From Chthonomonas calidirosea (GTDB taxonomy: Bacteria > Armatimonadota > Fimbriimonadia > Fimbriimonadales > Fimbriimonadaceae): a stretch of 63,979 bases of DNA. Below are positions 1 through 63,979 of this stretch, piece by piece (position 1 is the stretch's first letter; each line of letters begins with the position of its first letter). A program made the position numbers and the translations under genes. Below the pieces are notes generated by a model, which worked only from the letters and a program-made list of their open reading frames with translations, did no database searches and was not told the origin of the DNA. The stretch spans positions 1-63,979 of the forward strand of contig CAMAPH010000012.1 of assembly GCA_945859975.1 (NCBI GenBank). The letters are read 5' to 3'.

Positions 1-936
1 GAGAACGTCAACTCTGCAGGCCCGCTGTTCAGCGCGAATCTGAAAAAGAATGAACCGGCGCGGTTGCTGTATCACCACCAGAACACGGCTTCGTTCCCAT
101 TGTTCATTCGCATTCAAGCGGTCAACGACTCGGATTTGCCGGCGCGAGTACTGATCCTTCCAGGAGACAGCGATCCCGACAAGAACCCGGTCCGCGCTGG
201 ATTGAAGGCCGGTTTGCAGTACATGAAAGCCTGGGCCGCCGGTAGTGGTGATGTCGTTACGATCCCGCCGCGAAGCACGATGCCGATTTCACTTCGGCGT
301 CTTGGCAACATGGAAACGGTTTCCGGATTGTGCAGCCTGCGGCTAATTGATGGACCGGAATCTGTGCTTGTTCGGACCGACTCCTGGCCGCCATTCAACC
401 TTGATCGCCGATGGGCAACCGCAATTGAGAGCACAACCCCTTGGCGCGAGGTTGGCTGCAACCCGATCAACGATTACGACCAGGCTCCGTATCAGCTTTC
501 CGACCACATCTACCCCGATCCATACAAGCAGCTGAAGGTCCAGTATCGATTCGGCGAGAATTGGAAGTTCTTTAAAATTGGCGAGAAGCCGATTTCAGGT
601 TCGGACAACCAGCGCGTGCTGAGCGGAAACTTTGGCGTCGTCTACAACATCACCGGCGAGATCATCAATCCGACCTCCGAGCCGATTGAGATCGAGCTCG
701 TCTTCGAGGCTTCGGCGGGCTACTCGGGCGCGCTGTTCCTCGTTAATGGCGTTCTGAAAGAGACCCCTTTGCTGCAACCAAAGGCCGAATATCGCATCGA
801 AAAGTTTCGTTTGCTCGGAAACGACGTAAAGAGATTTGAACTTATGACGATTCCGCTTTCCGGGAGTAGCTATCCCGCCCAGCTCACCATTCGTCCCCTC
901 CAGACCCTCAGCACCGGCGTTATAGGAGGGAAGTAA
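1..936 (+). CDS. Hypothetical protein, 5'-truncated at window edge
   Basis: Frame 1 is open from base 1 to TAA at 934-936; the stop overlaps the next ATG (TAATG). Confidence 0.75.
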   Translation, partial: ENVNSAGPLFSANLKKNEPARLLYHHQNTASFPLFIRIQAVNDSDLPARVLILPGDSDPDKNPVRAGLKAGLQYMKAWAAGSGDVVTIPPRSTMPISLRRLGNMETVSGLCSLRLIDGPESVLVRTDSWPPFNLDRRWATAIESTTPWREVGCNPINDYDQAPYQLSDHIYPDPYKQLKVQYRFGENWKFFKIGEKPISGSDNQRVLSGNFGVVYNITGEIINPTSEPIEIELVFEASAGYSGALFLVNGVLKETPLLQPKAEYRIEKFRLLGNDVKRFELMTIPLSGSSYPAQLTIRPLQTLSTGVIGGK

Positions 937-1790
937 TGGATCCTTCGATGAAGGTCATCTTCGACCTCTTCCACCAGCCGCAAGGCGAGCTGACGGAAGA
1001 AGGCATTCAGCGTCGTAACAAGGAAGGCAAAGATGCCGCCGAATCGCGTGAGCTCGGGCAGCAGTGCCTGAACGATGGCGACTACGATGCCGCCGTCAAG
1101 CACTTCCGCCGCGCCGCCGAACAACGCGATGCAGACGATCCGACCCACCTGCTGGACCTCGCTGACGCGCTGACCTTCGGCGATGAGTTGCCTGCGGCGT
1201 ACAAGAACTTTGAGCGCGCCTTGCGGATCAAGGAGTCGGCGGAGCCGCATCTTGGTCTGGGCGACATCTGCAAGCGGTACGGACGATATCGCGACGCCAT
1301 CGAGCACCTGCAACGCGCAATTGACCTTGAGCCCGATCAGCCGCAGAACCACTTCAAACTCGCCGAAACGTTGGCCGAGCTAGGTGAAAAGAAGCGTGCG
1401 CTGCAGGCAATCCAATATGCCATCGCGCTGAAGCCAGACGAGTCGTTCTATCACTTCTGGACGGCCGAGTTGCTTGCTCGCATGGGGAGGGTGGATGAAG
1501 CCCTGGAGTCGTATCGAGCGGCGATTGAGCTTTCGCCCGGCGACGACCATCTGTATCTTCGGGCCGCCGTGGCCTTCTGGCGCGCGAAGAAGGTTATCGA
1601 GGCCGTGAAAGCCATTCGGCTTGCGAGCGACCTTGATCCGGATAAGTTGATTTACCGAGGATTTCTCGCGATCATGTTGGACCGAGATGGACGTCCTGCC
1701 GAGGCGGAGCCGGAGAAGAAGCTGGCGAACAAGATGGACGCCTACGACCGCGACCTTCTTAACCGGATCATCAAAGAAATCGACGGCTAA
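936..1790 (+). CDS. Tetratricopeptide repeat protein
   Basis: Several TPR-like units (e.g. AIEHLQRAIDLEPD, ALESYRAAIELSPGD); GGAGG upstream. Confidence 0.9.
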   Translation: MDPSMKVIFDLFHQPQGELTEEGIQRRNKEGKDAAESRELGQQCLNDGDYDAAVKHFRRAAEQRDADDPTHLLDLADALTFGDELPAAYKNFERALRIKESAEPHLGLGDICKRYGRYRDAIEHLQRAIDLEPDQPQNHFKLAETLAELGEKKRALQAIQYAIALKPDESFYHFWTAELLARMGRVDEALESYRAAIELSPGDDHLYLRAAVAFWRAKKVIEAVKAIRLASDLDPDKLIYRGFLAIMLDRDGRPAEAEPEKKLANKMDAYDRDLLNRIIKEIDG

Positions 1791-1792
1791 AT

Positions 1793-3247
1793 CTAAAGTC
1801 CGCGCTGCGCCGTTTCGATCGCCGAGAGCGCGGCGCGGGCTTTGTTTTTGCTCTCGTTGTATTCGAGCGTCGGGTCGCTATCGAACACCACGCCACCACC
1901 GGCTTGTACGTACGCCATGCCGTTCTTCAGCAAAATCGTGCGCAAGGTGATGCACATGTCGAGGTCGCCGCTGTTTGAGAGGAAGCCGACCGATCCGGCG
2001 TAGCTTCCACGGCGATTCGGCTCCAGCTCGTCGATAATCTGCATTGCGCGAATCTTTGGTGCGCCAGTGACGGTGCCCGCCGGGAAGGTCGCGCGGAGCA
2101 GGTCCAGGGCGTTTTTGCCTTCTCGCAGTTCGCCGGTGACGTCCGAAACGATGTGCATGACGTGGCTGTAGCGCTCGATGACCATCAGTTCGTTCACGTG
2201 GACGGTGCCGTATTCGCAGACTCGCCCGAGGTCGTTGCGGCCTAGGTCGATCAGCATCACGTGCTCAGCGCGTTCTTTCTCGTCTCCAATCAGTTCGGCT
2301 GCCAGGGCGTCATCTTCCGCTTCCGATTTGCCGCGCCACCGGGTGCCGGCGATGGGGCGAACCCGGGCTTTCCGACCGTGCAGGCTCACGAGAATTTCTG
2401 GTGAAGCGCCGACGAGATCGAAGTCGCCGAGCCGGAGCAGGAACATATATGGCGAAGGATTGATGCTGCGCAAGGATCGATAGACGGTGAGCGGGTGTGC
2501 GGCGACGGCGGTCTGGAATCGCTGGGAGGGCACCATCTGGAAGCCGTCACCGGCCTTGATGTACTCGCGCATCGACGAGACCATCTGCTCGAAACCTTCC
2601 TGGGTCACATTCGACGCCACCGAGTTGACCGGGAACGCGCCCGCCGGCAACGCTGGAAGCGGGCCGGCTAACCGCTCAATAATCGCCTCAATCTTGGCCA
2701 CCGCGTCCTCGTATCCCGCCTCACTTCCATCAGCCTGCGAGACAATCCGAATCCGGTTCTTGGCGTGGTCGAACACTACGACGGTGTCGACGATCATCAT
2801 TGCCATGTCGGGCAGGTTCAGGTCGTCCTCCGTGCTGTCCGGCAACTTTTCGAAATATCGCACCAGGTCGTAGGCGCACATTCCCACCGCTCCGCCGGTG
2901 AAAGTCGGCAGACCTTCGACCTTGATCGGTGGCTCGGTGCCGACCGCTTCCTCCAAAAGATGTAGCGGATCTTGCCCCGGGGCCAGTTCAAACTCCCGCG
3001 TAAACGTCTTGGCTTGGCCGTTCTTCACCCGAATCAGGTCGCGCGGCAACGTGCCAATAAACGAGTACCGCGCAAGCTGCTCGCCGCCCGTAACGCTCTC
3101 GAGCAGAAAGCTATGCGGCTGATCATAGGCCAACTTCCAATAAGCGCTGACGGGCGTTTCGATGTCCGCCAGAATGTCGTGGACAACGGGCATGGCGCGA
3201 CAACCTTCGGTTTGAAGCAAATATTCGTCGCGACTCGGGAACGGCAT
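1793..3247 (-). CDS. trpE: Anthranilate synthase component I
   Basis: Motifs LLES, RSINPSPYM, RPIAGTR, KERAEHVMLIDLGRND, TFPAGTVTGAPKIRAM. Confidence 0.93.
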   Translation of the reverse strand: MPFPSRDEYLLQTEGCRAMPVVHDILADIETPVSAYWKLAYDQPHSFLLESVTGGEQLARYSFIGTLPRDLIRVKNGQAKTFTREFELAPGQDPLHLLEEAVGTEPPIKVEGLPTFTGGAVGMCAYDLVRYFEKLPDSTEDDLNLPDMAMMIVDTVVVFDHAKNRIRIVSQADGSEAGYEDAVAKIEAIIERLAGPLPALPAGAFPVNSVASNVTQEGFEQMVSSMREYIKAGDGFQMVPSQRFQTAVAAHPLTVYRSLRSINPSPYMFLLRLGDFDLVGASPEILVSLHGRKARVRPIAGTRWRGKSEAEDDALAAELIGDEKERAEHVMLIDLGRNDLGRVCEYGTVHVNELMVIERYSHVMHIVSDVTGELREGKNALDLLRATFPAGTVTGAPKIRAMQIIDELEPNRRGSYAGSVGFLSNSGDLDMCITLRTILLKNGMAYVQAGGGVVFDSDPTLEYNESKNKARAALSAIETAQRGL

Positions 3248-3294
3248 ACCGCTTCATTATCCCGCCTTCGCTGGGTCGCGTTCATAATGGGAGC

Positions 3295-3888
3295 ATGGAA
3301 CCGTTTGGACGTCACACCGGCAAAGTCGCGGTGGTGCCCGGAGACCAGGTGGATACCGACCGCATTATCCCCGCCCGCTTCCTCAGCCGAATCGAGCGAC
3401 CGGGTTACGGCGAGTTGCTGTTCGCCGACATTCGCGGTCCAGAGTTTGCGCTTGACCTTCCGGAGACCGCCGGAGCGAGCGTGATGATTGTGGGAACGAA
3501 CTTCGGCTGCGGCTCGAGCCGGGAACATGCGGTTTGGGCGATTCAACAGGCCGGGTTCCGCGTTGTCATCAGCCGGGTCGATTCTGACTCTCCCGGTTTC
3601 AGCGACATCTTTCGCCAAAACGCGGCCAACAACGGGCTATTGCTGATTGAACTAGGTCCATCTGACCACGCCGTGCTCGCGGCCTTGAACAATGGGGCCG
3701 AAGTGACCGTCGACCTTCTGGAGAACACGATCTTGGTTGGAGAGACGTTGATTCCGTTTCGCGTGGACGAAGGGAATCGGCAAGCGATCTTGGAAGGTCG
3801 CGACTTGATCGGAACGACTTTGGTCTTCGAACCTCAAATATCTGCCTATGAAGCAACTACAAAAGCCTTTGTCCCTTCTCGCGGTTAG
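3295..3888 (+). CDS. leuD: 3-isopropylmalate dehydratase small subunit
   Basis: VDTDRIIPARFL and NFGCGSSREHAVWA motifs. Confidence 0.93.
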   Translation: MEPFGRHTGKVAVVPGDQVDTDRIIPARFLSRIERPGYGELLFADIRGPEFALDLPETAGASVMIVGTNFGCGSSREHAVWAIQQAGFRVVISRVDSDSPGFSDIFRQNAANNGLLLIELGPSDHAVLAALNNGAEVTVDLLENTILVGETLIPFRVDEGNRQAILEGRDLIGTTLVFEPQISAYEATTKAFVPSRG

Positions 3889-4327
3889 CGCCGTGCTCGG
3901 CCTTGTGGTCGCTTCTGATAATCCAAATCGGATTTATCAGCTCAACGACCTGAAGAAGGTCAGCTTTGCCCACGGGAGCCATAAGATCACCGCTTACGTT
4001 TGCGACACCGATTCGAAGCGGCAAGAGGGAATGATGTTCCTTACCGCGAGCGAGGTGAAGAACACGGAAGGGTTCCTGTTCGTGTTCCCAAGCGCGGCGC
4101 CACGAAGCTTCTGGATGCGGAACACGGTGCTGCCGCTGGACATCATCTATCTGGATGCCGCCGGGAAGGTGCTGAACATTCAGAAAGGGAAGCCGTACCT
4201 CGAGTCGGGTCTGCCGAGTTCTGGGTCGAGTCAATATGTGCTTGAGCTGAGGCAGGGAATGGCGTCGAAGTTCGGGATCAAGCCGGGTGTGAAGCTGAAG
4301 TTGCCGGCGGTTCGTGCGGTTGAGTGA
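3848..4327 (+). CDS. DUF192 family exported protein
   Basis: Signal-like N-terminus; GMMF, SFWMRNTVLPLDIIYLD, YVLEL motifs. Confidence 0.88.
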   Translation: MKQLQKPLSLLAVSAVLGLVVASDNPNRIYQLNDLKKVSFAHGSHKITAYVCDTDSKRQEGMMFLTASEVKNTEGFLFVFPSAAPRSFWMRNTVLPLDIIYLDAAGKVLNIQKGKPYLESGLPSSGSSQYVLELRQGMASKFGIKPGVKLKLPAVRAVE

Positions 4328-4644
4328 GTGGTTATTTGGCTGAGATTGGAGCGAGAATGACGCTTGAGATTGCCTTGGACATTTTGATTGCATTTGAGTG
4401 CGCGGTTGCGGGCTTTTTCACACTGCTCCTCATCAGCCAAGGGAAGGACGTCCCCGTGCCAGGTTTTGTTTGGGTGATCGGAATGCCCGTGTTAATCTAT
4501 CGACTAGGTAGGATGACCATCCTGTCCGAAATGAGTACGACTGTTCAGATCCTTTTTGCATTTGGGCTAGCCCTTTTTTATGTTTGGTATTTGCAACGGT
4601 TGAGTAAGCGACCAGGCAACAGCAACGCGTCTTTGCTGGAGTGA
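4324..4644 (+). CDS. Small hypothetical membrane protein
   Basis: Three hydrophobic segments; GTGA overlap with the DUF192 stop. Confidence 0.55.
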   Translation: MSGYLAEIGARMTLEIALDILIAFECAVAGFFTLLLISQGKDVPVPGFVWVIGMPVLIYRLGRMTILSEMSTTVQILFAFGLALFYVWYLQRLSKRPGNSNASLLE

Positions 4645-4898
4645 GTGGTCAGGACGAGAGGGCTCTTGCGTTCCGTTCGTTCCGTAGCCGCGAATGGCAG
4701 TTTTGAAAAAGCGGTGTCTTAATTCGGCTGCACTGGGCTCGAGGGTTGCTTCTTCGGCCAGATTGGCGAATCCGGGTTGGATACCGGTGTACGATGGTCA
4801 CAATAACATGACGACATGTTTGTTGCGTAATGATGCGGGGTCTGGCATGTCAAGTGACGAATCTCCTGGAGTGTCGAAATGGACTCGACTTGCTTAAG

Positions 4899-5228
4899 AT
4901 GGAACAGCCGTTGAATCCGTGGGATCCTAGCAAAACGGTGAGGGCGATGCGATGGATGTTGCTTCTGATTCACACGATGTGTATTGGCGTAGTTGTCGTA
5001 AGCATTTATCGGCTCTTCGATGGCGAATCTGATCAGTGGGTTGGAATCATTATTAGTTTGGTGACTTGGGTCTTTGTTCAATATGCATTCGTGAAAGGAA
5101 AGGAACACCCGTATTGTCTTGTAAGGACCATAGGCGTACTTCGGATTGTTAGGATGTGTGGCGTTTTGATGCTTGTGCATCGCTCGGCGATGGAGCACGC
5201 GGATGATTCCGACGGCACGAAAGAGTAG
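4899..5228 (+). CDS. Small hypothetical membrane protein
   Basis: Hydrophobic segments, lower GC than flanks; start uncertain (4830 or 4899). Confidence 0.45.
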   Translation: MEQPLNPWDPSKTVRAMRWMLLLIHTMCIGVVVVSIYRLFDGESDQWVGIIISLVTWVFVQYAFVKGKEHPYCLVRTIGVLRIVRMCGVLMLVHRSAMEHADDSDGTKE

Positions 5229-5503
5229 GCCCCGACTTTGGACTCGGATATGGCTGTTGCTCTGATTGAAGCGCCGTTAAGCCATAGATGCGCGAGGTTC
5301 CTCATCTCTGCGCCGTTCTCGGTTGGACGGAGAACGAGGTGTACATTTCCACACGGGTCCGTTTGAATTTGTCTTCCTTGATTGACGTTTCCCTACCACA
5401 AGCCAAACGGATTGTTGGATAGCGCCGAACACCCAACGAAGCGGTGGAGCCGGCCGCACTCAGAGGGCAGGTAAAAGTGCCGTGTGATGTGCAATTCTAG
5501 GGC

Positions 5504-7504
5504 ATGCTCTCGCTGATCGGAGTTAGCCTCGCAATGAATGCATCAAATTTTCGACCCCCATCCGTGCCTTTGATCGTCCACGATCCTTATTTCAGCGTTT
5601 GGAGCGGGTCGGATAAGTTGACCGACGACTGGTCTCGCCATTGGACGGGGTCGACGATGGCGATGGTGGGGATTGTGCGGATTGACGGGAAGCCGTACCG
5701 GTTTTGTGGATCGCCGAACGTTGACGTTCCGGCGTTGAATCAGGTGGGCGTTGAGGTGCGGGCGACGACGACGGCTTACACCTTCGAAGGCGCCGGGGTT
5801 CGGCTGCACGTTGATTTCTTCTCGCCTTCGTTCATCGACGATCTTGATGTTTTATCGCGACCAGTCGCGTTCGTTCGGTTCCGCTATGAGAGCGCGGATG
5901 GCAAGCGGCACGAGGTCAAGACTTACTTCGACACCACGGCCGAGTGGGTGGTGAATCGCACCGACCAGAAAGTGACCTGGGGACGAGTGAAGGTTGCCGG
6001 GCGAGATGCCCTGCGGATCGGCACCCAAGAGCAGCCGATTTTGCAGAAGCGCGGCGATGACCTGCGAATTGATTGGGGCAGCATGTTTGTAGTTCCTCCG
6101 TCCGGCGCCGAGTCGGCGATTGGAGCAGATCGGGCAGCCCGGGATTCGTTTATTAAGGACGGAGACTTACCGACGAGCGACGATTTGCGAATGCCACGAC
6201 CGGCGAACGACTCCTGGCCGGTGCTGAGTTCGGTTTTCGAGATGGAAGCAGGGAAGAGCCAATCGGTTCTACTTGCTTACGACGATCAGTTTTCGCTTGA
6301 ATGGTTCAACCGACCTGTGCCAGCGTATTGGCGGCGAACGGGTGAGAGCTTCGAATCTCTGCTGGAGGGCGCGGTTCGTTCGGAAGCGGCTTGGGTGACA
6401 AAGGGCGCGAAGGTCGATGCCCAGATTAGCAAAGACGCCGAAGCGGCCGGAGGCGAGAAGTTCGCCGACCTCGCGAATCTGTCGTATCGGCAGGCGCTTG
6501 GAGCACACAAGATCGTCGCGGACATTGACGGCAAGCCGATGATGTTCTCCAAAGAGAACTTCAGCAATGGCTGCATTGGGACGGTAGACGTTCTTTATCC
6601 GGCGGCGCCGATTATGCTGGCCTACAACCCAGAAATGCTGGAAGCGAACCTGCGACCGCTGTTCATTTATGCCAGCTTGCCGCGCTGGAAGTGGGATTTT
6701 GCCCCGCACGACCTCGGCACTTATCCGCTTGCAAATGGGCAGGTTTATGGCGGCGGCGAGAAGACCGAAGAGAACCAGATGCCGGTGGAAGAGAGCGGCA
6801 ATATGCTGATTCTGGCGGCGGCGCTGGTGGAGAAGGGCGGCTCGAAGGCGTTTATCCGCGAGTATTTGCCGGTGCTGGATAAGTGGGCGAAGTATCTGAT
6901 GGACAAGGGTCTTGACCCAGACAACCAGCTTTGCACCGACGACTTTGCGGGGCACTTGGCGCACAACGCGAACCTGAGTTTGAAGGCGATTGTCGCGCTT
7001 GGCGCTTATGCCGGGCTGCTTGACGATCTTGGGGTTTCGAAAGAGCGAAGTGCCACAGTACGAAAGGCCGCAGAGAAGATGGCGACGGAGTGGGTGAAGC
7101 TGGCCGACGATGGCGACCACTTCCGACTGGCGTTCGATAAGCCGGGCAGCTGGAGCCAAAAGTACAACCTGGTTTGGGACAAGGTGCTCGGACTGAAGTT
7201 GTTCCCGAAGACGGTCTATACGAAGGAGCTTGCTTATTATCAGAAGCAACTAGGAAAGTACGGTTTGCCGCTTGATAACCGAAAGGGCTACACGAAGCTG
7301 GACTGGTGCGTTTGGACGGCTTGCTTGGCCGATTCTCGGTCGGAGTTCGATGCGCACGTGGCGCCGCTTTGGAAGATGGCCAACGAGTCGCCTTCGCGGG
7401 TGCCGTTGACCGACTGGTACGAAACCGGCGATGGACGACAGGTCGGTTTCCAGGCGCGATCGGTGGTTGGCGGCGTCTTTATGCCGTTGTTGCTGAAGAA
7501 GTAA
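5504..7504 (+). CDS. Glutaminase A (GtaA)-like / DUF4965-DUF5127 family six-hairpin protein
   Basis: RPPSVPLIVHDPYFSVWS, SKENFSNGCIGTVDV, APHDLGTYP, MPVEESGNMLI, QLCTDDFAG, WSQKYNLVWD, QARSVVGG. Confidence 0.88.
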   Translation: MLSLIGVSLAMNASNFRPPSVPLIVHDPYFSVWSGSDKLTDDWSRHWTGSTMAMVGIVRIDGKPYRFCGSPNVDVPALNQVGVEVRATTTAYTFEGAGVRLHVDFFSPSFIDDLDVLSRPVAFVRFRYESADGKRHEVKTYFDTTAEWVVNRTDQKVTWGRVKVAGRDALRIGTQEQPILQKRGDDLRIDWGSMFVVPPSGAESAIGADRAARDSFIKDGDLPTSDDLRMPRPANDSWPVLSSVFEMEAGKSQSVLLAYDDQFSLEWFNRPVPAYWRRTGESFESLLEGAVRSEAAWVTKGAKVDAQISKDAEAAGGEKFADLANLSYRQALGAHKIVADIDGKPMMFSKENFSNGCIGTVDVLYPAAPIMLAYNPEMLEANLRPLFIYASLPRWKWDFAPHDLGTYPLANGQVYGGGEKTEENQMPVEESGNMLILAAALVEKGGSKAFIREYLPVLDKWAKYLMDKGLDPDNQLCTDDFAGHLAHNANLSLKAIVALGAYAGLLDDLGVSKERSATVRKAAEKMATEWVKLADDGDHFRLAFDKPGSWSQKYNLVWDKVLGLKLFPKTVYTKELAYYQKQLGKYGLPLDNRKGYTKLDWCVWTACLADSRSEFDAHVAPLWKMANESPSRVPLTDWYETGDGRQVGFQARSVVGGVFMPLLLKK

Positions 7505-7535
7505 TCTGCCTCACGAATTACGGTAAACCACGGAG

Positions 7536-10355
7536 ATGGGATTTTCCCCGTCTTCGTGGTTTCGCGCATTTGTTGTCGCGGCCGTTTGTACTGGCTCGAA
7601 CGTTGCGCTTGCGGCGGAGCGAATCAACTTCGATTCTGGCTGGAAGTTCGCGCTCGGGCACGCCTCCGACGCGAAGAAGGATTTCGGGTTTAGCAGCGGA
7701 TCGTTTAGCGCGTTCGGAAAGGCGGGCACGGATGCGGGACCGATTGGTTTGGCGACGAGCGACGCCGATTGGCGCACGATTGATTTGCCCCACGACTGGG
7801 CAGTTGAGCTACCGTTTGACCCGACGTCGGATCTCATGCACGGCTTCAAGCCAGTCGGTCGCGACTTTCCGCAGAACTCGATCGGTTGGTATCGCAAGTC
7901 GTTCGAGGTTCCGGTGGCGGACAAAGATAAGCGCATCCGCATCACTTTTGACGGGATTTACCGGGATGCGTACGTTTGGATCAACGGCCATTTGCTCGGG
8001 CGGAATGAGTCGGGGTACATCGGCCAGACCTACGATCTGACGGATTTTGTGAAGTACGGAAGCCGGAACGTGATCGCGGTTCGTGCGAACGCGAGCGACT
8101 TTGAAGGCTGGTTTTACGAAGGCGCGGGGATTTACCGGCACGTATGGCTGACCAAGTCCGAGCCAGTACATTTTGTAGAGGACGGGGTTGCGGTCACGCC
8201 GGTGGTGCTTGGGAACGCGGCGGAGGTCGTAGTGAACGCCGAGGTGCGGAACGACTCGGACGCCGCGGTTTCTCAGCGCTTGAAGGTTGTCCTTCGGGAT
8301 CGAACGGGGAAGGCGGTCGGCGAGAGCACGGGCGCGTCCGTGCGGATTGGCGCGAATCAGACGGCGTCCGTTTCGGCGCGAGTGAAGGTGGCTAAGCCAA
8401 GCCTTTGGTCCATCGAGGATCCTTACTTGTACACGGCGGATGTTTCCACGCCGACGGATGCGTATCGAACGCGGATTGGCTTCCGCACCGTCGTTTTTGA
8501 TCCTGATAAGGGGCTTTTGCTGAACGGCAAAGTCGTGCGGATTCAGGGCACTTGCAACCACCAGGACCACGCGGGGGTTGGGGCGGCGATTCCGGATTCG
8601 CTCAACGTTTGGCGCATCAAGCAGCTCAAGGGTTTTGGTTGCAATGCGTACCGCAGCAGCCACAACCCGCCGACACCGGAGGTTCTGGACGCTTGCGACC
8701 GGCTTGGGATGCTCGTTTTGGACGAGACGCGGATGTTTGGTTCAGGGCCCGAAGCGCTATCGCAGCTGACGCGGCTGGTCAAGCGCGACCGGAACCACGC
8801 GAGCGTGATTTTCTGGTCGATCGGAAACGAGGAATGGGGCACCCAAAATTCGCCGGAATCAGCTCGGATCGCGAAGACGATGATGAACGCGATTCGCGAG
8901 CTCGACCCGACGCGGCCGGTGACTTTTGGCGCGAACAACGGCGGCGAGCTCAACGGCATTAATTCCGTGGTGGACGTTCGCGGGTTCAACTACAACCTCG
9001 GCGGGCTGGATTCTTATCACAAAGCTCGGCCGAAGCAGCACATTCACGGTAGCGAAGTTGGAAGCACGGTAACGACGCGAGGCGAGTATTTGGACGACCC
9101 GAAGAAGGCGTACGTGGCGGCTTACGATGTTCAGCGGTTGAGTTGGGGCTCGACGGCGGAGGCTTGGTGGAAGACGACGTTGGAGCGGCCGTGGTTCTCG
9201 GGTGGGTTTGTTTGGACGGGTTTTGACTACCGCGGGGAGCCGACGCCTTACGGCTGGCCGAACGTGAATAGCCATTTTGGGATTCTGGACACGTGCGGAT
9301 TCGAGAAAGATCTGGCCTTCTACTACAAGGCCTGGTGGACCGATCAGCAGGTGCTGCATGTGTTGCCGCATTGGAATCGTCCGAAAGATCCTTCGAAGCC
9401 AGTCGATGTCTGGGTGTTCTCAAACCACGACGCGGTTGAGTTGTTCTTGAACTCAAAGAGCTTGGGCAAGCAGAGCATGGTGCGGGGTGGGCATTTGGAG
9501 TGGAAGGTTCCTTATGCTCCTGGTTCTTTAAAGGCGGTGGGTTACCGGGACGGCAAGATTGCGCAGGAAACCCTGATTCAAACCACGGGTCCGGCGGCGC
9601 GGATTCTGCTCGAAATTGATCGCGGAACGTCGCTTTCGGAGTTCAACGACACGGTACCGGTGACGGTGAAGGTGGTTGACGCCGATGGACGCATCGTGCC
9701 GGAGGCGGACCAGAATATCCAGTTCGAAACCATCGGGTCCGGGAAAATCATTGGAGTCGGAAACGGAGATCCGAGCAGTCATGAGCCGGACGTGTACTTA
9801 GCCAAGCCCAACGCCGCGGTAATCGGTGGCTGGAAGATGACGATGGCAGATGGCGACCCGCTGAAGCTGGCTGTCGCTAAGCCGGACTTTGATACCGCGG
9901 GTTGGCGACCGGCTGATTTGGGCCAGAACCAATTGCGGCCGGGAGAGCAAGGCGTTTTCCGTACGCGGTTCGATGGTGGCTTGGTGAAATCGCCGATGTC
10001 GCTTTCCGTAGGCCCGATTGATGACCTCGGCTGGGTGTTCTTGAATGGCGAACTGCTGGGTACCACGAAGGAGTGGAATGCGAGTCACTCGTTCCGAGTG
10101 GACGGGAAAATCTTGAACGGCGTGAATGAGCTTGCGATCGTGGTGAAGAACACGGGCGGCGAAGGCGGATTTACGGGAGGGCTGCGACTTGTCGGGCCGG
10201 ATACTTTGCCAACTTGGAGCCGAAGCGTGTTCCACGGGCTGGCGCAAGTGATTGTTCAGGCGAACAAGAATGCGGCGGGTTCGCTGGTGATTCGCGCGAA
10301 GGGTAAGGGGCTGGAATCGGCCGAACTTTCGATTCCGATTTTGGTGATCAACTAG
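7536..10355 (+). CDS. Glycoside hydrolase family 2 (beta-galactosidase-like), secreted
   Basis: Signal peptide; LPHDW, WFYEGAGIYRHV, NHQDHAGVG, RSSHNPP, WSIGNEE (acid/base), WTGFDYRGEPTP. Confidence 0.93.
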   Translation: MGFSPSSWFRAFVVAAVCTGSNVALAAERINFDSGWKFALGHASDAKKDFGFSSGSFSAFGKAGTDAGPIGLATSDADWRTIDLPHDWAVELPFDPTSDLMHGFKPVGRDFPQNSIGWYRKSFEVPVADKDKRIRITFDGIYRDAYVWINGHLLGRNESGYIGQTYDLTDFVKYGSRNVIAVRANASDFEGWFYEGAGIYRHVWLTKSEPVHFVEDGVAVTPVVLGNAAEVVVNAEVRNDSDAAVSQRLKVVLRDRTGKAVGESTGASVRIGANQTASVSARVKVAKPSLWSIEDPYLYTADVSTPTDAYRTRIGFRTVVFDPDKGLLLNGKVVRIQGTCNHQDHAGVGAAIPDSLNVWRIKQLKGFGCNAYRSSHNPPTPEVLDACDRLGMLVLDETRMFGSGPEALSQLTRLVKRDRNHASVIFWSIGNEEWGTQNSPESARIAKTMMNAIRELDPTRPVTFGANNGGELNGINSVVDVRGFNYNLGGLDSYHKARPKQHIHGSEVGSTVTTRGEYLDDPKKAYVAAYDVQRLSWGSTAEAWWKTTLERPWFSGGFVWTGFDYRGEPTPYGWPNVNSHFGILDTCGFEKDLAFYYKAWWTDQQVLHVLPHWNRPKDPSKPVDVWVFSNHDAVELFLNSKSLGKQSMVRGGHLEWKVPYAPGSLKAVGYRDGKIAQETLIQTTGPAARILLEIDRGTSLSEFNDTVPVTVKVVDADGRIVPEADQNIQFETIGSGKIIGVGNGDPSSHEPDVYLAKPNAAVIGGWKMTMADGDPLKLAVAKPDFDTAGWRPADLGQNQLRPGEQGVFRTRFDGGLVKSPMSLSVGPIDDLGWVFLNGELLGTTKEWNASHSFRVDGKILNGVNELAIVVKNTGGEGGFTGGLRLVGPDTLPTWSRSVFHGLAQVIVQANKNAAGSLVIRAKGKGLESAELSIPILVIN

Positions 10356-11071
10356 GCGCGGACGCTTTCGTTGGTCTCGGCTTGCTGGGGCTGTTGCGCG
10401 GTTTGCGCATTGTTTTCGGAAAGCCGAGTTCGCAGTCGTTTTGCGAGCAGGCGAATGCTCTTCTCGTGCGCGCTTGAGGATCGGCTGAAAAAGAAGCGGG
10501 TTGCCGCCGCTATCGTTGCGGTGACAATGATCATTAGGGCCGGCGCTCCGAGGGCGGTGGCGGCACCGAACTTTCCGCTGAGGGCAAGGCCCATGATCAG
10601 CAGGAAGGTGCCGATGATGCCGAACATCACCGCGACGCCATCGAGACGGCTACTGATGTCTAGACGGACGGTTCCATTGAGCTGGCGAAGGGACACGTTT
10701 ACAGGCACGAGGCCGCCGCCGATCGCGGTCCATTCGCGGACGTTGCCTCTCTCGTTGATCGTGCCTTCCTCACCGAGAGTTTTACGGAGGTCGATGATCG
10801 TGTCTTCCCAGATGTCGGTTGTCAACTCGCCTTCGACGACGTCGTCAATTGAAACCGCCATTGGGCCGCCCCAAAACCAACTGGGTTTTTCCGTTCCGGC
10901 TTGAGATTCAGTTTTGTCGATCGCGCGGCTTATTGCTTCCGGAGAGATGCCCATTTCCTGAGCCGCCGCGCGGAGCTCTGATTCCGACGTAAGGCCGCTT
11001 TCGCTTTGGCCCTGAACGGCTAGGCGGAGGATTTCGGCGGTTTGCTTTTCGTTGAATCTTCGTTCTGCCAT
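10352..11071 (-). CDS. Hypothetical membrane protein with helical N-terminal domain and two TM segments
   Basis: 239-aa ORF; EILRLA...SELRAAAQEMGISPEAI N-terminal pattern; two hydrophobic stretches. Confidence 0.75.
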   Translation of the reverse strand: MAERRFNEKQTAEILRLAVQGQSESGLTSESELRAAAQEMGISPEAISRAIDKTESQAGTEKPSWFWGGPMAVSIDDVVEGELTTDIWEDTIIDLRKTLGEEGTINERGNVREWTAIGGGLVPVNVSLRQLNGTVRLDISSRLDGVAVMFGIIGTFLLIMGLALSGKFGAATALGAPALMIIVTATIAAATRFFFSRSSSAHEKSIRLLAKRLRTRLSENNAQTAQQPQQAETNESVRA

Positions 11072-11078
11072 TGAGATC

Positions 11079-12488
11079 TCAGGAATTCGATTGCGTACCT
11101 AAGATTGTGTGGATAACGTCGGCGGCTGAGTAGGTCTCTTGGCCAGGTTGGAGGTAGCGGGAAACGTGCGCAACGTCGTCTCCGGCAGTAACGAGGGTCG
11201 GCTCCGCCTTGCCACGATGGATTTGTCCGAGACCGACGGTGGCGAGAAGACCGTTGCAGACGCATTTTCTGCCTTCCGTGTTGGCCGGATCGCCGCCTTT
11301 CTTTTCGTACAGTCCAACGGGCTCGGCGGGGCAGCGATAGCCGATTTCGCCGTCTTCCTTTCGATAAAGTTCGCGCAGGTAGCCGAGGTCGCAGACGCGC
11401 TCGCGCCAGGCTTCGACCTCGGGTTCGGAAACGGACCCGGCCATTTTTAGAACCTTGAAGGGGAAGCCGGTCGGGGAAGCGGCTGGGTCGGTGAAGACTT
11501 CGGACTCTCCGGCGACGCTGCGACGGATCACTTCGGCCTTGATGCCGTCGGCCATGCCCGACTCTTCGCAGAAGGCAAAGGCAGTGCCGACTTGGATGCC
11601 TTGAGCGCCTTCGGCGAGGGCTTCGCGCAGGCGGTCATGCGTCCCGAACGATCCGGCGAGCCAGAACGGGAGGCCGAGGTCCCGGAATTTCTCGAGCTCA
11701 GGGGTGTCGCGTGGGCCATATACCGGTTCGCCGCGCTCGTTGAGCTGCATTGCGCCGCGAGGTGGGGCATTGTGGCCACCGGCAGTTGGGCCTTCGATCA
11801 CAAAGCCATCGACCGGCGGATGGGCTTTTTTGGCGAGAACCTGAGCAAGGGAAGCACTCGACACGATGGCGAGAAACTTTGGTCTTGGAAGGGTTCCGGG
11901 CAAGTAATCGTTCGGGTCGAAGGTCGATAGTCCGGGTTCACCGCCGCTGACCTCGATGCGCATTTCGGTGGCTTCGCCTTTGGCGAGTTGATCGAGAATG
12001 CCGGGGATGGAGCGAGGGATGCCGGCGCCCATCAGGACGACATCGACCTTGGCTAGCATCGCGCCGTAGAGGGTGGCCAAGGTCGGAAGCTGGATTTTTT
12101 CCAGCAAATTGATGCCGATCAGGCCGTCGTGACCGGCCTTTGCGAGCCAGACTTCCACGAAGGTGGCAACGATGAGAAGATCGTTGAGCGCGGCGCTTGG
12201 GTTGATGCTCGGGACGGGCTTCGATTTGAAGGGGGCATCTTCGGCTTTTCCGCCTTCGATGAAGTATCGGTCCCAAACTCGAGTCGCCATTTCTGGGATC
12301 GGAAAGTGCTTTAGAGCTTCGGCAATGTGCCCGCCTTCGTCGCCAAGTTGCAATCGGCGAGCGAGAACGGTGTCGATTCCGGTGCCACTGACGACACCCA
12401 TTTGTCCCTGCGAAGCGACGGCCCGGGCGAGGGGCCAAGAAGAAACGGCCACGCCCATGCCGCCCTGGATGATCTGCGGATAGTTCAC
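11079..12488 (-). CDS. Nitronate monooxygenase / 2-nitropropane dioxygenase family flavoprotein
   Basis: IIQGGMGVAVS, GAGIP, EGPTAGGHNAPPRG, GIQVGTAFAFCEESG, SPTGFPFKV. Confidence 0.9.
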   Translation of the reverse strand: MNYPQIIQGGMGVAVSSWPLARAVASQGQMGVVSGTGIDTVLARRLQLGDEGGHIAEALKHFPIPEMATRVWDRYFIEGGKAEDAPFKSKPVPSINPSAALNDLLIVATFVEVWLAKAGHDGLIGINLLEKIQLPTLATLYGAMLAKVDVVLMGAGIPRSIPGILDQLAKGEATEMRIEVSGGEPGLSTFDPNDYLPGTLPRPKFLAIVSSASLAQVLAKKAHPPVDGFVIEGPTAGGHNAPPRGAMQLNERGEPVYGPRDTPELEKFRDLGLPFWLAGSFGTHDRLREALAEGAQGIQVGTAFAFCEESGMADGIKAEVIRRSVAGESEVFTDPAASPTGFPFKVLKMAGSVSEPEVEAWRERVCDLGYLRELYRKEDGEIGYRCPAEPVGLYEKKGGDPANTEGRKCVCNGLLATVGLGQIHRGKAEPTLVTAGDDVAHVSRYLQPGQETYSAADVIHTILGTQSNS

Positions 12489-12550
12489 GCTAAATCAATT
12501 ATGACAGAGTGTGATATGAGCTAAGCCGGACGGGATGGGTACTGTTTAGC

Positions 12551-13447
12551 GTGGCCAACTTGACCGACCTTTCCCCTTACATTTACGGAACCACCCGACT
12601 GGGGGATGAGGCGATTCCGTTTCCGGAGCGAGTGCTCATGGCGCGGACCGCCATGAACGCCGGCATTTGGATTCACAGCAGCCACCAATACGGCGAGGCG
12701 CTTTCGGTTTTGCGCACGGCGTTTGATGAGGACGGCTCGCGCGTTCCGCCAGGGATCTTCAAGCTGGGGTGGAATACGGTGGACGAGGTCCGGAGTCAGG
12801 TTCAGATTCACACCGAAGCGCTGGATATTCCGAGCTTGGCGATTGGGCAGCTTTGCCCCGGCGGGCAATTGGCGGAGGATCTTCGAAACGGCGGGGATAG
12901 CCTCGCAGGACTAGCCGAATTGAAAAAGGAAGGGCTTGTTGAGCGGTTCGTGATGGAGGTCTGGCCGTGGACCTCGATGACGGCGCAGATGGCGATTCAG
13001 GGTGGGTTTGCCGAAGGGTTGATTGATGGCTACATCTTCTATCTGAATCCGCTGCAGCGGTTTGTCCGGAACGACTTGTGGGACATCTTGATGCGGCAGA
13101 AGCATTCGGTGATCGCGATGCGGACGGTTGCGGGTGGCAGCATCAAGGCGCTTCGAGAGAACGATCGTGCGCCGAAGTATCTGCGACAGCGAGCGGCGGA
13201 AGTTGAGCCGCTGTTCCATAGCTCAGGAATCGAAAGCTGGACGGAGTTTTCCGTTCGGTTTGCTTTGGGAATCGGGCAGGTGCAGGCGACGGTCGGTTCG
13301 ACGGCGAAGCGGGAGAACTTCTTGGAGTTTCAGCGCGCGGCGAAGAAGGCCGAGGAACTGCCAGAAGAGATCATGGACGCGATCCTCGCGCTGCACCGGA
13401 AGTGGTCCGAAGACCATGATTCGCACGCCGAGCCTTGGTCAATGTAA
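12551..13447 (+). CDS. Aldo/keto reductase-like protein
   Basis: YGTTRLG start, AMRTVAGG, VRFAL; AKR-like length and pattern. Confidence 0.7.
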   Translation: MANLTDLSPYIYGTTRLGDEAIPFPERVLMARTAMNAGIWIHSSHQYGEALSVLRTAFDEDGSRVPPGIFKLGWNTVDEVRSQVQIHTEALDIPSLAIGQLCPGGQLAEDLRNGGDSLAGLAELKKEGLVERFVMEVWPWTSMTAQMAIQGGFAEGLIDGYIFYLNPLQRFVRNDLWDILMRQKHSVIAMRTVAGGSIKALRENDRAPKYLRQRAAEVEPLFHSSGIESWTEFSVRFALGIGQVQATVGSTAKRENFLEFQRAAKKAEELPEEIMDAILALHRKWSEDHDSHAEPWSM

Positions 13448-13496
13448 GAACATTTTGGTAACCCAACTCGACCGGTAACGTATTTGAATTGAGTTT

Positions 13497-13982
13497 ATGG
13501 AAAGCGGGGAAGAGTTACTTCACGGTGAGCTTGAAAGCGATACCGAACTCCGTGACCTTCTTGTTCGACTTGAGAACTTTTCTGCCGACGGCGACTCGTT
13601 TTCGGAGCGGCACCGTGATGTGGTTACGGTTGAGGATGTTGCCGAAGCGCTTGGGTTAGAGCCGAATTTTGTGGCCGCCGAGCTTGCGGATATGCGACGG
13701 CAGGACATTGAGGCGCGGCTGGTTGGCGTGATGCGCGAGCTCGAAGAGCCGCTTTACCGCGTAGAGCGGACGAGTCCAGAACTGCGGCGAGACGCGAACC
13801 CGTTGTTGAAGCTGCGGTCGGTCCGGGAACTCATGGAGCGAAATCGCCCGCAACTCGAGTTGCCACGAAGGCCGAAGCAAAGCGCAGAAGAGTTGAGAAG
13901 AGAGCGTGAGCAATCCCAGCGGACGTTGTTCATCCTGATTGGGATTGCCGTGCTCATCGTTCTTATCGGCTTGCTTCGGTAA
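13497..13982 (+). CDS. Hypothetical protein with C-terminal TM anchor
   Basis: 161-aa ORF with VTVEDVAEALG helix pattern and hydrophobic C-terminus. Confidence 0.7.
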   Translation: MESGEELLHGELESDTELRDLLVRLENFSADGDSFSERHRDVVTVEDVAEALGLEPNFVAAELADMRRQDIEARLVGVMRELEEPLYRVERTSPELRRDANPLLKLRSVRELMERNRPQLELPRRPKQSAEELRREREQSQRTLFILIGIAVLIVLIGLLR

Positions 13983-13992
13983 AGCACTGGCC

Positions 13993-14517
13993 TTACTTAG
14001 TTGTTGCGCGAATTGCTTCCTGAATCTGCTTCAGGTCGGCGGGCTTTGGATTCACGAACTTTGCCGTCACGAGGCGGTTCTTGGCCACGTAGACGATGGT
14101 TTCCCAGTCCGAATACGGCTGGAGTTTGTAGTCCTTCTGAACGGCCTTCGTGCTGAACACTCGGCTCATGAAGAAGACTTTTGGAAGCTTCCACGCTTCG
14201 GCCAATGCCTTGAGTTCCTTTCGGGATTTCTCGTCGCCGGCGGTTTCGTTCAAGTCCACGAGGAACGCCTTCTGTCGACCGCTCGGTGCTTGGCCGACGG
14301 TTTCGTTTATGCCCGCGAGAATCGGCTTGAGCTTGTCTGGGGACTTCAGTTGCGACCACACGATCACAAGAGGCATGATTCCGTATTCGCAAACCGGGCA
14401 TTGTCGCGTGTCGGTGTAGGGGCCAGAGACCCAGTACGGTTCGAAAGGTGCAACTTCGTCTCCGACCGTGAGACCAGGGGTCTGCATCGCGAGGGTGAGG
14501 ACAAGGGTCGCGATCAT
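13993..14517 (-). CDS. Exported thioredoxin-fold-like protein (CPVC)
   Basis: Signal-like N-terminus, GLTVGDEVAPF, CxxC motif; ATGA overlap with the YceI gene. Confidence 0.65.
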   Translation of the reverse strand: MIATLVLTLAMQTPGLTVGDEVAPFEPYWVSGPYTDTRQCPVCEYGIMPLVIVWSQLKSPDKLKPILAGINETVGQAPSGRQKAFLVDLNETAGDEKSRKELKALAEAWKLPKVFFMSRVFSTKAVQKDYKLQPYSDWETIVYVAKNRLVTAKFVNPKPADLKQIQEAIRATTK

Positions 14518-15140
14518 CGGACGGCGATCCCAGTTACGGCAAGGTCGATGTCGATTTTGTTGCCGATGAGGTCGGTGCTAAGGTCGGGGGCAACGTCAAA
14601 GTCAAGTCGATTTACGGAGAATTTGCTGTAGACCTGAACGATGTCTCCGTCTTTCTCGACGCCGCCGCGTGCCTTCAACTTGCCTGGGAGGTACTTCACG
14701 GTCGCATCGACGGTAAGCGGCTTTGTGACACCGTGGAAGAGGAAGTCGCCAGCAACCTTTGCCGTGTAAGTATCTCCCTCGCCCTTTTTAACTTCTAAAA
14801 CTTCCTTAACCGAAAACTCGATTGTTGGATATTTTTTGACATCGAGGCACCAGCTTTGGTGCATGGCTCCGGTCATGTTCTTGCGGCCGAGTTCGGTGCT
14901 ATCGGCGGCCACGACGATTTTGCCCGTTGACTTCTTAGGCTCTTTCAGATTCAAAAGGAGGTTTCCGGTGATCCCGCCCGCGAATCCTCGGACGGGCTCT
15001 AGTGGTGCGTCGATTCCGATGGTCATTCCGGTAACGCCCTTAGGGTCATCCAAGTCGAACGCGATCGCGTCTTTACTCTGCGGAACGGCTGCAATGAGGA
15101 GGGCGGAAATGGGAACAAGTACGAGCCAAGCGGAACGCAT
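14514..15140 (-). CDS. YceI family lipid/polyisoprenoid-binding protein
   Basis: LDVKKYPTIEF, GDFLFHGVTKPLTV, FSVNRLDFDV motifs; signal peptide from ATG at 15140. Confidence 0.88.
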   Translation of the reverse strand: MRSAWLVLVPISALLIAAVPQSKDAIAFDLDDPKGVTGMTIGIDAPLEPVRGFAGGITGNLLLNLKEPKKSTGKIVVAADSTELGRKNMTGAMHQSWCLDVKKYPTIEFSVKEVLEVKKGEGDTYTAKVAGDFLFHGVTKPLTVDATVKYLPGKLKARGGVEKDGDIVQVYSKFSVNRLDFDVAPDLSTDLIGNKIDIDLAVTGIAVR

Positions 15141-15182
15141 GCCGGAATGTACGCATGAGGCGCGACATTTATTCGCCAAATG

Positions 15183-15221
15183 AAAAAACTTTCACCCCAG
15201 ATTTTTAGCCTTGGGTGAAAG
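15183..15221 (-). terminator. Intrinsic terminator after csbD-BON genes
   Basis: CTTTCACCC/GGGTGAAAG stem followed by T6 on the minus strand. Confidence 0.7.
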
Positions 15222-15230
15222 CTGCGTAGG

Positions 15231-15620
15231 TTAGCTCTTGACTTCGAGCTTATTTTCGATCTTCTGCTTGGATCCCGCTTCGGTGATCACCTTCTGGGTG
15301 ATTTCAGTTGCGAGTTCTTTGAGAGCGGAGGAAGTCACGTGACCGGAGAGGCTGACGGCTTCATCGGTGGAGTCCACGTCGATGAGGTTTTCTGGCAGAT
15401 TAAGCCGTTTGTCCGCCTCAAGGGCGACTTTAACCTTTGGCGTCAGCATGGTTGCGGCACCAAAGGTGTCTCCGGCGGCTTTCGCGCCTTCAACCACGTT
15501 CTGCGTTGAATCGGCAGATTTCTGTCGATTTTCGGCAGTGTCTTCTTTCATGCCTTCGGCGGTATTACCGCATCCGATAACGAATAGAGCGGCGAGAATG
15601 GCGAGAACAGTGAATTTCAT
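15231..15620 (-). CDS. BON-domain lipoprotein
   Basis: Lipobox-like VIGC; LTPKVKVAL...IDVDS...VSLSGHV BON pattern. Confidence 0.82.
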   Translation of the reverse strand: MKFTVLAILAALFVIGCGNTAEGMKEDTAENRQKSADSTQNVVEGAKAAGDTFGAATMLTPKVKVALEADKRLNLPENLIDVDSTDEAVSLSGHVTSSALKELATEITQKVITEAGSKQKIENKLEVKS

Positions 15621-15685
15621 ACGGTTGGGGTTTAGGGTTGCAACAGAGGTGGGCAGTGAAGTGGCCCGTGAAGGGCCGTTTCGCT

Positions 15686-15889
15686 TTAGTCTTTAAGCTT
15701 TTCACTCCAGTCATCAACCTGCTTCTGAGCGGCTTCCTGGGTAAGGCCGTACTTCTGCTGCAACAAGCCTTCAAACTGTTCGCGCTTTCCGTTTATCTGG
15801 CCGATTTCGTCGTCGGTAAGGTCGCTCCACTTTTCCTTAAGTGATCCTGACATTTCCTTCCATTTTCCTTCGATGATGTTCCAATTCAT
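15686..15889 (-). CDS. CsbD family general stress protein
   Basis: MNWNIIEGKWKEMSGSLKEKWSDLTDD...LQQKYG (YjbJ/CsbD pattern). Confidence 0.92.
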   Translation of the reverse strand: MNWNIIEGKWKEMSGSLKEKWSDLTDDEIGQINGKREQFEGLLQQKYGLTQEAAQKQVDDWSEKLKD

Positions 15890-16061
15890 GAGTGTTTTCC
15901 TGCAGCCAGAATTGGCCGCCTGACTTCAAGCTACTCCGGCCGTTATAGAAACATCACATTTGAGAGCAATTTTAGGAGTATTTGTGGCGAAATGAGGCAA
16001 TTGGAGAACTGTCTGCCATTATTCGCTAGACTATGGCTGTAGTCGGTCAACCTTTCTGGGG

Positions 16062-16658
16062 CTAGCACTTGCACTTCTCAAGTGCGATTTCCGCCCAAGG
16101 TGCATCCGGTGGCATCGGATTTTCTACAAGATCACGGACGATCCGTAGCCATGCTATGCGGGCTTCAGTTTCTAGAACCGTTGACATGGTTGCAAGTACC
16201 CCGAAGTAGTCGCCTATATCTTCGTTATCCTTCAAAAGGGATTTGCACTTCTCAAGAAACTCGGTAAGTCCCTCGATGGAACTATCGATAAACGCCAGCC
16301 GATCGGCCATGGGAACGATCCCAACGAAGAAGAAGCGGAGCCGAATCAAGTCGGCAGAGTGAGCGATATCGGGTAGCGGAATCGGTGGCGCCAGCCAAGC
16401 CTGAATGGCCGTGACCCCGGCTTCGGTGATTTGAATCGTGTTCTCGCTTGTCTCGGCTAGGAGTCCGAAGCTCAATAGCCGCTTCGCGACCGAGTAGGCC
16501 GTCCCTGCGCGGGATTTGTAATAGGAGGACCCGGAGGTCGAGAGCTCCTTCATCATGGCGTAGATGGTGCAGGGCCCCCGAAGCCAGGCGAGGCCCAGCA
16601 CGCTGAGCTCGATGGTTGATAGATTTCGCTGCGTTTTCGGGCTCGGTTTCTTTTTCAT
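16062..16658 (-). CDS. PadR-like transcriptional regulator
   Basis: VLGL...GPCTIY, ITEAG...AWL, LRFFF winged-helix and C-terminal PadR pattern. Confidence 0.75.
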   Translation of the reverse strand: MKKKPSPKTQRNLSTIELSVLGLAWLRGPCTIYAMMKELSTSGSSYYKSRAGTAYSVAKRLLSFGLLAETSENTIQITEAGVTAIQAWLAPPIPLPDIAHSADLIRLRFFFVGIVPMADRLAFIDSSIEGLTEFLEKCKSLLKDNEDIGDYFGVLATMSTVLETEARIAWLRIVRDLVENPMPPDAPWAEIALEKCKC

Positions 16659-16713
16659 CAGGGCTCTGAGGCAATTCTGCAGAAATGGGAACTTATAATA
16701 CGCGGAATCCGGG

Positions 16714-16730
16714 TATTACAAATTGTAATA
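16714..16730. promoter_or_regulatory. Palindromic operator candidate between PadR-like gene and PDZ-hydrolase
   Basis: TATTACAA-A-TTGTAATA, perfect 8-bp arms. Confidence 0.6.
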
Positions 16731-16740
16731 GGACTCACCC

Positions 16741-18099
16741 ATGATCGCCTTCGGATTGTTACTCGCTCTTCATGTCCCTCAAGCCCCTATCTCTGGGCAA
16801 GACCTTCCGCGTCGCGGCGCCCTCGGGTTGCCGTTCTCACCCATCCCGGCAGATGTGGTTACAAAGCTCAAGCTGAAGTCGGGTGAAGGATTGCTCGCTC
16901 GGAAGCCGGTGGCTGGACTAACCGCGGAGAAAGCCGGAGTTCAAGAGGGCGACGTTGTTCTCGCGATCAACGGTCAAACCCTGAAGCAGGCGACGGTCGG
17001 CGAATTCGTTCGATCGCTTCCGACCGGCAAGCCAGTTAAGTTCGAAGTGTTGCGAGACGCCAAGCCTGTCTCCTTGAGCGCAATGCTGCTAGAGAAGCCG
17101 CGAGACCCGGGCAATGCCAACTATGAAGTGATCTATAGCCATGTTGTGAGCAACGGAGCTCGAATGCGAACGATCATCACGAAGCCTCGAAAGCCAGGTA
17201 ATTACCCCGCATTTATGTTCATTCAGGGCTTTTCGCCGATCTCGTATGACTACGTGCTGGAGACCTCGGTTGGAGACGTGAGCTCGCTGGATGGCCCGCT
17301 GCTTTTCGACTTTGCGAACAGCGGCTTTGTGACGATTCGAGTGGAGAAGCCAGGGGTTGGCGATAGTGAAGGCGGGCCGTTTGCTCCGATGGACTACACC
17401 ACCGAGCTCGACATCTATCGGCAAACGTTGAAGCAGCTCAAGGCTCTGCCAGAGGTGGACACGAAGAATGTGTTCATCTTTGGCCACAGCATGGGAGGCG
17501 CGTTTGGCCCGATGATTGCGGCGGAGAACCCGGTGAAGGGGCTTGCCGTTTACGGCGTTGCGGCGAGAACTTGGTTTGAGTACATTCTCGACACAATTCG
17601 CTACCAGGGGCTTGTTGGAGGCGACACGTTCGAAAATGCCGATGAATCTGCCCGGGAAGGCGCTCGGTTAATGGCGCTGGTGTTCTTGGAAAACAAGAGT
17701 CCGGAAGAAGTGAAGAAGTCTCATCCTTCGCTTGCGAAGGCGGCAGATGCCTACTTCCCGGGTGGGTTGTTCAACGGAAAGTCGCTCGACTTTTGGCGTC
17801 AACTTGCGGCGACCAACTTTGCCTCGTATTGGGCGAAGCTGGACTCACACGTGTTAGCGGCCAAGGGCGAAGCCGACTTCGTGGTTTACGAAGCCGACCA
17901 CAAGCTGATTGCCGACATCATGAATCGCAAGAAGCCGGGCACCGGCAAGTTCGTCATCGCTCCGGGATCGGACCACCTCTTCCACGACTTCCCGACAGAG
18001 AAGGCGAGCATGCAGAACTTCCAGCGCGGCAAGTTCAATCCGAAATTCGGGAAGATGATGATGGAGTGGATCCGCGAAGTGATGGCGAAGGCAGACTAG
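16741..18099 (+). CDS. PDZ-domain plus alpha/beta hydrolase, exported
   Basis: AEKAGVQEGDVVLAING (PDZ); EKPGVGDSEG, GHSMGG nucleophile elbow, DHLF. Confidence 0.88.
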   Translation: MIAFGLLLALHVPQAPISGQDLPRRGALGLPFSPIPADVVTKLKLKSGEGLLARKPVAGLTAEKAGVQEGDVVLAINGQTLKQATVGEFVRSLPTGKPVKFEVLRDAKPVSLSAMLLEKPRDPGNANYEVIYSHVVSNGARMRTIITKPRKPGNYPAFMFIQGFSPISYDYVLETSVGDVSSLDGPLLFDFANSGFVTIRVEKPGVGDSEGGPFAPMDYTTELDIYRQTLKQLKALPEVDTKNVFIFGHSMGGAFGPMIAAENPVKGLAVYGVAARTWFEYILDTIRYQGLVGGDTFENADESAREGARLMALVFLENKSPEEVKKSHPSLAKAADAYFPGGLFNGKSLDFWRQLAATNFASYWAKLDSHVLAAKGEADFVVYEADHKLIADIMNRKKPGTGKFVIAPGSDHLFHDFPTEKASMQNFQRGKFNPKFGKMMMEWIREVMAKAD

Positions 18100-18584
18100 C
18101 CTGCTTCCGCTCTGGCGGCGAGCTTGGGGAACCGGTCGTAAACTTCGTCCTCTTCCCAAGCTTCGCCGGCGGGGTCGGTACCCTCCAGCGACTCGACCTC
18201 GGTGATTAGGTCTGCATTTGCCACCTGCTCATAGGCTTCGGCGGCGGCGTAGTTCAATTCTTCGTTGTCGCAGCCGTTTTTGAGATCTTTGCTGGTGACA
18301 AGTGGAGCTAGATCGTCGGGGGCAAGGACGGCTTGTTCGAAGAACTTGCGACCTTTTCCGATGACGAATGCCTTGAAGTAGTGGAAGCCATCGTCACTGC
18401 AGCCCTCGTTCAGAACATACGCTGCGCCCCAGATGTCCCAGCGATGCAGGAGATTCATCTGCTCACTGTACAGATTCGCGAAGGACTCGATTTCTTCGGC
18501 CTGTAAGGGCAGCAGTGCAGCGGTCACTTTTGCCGCGTTGCCACGGGCATCTTCGATGATTTGCCAAAACTGATCGATGGTCAT
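18096..18584 (-). CDS. DUF4240 domain protein
   Basis: MTIDQFWQIIEDAR, WGAAYVLNEGCSDDGFHYF, FPKL. Confidence 0.88.
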   Translation of the reverse strand: MTIDQFWQIIEDARGNAAKVTAALLPLQAEEIESFANLYSEQMNLLHRWDIWGAAYVLNEGCSDDGFHYFKAFVIGKGRKFFEQAVLAPDDLAPLVTSKDLKNGCDNEELNYAAAEAYEQVANADLITEVESLEGTDPAGEAWEEDEVYDRFPKLAARAEAG

Positions 18585-18597
18585 GATTTGGCTCAGT

Positions 18598-18984
18598 TTA
18601 GACGAAGTTGTGCGTCTTTAACAGCTTCTTTGGGGCGGAGAGTTTGTAGGCTTCGAACAGGACGTCTCGAACCTCGTCCCAGGGGATGTCCTCGATATCC
18701 AGATAGATTCCGATCCAGCCAAGGTGTCCGAAGTATTGAGGCACGTGGTACAGCACCGGGTTGGAAGCGACCAGGATTTCGGCAACTCCACGCGGGGCCC
18801 TGCAGTTGACGTCGATTCGGCCATCGCCGTGGTGACTTTGCATATACCAACCGAACCGCTTGTCGGCGACTTGCAGGCTGAGATGCTCGTTTGCCGGAAG
18901 GCAAGCGCCTTCTGGAAACGACGAGACGATCTCGACGATTTTGGGGCGAGCGATTTGGTCGGCGGCAAGGATTGCGTCGGTCAA
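18598..18984 (-). CDS. MmcQ/YjbR family protein
   Basis: HHGDGR, VPQYFGHLGWIGIYLD, WDEV...EAY...APKKL; TTG at 18984 follows a TACAAT box (alternative GTG at 19041). Confidence 0.82.
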   Translation of the reverse strand: MTDAILAADQIARPKIVEIVSSFPEGACLPANEHLSLQVADKRFGWYMQSHHGDGRIDVNCRAPRGVAEILVASNPVLYHVPQYFGHLGWIGIYLDIEDIPWDEVRDVLFEAYKLSAPKKLLKTHNFV

Positions 18985-19067
18985 GGTGGGAGCATTGTAA
19001 GCGATTGCGGCCGGCTCGACGTGCGGGTTTTTCGGCCGCACGTCGATGTTGTTCTAGCTCATCGGCT

Positions 19068-20306
19068 TTAGGCGAGAAGGCGCATCACCTTTGGATTCAC
19101 CCAGTCTTGATCGTGAAACTGCTGCCCGAACTCGAGGGCCGTTACATTTCGGTACTCGTGGGTCGATTCGTCGGCGACGAATCGGAGGCTCTTTCGCAAG
19201 GAAGCCCGGATGGACGGGTCTGCGCCATGCGTAAGAAGCAGCTCGGCGAAGCGCTCATGACCCTGGACGCCAACCCGGAATGGCTGAGAAATCACGGCGC
19301 CGAACAGGGCGGTCGGCCCACCAAAGCCGTCTTCGTCATAGCCAGAAGTGGCGTTCGGATCGCCACCATTTTTCAGAATCCAATTCGCGATTTCGAATTC
19401 GTCGTAGTCCACGCAAAGGTGAAGCAGAGTTCCGTTCGCGAGCGGTGAGCCGTGGAGGGCGAGACTGTGGTCCGTGTCGCAACCGAGTGCTAACGGAAAG
19501 ATTTCCTCGTGGGAAAACTGCTGCTTGAACAGATCTGGAGTTTTGGCGAGGTGAGCCTGCAAAAGATCAAGGCGGCCACAATGAAGCGCCATGGTTGGCG
19601 TGTCCGGAAGCGGCTCGCTTATAGATTCAAGCAAGGCGAGGCAACGATGCTTGCCATCAGCGTTTCGGCTGTAGGTTTGTAGTACCAGCGCGATGGCTAC
19701 TTTCGGATCTGGCATAGGCGCGCCGAGCTCGAGGAGTAGCGCGAGTCCGTCGGCATTGAGGGTTTCGCACGGTCCAAGGATAGAGTCTTCGGCTGGCCGC
19801 GCACCCAGTTGGTGCAGTAGGCGAGCGGTATCGAGTTGTCCGCGGAGGCAGGCTCGTTCAAATGCATGCTGCAGATCGCTCGCGCCGAGAGAATGCAGTT
19901 TTGTGATGATCTCGTTTCGGCCGAGGTTTGCGGCATAGGCCATCGGTCGCCCCCAGTTTCGTTCTGTCACCAGGGCAGGCTGTTGAAGCAAAGTTGGGTG
20001 CTTTGTTAGGAGGTCCAAGAGGGCTGGCAAGTTGTCATTCCAGATGGCATCGATCAATTGGCAGGCTTGAACGAGGCGGCTCCAACTCGGGACGCCGTAA
20101 CTTCGGGCAAGCACAACTTGGGCGTCCGAAAGCTTTGGCGCACCCTCTCGCGGTCGTGGATGGAAATGGGCAAATTCTTCCAGGGCAGTTGGGTCGCCGA
20201 TCTTGAATTGCGCGAGGAGTTCTTTGGCTTGGCGTCGAAGTTGGTCGAGGTCGGGACGGACCGGCAGGGAACGCGTTGGCGCGATGGGTTCAGGTTGAGT
20301 TGTCAT
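19068..20306 (-). CDS. Ankyrin repeat protein with N-terminal LPxRPDLDQLRRQAKELL helical domain
   Basis: Ankyrin-like units (TLLHLCV, PTALF, LLLTHGADPSI); N-terminal LSDAQVVLARSYGVPSW; GGAG SD. Confidence 0.88.
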   Translation of the reverse strand: MTTQPEPIAPTRSLPVRPDLDQLRRQAKELLAQFKIGDPTALEEFAHFHPRPREGAPKLSDAQVVLARSYGVPSWSRLVQACQLIDAIWNDNLPALLDLLTKHPTLLQQPALVTERNWGRPMAYAANLGRNEIITKLHSLGASDLQHAFERACLRGQLDTARLLHQLGARPAEDSILGPCETLNADGLALLLELGAPMPDPKVAIALVLQTYSRNADGKHRCLALLESISEPLPDTPTMALHCGRLDLLQAHLAKTPDLFKQQFSHEEIFPLALGCDTDHSLALHGSPLANGTLLHLCVDYDEFEIANWILKNGGDPNATSGYDEDGFGGPTALFGAVISQPFRVGVQGHERFAELLLTHGADPSIRASLRKSLRFVADESTHEYRNVTALEFGQQFHDQDWVNPKVMRLLA

Positions 20307-20450
20307 AACGGACTCCGTAGCTTTCGCCCGTGGTCCGCAAGCAACTGGGCAAAGGAGAATCGTTAGACTCGGCGCATATGGGTTTTCCCGAGGACGGGAA
20401 AGGATCAGGTGAACTCAGTTCTTCCCGCGGACCGGGCGCGACCTGCTCGC
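20307..20450 (-). ncRNA. Candidate structured cis-regulatory leader RNA
   Basis: Several complementary segments including an SD-sequestering hairpin; lies between a sigma70-like promoter and the ankyrin start codon. Confidence 0.6.
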
Positions 20451-20456
20451 AGAGTG

Positions 20457-20485
20457 AGTGTAGCAGGGCGGGGCGATAACGGCAA
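20457..20485 (-). promoter_or_regulatory. Sigma70-type promoter of the ankyrin leader
   Basis: TTGCCG-N17-TACACT on the minus strand. Confidence 0.7.
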
Positions 20486-20538
20486 GCGCTGACTTTGTGG
20501 GGCGAACTTTTTCAGCGCGAGAGCGTTAATGCCAATTC

Positions 20539-21009
20539 GTGAAGTTCGAGCGCTCAGAGGACTACAAGAAGTGCCTACTCATGATCTGTGTCGTGTTGTG
20601 GATACCAATCTTGTATGTCATATCTTTAGTCAGTTGCGCAAATCACAATGGGCCCAAAGCTCGTTTTCTTGCTAGCTGCATAGAAAAACAAGCCGGGCTT
20701 CCGTCGGACCAAATATCGGCTGAATGCAAGGACGTGACGGAAGCTTATCGCGAGCAAACTCTAGACTGCCCTAAGTTGAAAACACCCCGTAGGATTGCAT
20801 TTGAGTGCTTCACCAGCCCAAAAAGTCTAGATACAGTATTTGAACGTCAATTTGTGATAGAAGGTAAACAATATATCGAGTGCATCAGATTTAGCGGTTC
20901 GTCGTTGGTATCGGTATCTTGGGACGAAAACGATCTCTTCGATCCACCAATCGTGGAAGTAGAAGGTTCGGATCACTTGCAGAAGGCTAGCGAAACTCAG
21001 CGTGAGTGA
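20539..21009 (+). CDS. Hypothetical protein with N-terminal TM segment
   Basis: 156-aa ORF, lower GC, Cys-rich. Confidence 0.55.
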   Translation: MKFERSEDYKKCLLMICVVLWIPILYVISLVSCANHNGPKARFLASCIEKQAGLPSDQISAECKDVTEAYREQTLDCPKLKTPRRIAFECFTSPKSLDTVFERQFVIEGKQYIECIRFSGSSLVSVSWDENDLFDPPIVEVEGSDHLQKASETQRE

Positions 21010-21682
21010 TATCGGCGCGGAGGAACTCGCCTTTCTCGAACTTATCGTTGCCAAAATTCCAACCGACGCGAATGCGGGTTGGGATGGTGTAGCCACCGAA
21101 AGTCTTCTCAGCCTCCATCGTTCCTCCGAAGGGAAGCATCCGGAAAGCTCCGCCATCGGGATTTCCCCAGCGGTCTAGGCAAACCTGCTCAATCATTCCT
21201 GACGGATTGAGGTCCATCGCGAGTTTGGACTCAACGCTGTAACCGCGCATCCGAACGCTGACTTGTTCTTCGGCTTCTGTCCACATGAAGTTTGGGTTGC
21301 AGAATGCGGAGGGTAACAGCGTCCATTCGCAAGCCAGTCGGCCCTCGGCAGCACGCGAGACATCGGCACCGGTCAGTCCCATTACTTTGAGTAGACCGTG
21401 GAGTTTCCAGTTCATTTCACCGTGGCCATCCACGAGTTGGTCAAAGCCGCTGATGAAGGTAAATCCAATAGGCACCTTCGCTTCCCAGACAAAGCCGTGC
21501 CCAATCCGAATGACTTGTCGAGCGGTGAACGGTCGCCACTTGCCTAGCTTGATGACTCCTACCATTTGTAATTGAACCGAAGTAGCTAGCGGAGTCCCGT
21601 CGGCAATGGCATGACCTAGGTAGCGACGGGCCAGGGGCGGAAGGGAGGGGTATTCGTCTAGATGGAAGGGAATGCTCTCCAT
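20987..21682 (-). CDS. DUF6544-like protein
   Basis: LPPLARRYL, WRPFTARQ, GFVWEAK, LLPSA, RWGNPD, GYTIPT; start 21682 or 21721. Confidence 0.8.
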   Translation of the reverse strand: MESIPFHLDEYPSLPPLARRYLGHAIADGTPLATSVQLQMVGVIKLGKWRPFTARQVIRIGHGFVWEAKVPIGFTFISGFDQLVDGHGEMNWKLHGLLKVMGLTGADVSRAAEGRLACEWTLLPSAFCNPNFMWTEAEEQVSVRMRGYSVESKLAMDLNPSGMIEQVCLDRWGNPDGGAFRMLPFGGTMEAEKTFGGYTIPTRIRVGWNFGNDKFEKGEFLRADITHAEFR

Positions 21683-21850
21683 TTCTGGAGGTCGACAAAG
21701 CAAATCAAATTGTGATGACACCTTTTGAATCGTGCATCACAAAAGTCAAGGCGAACGGAAAAGTAGGTCTAATCTTGCCGAAATACACTTCATTGCGACT
21801 CTTTTGGTGCTCTTAGGAGCAAGATTGCATGCCTGGGTAACCTGAAAGTC

Positions 21851-22309
21851 TTGAGCGAATTCATGTTCACCAGCGCCAGCCTTTACGATGCTTCTCGAAT
21901 TCATGCGGCCGCGATCTACTGTTCGGACGGCCGAATTGGAGCGCAGTTCGATGAGTTTTTGGTGAACGGATTGAACTTACCGCGCTATGATCGGCTCTGC
22001 CTTCCGGGCGGCCCGGCGTGTTTGGCCGGTCACCCACAGGCTCATTTGGAAGAGCAAGGTGTTGTCGATGAGCTTCACTTCCTAGTGGAAGCGCACGAAC
22101 TTCGCAGGGTGGTGCTGATTGCCCACCAAGGCTGCGCCTTTTATGCCGCGCGATTGGAACTGGCGGAGCCGCGGCTGGAACTTGTCCAGCGCGCGGACCT
22201 CGTTCGAGCTGCGGCGTTCGTGAATCGAGTTACCGGAATTGAAGCGATTGACGCGTACTTTGCCCGCGTCGAAGCGGGCTTAGTAACTTTTGAGCCGGTA
22301 ACCGTTTAG
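21851..22309 (+). CDS. Beta-carbonic-anhydrase-like protein
   Basis: CSDGR...LPGG...HQGCAFY Zn-ligand pattern (C, D-x-R, H-x-x-C). Confidence 0.75.
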   Translation: MSEFMFTSASLYDASRIHAAAIYCSDGRIGAQFDEFLVNGLNLPRYDRLCLPGGPACLAGHPQAHLEEQGVVDELHFLVEAHELRRVVLIAHQGCAFYAARLELAEPRLELVQRADLVRAAAFVNRVTGIEAIDAYFARVEAGLVTFEPVTV

Positions 22310-23304
22310 GGCTGAGCTTTTTCCGCGTTCGACTTTGAATCGCGGACGGAGGCCAGGACCGAAATGATGAGGATGCTAGCGATGATCGCGAGCGAGAGCA
22401 TCGGAGGGAACTTTGGCCAATCAACGATGACCGCCTTTTCGACGTAACCATAGAGCATTTTTCCGCCGACAAACACCAGGATTGCGGCGAGACCTACGCT
22501 TAGATACTTGAACATTTGGGTTAGCCCAGCGAGGGCAAAGAACAGCGAGCGCAGACCGAGGATCGCGAACACGTTTGAGGTGAAGACGATAAAGGGATTC
22601 TCCGTAATCGCAAAGATGGCGGGGATTGAATCCACCGCGAAGATCACGTCGGTGAACTCAATCACGAGGAGCACGACAAACAGCGGCGTTGCCCAGCGCT
22701 TTCCATCAATCTTTACGAAGAACTTTTCGCCATGAAAGTCAGGCGTGACCGGCATTAGCTTTCGGACTAGTCGAACGACTATGTTGCGATCTAGGACCAT
22801 CTCCTTCGACTTTGGCAGAGCCATTTTGATGCCGGTGGCGATGAGAAAAACTCCAAAGAGGATCATCGTCCAGAAGAATTTTTCTAGCACAACCGCGCCG
22901 AGAGCAATGAATATTGCCCGAAACAGGAGCGCGCCAATGATGCCCCAAAAGAGCACCCGGTGCTGGTACTCCTCGCGAACCTTAAAGTAGGAGAACACCA
23001 TGAGGAAGACAAAGATGTTGTCCACGCTCAGGGCCTTTTCGATAAGGTAACCACTCAGGAAGGCAATGCCGGCTTCGCTATTTGTATAGGCGCTATTCGG
23101 CTGAATTTTGTCCCAAAAGGCGAAGAGGCCGGCATTGAAGACCAGGGCGAGTGCAATCCAGATCCCGCTACAGATGAGCGCTTCTCTGGGCTCTACTCTG
23201 TGCGGGGTCCGGTGGAACACGCCTAGGTCTAGGGCCAGCATGAGGGCGACAAAGCCCAGAAACGCTCCCCAGATCCCGACAGTAATGTTCGCGATTTCGG
23301 TCAT
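22306..23304 (-). CDS. TerC/Alx family metal homeostasis membrane protein
   Basis: YLIEKALSVDNIFVF, QHRVLFWGIIGAL, DVIFAVDSIPAIFAIT, SNVFAILGLRSLFF. Confidence 0.95.
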   Translation of the reverse strand: MTEIANITVGIWGAFLGFVALMLALDLGVFHRTPHRVEPREALICSGIWIALALVFNAGLFAFWDKIQPNSAYTNSEAGIAFLSGYLIEKALSVDNIFVFLMVFSYFKVREEYQHRVLFWGIIGALLFRAIFIALGAVVLEKFFWTMILFGVFLIATGIKMALPKSKEMVLDRNIVVRLVRKLMPVTPDFHGEKFFVKIDGKRWATPLFVVLLVIEFTDVIFAVDSIPAIFAITENPFIVFTSNVFAILGLRSLFFALAGLTQMFKYLSVGLAAILVFVGGKMLYGYVEKAVIVDWPKFPPMLSLAIIASILIISVLASVRDSKSNAEKAQP

Positions 23305-23564
23305 CAGAAGTCGAAGAGGTCCTCGAGGAATCCGCCTCGTTTCTTCTTATGCTGTGAGCGCTCGGCGTAGGATGTGGTTTCTCGCGGACGGGAGTACTCG
23401 GAGTCGTCGTCATCGTGGTCGAGGCTCACGTGCTTGCACCTTTCAATGATTTTGTCGAGCTCACCTCGGTCCAGCCAAACTCCGCGACATCGTGGGCAGT
23501 AGTCAATTTCGACACGGTGCTTTTCGGAAATGACGAGGGGTTCGTTGCAGGATGGGCATCTCAT
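23304..23564 (-). CDS. zf-TFIIB zinc-ribbon protein
   Basis: CPSC...VEIDYCPRCRGVWLDRGELDKII...FLEDLFDF; stop overlaps the terC ATG. Confidence 0.92.
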   Translation of the reverse strand: MRCPSCNEPLVISEKHRVEIDYCPRCRGVWLDRGELDKIIERCKHVSLDHDDDDSEYSRPRETTSYAERSQHKKKRGGFLEDLFDF

Positions 23565-23596
23565 GATTTTTCTCGTGATCCCTTCGCCCCGACATG

Positions 23597-23630
23597 AAAA
23601 AGACCTTCATCGCGGAGCGATGAAGGTCTT
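23597..23630 (-). terminator. Riboswitch expression-platform terminator
   Basis: AGACCTTCATCGC-TCC-GCGATGAAGGTCT plus a T-run; 5' arm overlaps the aptamer 3' strand. Confidence 0.85.
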
Positions 23631-23708
23631 GCAATTGCCACAGTGCCCGGCTCGTTTGAGCGTGATGACGAACATTGTGCCTGCCAAGGCAGGTGCTACT
23701 CCCCTTCG
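23622..23708 (-). ncRNA. yybP-ykoY (Mn2+) riboswitch aptamer
   Basis: AAGGGGAGTAG...CGTCATCACG...GCAAGACCTT hallmark elements upstream of a terC-family operon. Confidence 0.9.
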
Positions 23709-23756
23709 GAATCAGATATACGAACGATAATTCACGTATAAAAGTTCCTTAGACAT

Positions 23757-24158
23757 TCAAATGGCGCGCATTTTGTTGTTTTTTGCTTCGTGCGTGAGCT
23801 CAGCAAGGCCAAGAGCTTCCATCAGCGGCGGAACGTAGACGCCGAAGCGACCGCGCAATCCTTTCTTTAATCCGTACCAGCCGCCAACCGGATTGCTTTC
23901 CGAGCGTCCCCAGGCTTCGACAGTTCCTGCCTTGGCTTCCTTTTGTTCGTCTGCGCCACCTAGGTCCATCCAATCGCCGTGAGCCTTCAGCACGGCGTGA
24001 AGGTCTTCCAAACACCGAGCGTCGTACAGGAGGGTTGTTGAGCCGACGACGCAGACGATGACTTCTTTGCCGTCTTTCTCATCTTTGTACATCTGGTATT
24101 CGGAGGTTCCTGGGGGAGTTTTAAGATTCCATGGATCAAACTTTGTTCCTGCACTCAT
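23757..24158 (-). CDS. DUF6855 family protein
   Basis: PWNLKTPPGTSEY, LGGADEQK, GTVEAWGRSESNPVGGWYGLKKGLRGRF. Confidence 0.8.
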   Translation of the reverse strand: MSAGTKFDPWNLKTPPGTSEYQMYKDEKDGKEVIVCVVGSTTLLYDARCLEDLHAVLKAHGDWMDLGGADEQKEAKAGTVEAWGRSESNPVGGWYGLKKGLRGRFGVYVPPLMEALGLAELTHEAKNNKMRAI

Positions 24159-24256
24159 ATTCCTAGTGTAGAGATGAGCAACGCTCTTGGTTATTGTGAA
24201 GATTCTAAGACATCACACCAAGCGACAGGCGTGATATAAAGTGCGGAGAGACAAAT

Positions 24257-24766
24257 GTGATGGATACGCTTATTGCCTGCCTTGACCTTGGATTTTTTGA
24301 AGTGACCGAGGCATTTCGTGATCTGCGTGACGAGTACGTTTGGGTGCGGCCCGCCCCTGGGCTGCTTTCTATTGGCGAACTCGCCGGTCACGTTGCTTAT
24401 TGGGAGGCGATACGGTTCGCGGGTGAGCTACCTGACGGATCGGCCGACCGCGACCTTTCGAATTGCAAGATTTACAGCGATTTGCTCGACCCGATGTTCC
24501 GCTACTACACGACGAACATTGAAGCAGCACCAGGGGAAACGCTTCTCGCCATGACGGCGGCCCAGGTGGAGAAAGAACTTCTTCGGATTCACGCCGAATC
24601 GATCGCGTGCTTGCGAGAGTTGAACCCTGATCTTTCCATGAAGGCACCGCAGTGGGGAGGTGACTACTTGTCCCTACTGCAGTACTTGATCTTCCACGTG
24701 TCCTATCACACCGGGCAGATGTATTCGGTTCGGCATCTTTTGGGTGATACGACGCCGGATAACTAG
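24257..24766 (+). CDS. DinB family protein
   Basis: SIGELAGHVAYWE and FHVSYHTGQM metal-binding His pattern. Confidence 0.88.
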   Translation: MMDTLIACLDLGFFEVTEAFRDLRDEYVWVRPAPGLLSIGELAGHVAYWEAIRFAGELPDGSADRDLSNCKIYSDLLDPMFRYYTTNIEAAPGETLLAMTAAQVEKELLRIHAESIACLRELNPDLSMKAPQWGGDYLSLLQYLIFHVSYHTGQMYSVRHLLGDTTPDN

Positions 24767-24806
24767 GCGCCTTGCGAGAAGCCCCGCCGTCTGGCAGACT
24801 CTGGTG

Positions 24807-25223
24807 ATGGCGCAACCGTACGTTCTTGCTTCCGACGAAGGAGCGTTGATGATGCAAGGAATTCCGCACCTCATCAAGGCAGGTGAGCGTGGACTCGGGC
24901 GCGGGCTGGCCGCTTTCGTTCTTGACACGGTGCACGGCGAGGAGCCTCCGATGCACACCCATCGGACCGAGGACGAAGTGTTTTATGTCCTCGAAGGTGA
25001 AGTCACCTTTACTTGTGCCGGCAAGGACTTTTTCGCCGAGAAGGGAGGGTTTGTCTTCCTGCCACAAGGTCTTCCGCACACTTATGCGATTCCGGAAGGA
25101 GTTCGAACGCAGCTGCTCGTTCTTACTATTCCGGCCCAAGTGAACCCGGATGGTTGGGGTGGCTATCTGGGCGAGATCGAAGGGGACAAGAACTTTGCCA
25201 TCGCGACGCCACCAGCAGAGTGA
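24807..25223 (+). CDS. Cupin domain protein
   Basis: PPMHTHRTEDEVFYVLEGE...FLPQGLPHTY. Confidence 0.88.
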   Translation: MAQPYVLASDEGALMMQGIPHLIKAGERGLGRGLAAFVLDTVHGEEPPMHTHRTEDEVFYVLEGEVTFTCAGKDFFAEKGGFVFLPQGLPHTYAIPEGVRTQLLVLTIPAQVNPDGWGGYLGEIEGDKNFAIATPPAE

Positions 25224-25295
25224 GAGCCATATCGCGGTGCTGACCCGAGTTGTCTCCGAACCGATCTTTGAGTAACTACTGCGCTTGGGGAGCTG

Positions 25296-25327
25296 AATTT
25301 GGAGGCTCGGGATTGAGCCTCCAAATT
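25296..25327. terminator. Hairpin between convergent cupin and arsC genes
   Basis: Perfect 13-bp stem AATTTGGAGGCTC/GAGCCTCCAAATT. Confidence 0.65.
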
Positions 25328-25334
25328 GGTCGAC

Positions 25335-25736
25335 TCACGGATTGTCCGCAAGGAGTTTCTGAACCCGCACTTTGATTTGATCGCGGATCACGCGGACGGA
25401 CTCGAGGCCTTGGCCGGCTGGGTCATCAAGTTCCCAATCTTCGGCAAGAAGAAACTTGGCAGGGCAAGCGTCAACGTCGACACCGCAACCCATGGAGATG
25501 ACTTTATCGGCTCGATCCGCCATTTCTTGGGTGAGCAGTTTAGGAGCGTGACCATCCATCGAAATGCCGAGCTCTGCCATGGCCTCGATCGCCATTGGGT
25601 TCAGCGCTTTTCCGCCAACCGTACCGGCGGATTCGGCGAAGACCTTTGCGCCGCTTTCCCGCGCGAAGTGGTTCACGAATGCTTCCGCCATTTGTGATCG
25701 GCCGGCGTTGTGGACGCAGACGAAAAGGACGGTCAT
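25335..25736 (-). CDS. arsC: Arsenate reductase, LMW-PTP fold
   Basis: VLFVCVHNAGRSQMAEA P-loop, MGC...CP, DWELDDP. Confidence 0.9.
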   Translation of the reverse strand: MTVLFVCVHNAGRSQMAEAFVNHFARESGAKVFAESAGTVGGKALNPMAIEAMAELGISMDGHAPKLLTQEMADRADKVISMGCGVDVDACPAKFLLAEDWELDDPAGQGLESVRVIRDQIKVRVQKLLADNP

Positions 25737-26626
25737 TCCGGCTTCACCGCCCGGATGAATGCGCCCATGACTTTGTTGTCAAGCTCTGGATGTGCACCGA
25801 CTTCTTGACTTCCTTTGATCGTGCTGAAGTTGTAATAGCGGGTCGGGGTTACGCTGGCCGACTGGAATCCAGCGGATTCCAGCTTTTGGATGTATTCACG
25901 AATCTCAAGCGCTCCGGCAACGCAGCCGACGTACAGCTCCATATCTTTTCGAACATCCGAAGGTAGTTCGCCTTCTACGACGACATCCGAAACCGCGAAC
26001 CGGCCGCCCGGTTTTAGAACCCGGAAAGCTTCTCGGAGGACTTGGTCTTTGTCCGCGCTGAGATTGATGACGCAGTTGCTGATGACGACATCAACAGAGT
26101 TATCTTCGAGCGGGATGGATTCAATGTGGCCTTTCAGAAACTGCACGTTGTCGGCTTGGGCCTCAATTCGGTTCCTCTCGGCAAGCTCCAGCATTTCGTC
26201 CGTCATGTCTAGACCATAGGCAAAGCCGGTGGTGCCGACCCGCTTTGCAGAGAGCAGGACATCGATTCCGCCACCACTCCCGAGATCCAGGACGATTTCT
26301 CCTTCGCGGAGTTCGGCAAGGGCGGTAGGGTTGCCGCAGCCCAGCGAGGCAAGGATCGCGGCTTCCGGGATCAGCGCCGCTTCGGTATCGGCATAGAGAT
26401 CACCGCTGATGGGATCGTTTGCTTTGCCCGTGGAACAGCAATCAGGCTCGCCTTTGCTCTCGCAACATTGGCTAGCACCGGCGGGGATGTCCGATGAGCA
26501 ACAGTCATCTTCGGCTCCGCAACAGGCCGTGGCTTGGCCACTGAGCACACGAAGCGCTGCTTCTCCGTATCTTTGGCGAACGATTTCGCGTACATCTTCT
26601 CGCTGATTAAAGGTTTCGTTTGACAT
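25733..26626 (-). CDS. arsM: Arsenite S-adenosylmethionine methyltransferase
   Basis: ASLGCGNPTA, LDLGSGGGID, ISNCVINLS, GCVAGAL; GAGGAG SD before ATG at 26626. Confidence 0.93.
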   Translation of the reverse strand: MSNETFNQREDVREIVRQRYGEAALRVLSGQATACCGAEDDCCSSDIPAGASQCCESKGEPDCCSTGKANDPISGDLYADTEAALIPEAAILASLGCGNPTALAELREGEIVLDLGSGGGIDVLLSAKRVGTTGFAYGLDMTDEMLELAERNRIEAQADNVQFLKGHIESIPLEDNSVDVVISNCVINLSADKDQVLREAFRVLKPGGRFAVSDVVVEGELPSDVRKDMELYVGCVAGALEIREYIQKLESAGFQSASVTPTRYYNFSTIKGSQEVGAHPELDNKVMGAFIRAVKPE

Positions 26627-26975
26627 TGGATTTCTCCTCGCAACAGTCTTGGGTCTGAGTGGACTTAAAGTAGTCCGCAATCGCGGCAAGGGCCTGCTCG
26701 TTCACGCTGCAAACCATGTGCTTGCCGCGACGCTCCATCACGATGAGCCCGGCGTTTCGCAGCTCTTTTAGATGGAAGCTGATGGTTGACGTGATCTTGT
26801 CAGCACCGGTGATGCAACAACAAACCTCGCCAACGGTTGGGCCAGAAACTTGTCGAATCTCTCCGGCGTCTGCAACCGCTAGAGGGCCGCAGGAGCAGCG
26901 AAGGTATTCGAAAATTCGCAGACGCGTCGGGTCTCCGAGCGCTTTGAACATTTCTGCGGTCACTTGCTTGTCCAC
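26607..26975 (-). CDS. arsR: ArsR/SmtB family repressor
   Basis: FKALGDPTRLRIF, STISFHLKELRNAGLI, RRGK; GTG start at 26975. Confidence 0.9.
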   Translation of the reverse strand: MDKQVTAEMFKALGDPTRLRIFEYLRCSCGPLAVADAGEIRQVSGPTVGEVCCCITGADKITSTISFHLKELRNAGLIVMERRGKHMVCSVNEQALAAIADYFKSTQTQDCCEEKSNVKRNL

Positions 26976-26991
26976 ATGACAATGGTAGCAC

Positions 26992-27007
26992 ACATTTCTA
27001 GAAATGT
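26992..27007. promoter_or_regulatory. Putative ArsR operator
   Basis: Perfect 16-bp palindrome ACATTTCTAGAAATGT just upstream of arsR. Confidence 0.7.
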
Positions 27008-27098
27008 AGAAATGAAAATCGATTCTCGCTCGAAATTTCTGCTCAGAACTGGGCCGGGATGGACAATCATGGGAGAATAGCGACGGAGATTGATGACC

Positions 27099-27746
27099 AT
27101 GAACCCGGAGGTTGATAAGTATCTTGCGATCGGCTGCATGCGATGTCCGCTTGGCAATACTCCGCAATGCAAAGTGCACGGTTGGTACGACGTGTTTCAG
27201 GCGTTACGTGCTCTTGTTCTGGAGAGTGGCCTCACCGAGGAAGTGAAGTGGAAGGTTCCGTGCTACACGCTGAACGGGAAGAACGTTTTGATCATTGCTG
27301 CGTTCAAGGACTATTGCGGACTCAACATGTTCAAAGGTGTCTTGATTAACGACCCGGCGGGAATTTTGGAATCCGCCGGGCCGAACTCGCACGAGGGCAT
27401 GGTTGGGCGATTTCGGAGTGTGGAGCAGGTTGCTCAGAATGCTGCCGGTATACGAGAGATTCTGCGTCAGGCGGTGGAGCTTGAGCGATCTGGCGCGGTG
27501 GTCCCAAAGCGTGATTCCGCGGATCTTGAATTGCCCGAAGAACTCATCGTGGCGATGGAAGCGGACCCTGCTTTAGCGAGCGCGTTCTTTGCTCTAACAC
27601 CAGGTCGACAGCGAAGCCACGTGATTCACATTTCAGGAGCGAAGCAGAGCAAAACAAGGGAAAGCCGAGTCGAGAAGTGCGCGCCAAAGATTCTGGCAGG
27701 GCAAGGGTTTTTGGATTGGGCTGGCAAGCCTAACGGTCAGGATTGA
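27099..27746 (+). CDS. YdeI/OmpD-associated (DUF1801) family protein
   Basis: LTEEVKWKVPCYT, FKGVLI, FFALTPGRQRS, AKQSKTRESRVEK; start 27093 or 27099. Confidence 0.9.
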   Translation: MNPEVDKYLAIGCMRCPLGNTPQCKVHGWYDVFQALRALVLESGLTEEVKWKVPCYTLNGKNVLIIAAFKDYCGLNMFKGVLINDPAGILESAGPNSHEGMVGRFRSVEQVAQNAAGIREILRQAVELERSGAVVPKRDSADLELPEELIVAMEADPALASAFFALTPGRQRSHVIHISGAKQSKTRESRVEKCAPKILAGQGFLDWAGKPNGQD

Positions 27747-27810
27747 TTTCGCTCGGTGTAAGTAGCTATGCGTAGCGATGTGTTAAATTCCGGTGATAGG
27801 ATTTTAGGGC

Positions 27811-28254
27811 ATGCCTGATTACGACGATCCTGAGATAGAAGAGCAGTGGTGCAACGAGCAGCGCGAAGCCGTTGCTGCGTATCTGCAAAAAGAGAAGGTT
27901 CCGTACAACGATATCGGCGAATGGCCAGCGTTTCACCTGGCTCCTTATCTTTCGCTTTGGGCAGTTGAAAGCAGCGAAGTCCTTGGCAGTATTGGGTGGT
28001 GGGCACTCTGCGGCGATGTTCCGTTGGACCATATTTCCGCCGCAGATATTGAGCCTCCTCAACATCCACGAAAAGCGCTTCGCGTTTTCTCCAAAAGCTG
28101 GCGTGAGATCGTGCGCGCTTGGGACGAGGGCAAAGAGCCAGCCAACGTTCGATTGGGGTCCGTAAAGGACCGAGAGGTTCTTGGTCCGCTTCTTACGACG
28201 CGCTCGAAATTTTTACTCGAGCTAGCCGAAGATGATGAGCTCTGGGAAGAGTGA
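27811..28254 (+). CDS. DUF4826 family protein
   Basis: PAFHLAPYLSLWAVES, WWALCGDVPLDH, LAEDDELW. Confidence 0.85.
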   Translation: MPDYDDPEIEEQWCNEQREAVAAYLQKEKVPYNDIGEWPAFHLAPYLSLWAVESSEVLGSIGWWALCGDVPLDHISAADIEPPQHPRKALRVFSKSWREIVRAWDEGKEPANVRLGSVKDREVLGPLLTTRSKFLLELAEDDELWEE

Positions 28255-28270
28255 GGCAGGCTCGATTGTA

Positions 28271-28984
28271 ATGCGGTGGAGTTTTCCTTGGGAGCGAAAG
28301 AGTGAAGAGGAGCGGATCGACGTCCTGTACGGGAAAGGAGAGGCGGCTCTGCAGAAAGGGAATACCAAGAAGGCACACCAAATCGCCAATGAATTGGCTG
28401 ATCTCCGAAACTCCGGCGCCTATGAGATTAAAGCCCGCGCACAGTGGCTGGAAGGTGATCGGAATGGGGCCATTCAGACCCTAGATCGCGGCGTTATTTC
28501 GTACCCTCAAGTTGCGCTTCTGTGGTCGTACTTGGGTGAGTTCTTGTCGAGTGAAAAGCGTTACGATGAAGCGATTCGGGCGTTCGAACGAACTCGCGAA
28601 GGTCTCGCCGGATCAAATGGATTCGCGGACATGAACATTGCGATCGTGCATCACCGAGCAGGCGACTATGAGCGTGCCCTCGAATTTTTGGATTGCGTTG
28701 ACGACGATCCACCTCGGTACAGGGTGCTCGATGTGCGTGCCTGCATTCTAGTGGATTCCGGCCGGTTCGAAGAAGCTAAGGAAGTGCTCGAAGAGCTGGA
28801 ATCACTTCAGGCTGTTCGCGTGTCAATCGAAGATCAAGCGCGTTGGATCTCGCTTCGTGCGCAGGTTGAACTTGCACAATCCAACAAAGCCCGTGCTCGT
28901 GAGCTGGCAAGGCAATGTCTGCGTTTAGATCGCACATGTTTTCGGGCGCACGAAGTCTTGAACCGGCTGGATTCGGAATCTTGA
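28271..28984 (+). CDS. Tetratricopeptide repeat protein
   Basis: TPR-like units (LWSYLGEFL...YDEAIRAFER; NIAIVHHRAGDYERALEFL). Confidence 0.8.
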   Translation: MRWSFPWERKSEEERIDVLYGKGEAALQKGNTKKAHQIANELADLRNSGAYEIKARAQWLEGDRNGAIQTLDRGVISYPQVALLWSYLGEFLSSEKRYDEAIRAFERTREGLAGSNGFADMNIAIVHHRAGDYERALEFLDCVDDDPPRYRVLDVRACILVDSGRFEEAKEVLEELESLQAVRVSIEDQARWISLRAQVELAQSNKARARELARQCLRLDRTCFRAHEVLNRLDSES

Positions 28985-29036
28985 TTTTTGCAGCTCGTAA
29001 GACTAAGTTTCGGTCCTTCGGGAATACTCAGCAGCA

Positions 29037-29780
29037 TTGAGGATCATTTCGCCGTTTCATGACTATTACGACACAGCGCTCGGGCTCGGGTACGACCCGT
29101 CGCAGATCTATCGTCGTGAGGTTGCGGTGAGAAATGTCCGGGCGGTGGACTTGGATTCGAAGATTTCCACGCTATTTTCAGAAGCGTGTCAGCCTTACCG
29201 ATTCGAGTCAAAGTTGGCGATCATCGGATTTTGTGGTCGTGTGTATCCCGTTTATCTTTTCCCGAACTTTATCCCTAGTCCGGAGTTGCTCTCTATAAAG
29301 CACCCGAAGAGCTTGGCTATGAGTCGAACGGAACTGAGTGCCTACCACAAAGAGTTGTACGGCTCAGATCGCGCCTGGTATGAGCGCAGTTACGGCAAGA
29401 AGACCTGGGACGTGCTGGACAAACAAGGGCTCCAAATTCGACAGGAAAGCTTCCAGCTTATAGAAGCTCCGATTTGGCTGGCGATAATGGGGGAGTACGA
29501 GTGGAATGAGGCGAAAATGATTCGAATCTATACCAATGTCAGATTGGCGAACTTCGAGTTCCAGAAGCATTTCGATGCCTTCACTGCCTTTCAGGAGGTC
29601 TCGATGTTCTTTGGGTCCGCCCTCGCGAAAACGGATGAAAGCGTACGCACGGTCGGGAGTGACGAAGTCATTGCGGCTCAGAAAGGTTTTGGCCCCGAGA
29701 GTTTTCGGACCAACGCTCCGAGCATAAAGAAGTCCCGCCGAAAGGAGAACCGTGCGAGAAAGAAGGGTGAAGGGAACTGA
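29037..29780 (+). CDS. Hypothetical protein
   Basis: 247-aa ORF with TTG start; MRIISPFHDYYD, IIGFCGRVYP, FTAFQEVSMFFG, KGF..ESFR. Confidence 0.75.
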   Translation: MRIISPFHDYYDTALGLGYDPSQIYRREVAVRNVRAVDLDSKISTLFSEACQPYRFESKLAIIGFCGRVYPVYLFPNFIPSPELLSIKHPKSLAMSRTELSAYHKELYGSDRAWYERSYGKKTWDVLDKQGLQIRQESFQLIEAPIWLAIMGEYEWNEAKMIRIYTNVRLANFEFQKHFDAFTAFQEVSMFFGSALAKTDESVRTVGSDEVIAAQKGFGPESFRTNAPSIKKSRRKENRARKKGEGN

Positions 29781-29793
29781 TCCTAAGTTTAAG

Positions 29794-30183
29794 ATGGCAA
29801 CTGAATTTGAAGAACTGTACAAACATATCAGGCGTGGCCGGATCGAGAAAGTTCAAGAGTTCCTGGCAAATGGCGGCGAGCCGAACTTGCGTAATGGCTG
29901 GACAATTCTGATGGTGGCAGCCCACTTTGGGAACACGCCGATCCTTACGCTTTTGCTCGATCATGGTGCTTCTATTGATACGGAAGGCCGAACGGAAGGT
30001 CTAACCGCCCTCGCAATGGCGGCTAGCCAGTGCAAAAGGAAATGCGTTAGCCTTTTGCTTGAGCGTGGTGCAAACCCGAACGTACGACCGCATGGTCTGC
30101 CGCTTTCCACCTACATTCAGTACTGCGGTGGGCCTTATCCTAACGTTGACAAGCTGTTGGCTGCCTTCACTCCGAGCGAGTAA
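29794..30183 (+). CDS. Small ankyrin repeat protein
   Basis: GWTILMVAAHFGN, LLLDHGASID, GLTALAMAA, LLLERGANPN. Confidence 0.88.
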   Translation: MATEFEELYKHIRRGRIEKVQEFLANGGEPNLRNGWTILMVAAHFGNTPILTLLLDHGASIDTEGRTEGLTALAMAASQCKRKCVSLLLERGANPNVRPHGLPLSTYIQYCGGPYPNVDKLLAAFTPSE

Positions 30184-30244
30184 TGAACGATTGAGTGGTG
30201 GCCACTTACCGAATTCTAGCGGGTCTCCAAAATTCACGGAAACT

Positions 30245-31045
30245 TCAGTCGGTCAACTTGAGCTCATCGGTTGTGACTGGACATGCGGGTAAGTACTTAC
30301 TGGCTTCGATCAGTTCTAGATCGCCCGAGTCTTGAATCAATTCACGCAGAATCTTTGCGTGGCCAGAGCCATAGATGATGAGCACACGGTCTCCCTTGGC
30401 AATTCCTTTGCGCAGGTTGCCATAAATTCGAGCATTGCGTTTGTACCAGTCACCGAGAACGTCGGCGCCAGGATGTTCGCTGCCGTCGGTGACGTCGCAA
30501 AGGGAAACATAGAATTGGTGGGACTGCTTAATGAAGCCTGGGTTATTGTGGATTGCCAGCAGGGCACCAACCGAGTACTTTGAGTCCCATTCTTCAAACT
30601 TGGCCCCAATCTGCTGGATCTGGGCGCCAAACTTTTGTCCTCGTGCCGGCTCCTTCGCCTGCATGAAACCCATTAGTCGCCCGAAGTCCAGGTCCAATTG
30701 ACTATCTATTGGCAAGAGGGTATCAAGCCGGCCCTGCGCCGCGAGGCGATAGCCTATTTGCTCGATTTCATTCATGCCTAGATCATAGGTCCCGCCACGG
30801 TACGCGGCCAGATTGCTGTTGAGTTTGGCGGCGTTCTCCGGTTTCGATTCAACGGCAATTTTGGTAGGGCGAAAGACGCTTAATCGCTTTACAAGCTCGG
30901 CGATCTCCTTTTGTCGGGTTGCAGACATCGTGTCACGTAGACGAGTTTTAACCGCATCGCGACCCGGATTTGCGAAATGGTAGGTTCCGAGAACCATAAC
31001 TTGAGCGAAGGGGACCACGGCGATGGCACAAAGCATGGCGTTCAT
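30245..31045 (-). CDS. DUF5694 family protein
   Basis: VMVLGTYHFANPGRD, FRPTKIAVE, NEIEQIGYRLA, WYKRNARIYGN, RVLIIYGSGH. Confidence 0.85.
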   Translation of the reverse strand: MNAMLCAIAVVPFAQVMVLGTYHFANPGRDAVKTRLRDTMSATRQKEIAELVKRLSVFRPTKIAVESKPENAAKLNSNLAAYRGGTYDLGMNEIEQIGYRLAAQGRLDTLLPIDSQLDLDFGRLMGFMQAKEPARGQKFGAQIQQIGAKFEEWDSKYSVGALLAIHNNPGFIKQSHQFYVSLCDVTDGSEHPGADVLGDWYKRNARIYGNLRKGIAKGDRVLIIYGSGHAKILRELIQDSGDLELIEASKYLPACPVTTDELKLTD

Positions 31046-31288
31046 TCTGCCTTCTAACGTTTGCAAACGCCATCTGGGCCCAGGACCGGATCAGAGATGA
31101 TTGTGGACAATCGGCTCGGCCGATGCGGAAAGTTGGTGAGGTGATTTAAGCAAGGGAGGAAGCGTTACGGAACCTAAATCGTGTACTTAGAAAGGTTGGC
31201 AAGGGCCGCGGCTGTGGCCCCGAAACGATTCCCGAACCGAGAAGTTTTCGTTCGGCTGGGTGCTCGCAGATGGCAAAGCCGGACCGAT

Positions 31289-31915
31289 TTATGGAGCCAA
31301 TCTATCAATGTGCTTGTTTGTTTGGGTTGGAGACACGACGATATTTGTGACTCCGTGGCTGTAGATTTCAATTTTGTGCGGCGGTTCCGTACCAGGATAT
31401 TGAGTAAAGAACGTTGACCCATGCTCCCGGCTTTCGGTCCAGTCGGTATCGAGGCGTTCGCGATACCAACTGACCACTTTGCGGATCGGATCAGTGCACT
31501 CGATTGGGGTGTGTAAGTTTGCGCGGTAGGTTTTGCTAACTTTGCAGCTTGGAGGCAGCGCTCCCTTTCCGTACGCTAACGCGACCCGTTCGGCATCCGC
31601 CATCCAAATCGAGTTTTGAACCTCGTCGGCTACAAGAAAGAGTACGGCTGTCGCAAATGGCCATATCCAAATCGCGGTTGAGATTCCTCGCTTTAGGTTC
31701 CAAGGCTCCTTGTAGGGAAAGAACCAAACAACGACGGCCATAATCACGGTGAACCACATGATCGTAGCAAGGCCTAGTGGACCGCCAAGCCACATTAGCG
31801 TGTTCGAACCACAGTATCCGCAATAGTCCAGAAATAGCCCGACGAGTACTAGCCGTATGATACGCTCCAGTTGTTGAAGGCGCTGAACCTCTGGAAGATC
31901 CGTTTCAGTGTTCAT
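31289..31915 (-). CDS. Hypothetical membrane protein
   Basis: Three N-terminal TM-like segments and a soluble C-terminal part. Confidence 0.65.
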   Translation of the reverse strand: MNTETDLPEVQRLQQLERIIRLVLVGLFLDYCGYCGSNTLMWLGGPLGLATIMWFTVIMAVVVWFFPYKEPWNLKRGISTAIWIWPFATAVLFLVADEVQNSIWMADAERVALAYGKGALPPSCKVSKTYRANLHTPIECTDPIRKVVSWYRERLDTDWTESREHGSTFFTQYPGTEPPHKIEIYSHGVTNIVVSPTQTNKHIDRLAP

Positions 31916-32158
31916 GTTTGGCGTTTTCCACTTTTACGTTAGCTAGGCTCAATCTTACGGTAATTATGGCCGTCCGGCTTTCAATCGGGATTTAGACTCT
32001 ACTGACCGAGTAGGCGGTACGGCGGTAGCATCATCATGGACTTCACCATCACACGGGTCGATTCTGAGCGACATCCGATCTGCCATCAGCTGAAGGCAAC
32101 ATAGCACTAAGGTCCAGGTCATGCAACCCGGGTTGGGCCGAACTGGTATGACTACGCG

Positions 32159-32908
32159 ATGGGTGCGATGTATTGGGTGCGGCTGTCTCGGCGGCTGCCG
32201 GGGGTTGTGCGTCAGCAAGAGCTAGCAAATCTTGAGGCGTTGATCGATGCGGAAGAAAATCGAGAGCCGGCCCGGAACCTGTTCATTCTCTCCTGTGCGA
32301 TTCCGGCCGGAATTGCTACCTTCGGTGGCCTGAGCGTTTTTGCGGCTTGGGTAACGGGCAATAGGGGACTGCCCCTGCTTATCGGTAGCGTGGCTACGGC
32401 CGTACTCGCTGCCGCAGCTTGGTTCATTTTCTACCGGCTTTACCGCGCCATTCCGCCGGCCCAACGACACCTGCGCGACCTGATTCTGAAATTTGGGCAG
32501 GGGTACACGAGTTTTGGGAACGTCGTTTCCGGGGATATGGCCCTTTCCGAACCGTTCGCCACGCTACTAGACGAGGCGGCTGGAATCTACATGCGACACT
32601 GCTCGGCTAAGGCCGACGACCAATCGGAGCCTTCCAACAAGGCGATGAAAGCGATTGAAGAAGCCATGACCAAGCTCATGGAAGTCGCGGTGCAAAAGGA
32701 GCATGCCGTCCACAATCGAGCCTTGGCATGGGCGCAGCCGATGCTAGAAGAACTCCGCCTCTTGGATAAATCCCTTTTGGAGCACGCGATCGCCGTAGAT
32801 CGAGAAGCATTCGCCGATCCTTTGGCAAACCTACGGGGCGCCCGTGCCGAACTCGAAACGGGCGCGAAAGCCGCAGAAGAGCTGGACCAGCACTTAGGGG
32901 CGCGTTAA
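32159..32908 (+). CDS. Hypothetical protein with two TM segments and a helical C-terminus
   Basis: 249-aa ORF with coding-like composition. Confidence 0.7.
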   Translation: MGAMYWVRLSRRLPGVVRQQELANLEALIDAEENREPARNLFILSCAIPAGIATFGGLSVFAAWVTGNRGLPLLIGSVATAVLAAAAWFIFYRLYRAIPPAQRHLRDLILKFGQGYTSFGNVVSGDMALSEPFATLLDEAAGIYMRHCSAKADDQSEPSNKAMKAIEEAMTKLMEVAVQKEHAVHNRALAWAQPMLEELRLLDKSLLEHAIAVDREAFADPLANLRGARAELETGAKAAEELDQHLGAR

Positions 32909-32918
32909 CCTACGGTAG

Positions 32919-32945
32919 CGGTCTGCGAAGTGCTTTCGCAGACCG
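32919..32945. terminator. Hairpin between convergent genes
   Basis: CGGTCTGCGAA/TTCGCAGACCG 11-bp stem. Confidence 0.6.
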
Positions 32946-32952
32946 AGAGGAT

Positions 32953-33897
32953 TTACTTCTTGATGTATCCGCGCATGCGGAGCCATGAGGCGAAGTTTTC
33001 GAACCAGCCGGTGCTGGTCGTTTCCTTCGGATACATTCCAAAGCCGTGGCCACCTTGCTCGTAGTAGTGGAATTCGACCGGTTTCTTGGCTGCTTTCCAG
33101 CTTTCGATCAGTCCGAAACCTGCGTTGGCAAAGAGTGGATCGTCTACCGCGAGGGCAATGAAGAGCGGCGGCGCGTTGTCGGGCACCTTCATGGCATTGA
33201 GCGGTCCGTAGATGTCGCCAATGAACGCTGGGTTAGCGCCCTTGCCGTACAGCGTGGTGGACATGGTGAGCATTGCGCCGGCGGAGAAACCGATCATTCC
33301 GACCTTGGTTGGGTCGATGTTCCACTCTTTCGCCCGAGATCGGACGAGGGCGAATGCGGCGGATGCGTCGGCGATTTGTGGCGCGTAGGCAACGGCGGCT
33401 TCGTCCGTTCCGGGGCGTCGCGGCGGCCTTGGCTGCGTTGGATTTGCAAATTCTTCCAAGCTCGCAGCGGTTTGGTTGAGTCGGTACTTCAAAACAAACG
33501 CGGCAACGCCCTTCTTGTTGAGCGCTTTCGCGACATCCCAACCTTCGTTCTGCATCGAAAGGGTTCGGAATCCGCCGCCAGGGGCAACAATCACGGCCGC
33601 TCCGGTGGCTTTGCCCTTTGGCGGAAGGAATGGCGTGAGCGTGGCTACGGTGACGTTTCGAGCAAACACGCTGCCGTATTGCGAGTGCCAAGATTCCTCA
33701 ACGGTGGCGCCAGGCAAGGCACCGGTCCCAAGGACGATTGCGGTTGGCTGCTTAGGAATCGCAATCGGGGTCATTTTGTCGTTCTGCGCGAATGCAGACA
33801 TCGGGAGCGTCAGTAAGCAACAGATGAGAGCAGTCGTGGTCGATGCGATAGCGTTGCGAAATGTCTTTCGCTGCTTCTCGATGTGAAAAATCGTCAT
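32953..33897 (-). CDS. Alpha/beta hydrolase (carbohydrate esterase-like), exported
   Basis: APGGGF, FVLKYRL, GFSAGA, GGHGFG. Confidence 0.88.
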   Translation of the reverse strand: MTIFHIEKQRKTFRNAIASTTTALICCLLTLPMSAFAQNDKMTPIAIPKQPTAIVLGTGALPGATVEESWHSQYGSVFARNVTVATLTPFLPPKGKATGAAVIVAPGGGFRTLSMQNEGWDVAKALNKKGVAAFVLKYRLNQTAASLEEFANPTQPRPPRRPGTDEAAVAYAPQIADASAAFALVRSRAKEWNIDPTKVGMIGFSAGAMLTMSTTLYGKGANPAFIGDIYGPLNAMKVPDNAPPLFIALAVDDPLFANAGFGLIESWKAAKKPVEFHYYEQGGHGFGMYPKETTSTGWFENFASWLRMRGYIKK

Positions 33898-34176
33898 TGG
33901 GTTTTCCTGTGGGAGACGTTTGGCAGCAACGTTCGACCGTCGCGCCAATCGGGCAAGCATGCAAGCTTGTCCTTCGTTCGTCGGATTATATTACGGTAAA
34001 TAAAGAAAACTCAGCAAGCTGGCGAATTCGGGGCTTCCTCGCGCTGAGGCGAGGTTCAGGTTCTGCCCAGGTAGGTCTTGTGCTCACCCCGAGACAAGAG
34101 GATGGTTTCACCCAAAGAATGGCCTTCACGCTGACCTCTAGATTCTCAACTTCTGCCCTACAATAGGCCGGACAAC

Positions 34177-34737
34177 ATGATCGTAAAGGCCCTTGACCCG
34201 GAAACTTGGCCCGCATATGCGCGGCTAATCGAAGAGCACAATGGCGTTTGGGGTGGCTGTTGGTGCCTTGGGTTTCATCAAAAAGGCACCGGATCGTTCG
34301 AGCAGAACCGAGACGTGAAGCATCAACTTGTGTGTGAAGGCAAGTCTAAAGCCGCGGTCGTCTTCGATGGCGACAATGCTATTGGTTGGTGCAACTACGG
34401 TCGCCGTGAACTCTTACCAAGAATCAAACACAAGAAGCGCTACGCCACCGTAGTTCAAGAAGAAGCAGATTGGCGGATCACCTGCTTCTTCATCGACCGC
34501 GATTATCGTGGCCGTGGGATAGCGCAAATTGCCCTCAATGGTGCACTGGAACTGATCGCGCTAGAAGGCGGAGGGCTGGTTGAAAGCTTTCCCGAAGATG
34601 CAAGCGGAAGGAAGACTTCGGGTGCTTTTCTGTACAACGCTACGCTATCAATATTTGATCGAGCCGGATTCGACCGGATCGAAAAAATCGGGATGCACCA
34701 TTGGCTTGTCACCAAGCAGGTGAATGCCCAGGCGTAG
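34177..34737 (+). CDS. GNAT family N-acetyltransferase
   Basis: GGCWC, WRITCFFIDRDYRGRGIA, F..AGF. Confidence 0.88.
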   Translation: MIVKALDPETWPAYARLIEEHNGVWGGCWCLGFHQKGTGSFEQNRDVKHQLVCEGKSKAAVVFDGDNAIGWCNYGRRELLPRIKHKKRYATVVQEEADWRITCFFIDRDYRGRGIAQIALNGALELIALEGGGLVESFPEDASGRKTSGAFLYNATLSIFDRAGFDRIEKIGMHHWLVTKQVNAQA

Positions 34738-34782
34738 GTCCATTTCGAGATCCCAAAGCACCTTGACGGGTACATACCGATC

Positions 34783-35631
34783 GTGAACTTCAAGTTCCTC
34801 GTCGCAACTCTTCTTGTACTGAGCGCAGTCCCGAGCTTCGCGCACGCGGAAGATCAATTTTTTGACTCTGGCGGAGTGAAGATTCGTTACGTCACCGAGG
34901 GCGAAGGGGAAGCAGTCGTTTTGATCCATGGCTGGATGAGCGATGTGACGATGTGGGGGCCGAAACTCTCGCCGCTGGCCGGCTTCAAGCTCATCGCACT
35001 AGATGTCCGCGGTCATGGCAAGAGCGATAAGCCACACGATCCGCGCAAGTACGGCGCCGAGATGGCCGCCGACGTTGTGCGCCTGTTGGATCATCTCAAA
35101 ATCAAAAGGGCTCACTTGGTTGGCTATTCGATGGGTGCTTTCATTGCTGGTAAGGTCGCTGCGACCCAACCGAAGCGCGTACTCAGCCTCGTTTATGGCG
35201 GCCAAGCCCCGCTCCTCGCCGGCGAAGCGGGGGCGAAAGAGATTGACGTTTTTGCCAAGGCGGTTGAGGACGGAAAAGGGCTGGCTCCGTACCTCATGTA
35301 TGTTCGGCCCGAACTGAACGAAAAGACGGCTGAAGCATTCGCCAAGATTGCGTACGACGGGAAAGACGTAAAAGCGTGGGCGGTTGCGGGCAAGAGCTTT
35401 AAAGGGCTGGAAGTGAAATCACGGGATCTCAAACGGTGCAAGGCTCCGACCCTCTTCATCCATGGTGACAAGGAAGCGGAATCCACAAAGTCGCGCGTTG
35501 CATTCCTGGTTAAGGAATTGCCGTGGTCCACGCTAAAGGTTATAGATGGCGCGGACCACGTTACTACGTTGGCAAAGCCGGCATTCGGCACTGCGCTTGT
35601 GCAGTTTCTCCTCGCGAACAAGTCGAAATAG
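34783..35631 (+). CDS. Alpha/beta fold hydrolase, exported
   Basis: LIHGW, DVRGHGKSDKP, GYSMGA, GADH. Confidence 0.9.
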   Translation: MNFKFLVATLLVLSAVPSFAHAEDQFFDSGGVKIRYVTEGEGEAVVLIHGWMSDVTMWGPKLSPLAGFKLIALDVRGHGKSDKPHDPRKYGAEMAADVVRLLDHLKIKRAHLVGYSMGAFIAGKVAATQPKRVLSLVYGGQAPLLAGEAGAKEIDVFAKAVEDGKGLAPYLMYVRPELNEKTAEAFAKIAYDGKDVKAWAVAGKSFKGLEVKSRDLKRCKAPTLFIHGDKEAESTKSRVAFLVKELPWSTLKVIDGADHVTTLAKPAFGTALVQFLLANKSK

Positions 35632-35640
35632 TTGAGATCG

Positions 35641-36117
35641 TTAGCCTTTTCTAGCGGCTTCGATCGCGGCGATATCGATCTTGGTCATCGACATCATTGC
35701 CTGGAAGGCTCGAGCGGCTTCTTCACCACCGGCCGCCATGGCGTCGCTTAGTGCGCTCGGGGTGATTTGCCAAGAAAGTCCCCATTTGTCCTTGCACCAG
35801 CCGCACTGGCTCTCTTCGCCGCCATTGCCAACAATCGCATCCCAATATCGGTCGGTTTCTTCTTGGTCCTCGGTTGAAACCTGAAACGAGAACGCCTCCG
35901 AGTGCTTAAATGCTGGCCCGCCATTTAGCCCGAGACAAGGAATACCGAGCACGGTGAACTCGACGGTGAGCACATCGCCCTTTTTGCCGCTCGGGTAGTC
36001 CCCGGGGGCCTCGTTCACCGAGATGACGTGGCTGTCCGGAAAGGTTGCGGCATAAAATTCGGCTGCTTCTTTCGCGTCTTTTTCGAACCAAAGACAAATG
36101 ACATTTTTCGATTTCAT
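35641..36117 (-). CDS. VOC family protein (PhnB / 3-demethylubiquinone-9 methyltransferase-like)
   Basis: CLWF...AAEFY, LNGGPAFKHSEAFSFQV, CGWCKDKWGLSWQI, MTKIDIA. Confidence 0.92.
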   Translation of the reverse strand: MKSKNVICLWFEKDAKEAAEFYAATFPDSHVISVNEAPGDYPSGKKGDVLTVEFTVLGIPCLGLNGGPAFKHSEAFSFQVSTEDQEETDRYWDAIVGNGGEESQCGWCKDKWGLSWQITPSALSDAMAAGGEEAARAFQAMMSMTKIDIAAIEAARKG

Positions 36118-36279
36118 GATCGTGATTTCCGGTTTCAGTGGTTGCGCACAGTTTAGAGGCGCGATTGGAGCGTACCGTCTGCGATCGCAGAAAACGTTGA
36201 CCATGTGATATGTTCGGCAAACGCTTGATGTGTGTCGTCTTAACGTCCTCCTAACTCGACATAGGTACGATGCCCGGCA

Positions 36280-38124
36280 ATGTTCGCCGTCGCCATGCTT
36301 GCCATCGCTACCTCGGCTCCGTTCCACGACGGTCCGGACCCGCGAGTTGCGTTTGACCTTCAGCCTCGCTACCTCCAAAACGGCGTCTTGAAGGCGCGGC
36401 TCGGACCCGACGCAAGAGTTTCCGGAAAGCCGACCGAGGCAAAAACGCCCCTCGGACAGTGCCTGAAGTTGGACGGCAAGCAGGACGGATTTGTCATTGC
36501 CGACAATTTCCGAGATCACGCCGCGTTGATGCCGAAGCAAAAGTTCACGGTTGAGGCTTGGGCTAGCGTGAGCATGGGACAGTCGTACGGCTCCTTCATG
36601 AGCGTGCTCCAAGACAACGGCAACTTTGAAAAGGGCTGGGTGCTTGGCCACAACGACAAGAGCTTCACCTTCGCTCTCAGCACAACCGGAGCCGACGATG
36701 GCGACGGCAAGATGACCTATCTGAAGGGCAAGACCGAGTTTACAATTGGAAAGATATATCACATCGTCGGCACGTTCGATGGTGCGAAGATGCGGCTTTT
36801 CGTCAACGGTGTTTTGGACGGCGAGTCCGTCGAACAGTCCGGCGAAGTTCTTTATCCGGAAAAGGCACCTTGGACGCTTGGAGTGTACAAAGACGACGAC
36901 GAGGACTTTCCCCTGGCTGGCCGAATGGTACAGGTTGCGATGTACGACCTGGTTGCTACCGAAGAAGGGGTTAAGCATCTGTTCTCGCACAAGAAGGAAC
37001 TTGCCGATGCTGCGCCAGAGGTTCCGCAGGCCGCCGAGTTCGACTGGGTGGTGAAGCCGTACCAACAGCTCCCGCTGCAAACTGGGATCTCCATTCTGTG
37101 GGAAACCTCCCGGCCGGGGACATCAGTAGTCCACGTTGGGCAAAACAAGAACAGCTTGAAGCCTGTTTCGGGCGGTATCGAAACGAATCCGCAAACCTTG
37201 ATCCACAAGGTGCATCTCACCGGGCTGAAGCCAGATAGCCACTACGTTTACAAGGTCGAGAGCACGGACGCCGCCGGGAAGAAGCTGGAGTCTGGGCTTT
37301 TGACCTTCAAGACCGCGCCGGAAGCGGATCGCGCGATCCGGTTCACCATCCTTGGCGATACGCAAGATCAGCCGAAGGTCAACAACCGCATTGCCGAACA
37401 CATGTGGAACGAGCGGCCGGACTTCTTCATGATCGTCGGGGACCTAGTCGGGACCGGCGCAAACAAGATGCACTGGACCGATCACTTCTTCGGTTCGATG
37501 CGCCCCTTGTTTGATCGGGTTCCGCTCATTCCCGTCCTCGGAAACCACGAGGGCGATGCGCGTTTGTACTACGACTACATGCACGTTCCGGCGCCGGAGT
37601 ACTGGTATCAGTTCAAATACGGACCTGCAGAGTTCTTCGTCGTTGACTCGAACCGAGACGTGAAAGAGGGAAGCGAACAGTACAAATGGCTCGAAGCCGC
37701 CCTCGCAAAAAGCAAATCAAAGTGGAAGTTCGTTGCCCACCACCACCCGCCGTACAGTAGCGATGAAGACGACTTTGGCAACCTTTGGGAAGGGCAGTCA
37801 ACCCGTGGCGACCAGCGGCTCCAAGACATGGTGAAGCTGTATGAAAAGTACAAAGTTGACGTCGTCTGGACCGGGCACATTCACTCGTACGAGCGCACTT
37901 GGCCGATTCTAAAGAACCGCGCCTCCGAGAAAGGGCCGGTTTACATCGTCTGTGGTGGCGGCGGCGGTGGGCTCGAAACTCACGGACCGACGCGGCCGGA
38001 GTTCAGCAACCGAATTCGACATGGACATCACTACTGCGTGGTCAGCATCAATGGCAACACGTTCGAAATGAGCGCCTTTGACATCGAACGTCGTCAATTC
38101 GACGGGCTGAAGATCAAGAAATAG
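36280..38124 (+). CDS. LamG + FN3 + purple acid phosphatase-like metallophosphoesterase
   Basis: LamG YHIVGTFDG..MRLFVNG; GDTQ, GDLV, GNHE, HHPPY, GHIHSYER. Confidence 0.9.
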   Translation: MFAVAMLAIATSAPFHDGPDPRVAFDLQPRYLQNGVLKARLGPDARVSGKPTEAKTPLGQCLKLDGKQDGFVIADNFRDHAALMPKQKFTVEAWASVSMGQSYGSFMSVLQDNGNFEKGWVLGHNDKSFTFALSTTGADDGDGKMTYLKGKTEFTIGKIYHIVGTFDGAKMRLFVNGVLDGESVEQSGEVLYPEKAPWTLGVYKDDDEDFPLAGRMVQVAMYDLVATEEGVKHLFSHKKELADAAPEVPQAAEFDWVVKPYQQLPLQTGISILWETSRPGTSVVHVGQNKNSLKPVSGGIETNPQTLIHKVHLTGLKPDSHYVYKVESTDAAGKKLESGLLTFKTAPEADRAIRFTILGDTQDQPKVNNRIAEHMWNERPDFFMIVGDLVGTGANKMHWTDHFFGSMRPLFDRVPLIPVLGNHEGDARLYYDYMHVPAPEYWYQFKYGPAEFFVVDSNRDVKEGSEQYKWLEAALAKSKSKWKFVAHHHPPYSSDEDDFGNLWEGQSTRGDQRLQDMVKLYEKYKVDVVWTGHIHSYERTWPILKNRASEKGPVYIVCGGGGGGLETHGPTRPEFSNRIRHGHHYCVVSINGNTFEMSAFDIERRQFDGLKIKK

Positions 38125-38200
38125 ACTTGCCAGCTTAGGTCGTTAGTCCACGCTTCGCTCGCTTCAATATGATCCTCGGATACATTGAGGCGAGCAACCT

Positions 38201-38908
38201 ATGGCGATCCTTCAGTCTTGGCAAGTCGCCAGTGCCCGCGTCGTTTTGCATCGGGCGGAGCGGGGCGAAGAGAGTATTCGGGAGACCTGTCCCAGCACCC
38301 AGATATGGCTTTTGCTATCGGGGGAATGGAAGGAGGCAGGAGACGGAAACCGGGGCCGGGTTCAGCGTTATGAGGCACGCCGATACGCGCCCCGGCAACC
38401 AAACCGCCGCGTGGTGGACGCGGCCTCCACGGCCATCGGGATAGAGCTTTTTAAGATCGATGGAGAACCGGTGTTGTCGCCGAGCCAGCTGCGAACGAGT
38501 TGGCAGATCGCGCACCTTGCGTTGAACAACCGGCTCGATTATTTGTATCTGGAAGAACAAGTTGGTGGCTTTGAGGGCCAACCGTGTCCGGCCGAAAGGT
38601 CCGCCGATTGGCTGCAGCATGCGTTCGAGATTGTTCAAACCGAGTATCGCGATCCTCTTACGCTTGACGGAATTGCCTCGCGAGTCGGAATCAGCCCAAA
38701 CCATCTTTCTGCGTCCTTTCACGCTGCTCATGGGTTGCCGATTTCTAAGCTGATCCGACGGCTTCGGCTCGAGGATTCCCTCCGACGCTTGGATTCGACG
38801 CGCGACGCCTGGCTTGATGCAGGATTTTATGACGTGAGTCATTTTTGGCGTGCATGCAAGACGGATTTAGGTTTGACTCCATCGCAGATCCGCCGCTTAA
38901 GATCGTAA
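38201..38908 (+). CDS. AraC family transcriptional regulator
   Basis: LTLDGIASRVGISPNHLSASF, RRLRLE, AGFYDVSHF...GLTPSQIR. Confidence 0.85.
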   Translation: MAILQSWQVASARVVLHRAERGEESIRETCPSTQIWLLLSGEWKEAGDGNRGRVQRYEARRYAPRQPNRRVVDAASTAIGIELFKIDGEPVLSPSQLRTSWQIAHLALNNRLDYLYLEEQVGGFEGQPCPAERSADWLQHAFEIVQTEYRDPLTLDGIASRVGISPNHLSASFHAAHGLPISKLIRRLRLEDSLRRLDSTRDAWLDAGFYDVSHFWRACKTDLGLTPSQIRRLRS

Positions 38909-38952
38909 TTTCTTACAAGACTCCTTGTTGGAGCGACGGCGATACTGATCGT

Positions 38953-39354
38953 ATGGTGCCATTGCTCTCCGCATTCATCCTCTTTCAAGCCCCTGATATC
39001 AAATCCACGATTGACACCTTTGTCAACGCCGTGATTCGCTACGACGTGGCGACCCTAGAGCGCATCACTGATCCTCAATATGTGGAAGTCTCGCCACTCG
39101 GGCAGGTCGATGAACGGGAAAAGTTCCTTTCCTTTTATAGAGTTCCAGCGGACAAGCGTGGCCCCGGGCCAAGCAAAGTTGAACTCACAGACTGGCTCAT
39201 TCGGCCGATCGGTAAGTCAGGCTCAGTCGCGATCTTCCGCGAGACTTTCGAGATCGGAGGCCGGAAAATCAGTTTCCGGGTCACGACCGTTTTACAGATG
39301 AAAGGATCAGACTGGGTAGTCGTTTCGAACCATGCGACGGCCCTTAGAGGCTAG
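38953..39354 (+). CDS. NTF2-like (DUF4440) exported protein
   Basis: DVATLERI...YVEVSPLG...RVTTV...WVVVSNH. Confidence 0.8.
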   Translation: MVPLLSAFILFQAPDIKSTIDTFVNAVIRYDVATLERITDPQYVEVSPLGQVDEREKFLSFYRVPADKRGPGPSKVELTDWLIRPIGKSGSVAIFRETFEIGGRKISFRVTTVLQMKGSDWVVVSNHATALRG

Positions 39355-39467
39355 GCAGCTCAACTTGAATTGACCTAGAGACGACACATCCTGGAGGCAA
39401 TAAGAATGAAATAGTGTCCTAAAGGTTTCATATAGGTAACATCCGGCACACGTAACTTGGTGACTGG

Positions 39468-40160
39468 ATGAAAAAGTACTTTGCAGAGTTTTTCGGGACG
39501 TTCTGGCTGGTTCTCGGGGGCTGCGGAAGCGCTGTCTTGGCCGCTGGTTTTCCCGACGTGGGAATCGGCTTGCTCGGCGTTTCCTTGGCGTTCGGCTTGA
39601 CCGTCCTTACGATGGCGTTTGCCATCGGGCACATCTCAGGTTGCCACCTTAATCCGGCCGTATCCATTGGGCTCTGGGCGGCGGGGCGATTCCAAGCGAA
39701 AGAGTTGGTGCCCTACATCATCTCTCAAGTGTTGGGCGGAATCGCTGGAGCAGGAGTCCTTTATCTCATTGCCAGCGGAAAGGCCGGATTTGAACTGTCC
39801 GCCGGCTTCGCTTCGAATGGCTTTGGCGAACACTCACCGGGCAAGTACGGACTGGTCGCGGCGCTGGTGACGGAAGTCGTAATGACCATGATGTTTCTCT
39901 TGGTCATCTTGGGTTCGACGGACAAGCGCGCTCCTCAAGGATTCGCCCCGATCGGGATTGGTCTGTGTCTCACCCTGATTCACCTCATCAGCATCCCGGT
40001 CACGAACACGTCCGTTAATCCGGCCAGAAGCACGGGCGTCGCGGTGTTTGTCGGGGATTGGGCCATCGCCCAGCTGTGGGTCTTCTGGGTTGCGCCAATC
40101 GTCGGCGCGGTGCTTGGCGCGCTGGTCTACAAGTTCATTGGTAGCGAAGAAAGCGTATAG
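39468..40160 (+). CDS. aqpZ: Aquaporin Z
   Basis: Two NPA motifs (HLNPAVS, SVNPARS); [21 protein letters not shown]. Confidence 0.96.
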
Positions 40161-40259
40161 CATCAAACGGTAGCCATTGCAGGCTCCTTCTGGCACCTGC
40201 TTTCGTTCGAATCTGGAGGCTTGTTGATCAGGCCGCCAGATTAGCAGCGTAGATCGGGC

Positions 40260-42605
40260 TTACTCGTCTCCTCCGGGGCTACCTATCCGACAACTTGCCC
40301 GATGTCGTCCGGGGCCGACCTCCTTGGAACTCCCATCAGGCAGAACTATCAGCGCCCTTGTGCCCTTTGGTACGGTCACGCTCAAGGCAAACCGTTCCCC
40401 AGTTCGATCCCACCGAACCTTCACCGGACCCTTCGGCGTCGGTACGCTACCTTCGGCCCAACTGAGGTCACAAACCGTTGGCTGGATGCGGATGCGCTCG
40501 AACCCTGGAGACGCGGGAGAGATCCCAAGCACACGGGCGCTGAGTTGATAAGTGGGTGTGCATTGCCAGGCGTGACTCAGATCACCACGATCCCACATTT
40601 CCGGGAAAGTCTGGGTAACTGGATTTACCTTCCAACGCCGCATTTGCCGCGTAGCCCATTGGTCGAAAAGGTCTGTTCGTGCCAGCGCATCGAAGGCGAA
40701 GTGCATGAAGTAGGGTTGGCAATTGGCGGGCCCGCTCTCCATCACCTTGTTTAGGATGTTTCTGGCATTGTCGGCGGTTGCAAGTCCATAGGCGCAGGCG
40801 AGGATATTGACTTGGCTGGAGAACGTTTCAACCGGTTTGTCGGCCGGAAGCCAGGTTCCAACCACCGAGTTTGATTCGCCCGGCTTTCCGTCCCGAAACA
40901 GCCCCTTCTCCTTGTTCCAAAGTTCGGTCTGGAAAGCGGTGCCAACTTGACGGCGCAGATCGCCAAATTTTTTTGATCGATTTTGGTCACCAACGAACTC
41001 CGCAATTCGTGTTCCGTCTTCAAGCGCTCGGTAGTAAAAGGCAGTTAGGACGCCTTGCCCGATAACCGCCGGTGGATGGTGAAGGTTAAATCCCTCCAAC
41101 TCGACCCAATCGATAAACATGAAGTTGGGCGGGTTGGAAACGAGTCCATTTCTACCTCTCCAGGTTTCCCAAGTATCAAGAAGTTGAAACGCAGTCGGAG
41201 CAAGTTCTCGCAGCAAGGCCTCGTCGCCGGTGTACTGCCAGTATTCGATCAGCATCTGAAGCCAGAGCAGGGCGTAGCTTGTGTGGAAAACCTTACTCTT
41301 TCGGTCTCGAATGATCTGGCCGTACTTGCGTAAGTCTTGCCGCGCAAGTCCTGCCTCCCCAAACGTCTGGTAGCTAATCAGAGATTCGATCAAGTAGTCG
41401 CCCGGGTCACTGATCGGCTCTTGGTGGTGGGGCGAATCTAAATGGTGGGTCTGCATGCAGATCTGCGTTGACCATCTACCTACTTTCCAAATCTCGTTGA
41501 GCTGCGGATCGCTGCACGAAAACTCACCGAGATAGCGAACCGGGTAGGAACGAAAGACGGCCCGGACCTCTTCGATTTTTATCGGAGACGTCACTCCGGT
41601 GGCCTGAATATTGATCGTGGAAAAGCTATCGAAGAATGGGACTTCGAATGTCTGCGCCCCCGAGCCAAGCTTGAGTCGTACCGCGCGGTGATATCCGTTC
41701 TCGTCTCGCTCGTTCGGCATCAAGTTCAATATTGCGCCTTCACCGCCAACCACCCGAAGCACGATATGGGCGCTGAGCACACGATCAAAACCGACCGAGA
41801 AACCCCCGTCAGAAGTGATTCTTAGATCGCCCTCGGACTCAACTCCTCCTGTAACTCGCGCGAAACCTTTGGCCGGGTAGATGGCCTCCATTGGCGCCGG
41901 AATTTCACTTTGGAGGATCGGTCGCTCGGCAGATGGTACGAGCCGTGCTGGCTTCCAGTCATTGTCGCTGGACTCGGCCCACTTGGATGGTATGGACTGT
42001 GACCGAAGGGTGAGGAAATCACCCTTGCCGTGCAACGGTTCGCCAATCGCGGCTTTTTCAAATGTCAATCCGGAACTTGGCGTCACTAACCACGACTCAT
42101 CGGAGCCGAATTTAGTCTCGTCAAAGTCGGCTTCTACCCATAGGCCAGGTTTGCCCAACTTGCCTTCGCTTTGAACTAGTGGTCGGGAGATGACCTCCAC
42201 GGAAACAAGGTTCTTTCCGGCCCTGATCCACTTGCTTACATCGACGACATCGTAAAGCCATGGTCCGGTGGGTCCGATATCGTAGTCTCGGCCAACATCC
42301 GCCGGCCCGCGCGCAACGAGTTGGTTGTTGACGTAAAGGCGATAGCTACACTCCGAGGTGATCCGAAGAATCGCCTTCTTGGGTGCCGCACACAACTCAA
42401 CTGACTTTCGGAAATGTGCGGCGACGGGATCACCATCTGTCCAAATCCACCGCCCTTTTCCGGTGACAGAGCTGAGAGGCGGAGTTAGAGCGATTCCTTC
42501 CACGCGGCCCGCGGCTACCGAAACTTTTCCTTTCAGTGGTGGAATCGGGCCGAGGTGAGAAGTTGATTGACTCATGAGAACCGTTGAAAGAATGATGGTG
42601 AGCAT
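40260..42605 (-). CDS. Alpha-L-rhamnosidase-like glycoside hydrolase (GH78-like)
   Basis: FSCSDPQLNEIW, DSPHHQE, FIDW, TFPEMW..LSHAW, WAEGSVPTPKGPVKVRW. Confidence 0.85.
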   Translation of the reverse strand: MLTIILSTVLMSQSTSHLGPIPPLKGKVSVAAGRVEGIALTPPLSSVTGKGRWIWTDGDPVAAHFRKSVELCAAPKKAILRITSECSYRLYVNNQLVARGPADVGRDYDIGPTGPWLYDVVDVSKWIRAGKNLVSVEVISRPLVQSEGKLGKPGLWVEADFDETKFGSDESWLVTPSSGLTFEKAAIGEPLHGKGDFLTLRSQSIPSKWAESSDNDWKPARLVPSAERPILQSEIPAPMEAIYPAKGFARVTGGVESEGDLRITSDGGFSVGFDRVLSAHIVLRVVGGEGAILNLMPNERDENGYHRAVRLKLGSGAQTFEVPFFDSFSTINIQATGVTSPIKIEEVRAVFRSYPVRYLGEFSCSDPQLNEIWKVGRWSTQICMQTHHLDSPHHQEPISDPGDYLIESLISYQTFGEAGLARQDLRKYGQIIRDRKSKVFHTSYALLWLQMLIEYWQYTGDEALLRELAPTAFQLLDTWETWRGRNGLVSNPPNFMFIDWVELEGFNLHHPPAVIGQGVLTAFYYRALEDGTRIAEFVGDQNRSKKFGDLRRQVGTAFQTELWNKEKGLFRDGKPGESNSVVGTWLPADKPVETFSSQVNILACAYGLATADNARNILNKVMESGPANCQPYFMHFAFDALARTDLFDQWATRQMRRWKVNPVTQTFPEMWDRGDLSHAWQCTPTYQLSARVLGISPASPGFERIRIQPTVCDLSWAEGSVPTPKGPVKVRWDRTGERFALSVTVPKGTRALIVLPDGSSKEVGPGRHRASCRIGSPGGDE

Positions 42606-42746
42606 TGCCTTGAATTGCCGGCGTTTGAACAAGTCGGGCTTGAAGGTCCGCGATCTTACCTTTGCGACATCCAAGCAAGGCTTCTGAGCAACCCTTTCGT
42701 TGATGCGGCCGAATGAATGACTTGGGACCAGCGTCAGAAACTGAGC

Positions 42747-42783
42747 ATTTACTCTAAAACATAAAGTAGAGTATTTACTCTAA
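42747..42783. promoter_or_regulatory. AT-rich operator-like repeat cluster
   Basis: ATTTACTCTAA at 42747 and 42773; palindrome TAGAGTA-TT-TACTCTA at 42767-42782. Confidence 0.5.
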
Positions 42784-42934
42784 TGAATCAAACGATCCAT
42801 AAGTTCAGCCAAAGAACGCCTTGGCCGTCGTCGTCAATCTTTGAACTCAATCAATTGGTCAAAAGTGCTCCGCGACTAGGCGTTGCAAGGCTCGCTTGCC
42901 CTCGGGCTCTACGATTTGTCCGGTGGGGAAGCCG

Positions 42935-43561
42935 ATGAAATCTTGGCTTGGAAACGTCGTTGGGTCTCAACTACGGCAGCCGCATGGCGCGCTCGCCAAC
43001 TTAGTTGGGCGAATCATGAACCGGAGCAATCGATCTCTCTACGCCAGGGTCATCGAGAATCTCCATCCTGCTCCGCAGGCGACCGTGCTAGAAATCGGTT
43101 TCGGAAATGGCTCGCATTTTCCGGAGATATTGCGGTTGGAGCCAACTGTTCGGTTGCTGGGGGTCGAAGTCTCGCCAGAAATGCACCGAGTCGCAAGTAA
43201 AACGCATCACGCAGACATTGCGAGCGGCAGGGTCAAACTGCTCTTGGACCATGCTGAACTACCGGACGGTTCTGTTGATGTTGCTCTCGCCGTCAATGTG
43301 ATCTACTTCTGGCCAAATCCAGAAGAGAACCTGGCAGAAATTCGCCGACTCCTAAAGCCAGGTGGTCGATTCGTGATCGGGATTCGGCCCTATGAAACTT
43401 TAGTAGCGATGCCCTTCACGAAGACCGGGTTCATCTTGAGAACCGAAAGCGAATGGCGCGAACAGTTGCGGTCGGCCGGGTTCGAGTTAGAGAGGGAAGA
43501 AGCAGTACCGGCTGCGGCTGGAGAATTGCCGGGTCTTGTTTGGATCGCTGTTCCACACTGA
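42935..43561 (+). CDS. Class I SAM-dependent methyltransferase
   Basis: QLRQPHG, VLEIGFGNG, AVNVIYFW, RLLKPGG. Confidence 0.9.
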   Translation: MKSWLGNVVGSQLRQPHGALANLVGRIMNRSNRSLYARVIENLHPAPQATVLEIGFGNGSHFPEILRLEPTVRLLGVEVSPEMHRVASKTHHADIASGRVKLLLDHAELPDGSVDVALAVNVIYFWPNPEENLAEIRRLLKPGGRFVIGIRPYETLVAMPFTKTGFILRTESEWREQLRSAGFELEREEAVPAAAGELPGLVWIAVPH

Positions 43562-43640
43562 GAGGGGGCGCAATCGATTTCGTCTTCGGGCACGGAGCAG
43601 CAAGTGTTGTGGTAGGGCCGGGCAATCGCTCGGTGAAAGT

Positions 43641-43745
43641 TTAACGGTCAAAGCTTTTCAGCTGCCATCCCCACAGCCACTTGAACGATTGGCTCTCACT
43701 TGCATCAAACCACGATTCAGCGGGCCACAAAAGGTGACAGTTTAG
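43641..43745 (-). pseudogene. Relic 3' end of a phosphotransferase gene
   Basis: Encodes ...LLWPAESWFDASESQSFKWLWGWQLKSFDR*, collinear with the C-terminus of 45098..46042. Confidence 0.75.
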
Positions 43746-43843
43746 TTCGTTCCCCGACAAGTTCCTACGATGAGTCAGGCACGCTGCGATAGAATGATCA
43801 TGCTGCGGAGTGCGGCGAGCAATCGACCGCCACGTAGATTCGA

Positions 43844-45013
43844 ATGCCCAGAAAGAAAGCAGTTCTCCCTTCATCACTATTAGTTGAGCTCAATGTCCGA
43901 GGGGCTCCGTGGATAGATTCCGGTCAAGTCCGTTATTGCAACGAGTTCGCCGCATTCCTTCGTTCGAACGACCTGACTCCAACTATCCGATGCGATAGGT
44001 TCGGAACCGAGCAGATGGTCTCGAACTGGGCTCGATTTGCTCGGGACCTGAATAAGCCGCTAGAGTACATCAACCTTGTTAGCTCAAGCGGCACGTCGAA
44101 ACAGCTCGATCTGGTCCTAACGGAGCTGGATGGGAAGGCCACGCCGACATGCAGCCTGCTGATTGATGGATTCCGGATCTCTGGTGAACAGTTTCGCCGC
44201 CTTACTGCGCAGTTTGAAGACCTTTCCTTCGTTCGTTGTCATTTCAAAAGAGGTTGGTGGCTCTCGGAGCCTAATCGCAAGTGTCATTCCCTGACGCTAG
44301 AGAGCTGCACCGGTGTGCGCCAGGTCACGAACACAGTAGGTTGCGCCAGTTGGAGTGCTCTGAAGTACCTCGGGGTCCGTGGACCCGGACTATCTTTAGA
44401 CTTGCAACGCTCTGGGAAATGGCCTGAGTACCCTGCGAACCGAGAACTCACAGAGCCTTTCGCGGAGGAACTGGTGGCCGCCTTTTGGAGCGATAGTCTT
44501 GAACACGTAAATGTGAGTGAGCTGCTTTCCATCGATTTTCTAGCCTCGCTCCCAAACTGCAAATCGATGTGGTGGATGAGTTTGTATTCTCCCGTAACCC
44601 CAAAAGTGTTCGAGTGGTTGGCGGGAAACTCGAGCTTGAAAACTTTGGATATGGTGTGGCGTCCGGGTACTCGACTACCCTGGAGCGAACTTAGTCGGCT
44701 CAGAGGCTTAAAATCCCTCGACGTATCTGATTCGCCCTTCGATGACGAGGACCTGAAGTCAATAGTTCAGGTCAGCAAGTTGCGTTGCCTTGAGGCCTAC
44801 TACTCGAATCTCACGCCAGCATCATGGCCGGTGATCCTGTCGTGGCCGAGCCTGAGATCCTTCTGGGTGTCGATGGAAATGAGTGGCGACGAAGAGCCGG
44901 AGGGTTTGCCTGAGTCGACTCAGTTGCAACAGTTCGTCGCTTTGAATGCGCGTATAGAGTGGTTTGAGCGGCTTTTGAGCCGCTACCCGCACGTCAAGAT
45001 CGGCAACATGTAG
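43844..45013 (+). CDS. Leucine-rich-repeat-like protein
   Basis: LKTLDM, LKSLDVSDSPFDDEDL, LRCLEAYYSNLT, LRSFWV repeats. Confidence 0.7.
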   Translation: MPRKKAVLPSSLLVELNVRGAPWIDSGQVRYCNEFAAFLRSNDLTPTIRCDRFGTEQMVSNWARFARDLNKPLEYINLVSSSGTSKQLDLVLTELDGKATPTCSLLIDGFRISGEQFRRLTAQFEDLSFVRCHFKRGWWLSEPNRKCHSLTLESCTGVRQVTNTVGCASWSALKYLGVRGPGLSLDLQRSGKWPEYPANRELTEPFAEELVAAFWSDSLEHVNVSELLSIDFLASLPNCKSMWWMSLYSPVTPKVFEWLAGNSSLKTLDMVWRPGTRLPWSELSRLRGLKSLDVSDSPFDDEDLKSIVQVSKLRCLEAYYSNLTPASWPVILSWPSLRSFWVSMEMSGDEEPEGLPESTQLQQFVALNARIEWFERLLSRYPHVKIGNM

Positions 45014-45097
45014 TTTGGCAGCGAATGGTTCGGACTAGGGACGGACTGCTAATAATGAGGCGGCCACGGCGAAGGAAAATCCTCGAATGTAATTCTT

Positions 45098-46042
45098 CTA
45101 CCCGTCTAAGTTTTCAAGTTGCCATCCCCAGAGCCAGCGCATCGAATCGCACTCGGTTGGATCAATGCACCAGTTAGCGGGGACAAAGAGGCAGTGCTCT
45201 ACGGACAAGGTCCAGTCGGCTTGTGCTCGTTCCCAGGAGTAACCAGGGCGCGAAAGAGCTTCAAACCAACGTCGGAGAATGGCCTGTTCGTGCTCCAGTC
45301 GCAATTCTCGGTTCCACCAGGGCGCGATCGCGTACGCGAGGTCATACACCGCCAGCCCATATGGAGTGATTCCATCTAACGGTTGCCTGTCCAAGAAGTA
45401 AACCGGAGTGTCCGCAATCTTTGGAGTCAAGACATTGGTCGGATTGGCGTCGCCGTGAAGCAACGTCATGCCACGGGGATCACTCCAGCGCACGGCAAGC
45501 TCCTTTTGAAGCATCGTGAATCGATTCGCGAAAGCTTTGCCCGTGGCGCATTCCAGGTTCGTGATTCCGGGTCGAAGATTTGCGAACTCAAGTTCCCAGT
45601 TGCCCGGTTCCTTAGCTGGGCCAGTTTCCCAATGGTGGGCATGCAATTGGGCTAGCGCCTCGGCTACGGCAAGGCCATGCTCAAGGGTGGGTGGAACCTC
45701 TTTATGGTCGTGAAAATGGTCCGAAAGGTCGTCGAGCAGGATGTGATAGCCCACGCCCGGTTCATATCCGGCGTCGTGGAACTTCACGAGCGGTGCCCCT
45801 GGCAAGTTGACGTAGTCTTGCAGGTAGTAATCCACTTCCGATCTACCGCTTTGCGGGTGAAGACAAATCTTCAACCAGAGCTTGTGGTTCGTGCCGTCTT
45901 GGGAGGTAACCGTAACCTTGGCGTGACGCGCCCAGTTGCTTTCCTCAACTTGCATTGAAAACTCCAAGACATTCTTCCCGGTGACTTCTGTCAGCCAGTT
46001 GGAAGTCACTTGATCAAAGTTTCGAATCATCGGCACGGCCAC
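45098..46042 (-). CDS. Aminoglycoside-phosphotransferase / choline-kinase-like protein
   Basis: LAQLHA, TLLHGDANPTNVL (Brenner motif), FLD, DLAY. Confidence 0.85.
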   Translation of the reverse strand: MAVPMIRNFDQVTSNWLTEVTGKNVLEFSMQVEESNWARHAKVTVTSQDGTNHKLWLKICLHPQSGRSEVDYYLQDYVNLPGAPLVKFHDAGYEPGVGYHILLDDLSDHFHDHKEVPPTLEHGLAVAEALAQLHAHHWETGPAKEPGNWELEFANLRPGITNLECATGKAFANRFTMLQKELAVRWSDPRGMTLLHGDANPTNVLTPKIADTPVYFLDRQPLDGITPYGLAVYDLAYAIAPWWNRELRLEHEQAILRRWFEALSRPGYSWERAQADWTLSVEHCLFVPANWCIDPTECDSMRWLWGWQLENLDG

Positions 46043-46154
46043 TCACTTTGGCATCCTCAGGTCGCTCAGAATACAACTCTCACGAGTGAACGACTAGAAA
46101 ACCTGAAGTGGATGCGGGTAGTAAATAGTTTGAAAAAGTGATAAATTACGCTCG

Positions 46155-46877
46155 ATGAAAGTTCGTCCGGTTCACTTCTTGCTCGGCCTCGGTTTGCTCA
46201 CCAGCATCGCTTGCCTTGGCGGCACAGACTCTAGCGAGTTTCAGGTTAGCCCTCGGGTGCGGCTGGCGTTTCTTGGCTCGCTCACCGGTGCCGCTGCGCT
46301 CTACCGAGTGGACGGAGCCACGGAAGTCGAACTCGTTTCCATCACCGACGGCTCGGCCCCCAGCGACTTCGTGTCCGTGGGCGAAATTCAGAACTACGCG
46401 GACGCCGTTTCTTTGCGGGTGAAGGCCAACAACCAGGTACTGGAAACCCGGAGCTTCACGTTGACTGCGGGATCGAAAAATACTGTGGCGGTTGCGAGCC
46501 AGGGACAGACTGCCCCGCGCATCCAGAATTTTCCAATCAGCCAGATTGCCGTACCCGTCGGCCAATGGAACTTCGCGTTCGGGCACATGGCCGTCGGCTA
46601 TACAGGCGCTGTTGATGTGTACGTGATTCGCGGCACAGAAACGATTCAAACCGCAGGCCGCGCGTTTGCCAGCGTTGGCCAGTACGCCGGCACCACCTAT
46701 CGTCTCGGCGACACTCCCGGTAACTCCATCGTAATCTGTCCGGCCGGAACCCGGCAGCCGCTGGTAACCATCCCGTACCCGACCACAACCGCCATCCCAG
46801 GGCGCCGCTTCACGGTTTTCCTTCGAGGAACCGGACAGGGCCAGGGCAGTCTGAGCACGTTTATCACGGCTGACTAG
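46155..46877 (+). CDS. Hypothetical lipoprotein (DUF4397-like beta-rich)
   Basis: Lipobox-like SIAC; FGHMA...GAVDVYV motif. Confidence 0.6.
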   Translation: MKVRPVHFLLGLGLLTSIACLGGTDSSEFQVSPRVRLAFLGSLTGAAALYRVDGATEVELVSITDGSAPSDFVSVGEIQNYADAVSLRVKANNQVLETRSFTLTAGSKNTVAVASQGQTAPRIQNFPISQIAVPVGQWNFAFGHMAVGYTGAVDVYVIRGTETIQTAGRAFASVGQYAGTTYRLGDTPGNSIVICPAGTRQPLVTIPYPTTTAIPGRRFTVFLRGTGQGQGSLSTFITAD

Positions 46878-47000
46878 TCCGGAGTTGGCGTCTCGTTTCC
46901 GGCCGGGAATCGCAATCCCGGCCAGAACTTGCAGAGTTTAACTAGAAGCGCTAGCGTCTCCTTAACTTGAAGATCAGACCGGTGTTGAAAGGCTGATCCT

Positions 47001-47696
47001 CTAGACTGCGGCCCCAAACATTTTGCCGACCGCGGCGGTTATTGCCATAGCGAGAATTCCCCAGAAGGTAACCCGCACCGCCCCGCGCCAAACGGACGCT
47101 CCGCCAATAAACGCCGCAACGGCCCCAAGACCCGCCAATGTAACGACCGTCGCGACGATGGTCACGAGGCTGATGGATTCGATTGGCGTGAATAGGCAGG
47201 CAAGGATTGGCACAGTAGCGCCGACCGCAAAGGCAGCGGCCGACGAAAGGGACGCCTGAATGGGTCTTGCCATCAGCGTCTCGGTGATTCCGAGTTCCTC
47301 GCGAGCATGGGCCGAAAGCGAATCGTGGGCTGTTAGCTGAACGGCAACTTCCTTTGCCAGGCGTTCGTCCAGACCTCGAGACATGTAAATTGCGGTGAGC
47401 TCAGCGAGCTCGAGGTCCGCCTGATCGGCAAGTTCGCCGCGCTCTTTGGTCAAGTCCGCGTTCTCGGTGTCGGCTTGTGATTGCACCGAAATGTATTCCC
47501 CTGCGGCCATCGAAAGCGCCCCTGCCACGAGCCCGGCAATGCCCGTGAGCATCAAGTTGCTTTTGCCGGCGCCACTCGCGGCGACTCCGACCACAAGGCT
47601 GGAAACCGACACAACTCCGTCGTTCGCCCCAAGGACCGCGGCACGGAGCCACCCGATATGGTGGGATTTATGATCTTCGGTATGAAGACTACGCAT
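47001..47696 (-). CDS. VIT1/CCC1 family Fe/Mn transporter
   Basis: WLRAAVLGANDG, AGALSMAAGEYISVQSQ, AHAREELG. Confidence 0.95.
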   Translation of the reverse strand: MRSLHTEDHKSHHIGWLRAAVLGANDGVVSVSSLVVGVAASGAGKSNLMLTGIAGLVAGALSMAAGEYISVQSQADTENADLTKERGELADQADLELAELTAIYMSRGLDERLAKEVAVQLTAHDSLSAHAREELGITETLMARPIQASLSSAAAFAVGATVPILACLFTPIESISLVTIVATVVTLAGLGAVAAFIGGASVWRGAVRVTFWGILAMAITAAVGKMFGAAV

Positions 47697-48061
47697 TATT
47701 CCAGTATCACGGATTCGGACCCCGGGTTCTCGCCTGACAAATATCGGACATGATTCCACCGACTGAAAATCTAAGACGCGATTTCTCCCCGGTGGAAGTA
47801 TCAGGGGTAGCTGCGTCTCTGGCGCGATCAGCGTCACGGAACAATGCCGTTCCACGCGACTTTTGCGCGGTACAAGGAGAAAGCCTCGGAGTCGATCCCA
47901 ATCCTGCCAATGAGTCCGCTCGCGATCCAGCTAACACGCGTGGCCCTGTTCGAAAGCCATCTCGGGCCCGCGGGCTCGACCTAAGAAGTCATCGCTGAAT
48001 CGCCCCAAGAGTAAGCAGCACACGAACAGAGCCGTCCGAAGTTTTGGAGAGAAACTGAGAC

Positions 48062-48109
48062 TGCACACGATTGCAAAGACTCGTGGTAGTATCTCTGCAA
48101 TCGTGTGCA
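48062..48109. promoter_or_regulatory. Pair of LacI-type operators
   Basis: TGCACACGATTGCA (48062-48075) and its exact reverse complement TGCAATCGTGTGCA (48096-48109), each with a central CG. Confidence 0.7.
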
Positions 48110-48138
48110 AAGCAGATCCAAGAAGGGGGGAACGAGGG

Positions 48139-49179
48139 TTGGTTACTCTTGAAGACATTGCGCTAAAGGCTGGCGTTTCCCACTCGACGGTCTCTAGGGC
48201 GCTTGCAGACAGCCCCCTTGTAAATCCTTCGACCAAAGAGCGAATTAAAAACCTGGCGCGGGAAGCTGGTTACCAGGTCAATCAGGTTGCTCGTAACCTC
48301 AAGACCCGCTCCACGAAGACGATTGGCCTGGTTGTTCCGGAGATTTCGAACCCGTTCTATCCCGAACTTATTCAACGAGTGGCCGACCACGCGAAGCTCG
48401 CCGGATACAGCTTGCAGCTCCACTTGAGCGCGGCGGACCAAGAGTCGGAAAGTGACTGCATCGCCTCGCTTTCCGCGAACCGTGCAGATGGTGTTCTCCT
48501 GGTGACCGGCGAGCGTGGCTTAGTTGCCAGAAGTCAGGTCAACGCCTTGGCGGCATCGGGAACGCCCGTGGTGATCATGGGCTGGGTGGAGGATTCTGAC
48601 CACCTCGATTTAGTTGCCGGAGACGATTCCGCAGGCGGCCGCGAGTTGGCCAAGCATCTTGCAGATCTTGGACATACAAGGATTGCCGTTCTCGGAAAGG
48701 CTCCTCACCGAGGCGCCTTTGATCGATTGGTCGGTTTCGGAGACGTTCTCCGCGAAAGAGGCATTCCGCTCCTGCCGGAGATGTCCATCGAAGTTAAGAA
48801 CGAAGAGGATGTGAGACTTGGAGTGACGCGACTCGTAGCTCTGCCCGATCCTCCAACCGCGATCTTTGCCTATCAAGATTCCCTCGCTGCGGTTGTGTAC
48901 CGGCAGTTGGAGGAAGCGGGCGTATCGATTCCGAACGAAATGACCGTGGTCGGATTCGATGATCTCGATCTCGCGACGTACCTTTCACCGCGGTTGACAA
49001 CCGTAGGCGCGCACATTTCCCCGCTGGCTTCGGCCTTCGTTAGCCTTCTGGTGTCGCGAATTCAGGGAACGCATCCCGAACCCGCACCGCAGTCCATCAT
49101 CGTCACCCCCAAGCTTATCGTCCGCGCATCGAGCGCACCACCAAGATCCAGAGGCGTCGCATTCGGCGGCCTCTCGTGA
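48139..49179 (+). CDS. LacI family transcriptional regulator
   Basis: TLEDIALKAGVSHSTVSRAL, VVPEISNPFY, VVGFDD, PRLTTV; start TTG 48139 or GTG 48103. Confidence 0.95.
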   Translation: MVTLEDIALKAGVSHSTVSRALADSPLVNPSTKERIKNLAREAGYQVNQVARNLKTRSTKTIGLVVPEISNPFYPELIQRVADHAKLAGYSLQLHLSAADQESESDCIASLSANRADGVLLVTGERGLVARSQVNALAASGTPVVIMGWVEDSDHLDLVAGDDSAGGRELAKHLADLGHTRIAVLGKAPHRGAFDRLVGFGDVLRERGIPLLPEMSIEVKNEEDVRLGVTRLVALPDPPTAIFAYQDSLAAVVYRQLEEAGVSIPNEMTVVGFDDLDLATYLSPRLTTVGAHISPLASAFVSLLVSRIQGTHPEPAPQSIIVTPKLIVRASSAPPRSRGVAFGGLS

Positions 49180-51968
49180 GTCCAGCCATGTCAATCACCC
49201 GCCTCCGCTCGCTCCTTTTCCTGGGAATCGCGATTGCCGTAACGTGTTCGGCAGTACCCCAGATCAAATCCGCCAAGCCCAACACCGCACCCTGGAGCAC
49301 CTCCGAGTTGCTGGTTAATGGTGACTACAGCAAAAGAACGCAGTCTTGGGTTCTGGAGCAAGCCGGCAGCGCCAAGGGAACCATGTCCGTCGCCAAGGAG
49401 GGACCTGGCGGTGCGCCTGCGCTCAAAGTCAACATCCAAAGCAAAGGTGAGCAGTCCTGGCAAGTTCAGCTCCACCAAGGTGCGCTTAAGATCGAAAAGG
49501 GGCGGAAGTACACCCTGACCTATTGGGCAAAGGCAGCACGGCCCACGGTCATCACCGTCAACTGCATGCAGAATCATGAGCCGTGGGAGCACCACGGTGC
49601 GGCGACAGAAGTAAACCTCTCCACAAAGTGGGAGAAACGAACATTCGCATTCACCGGACCCTGGGACGACAAGAACGCTCGAATCACCTTCACAAACTTG
49701 GCCACCGCTCCGGGTGCGAAATATTGGTTCTCCAAGGTTTCGCTGACGGCCGCACCATTCAAAACGGTCGCCGCTCCGAAGCCAGCGGTAAACGTGCCCG
49801 TGCAAGCTTCCAGAGTCGTGGTGTGGGACGGTGAATCGGCGAAGAGTTTTGGCGGCTGGGCAAATCCACCCACGTCGACTTATGCAGCCAAAAGTGGCGA
49901 AGCCCACAGCGGCGATACGGCGCTCGAATTCAAATTTAATGATGAGAACGTGTGGATCGGCTGCGGCTTCCACTGGTTTGGATGGAAGACCGGGACGAAC
50001 GTTGGCACAGACATTCGCTCAATGACCCACTTGACGTTTTGGATCAAAGCGCAGGGAAGCACGGGTGATCTCGATGCACAATTGCTTTGCAACGGAGACG
50101 TGCTCGATACGCCCGAACACCACACGTCAAAGGCTCGAGTGGCTTTGTATTCTCCGAACTACCGGGATGGGCAGTGGCACGAAGTCGCCATTCCGCTCGC
50201 AGACCTCGTCCAGCCGGAAGGTTTTGATCCCAAGATCGTCAGCCAGCTTGACCTCGGGATCAATCCCGGTGGCAAGGTCAGCGGGAGCTTTCTGATCGAC
50301 GACATCGCCTTTGAAAATCGGGGAAGTGCAGCACAAGGGCTTCGTGTCGTAGGCAACCAGTTGAGAGATTCAAGCGGCAATGTTGTGCGCTTGCAGGGCG
50401 TAAATGTTCCGAGCTTGGACTGGAGTCCAACCGGTGAAAACGTTATGCAGTCGATCGACGTAGCGATTGACGATTGGAAAGCGAATATCATCCGCATCCC
50501 ACTCACGCAAGATCTCTGGTTTGGATACGAGAAGGGAAAGCGCGCGGCAGATCAAGGCGAATCGTATCGAAAGATTGTCGACAGCATCGTAAAGAAAGTT
50601 TCGGCAAAGAACTGCTACGTCCTTCTTGACCTGCACTGGTCGGACGGCGGCAAATGGGGGCAAAACGTAGGTCAGCACAAGATGCCGGATATGAACAGCA
50701 TCGTGTTCTGGAAAGACTTCGCCAAGCGGTATGCAAACAACCCTGCCGTACTGTTCGATCTCTATAACGAACCCCATAGCGTTTCATGGGACGTCTGGCA
50801 GAACGGTGGGCAAGTTGAAGATGCGAGCAAAGGCGTTTCGTATCGTTCGCCTGGAATGCAAGCCTTAGTCGACACCGTCAGATCAACCGGGGCAAAGAAT
50901 GTGGTTGTTGTTGGCGGACTAGACTGGGCTTACGACCTACGAGGCGTTCTGGACGGGCACGGCCTGAGCGACAAAGTTGGTAACGGCATTGCCTACGCCA
51001 CGCACATCTACCCTTGGAAAAAAGACTGGGATGCGAATGTTACACCCGTTATCGCGAAGCATCCGGTACTCGTCGGTGAGGTCGGGACGAAGCCTTGGAA
51101 AGAAGGCGACCCGCCCCATGAGAACGTATATACAGAAGAATGGGCTCCCGCGGTTATGGCGTATATCGAGAAGCACCAGCTAAATTGGACCGCTTGGAGT
51201 TTCCACCCATCGGCTAATCCTTGCCTCATCACCGGCTGGGATTACTCGCCTACTTCGTATTGGGGAGCGTACGTGAAGAAGGCCCTATCCGAAGCAAAGG
51301 GTGAGAAAGGTTTCGTCTGGCGGAGCGACTGTTCAAGCGAATCGAGCTTCATAAACTCGAATCAACGTTTGATTTCCGGGCATTACGGTTACGAGTCCGA
51401 CCCTGCGGCGCCAAAACGGGGACTCGTGTTTGCTGGTCGCCTAACGCCGGATCTCAAGGTGGAAGATCCGGAAAGTATTCACCTCCATCCCGAGATCACC
51501 TTTGACCGATTCCGACCCGGCAGTTCTACGGTGACATTCGACGTCAAGGTGAGCGAACTGGATCCCGTGGAGCTCAGCCCTTATCGTAGCAAGCCTTGGC
51601 TCAACCTGGTCACCCTGTTCGACGAAACGGTTCCGTCTGGAGGCGCGAGTTGGCGCCCATCCGTCATGGTGAACTTGGTTGGATCACCTGGAAAGTATAA
51701 GGTCCAAGGCTATTCTCGTAGCACCTTCTATCCCGAGCCAGTGGACGGCCCCGAGTTCGAGCTTGGCAAATGGACGCAAGTCCGAGTAGAAACGGACGTA
51801 AACAAAAACGAAGTCCGCATCTATCTGGATGGCAAGCTTGCTTCGGCTGGTCCCTACATGGGCAAACCTGGCCTCGCTGGAGCGCACATGGGGCTGTACA
51901 CAAATCGGCTTATGACTCGCGCAACCCTGTTTAACGACGAGATTGAAATCAGGATTGACGGCAAATAA
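49176..51968 (+). CDS. Multimodular GH5 glycoside hydrolase (CBM4-like + second CBM-like + GH5 + LamG-like)
   Basis: LLVNGDY...WQVQL...YTLTYWAKA (CBM4_9); LDLHWS, LFDLYNEPH, YATHIYP, VLVGEVG, WTAWSF (GH5). Confidence 0.9.
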   Translation: MSPAMSITRLRSLLFLGIAIAVTCSAVPQIKSAKPNTAPWSTSELLVNGDYSKRTQSWVLEQAGSAKGTMSVAKEGPGGAPALKVNIQSKGEQSWQVQLHQGALKIEKGRKYTLTYWAKAARPTVITVNCMQNHEPWEHHGAATEVNLSTKWEKRTFAFTGPWDDKNARITFTNLATAPGAKYWFSKVSLTAAPFKTVAAPKPAVNVPVQASRVVVWDGESAKSFGGWANPPTSTYAAKSGEAHSGDTALEFKFNDENVWIGCGFHWFGWKTGTNVGTDIRSMTHLTFWIKAQGSTGDLDAQLLCNGDVLDTPEHHTSKARVALYSPNYRDGQWHEVAIPLADLVQPEGFDPKIVSQLDLGINPGGKVSGSFLIDDIAFENRGSAAQGLRVVGNQLRDSSGNVVRLQGVNVPSLDWSPTGENVMQSIDVAIDDWKANIIRIPLTQDLWFGYEKGKRAADQGESYRKIVDSIVKKVSAKNCYVLLDLHWSDGGKWGQNVGQHKMPDMNSIVFWKDFAKRYANNPAVLFDLYNEPHSVSWDVWQNGGQVEDASKGVSYRSPGMQALVDTVRSTGAKNVVVVGGLDWAYDLRGVLDGHGLSDKVGNGIAYATHIYPWKKDWDANVTPVIAKHPVLVGEVGTKPWKEGDPPHENVYTEEWAPAVMAYIEKHQLNWTAWSFHPSANPCLITGWDYSPTSYWGAYVKKALSEAKGEKGFVWRSDCSSESSFINSNQRLISGHYGYESDPAAPKRGLVFAGRLTPDLKVEDPESIHLHPEITFDRFRPGSSTVTFDVKVSELDPVELSPYRSKPWLNLVTLFDETVPSGGASWRPSVMVNLVGSPGKYKVQGYSRSTFYPEPVDGPEFELGKWTQVRVETDVNKNEVRIYLDGKLASAGPYMGKPGLAGAHMGLYTNRLMTRATLFNDEIEIRIDGK

Positions 51969-52017
51969 GCCGAGGACCTTTAGGTTTTATCTGCATCAGA
52001 CAAAAAGAGAAATTCAA

Positions 52018-52728
52018 ATGACAACAAGAGCGGACATTCGAGGAAAGTGGGCATTGGTCACAGGCGCAAGCCGAGGCATTGGTCGGCAGGTGAGCCTAGC
52101 GCTCGCTGATCAGGGATGCAATGTGGTCTTGCATAGTCGGGACCTATCAAATACTGCGGCTTTGGCGGCGGAAGTGGCCAGCAAGGGCGTTGAAGTGCGA
52201 CAGGTTGAAGCCGAATTGGCCAGTACAGATGACGTGTCTGCGATGTTGAAAGAGTTACTGCTCAATGGTCCCCCCATTGATATTCTTTACAACAACGCGG
52301 CGATCATGACGAGTTACTACAGCGATTGGCTCAGCGTTCCGGCAGACGATTTAAGATTAAGCTTCGAAGTCAACGTAACGGCGCTGATCCAGATTTGCCT
52401 TACGCTGATCCCAGGCATGGTTAGTCGAGGCTGGGGCCGAATCATCAATGTCACGTCGGGAATCGCCGACCAGCCAGAACTCATCGCCTATGCGGTTTCC
52501 AAGGCAGCAGTTGACAAGTTTGTCTATGACACCGTTGGCAAGCTGGAAGGCACGGGCGTCCTCATGAACCTTCTTGATCCAGGCTGGTTGCGAACCGATT
52601 TGGGCGGTCCCAACGCGCCTAATTCGGTGGAATCGGTTATTCCCGGCGCGCTAGTACCTGCCCTCATTAACGACGGTACGGCCGGAAAGCTGTTCCGAGC
52701 GCAAGACTACGCCGGAACTGAACTTTAG
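52018..52728 (+). CDS. SDR family oxidoreductase
   Basis: ALVTGASRGIG, NNAA, YAVSK, DPGWLRTDLGG. Confidence 0.93.
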   Translation: MTTRADIRGKWALVTGASRGIGRQVSLALADQGCNVVLHSRDLSNTAALAAEVASKGVEVRQVEAELASTDDVSAMLKELLLNGPPIDILYNNAAIMTSYYSDWLSVPADDLRLSFEVNVTALIQICLTLIPGMVSRGWGRIINVTSGIADQPELIAYAVSKAAVDKFVYDTVGKLEGTGVLMNLLDPGWLRTDLGGPNAPNSVESVIPGALVPALINDGTAGKLFRAQDYAGTEL

Positions 52729-52763
52729 TTTTTCTGGCGAAGTTCGGTATCGGCTTGGATGGC

Positions 52764-52956
52764 TGGATCCCCGTAAAATGATCGTCGTGGAGTGTTCGTT
52801 TTTCCGTCTCCGTTTTAAGAGAAGCGCTTGAGCAAAGGGAAACGCTACACAGAAGAACAGATCATTTAGGTGCTGAAGGAAATCGACGCTGGGGCGAGTA
52901 TGGCTTTAGTTGCCAGGACTTGCCCCCTGTCATGATATCTATTTTATGGGGAACCA
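52764..52956 (+). mobile_element. Internally deleted IS3-family element (MITE-like remnant)
   Basis: Terminal IRs TGGATCCCCGTAAAAT / ATTTTATGGGGAACCA (14/16 match, TG..CA ends); fragment MSKGKRYTEEQII*VLKEIDAG from 52828 resembles the IS3 OrfA N-terminus. Confidence 0.8.
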
Positions 52957-53024
52957 ACCAGGAGCAAGGCGAGTTTCCGGGTAGTCCATACAAGCCCGAA
53001 TATCGCTTTGAAGTTCAGGACCAC

Positions 53025-53062
53025 AAAATCAGCAAGTGATCCCATCGGATCACTTGCTGATT
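53025..53062 (-). terminator. Intrinsic terminator
   Basis: Perfect 16-bp stem AATCAGCAAGTGATCC/GGATCACTTGCTGATT with a short T-run on the minus strand. Confidence 0.75.
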
Positions 53063-53082
53063 AAAGTCGCACGAGTTGGTCC

Positions 53083-54696
53083 TCATTTTCGACTCGGCGA
53101 TGCCTGCCAAGCTTGTCGAGTAACGATTGGTACATAGCCGTACTCGAAGGCTTTCGGCGGTTTTACAATCAGCGCTGGATCGATGCTTGCAAGCTTTCCC
53201 GTGGTATTCGGCGGAAGGTAGTTGCGGTCTTTTTTCCAACTTCGATGGATCTTTTCAACTCGTTTCTGCAAATCCTCGCGTTCTTTCGCCGAGAGGTCAG
53301 CATTAAGTAGTGCTGGTTGATCGGCAAAGCGGTACCAATAGTAGGTGATCTCGCTGCCATCGCCGAGGTTACGCTTGAATGGTCCCGCGACGGGGCCGGG
53401 CTTCTTCCATGATGAACTTGGTTCAACTGGCGTTACATACGGCTCTTTTGTACGTTTAGGGGCAGGGAACTTGGCTTCAATCAGTCCAGTTTCTGCGGGC
53501 ACATCGCTTGGCTTTATCGCAACCCAGCGCTGCTTAGCGTCCCCAATCTTGGTCAAGCGGTAGTACTCGGGCAGGGTGATCACGGCTGGGTCAGCAGACT
53601 TACTCAGGAGTTCATGTTTCCATTGAATTCCGTAGGTATGCCGATCGATCGCGATTGGCGTGGCATAGGATGCCCAATCAACTTCGGGTGCGCTCTGTCG
53701 ATCTCCGCCGGGTAGATAGATCTGCCAGGTTGAATATCCACCGCCTTTGAAAGTGTGGGTACTGGACGCCAAAGCCGGAATGGCGCCCGGGACAACCTTG
53801 TCGCCGCCAAACCAGCGATCCACTTGGCTCCACAGTGCGGATTTTGAGTACGCGGTGATCTGATGGATTAACGGAGCGTTCTCGTTAGAAGCGTTCGGAA
53901 AATGAGTCGGCGCGACCCGGGCATATGTGACTCCACTCCGGTCCTTTGCCACCATCGCCGGAATATGCTGGGTCTCCATTTGGACCGCTTTGTTCGGCTC
54001 CGAGGGACGGCTATCGAGGAATAGACCCGCGAGTTTCTCATTTTCAGCGGACGCCTTCGACCAGAAGTATGGGGTGAAGAAGGCAACTGGTCCCTTGAAG
54101 TTCGCCGCGTTGAGGAAAAGCGTCCAGCAGTTGTTGCCCGTTGGCGCCGCTTTGCCCGCAGTGCTAGCTTTGGATTCGGTGAGAGGCAAGGGAAGGTAGC
54201 CGTAACCGAACAATTCTCCGCGTGTGCCTTGTTTCAAGTTGAGCCCATCTGGCGGCCAGATCACCCAAGGGCTGAGTTGGGCAACGCCGTAAAGCCCGGT
54301 TGGGTTTTTCCAGTCGCGTCCCTTGCCCGCACCAGGGCCGTTTGCCCATTCCGCAAAATTAAGGGTGACCCCACCCATGATGAACTTAGGCGTCTTGGTC
54401 GCGAATCTGGTATCTCGCCACCAGCCCAGGCCGCCTTCGATGTCGGTGTAGTGGTCCTTCGGGCCCTCACCATCAAACTGGGGAAACATCCAAGTTCCAA
54501 ACAGCCCGCTCTGGAAATCTGAGCCAGGATAGGTTTCTAGCAGGGGCCACGCGGAAACGTACATTGAAAACCCGGCATTAAACGACCGATCGACCTGTTC
54601 GTGGGGCACGATCAGATACCCCGCCATTTCTGTCAGCTGCGGCGGGTCCTGGGGAGCCGTCGAAAGCCCGATGGCCAAGCTCAAGAGGCTGATCAT
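53083..54696 (-). CDS. Conserved-looking secreted hypothetical protein
   Basis: 537-aa ORF, signal peptide, Trp/Gly-rich (FQSGLFGTWM, IEGGLGWW, TYYWYRFADQP). Confidence 0.8.
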   Translation of the reverse strand: MISLLSLAIGLSTAPQDPPQLTEMAGYLIVPHEQVDRSFNAGFSMYVSAWPLLETYPGSDFQSGLFGTWMFPQFDGEGPKDHYTDIEGGLGWWRDTRFATKTPKFIMGGVTLNFAEWANGPGAGKGRDWKNPTGLYGVAQLSPWVIWPPDGLNLKQGTRGELFGYGYLPLPLTESKASTAGKAAPTGNNCWTLFLNAANFKGPVAFFTPYFWSKASAENEKLAGLFLDSRPSEPNKAVQMETQHIPAMVAKDRSGVTYARVAPTHFPNASNENAPLIHQITAYSKSALWSQVDRWFGGDKVVPGAIPALASSTHTFKGGGYSTWQIYLPGGDRQSAPEVDWASYATPIAIDRHTYGIQWKHELLSKSADPAVITLPEYYRLTKIGDAKQRWVAIKPSDVPAETGLIEAKFPAPKRTKEPYVTPVEPSSSWKKPGPVAGPFKRNLGDGSEITYYWYRFADQPALLNADLSAKEREDLQKRVEKIHRSWKKDRNYLPPNTTGKLASIDPALIVKPPKAFEYGYVPIVTRQAWQASPSRK

Positions 54697-55604
54697 CGTT
54701 TTCTCCGCTTTAGTAGGTTGACCATTGCTTTGCCCATTCCATCTCCGATCAAGTAGTAGGTCTCGCCGTTGTTGTTCCAGTGATAGATCTGATCACTCGG
54801 CGACTCTTCCACGGGGCGCCAATATGCTCTCGTGCCAACGAACGCGACGTTGTCTTTGAACTCGGCGTAGGTCGCTACTGCAGATTGTGCCCGCATAAGC
54901 GCAATCGCGGTTTCGTCCTTTTCCTGATCACCACCCATCCCGGTTTCGGCTATGACGAACGGCAGATTTGGTGCGTTCAAATCCTTGCGGATATCTCGAA
55001 TGAAGTTGGCCATGTTCCGCTCGTACTCGGCCACGAACTTCTCATCAACGCGGTCGTTCCAGCCTTGGTGCCAACCAAATCCGACGAGTTCGACCGATCT
55101 CCCGCGCCACGCCGGAAACTGGGTCCCAACCTGTGCGATGGCTTCGCGGCTCAGGCGAATCAAATCGGTGTAAGTTGGTCCCACGGTGCCCTTTGAGCTG
55201 GGAGGGCGAAAGTCAACCGCCAGGCTCCGGCCGCCCCACGCAATCTTGATCAAGAGAACGGGTTCCCGCAGTGCGTCACCGACCACATGGCCAAAGCCAA
55301 GTTCCGGGCCTATGCAATCTGGACCAGCGGCGTACCCGGTCGTAAGCTTGCCCTTCTGTTCGAAGTACTGGATCCAGACGTCGTCGCGCTCCCGCCACTT
55401 GCCGTTCTTGTCTGTCAGGTGCTTGAACCTTCCTTTCGAGATCGCTTCTCGCAAGCTGCCCTTGCCGCCGTTCCTGTCCGGGTTCGACTCAAAGAATCCG
55501 TGCCCGACCATATTCGATTGGCCCGAGAGGATGAAGACTTTAATCGGGCGAGTTTCCTGATGGCCGGTTAACGCAAGGAGAGAAAGCAGAAGACACGCCG
55601 ACAT
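54693..55604 (-). CDS. Sialate O-acetylesterase / SASA (DUF303) family SGNH esterase
   Basis: FILSGQSNM, GPELGFG, WHQGWND, YHW. Confidence 0.88.
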   Translation of the reverse strand: MSACLLLSLLALTGHQETRPIKVFILSGQSNMVGHGFFESNPDRNGGKGSLREAISKGRFKHLTDKNGKWRERDDVWIQYFEQKGKLTTGYAAGPDCIGPELGFGHVVGDALREPVLLIKIAWGGRSLAVDFRPPSSKGTVGPTYTDLIRLSREAIAQVGTQFPAWRGRSVELVGFGWHQGWNDRVDEKFVAEYERNMANFIRDIRKDLNAPNLPFVIAETGMGGDQEKDETAIALMRAQSAVATYAEFKDNVAFVGTRAYWRPVEESPSDQIYHWNNNGETYYLIGDGMGKAMVNLLKRRKR

Positions 55605-55876
55605 ATTCGGAACTTACCCGCGCTTGGCTGGCACTTTTGCGCTCACACTCACCATTCTGGTGGGGCGTGATGACCCACGGCTCGGGTTTTTTGGCGTAAG
55701 TGATTAAGGTTGGTCGAGTTCGAACTAGAAAGGGAAGTAGGAACGCCCGCGGCGTAACGAGGATTGCCCGGTCTGGTTTGGGTCGCGGTTACACCCTTTT
55801 TAGCTGAGCCACCGATTCCGTCTTCGGGTTAGGTGTTATGAGCACGACCTTTTGACTTTGGGCTCCATAATGATGT

Positions 55877-56101
55877 GTGACGGATTCCGAGAAAGAGTTC
55901 GCTCGAAAGATTCTTGCGCAGCAGAAGCTCGGCTGGGAATATCTTGAAGCGGAGCGAGTGGCGAAGCTAGCGACGCTCGTCACTAAAGACGTGCTCCCCT
56001 CTCTACAGTCGTCCTTTGCCTACACCCTTACGTTGCCGCCCAGGCTAGAGACTGGCTTCGTAAAGTTCTATGAAGCCCTCGGCCGTGCAGGAAAGCCGTG
56101 A
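55877..56101 (+). CDS. Small helical protein, putative partner of the downstream nucleotidyltransferase
   Basis: 74-aa ORF; GTGA overlap with the next gene; CATAAT box just upstream. Confidence 0.7.
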   Translation: MTDSEKEFARKILAQQKLGWEYLEAERVAKLATLVTKDVLPSLQSSFAYTLTLPPRLETGFVKFYEALGRAGKP

Positions 56102-56661
56102 TAGACCTTGTGCGGGCTGCGGCTAACTTACAGGCTGGGTTAGACGAACTGGGACTCGCGAACTGTGTGATTGGTGGCCTGGCACTTCAGGCCTGGGGTG
56201 AAGTTCGCCTTACTCGCGATGCAGACTTCACGGTCTTGACTCGGTTCGACGATGAGCCTTCAAAGGTCGAGGCGATGATGCAACTGATGACACCTCGAAT
56301 ACCAGATGCATTTGCATTTGCTCTAAGGAATCGTGTGCTTCTTGGTTATGTTGAAGGCAACATCCCGGTCGATATTGGCATCGGCGGGTTTGACTATGAA
56401 GAAAAAATCGTTCAACGGGCTGTTGCAGTTGAGCTGGCCCCTTCCATTCGACTACGAATCTGTACGGCCGAGGACCTAATCGTGATGAAAGTCTTCGCGG
56501 GTCGCGACCAGGATTGGATCGATATCCACGGCGTCATGGCGAGGCAAACAACGCTTGATTGGGCACAAATTGAACTTGAATTGAGAACCCTTTTGGAACT
56601 CATTGAGGAACCTCAGAGACTGAACCGCGTACGGCTAATCCGCGGTTCGCTGGGTAAGTAG
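56098..56661 (+). CDS. Nucleotidyltransferase-fold protein (AbiEii/DUF6036-like)
   Basis: IGGLALQAWGEVRLTRDAD, VDI, TAEDLIVMKVFAGRDQDWIDI. Confidence 0.82.
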   Translation: MIDLVRAAANLQAGLDELGLANCVIGGLALQAWGEVRLTRDADFTVLTRFDDEPSKVEAMMQLMTPRIPDAFAFALRNRVLLGYVEGNIPVDIGIGGFDYEEKIVQRAVAVELAPSIRLRICTAEDLIVMKVFAGRDQDWIDIHGVMARQTTLDWAQIELELRTLLELIEEPQRLNRVRLIRGSLGK

Positions 56662-56717
56662 TCAGTCCCGAGCCATCCCGTTCTTCTTGGAAAAGGTTTA
56701 TTTCGGGACACCTACTT

Positions 56718-56746
56718 TTCAAAGGTCAATGTGGCCTGCATATAAT
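56718..56746 (+). promoter_or_regulatory. Sigma70-type promoter
   Basis: TTCAAA-N17-TATAAT. Confidence 0.55.
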
Positions 56747-56904
56747 CGCCGGAACGTAGGATTTCCACACCAAAGCCTGAGCGCTCAAACGGCTCTGGCT
56801 TTTGCCAATCTCAGGGTCTGCACGATGTCTATCCTTATCACGGGGCCGGCGAGTGGGTACTCGGAGCCCCGTGAAACATTGCAAGTTGGCGGTAAGGTCG
56901 ATCC

Positions 56905-57564
56905 GTGTACAAAACGGTCCCTTACCGCCCCAAGCCCGTTAGCCCCGAGGAATCCGAGGCACGCATGCGAGCGATTTACGAAGAGGCTAACGAGCGTCGG
57001 ACCGTTCGCATGTTCTCTTCGAGGGAAGTATCGCGGAAGACCATCGAATGGGCCATCTTGGCGGCGGGAACGGCACCCAGCGGAGCCCATCTACAGCCTT
57101 GGCACTTCGTCGCAATTTCAAACTCGGAGACCAAAAGGAAGATTCGGGAAACCGCCGAGGCAGAGGAGAAGGAGTTTTACGAGCGTCGCATCACGCCCGA
57201 ATGGAGAGAGGCCCTGTTGCCCTTGGGAACCGACTTCGTAAAGGCCCACCTAACGGACGCCCCGTGGCTCATCGTGGTCTTCCGCCGGGATTACGACATC
57301 TTGGAAGATGGAACCAAGAGGAAGAACTACTACATGACCGAGTCAGTCGGCATCGCGGTCGGATTTCTCATCCAAGCCCTTCACCGCGCTGGGCTTGCCA
57401 CCTTGACCCACACGCCCGCCCCTATGACGTTTTTGCGCGAGATTTGCGGCCGGCCAACAAACGAAAAGCCGTTCGTGTTGCTTCCGGTGGGTTATCCCGC
57501 AGATGACTGCACGGTCCCCGACCTTGCTCGCAAAGGGCTTGACGAGATCTGCGGGTTCATCTAG
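56905..57564 (+). CDS. Iodotyrosine deiodinase-like nitroreductase-family flavoprotein
   Basis: RRTVRMFS, APSGAHLQPW, EEKEFY, PLGTD..K.HL, ESVGIA, LTHTP, VPDL.RK. Confidence 0.88.
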   Translation: MYKTVPYRPKPVSPEESEARMRAIYEEANERRTVRMFSSREVSRKTIEWAILAAGTAPSGAHLQPWHFVAISNSETKRKIRETAEAEEKEFYERRITPEWREALLPLGTDFVKAHLTDAPWLIVVFRRDYDILEDGTKRKNYYMTESVGIAVGFLIQALHRAGLATLTHTPAPMTFLREICGRPTNEKPFVLLPVGYPADDCTVPDLARKGLDEICGFI

Positions 57565-57781
57565 GCTCTTTATTGCATGTGGCCTCGTGAAGTGACACTG
57601 AATCCCTGAGCAGATTCGATGAATAACGAGGTTAAAAAGGACGTGCGCGAGCACTTTTCTTTGACACTAAACCTTGACCAGAAGCTCGAATCACGTGTGT
57701 ATGTGCATGTCTTCCGCCTGTGATCGGATTCTGTCAAAAAAGCGTGGCCGAGTATTCGTAATACAAAATAACATCAACTTG

Positions 57782-58690
57782 TTATTTTATAGTGTTAAAT
57801 GTCGGCGGCCCTTTGAGCCATCCCAATGCCCCCAAAAACTCATCCGCGCTGACGAGCGTCCTCTTCACAAATGGCTCCTTGTTAAAGAACGCGTGATCCT
57901 GGTCAGGAAAGCCGATGAGCTTGCATTGGTTTCCTTTGGCCGTCATTCGATCTGCGAACATTTTCGCAGTTTGAAAGGGAATGGTTTCATCGGCGTGTCC
58001 ATGAAAAATTATCGTGGGTGGAACGCCGGATCTTATGTGGTGTGCGGGTGACAGCTTGGATGCTTCGGCGCCTAAGAACGCCTCATTTGGGGCAGCGCGA
58101 ACGCTCTTTATGTCAAAACCAGGCAAAGACGTTAGTACCAACGCCGGATTGAATAGGACAAGCGCGTTGGGAACGGCACTAACCGATTTGTCTTCGCCAG
58201 GAGCGTCAAACTCGCTGATCGTTGCGGTGCAGGCCGCGAGATGTCCGCCAGCCGAACCACCCGCCGACGCAATCTTGTTTGGATCGACGCCTAACCGTTT
58301 TGCGTTCGCGCGAACCCATCGGATCGCCGATCTCGCGTCCGAAACGCTGTCTTTGATTTGGGATTGGTGGCGTGATCTGACCCGATAATCAGCCGTGATC
58401 GCCACCATGCCCCGCGACGCGAAGTACCGAGCATGGGCTTCAAACTGCTTGGTTGATCCCGAACTCCAACCACCTCCCGAAAAGAACACGATGGCCGGCC
58501 TGAGCTTATTACCTTCGGATGTTGGGTCCTCGTAGATATAGAGGTCGAGTCGTGCGCCATTGACCGATTTGTAAAGCAGGGATTTTGGTCCGCCATCGGT
58601 CTGAGATCTAGCGAATCCACGACTAAGCACCGAACAGCCCAGTAGGCCGGGGACGATCAGAAAGAGAATCAGTTTGGTCGAGTTGTTCAT
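57782..58690 (-). CDS. Alpha/beta hydrolase (esterase/lipase-like), exported
   Basis: FSGGGW, DYR, GGSAGGHLA, HGHADETIP, HAFFN. Confidence 0.9.
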   Translation of the reverse strand: MNNSTKLILFLIVPGLLGCSVLSRGFARSQTDGGPKSLLYKSVNGARLDLYIYEDPTSEGNKLRPAIVFFSGGGWSSGSTKQFEAHARYFASRGMVAITADYRVRSRHQSQIKDSVSDARSAIRWVRANAKRLGVDPNKIASAGGSAGGHLAACTATISEFDAPGEDKSVSAVPNALVLFNPALVLTSLPGFDIKSVRAAPNEAFLGAEASKLSPAHHIRSGVPPTIIFHGHADETIPFQTAKMFADRMTAKGNQCKLIGFPDQDHAFFNKEPFVKRTLVSADEFLGALGWLKGPPTFNTIK

Positions 58691-58893
58691 TCCGCTGCCC
58701 CATTCTGAGGGAGTTTGCTCCGTGAGTTTGTGAGCAATTGAGGTAACCGCTATGGTCGCATAGACGCTGGTTGGTCGTCCAGGTTCATGATCCTTTTTGA
58801 AGAAAACATGATCGACTTTCGGAGCCTCAATTCGGATGAGATCCTTTACATCGTCAAATCACCGGCTTTATCCGGTATGGACAAGAAAAGCGT

Positions 58894-58969
58894 TGGTACT
58901 CCGGACGGGATTCGAACCCGCGACCTTCGCCGTGAGAGGGCGATGTCCTAACCACTAGACGACCGGAGC
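58894..58969 (-). tRNA. tRNA-Glu (anticodon CTC)
   Basis: 76-nt cloverleaf GCTCCGG...TCGCC-CTCTCAC-GGCGA...GGTTCGAATCC...CCGGAGT-ACCA with encoded CCA. Confidence 0.97.
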
Positions 58970-59000
58970 AATCAGGACCCAGAAGGATACCCGGCGGGGC

Positions 59001-59222
59001 TTACGGAAGGGTCCGTCTACCGCCGCCGATCGCTTTTTTTCCCATCAGGCTGTACGCGCCGTACGCGATCACGCCAATGACGGCAACCACAACGGCCACC
59101 TTCAGGGCACCGATGATGAGCGGGAAGAGGATATTCGTGGTGAGCCACACGATCAAAACCGCGGCCAAAATCCAACCCAACAATCTCCAGCTATTTGACT
59201 TCTTTTCCATGTTCCTTGCCAT
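59001..59222 (-). CDS. Small membrane protein
   Basis: 73-aa ORF with two hydrophobic helices and a basic tail. Confidence 0.7.
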   Translation of the reverse strand: MARNMEKKSNSWRLLGWILAAVLIVWLTTNILFPLIIGALKVAVVVAVIGVIAYGAYSLMGKKAIGGGRRTLP

Positions 59223-59347
59223 TTCGGAGGGAAGGTCAACGCCATCGTTAACCTAACGTAATCTACACCAGATTCTCCGAAACGGGACGGGGCATGGGAC
59301 GTTTAGCACCGGCAACCCAGGGCATAAATCCGGTGTAGAGTGTTGAT

Positions 59348-60211
59348 ATGACGCTTCCTGTGCAAAAAACCGCCCGATTCGACTCGGAGCAGGATGACTA
59401 TTTGCAGATCAATGCGCCCATCTTGGCCGACTGGCTCGTTCGGTTTCTCCGCGAAGAAGTTCTAGAGCGGCGGGGAATCAAGAACGTCGTCCTCGGACTT
59501 TCTGGCGGAGTGGATTCGGCGGTCGTGGCTTACCTTTGTGCGCAAGCGTTCGGACCCGAGCACGTGTACGCGTTCCGAATGCCGTACAAAATCTCGTCCC
59601 AAGAGAGCATCGATCATGCAAACCTCGTGGTGGATGATCTCGGCATCAACGTGAGAACCATCGAAATCACCGCGATGGTCGATGGCTACATTTCCAACTT
59701 CGAGCCCGAAATCAGCGCAAGCCGATTGGGCAACGTCTGCGCTCGATGCCGCATGATCACGATCTTCGACCAAAGCGCAAAGGTCGGCGGTCTCCCCATC
59801 GGTACCGGGAACAAGAGTGAGCGGCTCTTTGGTTACTTCACATGGCATGCAGACGATAGCCCCCCGATCAACCCGCTCGGCGACCTCTTTAAGACCCAAG
59901 TCTGGCAACTAGCGGAAGAGCTGGGCGTGCCGCCAGAAATCATCCACAAACCCGCCACCGCCGACTTGATCAAAGGACAAACCGACGAGATCGATTTCGG
60001 CATCACCTACCGAAAAGCCGACCGACTTCTGCACTTCATGACGCAGGGCTACAACCAGGAAAAGCTGATCGAAATGGGGTTTGCGCCCGAAGAGGTTGCG
60101 CTCGTGTTTAAGCGCGTTGACGGCACCCACTGGAAGCGGCGACTACCGACCGTCGCGATGCTCAGCAGCACTGCGATCGGCGAGTACTATCTGCGCCCCG
60201 TGGACTACTAA
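59348..60211 (+). CDS. nadE: NH3-dependent NAD+ synthetase
   Basis: LGLSGGVDSAV, GN..AR.RM, GTGNKSE..GYFT, NPLGDLFKTQV, PATADL. Confidence 0.95.
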   Translation: MTLPVQKTARFDSEQDDYLQINAPILADWLVRFLREEVLERRGIKNVVLGLSGGVDSAVVAYLCAQAFGPEHVYAFRMPYKISSQESIDHANLVVDDLGINVRTIEITAMVDGYISNFEPEISASRLGNVCARCRMITIFDQSAKVGGLPIGTGNKSERLFGYFTWHADDSPPINPLGDLFKTQVWQLAEELGVPPEIIHKPATADLIKGQTDEIDFGITYRKADRLLHFMTQGYNQEKLIEMGFAPEEVALVFKRVDGTHWKRRLPTVAMLSSTAIGEYYLRPVDY

Positions 60212-60213
60212 AC

Positions 60214-60251
60214 AAAAAATGGCCCCGAGATATCGTTTCGGGGCCATTTTT
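60214..60251. terminator. Bidirectional intrinsic terminator
   Basis: AAAAATGGCCCCGA...TCGGGGCCATTTTT between convergent genes. Confidence 0.88.
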
Positions 60252-60259
60252 GAGTTGTC

Positions 60260-62869
60260 TTAGTGCTTCTCAGCGAGCAGTGCTTCGATGTGCTTCTGTA
60301 CCGAGCGAGGCAGCTTTGCCCAAGGGCTGAAGCAGCTGAGCTTCGACCAGGTTGCCTTCTCGATTCCGAACATCGAGAGCATCTCGAATCCGCCACCGCC
60401 GGAGTCCTTGGTGAACTTGTCAGCAAGGATCTTGCCGATGTCCTCTCGGGTCTGAGCGAGGTGCAGGGAAGTGAGTTTGTCCTTCGTCTTCGGCATTGCT
60501 GCATCAATCTGCTTTGCCAGGGCCTTTAGTTCAGCCTTTACGAGCAGTTTCAGGTCGGTTCGAGTCGCCGCGTATCCGTTGATTCGACCGTCCATTGCCG
60601 TTAGGTACGAGCGCTGAAGGTTGCGTCGGAAGATGTCAATCTTCGGCGCTGGAGCCGAAAGCTCGGTAAACACACCGCTCTGAACCGTCTTCAGCATCTC
60701 TTCAACGCTGAGGTGGTTCTTGGGGTTCGCCGTTTCGAGGTCGAACATTCGGCTCACTCGGTCCTCGTTGAAGAGGGCGCTGAACAGGAATCGCTGCTGA
60801 CCAACAACGTCGCTGACCAATCCGTCTGGCGCGATTCGATCTCGAATCTCCGGCGTAAACAAGCCCTTCGGCGTCTGCATTCCGGTCGTCGCGAGGAACT
60901 TCACCGCTCGTCGCTGCTTTTCAACTGGGTTCTGTCGGAACACGACACCGCCGCGACCGGCGTGGTTATCCGATTCGATGACGCCGCCGATGTTCTCAAC
61001 AACGTGATAAAGCTCGGTGAATCGCTGCCCGAGCAAGTTGCTCACCATCTCGGAGAGCTTGGTGTAGTCCTCGCCGAACTTTGTCGTCGCGGTCAGCAAC
61101 TTTGTGGTTGCGATGTTGTCGAGGTTCAGCAAGCCCAATCGAGTCGCCTCAACCGCGTCGGAGCTGATGTCCTCTGACTGAACGGTAGGATCCTGGCTGT
61201 ACTTATAGTTGCCAAACCGCAGGGAAGGGTTGTTGACCTGCAAAGCAAGGTGTCGATCTAGGAATGGCTTCTCTGCATCGGCGCTGTTCGCTCCCGGAAT
61301 CGGCTTGTAGCCGTACTCGATCGCAAACTTGTCGTAGTCGCCAATCTTGCCGATAGTTTGCGTCACATTGTCGCCAGGCTGAGCAACGTAGTTGAACCGA
61401 GAGTAGTCCATGATCGAAGCCGAGAGGCCCTTCTCATTGGTGAACTTCGGATCGCGAAGCTGCGCCGGCGTGTACCACGCGCTGCCCTTAAAGTTGTGCT
61501 CAAGGCCAAGCGTGTGACCGACTTCGTGAGCGGACACGTAGCGAACCAATTCGCCCATCAGCTCCTCTGGGAAGGGAAGCTTCGCCGCCTTTGGATCGGT
61601 GGCTGCGCACTGGGCGAAGTACCACTCTTCGAGCAACTTCACGATGTCGTTCCAGAAGATGATGTGAGCGGAGATCGTTTCGCCGGATCGTGGGTCCTGG
61701 ATGCTTGGGCCCATCGCGTTCGCAATCTGGCTCGGTGCCCAGCGAATGACGCTGTAGCGAACGTCCTCGGGATGCCAGTTCGGATCTTCGGCTTCGGTTG
61801 GAGCATCTTTGCAGATGATCGCGTTCTTGAAGCCAGCTTGCTCAAAGGCAACCTGCCAGTCTTCGACACCCTTCTTCAGCCACTTTCGCCATCGGTCCGG
61901 AACCTCTCGCGATAGGTAGTAAACGATCGGCTCCTTTGGCTCGCTCAGGGCCGCGTTCGGGTCCTTCTTTTCGAGTCGGAATCGGGAGATGTACTCGGTA
62001 GCTTTCGAAATGCCATCTGGTCGTCCGAACTCGGTAAAGCCGACGGTGAAGAAGCCGATTCGGCTGTCCTTGTAGCGTGGCTGCATTGGCTTCTCAGGAA
62101 GCTCGACGAGGCTGTAGTGGACCTTTGCCGTAACGGTGCTGGCATCAGATCGTGGGCCGCCGCCGAAGAAGAAGCCACCACCGCCGCCACCCATGAAGGT
62201 GAGGACCGATCGGGTCTCGATGTTCTTCGGGAATGCCTTGACCGTGTCAACGAAGGAACGATTTGGGTTCGCGCCACCGGCCGAAACCGCACTGCGAACG
62301 CTGAAGTCTGCCGGATCCGAAGTGAACAGCTGGGTGACGTCGATAACGGCCGTCTTGGCGTCTTTCTCGCCCCCTTCAGCTTCAACCGCAAAGTCAAAGA
62401 TGATGGGCTCTAGAGTGTTCCAAGCGACGCCCTTTTCTAGGCCAGCATCGTTGAAGGCGCGCAGGCCCTTCTCAACGTTGCGAAGATAGATCTTGTTTCC
62501 GCGACGTGTGAATCGCACCACGCGCGCTCCGGTGGCCGTTCCAGGGTAGCTAAACGGGCCAAGCGGCGGAAGCTCGGCGACTTCGGTTTGCCAAAGCAGT
62601 TCCTTGTTCAGCTTGTCAACCGGAATTTCCCAAAGGATCTTGTCGTCAATACGGTGAACCTTGAACATGCCGGTTTGGGTGACGGCTTCTTTAGTAACCA
62701 CATCCTTGTACGGCTTGGGTTCGCCGGGCTTTGGTGCCGGAGTTTCGGGCTTTTGCTCGGCCGCCGCCGCGGCTGGCTTCTCTTCCGCCGGCGGAGGCGT
62801 CTGCGCAAGCGCAAGTTGATTGAAAGGGATTAACGCCAAAAAGGCTACGTACTTAAATGGGGTTCTCAT
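60260..62869 (-). CDS. Zinc-dependent metalloprotease (DUF5117/DUF5118/DUF4953, EcxA-like)
   Basis: HEVGHTLGLEHNF zincin motif, SIMDY Met-turn, DPRSGETI; signal peptide. Confidence 0.92.
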   Translation of the reverse strand: MRTPFKYVAFLALIPFNQLALAQTPPPAEEKPAAAAAEQKPETPAPKPGEPKPYKDVVTKEAVTQTGMFKVHRIDDKILWEIPVDKLNKELLWQTEVAELPPLGPFSYPGTATGARVVRFTRRGNKIYLRNVEKGLRAFNDAGLEKGVAWNTLEPIIFDFAVEAEGGEKDAKTAVIDVTQLFTSDPADFSVRSAVSAGGANPNRSFVDTVKAFPKNIETRSVLTFMGGGGGGFFFGGGPRSDASTVTAKVHYSLVELPEKPMQPRYKDSRIGFFTVGFTEFGRPDGISKATEYISRFRLEKKDPNAALSEPKEPIVYYLSREVPDRWRKWLKKGVEDWQVAFEQAGFKNAIICKDAPTEAEDPNWHPEDVRYSVIRWAPSQIANAMGPSIQDPRSGETISAHIIFWNDIVKLLEEWYFAQCAATDPKAAKLPFPEELMGELVRYVSAHEVGHTLGLEHNFKGSAWYTPAQLRDPKFTNEKGLSASIMDYSRFNYVAQPGDNVTQTIGKIGDYDKFAIEYGYKPIPGANSADAEKPFLDRHLALQVNNPSLRFGNYKYSQDPTVQSEDISSDAVEATRLGLLNLDNIATTKLLTATTKFGEDYTKLSEMVSNLLGQRFTELYHVVENIGGVIESDNHAGRGGVVFRQNPVEKQRRAVKFLATTGMQTPKGLFTPEIRDRIAPDGLVSDVVGQQRFLFSALFNEDRVSRMFDLETANPKNHLSVEEMLKTVQSGVFTELSAPAPKIDIFRRNLQRSYLTAMDGRINGYAATRTDLKLLVKAELKALAKQIDAAMPKTKDKLTSLHLAQTREDIGKILADKFTKDSGGGGFEMLSMFGIEKATWSKLSCFSPWAKLPRSVQKHIEALLAEKH

Positions 62870-62996
62870 GCTCTAGCACCGGATTCGACAAGATTCCGCA
62901 AACAGCATCATAACCTACGCAGAGCGAATCCGAAACGCACCCGGCGGTGGATCGTTGGAACTCTAGGCAGAATTCTTCTGGTAGGTTGCTATTGCG

Positions 62997-63979
62997 ATGC
63001 TCTCCGCACGATTGCTACCTGCCCGACTAGGGCTTTTGTCCTTCCTTACTTTCGCGCTTGTCTCGAGTGGCGCGGGGCAACAAGCGAAGAAGTCGATCCT
63101 AGATGGTGATTGGAAGCGCGTCGAAGCCCTGTCATCCGCACTAATTTCGCCAAACGGTAAGTGGATCAGCTACGTGCTTTCCCCGGTTGAAGGAGATCCG
63201 ACCCTCACCGTCAAGAGCGCGGATGAGCCCATTGCTTGGTCAATTCCCGGTGGACGCGGAGCACGTTTTGCCAAGAACAACCAGTACGTCGCCTTCTTGA
63301 TTTCTCCACCACGTGCCATCGCGGAGAAGCTTCGAGCCGAAAGGAAGCCCGCCAATCCACGCTTGGGCCTCCGATTGCTCCCTAGTGGTGAGGAGCGATA
63401 TGTCGAAAATGTTGAGCAGTTCGAACTTCTGGAAGATGGGAAGTACATCCTCACCCGCCGCTCAAGAGCACTCGACTCGAAGGAACCCCGGAGCGACCTC
63501 ACGCTTATCGAAAGTGCGACCGGGCAAACCCTGACCATCGGCAACGTCGTGTCAGCTTCTGTCAACAAAGCCGAAAACCTCATTGCGATGCAAATCGCAT
63601 CGGACAACGACGAAGGCGGCGTCCAGATTCTTGAGCCAAGCACCGGTCGCGTGAAGACCCTCATGTGGGGAAGAGACCGCATCGCCGGAATCGCTTGGTC
63701 AGAAAAGGCAAACGTCCTTGCTTGGCTCGCCGGATCAGAATTGCCGAACAAAGTTGGCATCAACTACCGAATCCACGCTCTCACCCTGGAAGGCACTGAG
63801 CCCAAGGACCGCGCCGTTTACGAAATTGGCAAGGATGAAAAGCTGCCCGCCGGATTCCGGATCAGCGAGACCAGACCTCTCCGCGTGAACGATGCCGGAA
63901 CCAAAGTCGCCTTCGGAATTCAATCTTGGGCGGACAAACCCAAACCGGCCAAGCCTGGCGAGGTCAGCGATGTCGAGGT
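62997..63979 (+). CDS. Probable S9-family peptidase, N-terminal part, 3'-truncated
   Basis: ORF absent from the track because it runs off the window; signal peptide then ISPNGKWISY...EGD beta-propeller-like start; catalytic domain not visible. Confidence 0.6.
   Translation, partial: MLSARLLPARLGLLSFLTFALVSSGAGQQAKKSILDGDWKRVEALSSALISPNGKWISYVLSPVEGDPTLTVKSADEPIAWSIPGGRGARFAKNNQYVAFLISPPRAIAEKLRAERKPANPRLGLRLLPSGEERYVENVEQFELLEDGKYILTRRSRALDSKEPRSDLTLIESATGQTLTIGNVVSASVNKAENLIAMQIASDNDEGGVQILEPSTGRVKTLMWGRDRIAGIAWSEKANVLAWLAGSELPNKVGINYRIHALTLEGTEPKDRAVYEIGKDEKLPAGFRISETRPLRVNDAGTKVAFGIQSWADKPKPAKPGEVSDVE

Follow-up and report, generated by a model that had tools for sequence, protein, structure and literature searches.

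The ankyrin-repeat gene studied here shares an upstream spacer of 232 nt with a divergent plus-strand open reading frame (start at 20539 or 20581). A first-pass annotation had read in this spacer a riboswitch-like leader RNA of ~145 nt with four pairings, and had proposed a translational switch or a protein-binding RNA, possibly part of an undescribed RNA-plus-protein system. The locus therefore raises the question whether a functional RNA is encoded here, with what it is associated, and to what it might respond. Positions below are those of the window, the whole stretch of 63,979 nt that was analysed.

The ankyrin gene, its promoter and its leader

The gene occupies 19068-20306 on the minus strand, with its ATG start codon at 20304-20306, and its product of 412 aa consists of an N-terminal domain followed by ankyrin repeats. 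Membership of the ankyrin-repeat family was apparent from Pfam (Ank, 35.6 bits against a cutoff of 21.1; Ank_2, 32.6 against 27.3), with the best stretches for these two models within residues 267-367. A stretch resembling Ank_4 was located at residues 151-171, at a score under the cutoff of that model, and ankyrin repeats were found only after residue ~150. No Pfam family was found in the N-terminal ~90 aa of the product, and it is in this part that the domain shared with other proteins resides (about residues 8-90, encoded at 20037-20285 on the minus strand).

Both promoter hexamers given in the first-pass annotation were in place on the minus strand. The -35-like TTGCCG (20480-20485) was read from the sequence, and its TTG was weakly enriched at the corresponding offset in relatives. 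The -10 box TACACT (20457-20462) was likewise read from the sequence, and of 148 distinct upstream regions compared across many phyla, 132 were found to have a TANNNT motif that starts 6-9 nt before position 1 of the family model described below. Since the -10 box lies at a fixed offset in the relatives, transcription should begin at the base of helix P1; for the window, we infer a start site at about 20450, ~144 nt before the ATG, which agrees with the 5' UTR of ~145 nt originally predicted. A strict sigma-70 scan called no promoter in the leader region, and the -10 box was accepted on comparative grounds alone. The conserved block was also considered as a possible ECF-type or sigma-54 promoter; by eye, the 21-nt spacing from GAAC to CGTC was too long for this, and the idea was abandoned after covariation emerged. 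A scan for terminator-like sites returned none between the RNA and the ankyrin gene, its one match (20647-20665, plus strand) being outside that stretch.

The whole leader, from the predicted start site to the base before the ATG (20307-20450, minus strand), was compared with the leader of the orthologous gene in G014, a different species of the same genus. Between the two loci, homology begins at 20451, and the leaders are identical at 144 of 144 bases. Over the 1239 nt of coding sequence there are 81 mismatches, of which 54 fall on third codon positions, and 77 of the 110 nt directly upstream of the leader differ. Judged by this comparison, the promoter is replaced between the window and the G014 ortholog. 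Because the leader is fully identical although the promoter has been replaced, it is under selection in its own right. Thermodynamics alone leaves the window leader unremarkable: its minimum free energy is -54.2 kcal/mol, against -48.7 +/- 4.1 for shuffled sequences (z -1.33), and 21 of 200 shuffles folded as well or better. The case for a more-than-chance structure rests on comparison with the relatives.

Fold and covariation of the leader family

A blastn search of the spacer against 40 related genomes revealed that a block of ~45 nt (20450-20405) recurs ~100 nt upstream of other genes, the products of which have just the first ~80 residues in common with the window protein. By eye, 39 distinct upstream regions shared a single layout. 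When given 32 leaders aligned by MAFFT without guidance, RNAalifold predicted helices P1 and P2 together with a long-range pairing GGUCCGC:GCGGACC, with compensatory changes at 12 of the 18 pairs. When the 3' parts were folded alone, nearly all of 36 sequences (a set in which L006 was mis-anchored) formed a helix P3, in which a CCUUU-type strand pairs with the SD, enclosing a helix P4 with GCGGACC in its loop. The resulting family fold of 125-145 nt comprises a 5' domain (P1, P2, a pseudoknot PK-A and the conserved single strand CC-GGUCCGC-GGRAA), a linker of variable length and a 3' domain (P3 enclosing P4), and its signature is GGUCCGCGG...GCGGACC. The long-range pairing between the two domains constitutes a second pseudoknot, PK-B.

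A covariance model (R1) was built from 15 sequences, with P1-P4 included and both pseudoknots left out. The R1 alignment held 101 matches, 81 of them distinct, and covariation was computed on these 81. Overall, 94.9% of cells were paired, compared to 81.8% after shuffling (0 of 500 shuffles reached the observed value), with 99.7% in P2 and 96.5% in P4; these pairing percentages for P1-P4 are inflated, as the A3 alignment was fitted to the model, while those of PK-A and PK-B are unaffected. Double changes were seen at 28 of 31 pairs, including 5/5 in P1, 4/4 in P2 and 5/5 in P4, and the covariation score of 0.408 stood against 0.167 for shuffled alignments and 0.04-0.07 for slid-partner controls. 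The conservation and covariation among homologs that had been proposed as a check on the leader are therefore strong.

For PK-A, which links the P1 loop to the 4-5 nt that follow P2, 80.4% of cells were paired (61.1% shuffled), with a covariation score of 0.517 against 0.200 (0 of 500 shuffles). In an alignment-free test on 149 sequences, with 85 distinct PK-A helix sequences among them, the longest helix had a mean length of 4.28 bp, compared to 3.32 +/- 0.06 bp with swapped partners. PK-B was 98% paired with the P4 loop and had compensatory changes at 4 of 7 pairs (GC to AU in 14 sequences, CG to UA in 15). Slid-partner controls collapsed for the modelled helices as well as for PK-A. In the 81 distinct sequences, P3 was rich in U-G and G-U pairs; since these would be mismatches on the opposite strand, the signal is at the RNA level and on the minus strand. 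In the commonest P3 variant, the partner of the SD is a U-rich strand, with three consecutive wobble pairs, and another variant, CCUUCUUUC with GAAAGGAGG, is almost fully Watson-Crick. The 3' helix invariably takes in the SD of the gene that follows, whose start codon is where the model ends. As the single conserved fold has the SD paired in P3, the ribosome-binding site is buried in it.

In the window, this architecture can be followed along the minus strand from the predicted start site. The P1 hairpin (20438-20450) consists of GCGA (20450-20447), a GCAGG loop and TCGC (20441-20438). The 5' strand of PK-A, CAGG (20442-20445), lies in the P1 loop and pairs with CCTG (20406-20409), directly after P2, an assignment that follows from covariation and the helix-length test. 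Between P1 and P2 are the 5' strand of PK-B, GGTCCGC (20427-20433), which covaries with the P4 loop, and the unpaired purines GGGAA (20422-20426; GGRAA in the family consensus), nearly invariant in alignments A1, A3 and A4. The P2 hairpin is GAAC-TGA-GTTC (20411-20421). Downstream of the linker, the anti-SD strand CTCCTTT of P3 (20351-20357) is followed by the P4 5' strand GCCC (20347-20350), the PK-B 3' strand GCGGACC in the P4 loop (20332-20338; assigned by covariation), the P4 3' strand GGGC (20326-20329) and the P3 3' strand (20313-20325), which includes the SD GGAG (20316-20313). P3 covaries in the family; in the window itself, the assignment of P3 and P4 comes from homology and constrained folding and not from alignment to the model, because the long linker broke that alignment and the 5' half alone was aligned (33.6 bits).

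All four pairings of the first-pass annotation are present in the sequence on the minus strand. Its pairing (a), as CAGG (20445-20442) with CCTG (20409-20406), corresponds to PK-A; its pairing (c), of CTCCTTTGCCC (20357-20347) with GGGC...GGAG (20329-20313), covers the SD. Both are conserved by compensatory changes in the 81 distinct relatives. Pairing (d) had been given two alternative roles, and only one of them was retained: the core GGTCCGC/GCGGACC, envisaged as a kissing interaction, is the PK-B pseudoknot, whereas the 5-bp extension by which (d) would replace (c) was paired in 47.7% of cells against 47.5% shuffled, with 71 of 500 shuffles reaching its score. Hairpin (b) (20384-20401, minus strand) was dropped as a family element, as it is lineage-specific and lies in the variable linker; it is found in the window and the near-identical G014 ortholog only, and other members carry unrelated linkers. 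Three of the four pairings thus belong to the family fold, from which the earlier list had omitted the P1 stem (GCGA/TCGC) and P2 (GAAC-UGA-GUUC). We also considered an anti-anti-SD helix, in which GGRAAGG (junction and P2 5' strand) would pair with the anti-SD. Its energy of -5.93 kcal/mol was no better than the -6.08 +/- 0.14 kcal/mol of swapped partners, compared to -12.1 against -8.3 for P3 in the same test, and the helix was rejected. With these two candidate pairings tested on the relatives, no conserved alternative (ON) structure was found.

To place the RNA among known families, cmscan was run with the 4227 models of Rfam 15, with a score at or above the gathering threshold of the family as the requirement for membership. 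The sole match in the whole window was a tRNA at 58897-58969. At E<=10, the region 20200-20650 gave HIV-1_SL4 alone, on the opposite strand and with 16.1 bits against a threshold of 31. Seven canonical family loci gave no match at E<=1, and twenty cross-phylum loci gave Ms_IGR-4 alone (28.3 bits against 55), outside the motif. Given that there is no Rfam match, the leader family belongs to none of the catalogued riboswitch classes, as had been supposed. No description was found in the literature on ankyrin or TIGR03067 leaders or motifs, and the word "ankyrin" has no occurrence in the main texts of PMC5737381, PMC8632094, PMC11109978 and PMC2864571 or in four supplementary files of PMC2864571; an earlier report under another name is possible. 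Altogether, we regard it as almost certain that the family represents a real cis-acting structured leader. Going by sequence comparison, the stretch 20450-20307 (minus strand) is the leader of the ankyrin mRNA and a member of a large, uncatalogued family of structured RNAs.

Distribution of the RNA and its protein partner

The genome of the window has two R1 copies, the window leader and a second one at G000:C25:13309-13439. Within the genus, R1 was found in 35 of 46 genomes, with 1-7 copies each. It was found in 64 of 151 genomes of an order sample (60/97, 1/3, 0/1, 2/29 and 0/20 in families f1 to f5, respectively) and in 33 of 151 genomes of a phylum sample, both samples being draws and not censuses. 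An exact-pattern scan of contigs from one genome per species matched at least 120 stretches. Among the matches listed, R1 recognised 73 of 80 pattern-selected loci, with full-length scores up to 108 bits (117 bits being the best full-length score overall). According to their record titles, these 73 loci represent at least ten phyla. Among the matches listed, they are from Actinomycetota (19/73), Pseudomonadota (16/73; Lysobacterales, Caulobacteraceae, Rhizobiales and Aquabacterium), Acidobacteriota (11/73), Armatimonadota (Fimbriimonadales; 8/73), Gemmatimonadota (8/73), Verrucomicrobiota (6/73), Planctomycetota (2/73), and Cyanobacteria, Eremiobacterota and Ca. Eisenbacteria (1/73 each). The cross-phylum loci have the same P1, P2, P3, P4 and PK-A; since the search pattern fixed PK-B, this set is uninformative on PK-B covariation. 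The seven pattern matches without an R1 match (L125, L133, L138, L141, L172, L184 and L199) also lacked the protein domain, and were treated as chance matches or truncated loci. Viral contigs gave 0 matches to the exact pattern.

The coupling between the RNA and the N-terminal domain is evident from both directions. Retrieval of loci by a match to the protein N-terminus alone yielded the RNA in 29 of 29 cases. Conversely, the domain directly follows the RNA in 72 of the 73 R1-positive cross-phylum loci among the matches listed; at the 73rd, the contig ends after 15 codons, which already read like the domain. In these 72 loci, again among the matches listed, the start of the domain alignment lies at -2 to +58 nt relative to the model end, apart from a single case at +192. 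The coupling was also followed in five whole genomes of distant bacteria, one each of Mesorhizobium, Dokdonella, Jiangella, Rugosimonospora and Dyella, where 6 RNA and 6 domain matches formed 6 adjacent pairs, with none left unpaired. What comes after the domain is variable: ankyrin repeats were present in 22 of 27 proteins and two TIGR03067 domains in 5 of 27, and other partners were LRR, LRR plus ankyrin, ClpS with DUF2442, Clp_N, a Lon substrate-binding domain with FHA and GGDEF, and DUF6263. Because the C-terminal partners vary while the RNA and the N-terminal domain stay together, the RNA is tied to the domain and not to the ankyrin repeats. The sequence evidence for this one-to-one pairing lends weight to the idea of an RNA-plus-protein system, although with a partner other than the ankyrin repeats. 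All genes downstream belong to this single domain family; no transporter or biosynthetic gene was seen among them, and no candidate ligand was suggested by them.

The domain itself comprises ~80 aa, is helical, and has the consensus LP.RP.L..L..QAK.LL ... L.DAQ.V.AREYGF.SW..L. Of 238 proteins, 235 have its start among their first 20 residues, and a second, tandem copy is frequent. Identity across phyla is 30-40%, and the domain is moderately basic (median pI 9.4, range 5.2-11.8). An AlphaFold2 model consists of four helices (pLDDT 82). Searches of Pfam and NCBIfam gave nothing significant, with OST-HTH/LOTUS (E 0.07-0.25) and the N-terminal part of Glyoxalase_8 (E 0.086) as sub-threshold leads. 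A profile search against the PDB gave a best E of 0.022, to unrelated proteins, Foldseek against the PDB gave nothing below E 1, the VIA wide search had a best Z of 3.9, and the ESM Atlas gave nothing above 0.76. PADLOC returned one marginal match, in the ankyrin region. The N-terminal domain has no recognised RNA-binding family or fold, and this counts against a role as effector.

Proposed mode of action and meaning of the RNA-domain pair

Several known systems resemble the leader family in part. The ZTP (pfl) riboswitch, found with purine and folate genes, has a 5' sub-domain and a 3' hairpin sub-domain joined by a variable linker and a long-range pseudoknot. The leader family is likewise bipartite with a variable linker and a long-range pseudoknot, but it docks through a strand in the apical loop of the hairpin that sequesters the SD, its 5' domain has the additional PK-A, the conserved bases differ, and its gene context is one protein domain. 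SAM-II/SAM-V, preQ1-II/III, NAD+-II and guanidine-III are riboswitches in which an SD-sequestering pseudoknot makes the ribosome-binding site part of the conserved fold. This feature is shared by the leader family, as are the lack of a terminator and the proposed translational control, but the leader is larger (125-145 nt, with four helices and two pseudoknots), and its SD is in an ordinary local helix, P3, instead of in a pseudoknot. ROSE and fourU thermometers are simple SD-masking hairpins with weak pairs, linked to heat-shock genes. The U-rich strand on the SD and the several G-U pairs of the commonest variant are reminiscent of these, but the leader family is set apart from them by its two covarying pseudoknots and invariant junction, and has no link to heat-shock genes. 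Ribosomal-protein leaders and the rne 5' UTR are autogenous, and confinement of a leader to the gene of one protein family is the usual signature of such feedback. The leader family was indeed found solely before genes for one protein domain (29/29; 72/73 among the matches listed; 6/6). It differs from autogenous leaders in that its partner, a putative binder, is an unnamed domain without a known RNA-binding fold, and in that the association spans ten phyla and differing C-terminal architectures. Actino-pnp, in Table 1 of PMC2864571, also belongs to this comparison.

In the mechanism that we propose, the conserved fold would be the translational OFF state, with the SD held in P3 and the GCGGACC loop of P4 docked on GGUCCGC of the 5' domain through PK-B. 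Protein output might then be set by a factor that acts in trans and stabilises the docked form with its two pseudoknots. That the leader acts through SD sequestration is likely. The candidate for this role, the ~80-aa domain at the N-terminus of the gene product, would exert autogenous feedback, perhaps co-translationally in cis. We favour this domain over a metabolite because its coupling to the RNA is two-way, holds whatever the C-terminal part, and involves the part of the protein that is made first. The lack of an RNA-binding fold, the moderate pI and the riboswitch-like complexity of the RNA count against it, and our preference for the domain as effector is a tentative one, held with slightly less than even confidence.

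The principal rival is a metabolite or ion riboswitch, in which a ligand bound at the junction CC-GGUCCGC-GGRAA would lock the SD-sequestering fold, and in which the proteins with the N-terminal domain would serve one ligand-linked process. Of the features expected of a riboswitch, a structured aptamer backed by covariation was found, as was a coupled expression platform, with the SD in P3, the enclosed P4 loop docking on the 5' domain and no terminator detected; the position of the SD inside the conserved fold is also that of translational OFF riboswitches. As a rule, a riboswitch class governs several unrelated gene families, and many homologs of those genes escape its control; the two-way association with a single domain argues against such a class here. 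Moreover, transporter and biosynthetic genes were not seen downstream, and the ANK, LRR, TIGR03067 and ClpS partners point to no ligand. A complex fold, invariant bases and broad phyletic spread are given as typical of metabolite riboswitches in the criteria for sophisticated RNAs of PMC5737381, and the leader family has all of these, with its two covarying pseudoknots, near-invariant unpaired bases and at least ten phyla by record titles. On balance, we consider a metabolite or ion riboswitch a credible but rather unlikely explanation. A leader without specific sensing would be a thermometer, a translation throttle, or a stability or localisation element that travels with the promoter and the first domain. 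Heat-labile SD helices are characterised by wobble-rich pairing of the SD, as in the commonest P3 variant with its three consecutive wobble pairs; no alternative conformer was conserved, and inheritance as one block is conceivable for the promoter, the leader and the stretch that encodes the N-terminal domain. The two long-range pseudoknots and the invariant junction exceed what a thermometer needs, however, and one P3 variant is nearly all Watson-Crick. Likewise, the G014 leader is intact despite its replaced promoter, and co-inheritance alone would not last over ten phyla at the observed domain identity of 30-40%, so that this explanation is improbable.

Two further explanations concern the nature of the element itself. 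Instead of a cis-acting translational regulator, a compact RNA of 125-145 nt that starts at the predicted transcription start site could be a ribozyme that cleaves itself or a small RNA that acts in trans, and HDV-like ribozymes, too, have nested double pseudoknots. No Rfam ribozyme or small RNA was matched, even at E<=1 to 10; the 3' helix always holds the SD of the adjacent gene with the model ending on the start codon, and no terminator-like site was listed between RNA and gene. We regard this possibility as very remote. The final alternative is that no functional RNA exists, the conserved block reflecting DNA-level signals (an operator or the end of a mobile element) or chance. The window leader alone is thermodynamically unexceptional and the region lies between two divergent genes, the plus-strand one starting at 20539 or 20581, but compensatory changes at 28 of 31 pairs, strand-specific G-U pairs, the collapse of slid-partner controls, full-length R1 scores up to 117 bits and the lack of an exact-pattern match in viral contigs make this alternative close to negligible.

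New structured RNAs with a reach across many phyla are seldom found nowadays. The leader family, which matches no Rfam model, would be an orphan riboswitch or else form a new regulatory pair of RNA and protein. Its discovery also illustrates that motif searches based on gene families can overlook an RNA if Pfam has no model for its partner domain. With an RNA of ~130 nt and a domain of ~80 aa, both readily produced, the pair is a testable unit, and it offers a first handle on a large family of functionally uncharacterised bacterial proteins with ankyrin, LRR and TIGR03067 parts. Returning to the N-terminal domain as the favoured effector, one can go further and envisage RNA and domain as an obligate module, in which the nascent domain, as the part of the protein that emerges from the ribosome first, would bind its own double-pseudoknotted leader and thereby switch further translation off, as cis-preferential autogenous control, or form a lasting RNP. 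We put this forward as a possible, if doubtful, extension. F-box proteins combine a short, constant helical N-terminal module with interchangeable binding modules, and the present proteins resemble them in having a constant N-terminal domain followed by LRR, ankyrin or other parts. This likeness concerns the protein family only and has no bearing on the RNA; the proteins here are bacterial, and no sequence or fold similarity was found. If the module is real, it would be the constant head of adaptor-like proteins spread over at least ten phyla, with variable tails (ankyrin, LRR, lipocalin-like TIGR03067, ClpS, Clp_N and Lon-SBD) that choose different targets. It would then be a bacterial counterpart of F-box-type modular adaptors, in logic and not in ancestry, with the RNA built in.

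Neighborhood of the window leader

The leader RNA and the ankyrin gene that follows it on the minus strand are flanked downstream, on the same strand, by a gene for a DUF4240 protein (18096-18584). On the other side lies a divergent ORF (20539/20581-21009, plus strand), for whose product no Pfam family was found. The predicted N-terminus of this product is hydrophobic and is followed by a cysteine, and judged from its sequence the protein looks lipoprotein-like. The 3' end of this ORF overlaps by 23 nt with a convergent DUF6920/DUF6544 gene (20987-21721, minus strand). The sole Rfam match within the window was a tRNA gene (58897-58969, minus strand).

Further leader copies and promoter repeats

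A second, canonical leader copy is present in the window's own genome (G000:C25:13309-13439, plus strand; locus L062/L027), where it scored 82 bits with our covariance model of the leader and precedes a gene for a 475-aa paralog with the N-domain and ankyrin repeats. Paired copies in the same orientation were observed in two genomes from another family of the phylum, at 192-319 and 1615-1743 in locus L106 and at 78-205 and 1501-1629 in locus L107, with a spacing of ∼1.4 kb in each. These pairs are tandem paralogous genes, with one leader per gene.

At locus L008 of one relative (∼1880-2022, minus strand), the heptamer TTTCAGC is repeated many times in tandem immediately upstream of the leader promoter, and four copies of TGACGGC come after this array. 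In the corresponding position at locus L019 of another relative, four CTTCCGC units were observed upstream of the -10 box. Such arrays could make promoter spacing phase-variable.

The N-domain protein family

The unnamed ∼80-aa helical domain encoded directly after the leader heads proteins P0124-P0241, in which it is frequently duplicated in tandem and the C-terminal part consists of LRR, ankyrin, TIGR03067, ClpS, Clp_N or Lon-SBD modules. The N-domain seems to merit classification as a separate family. Its combination with protease-adaptor modules hints at a role in targeted proteolysis.
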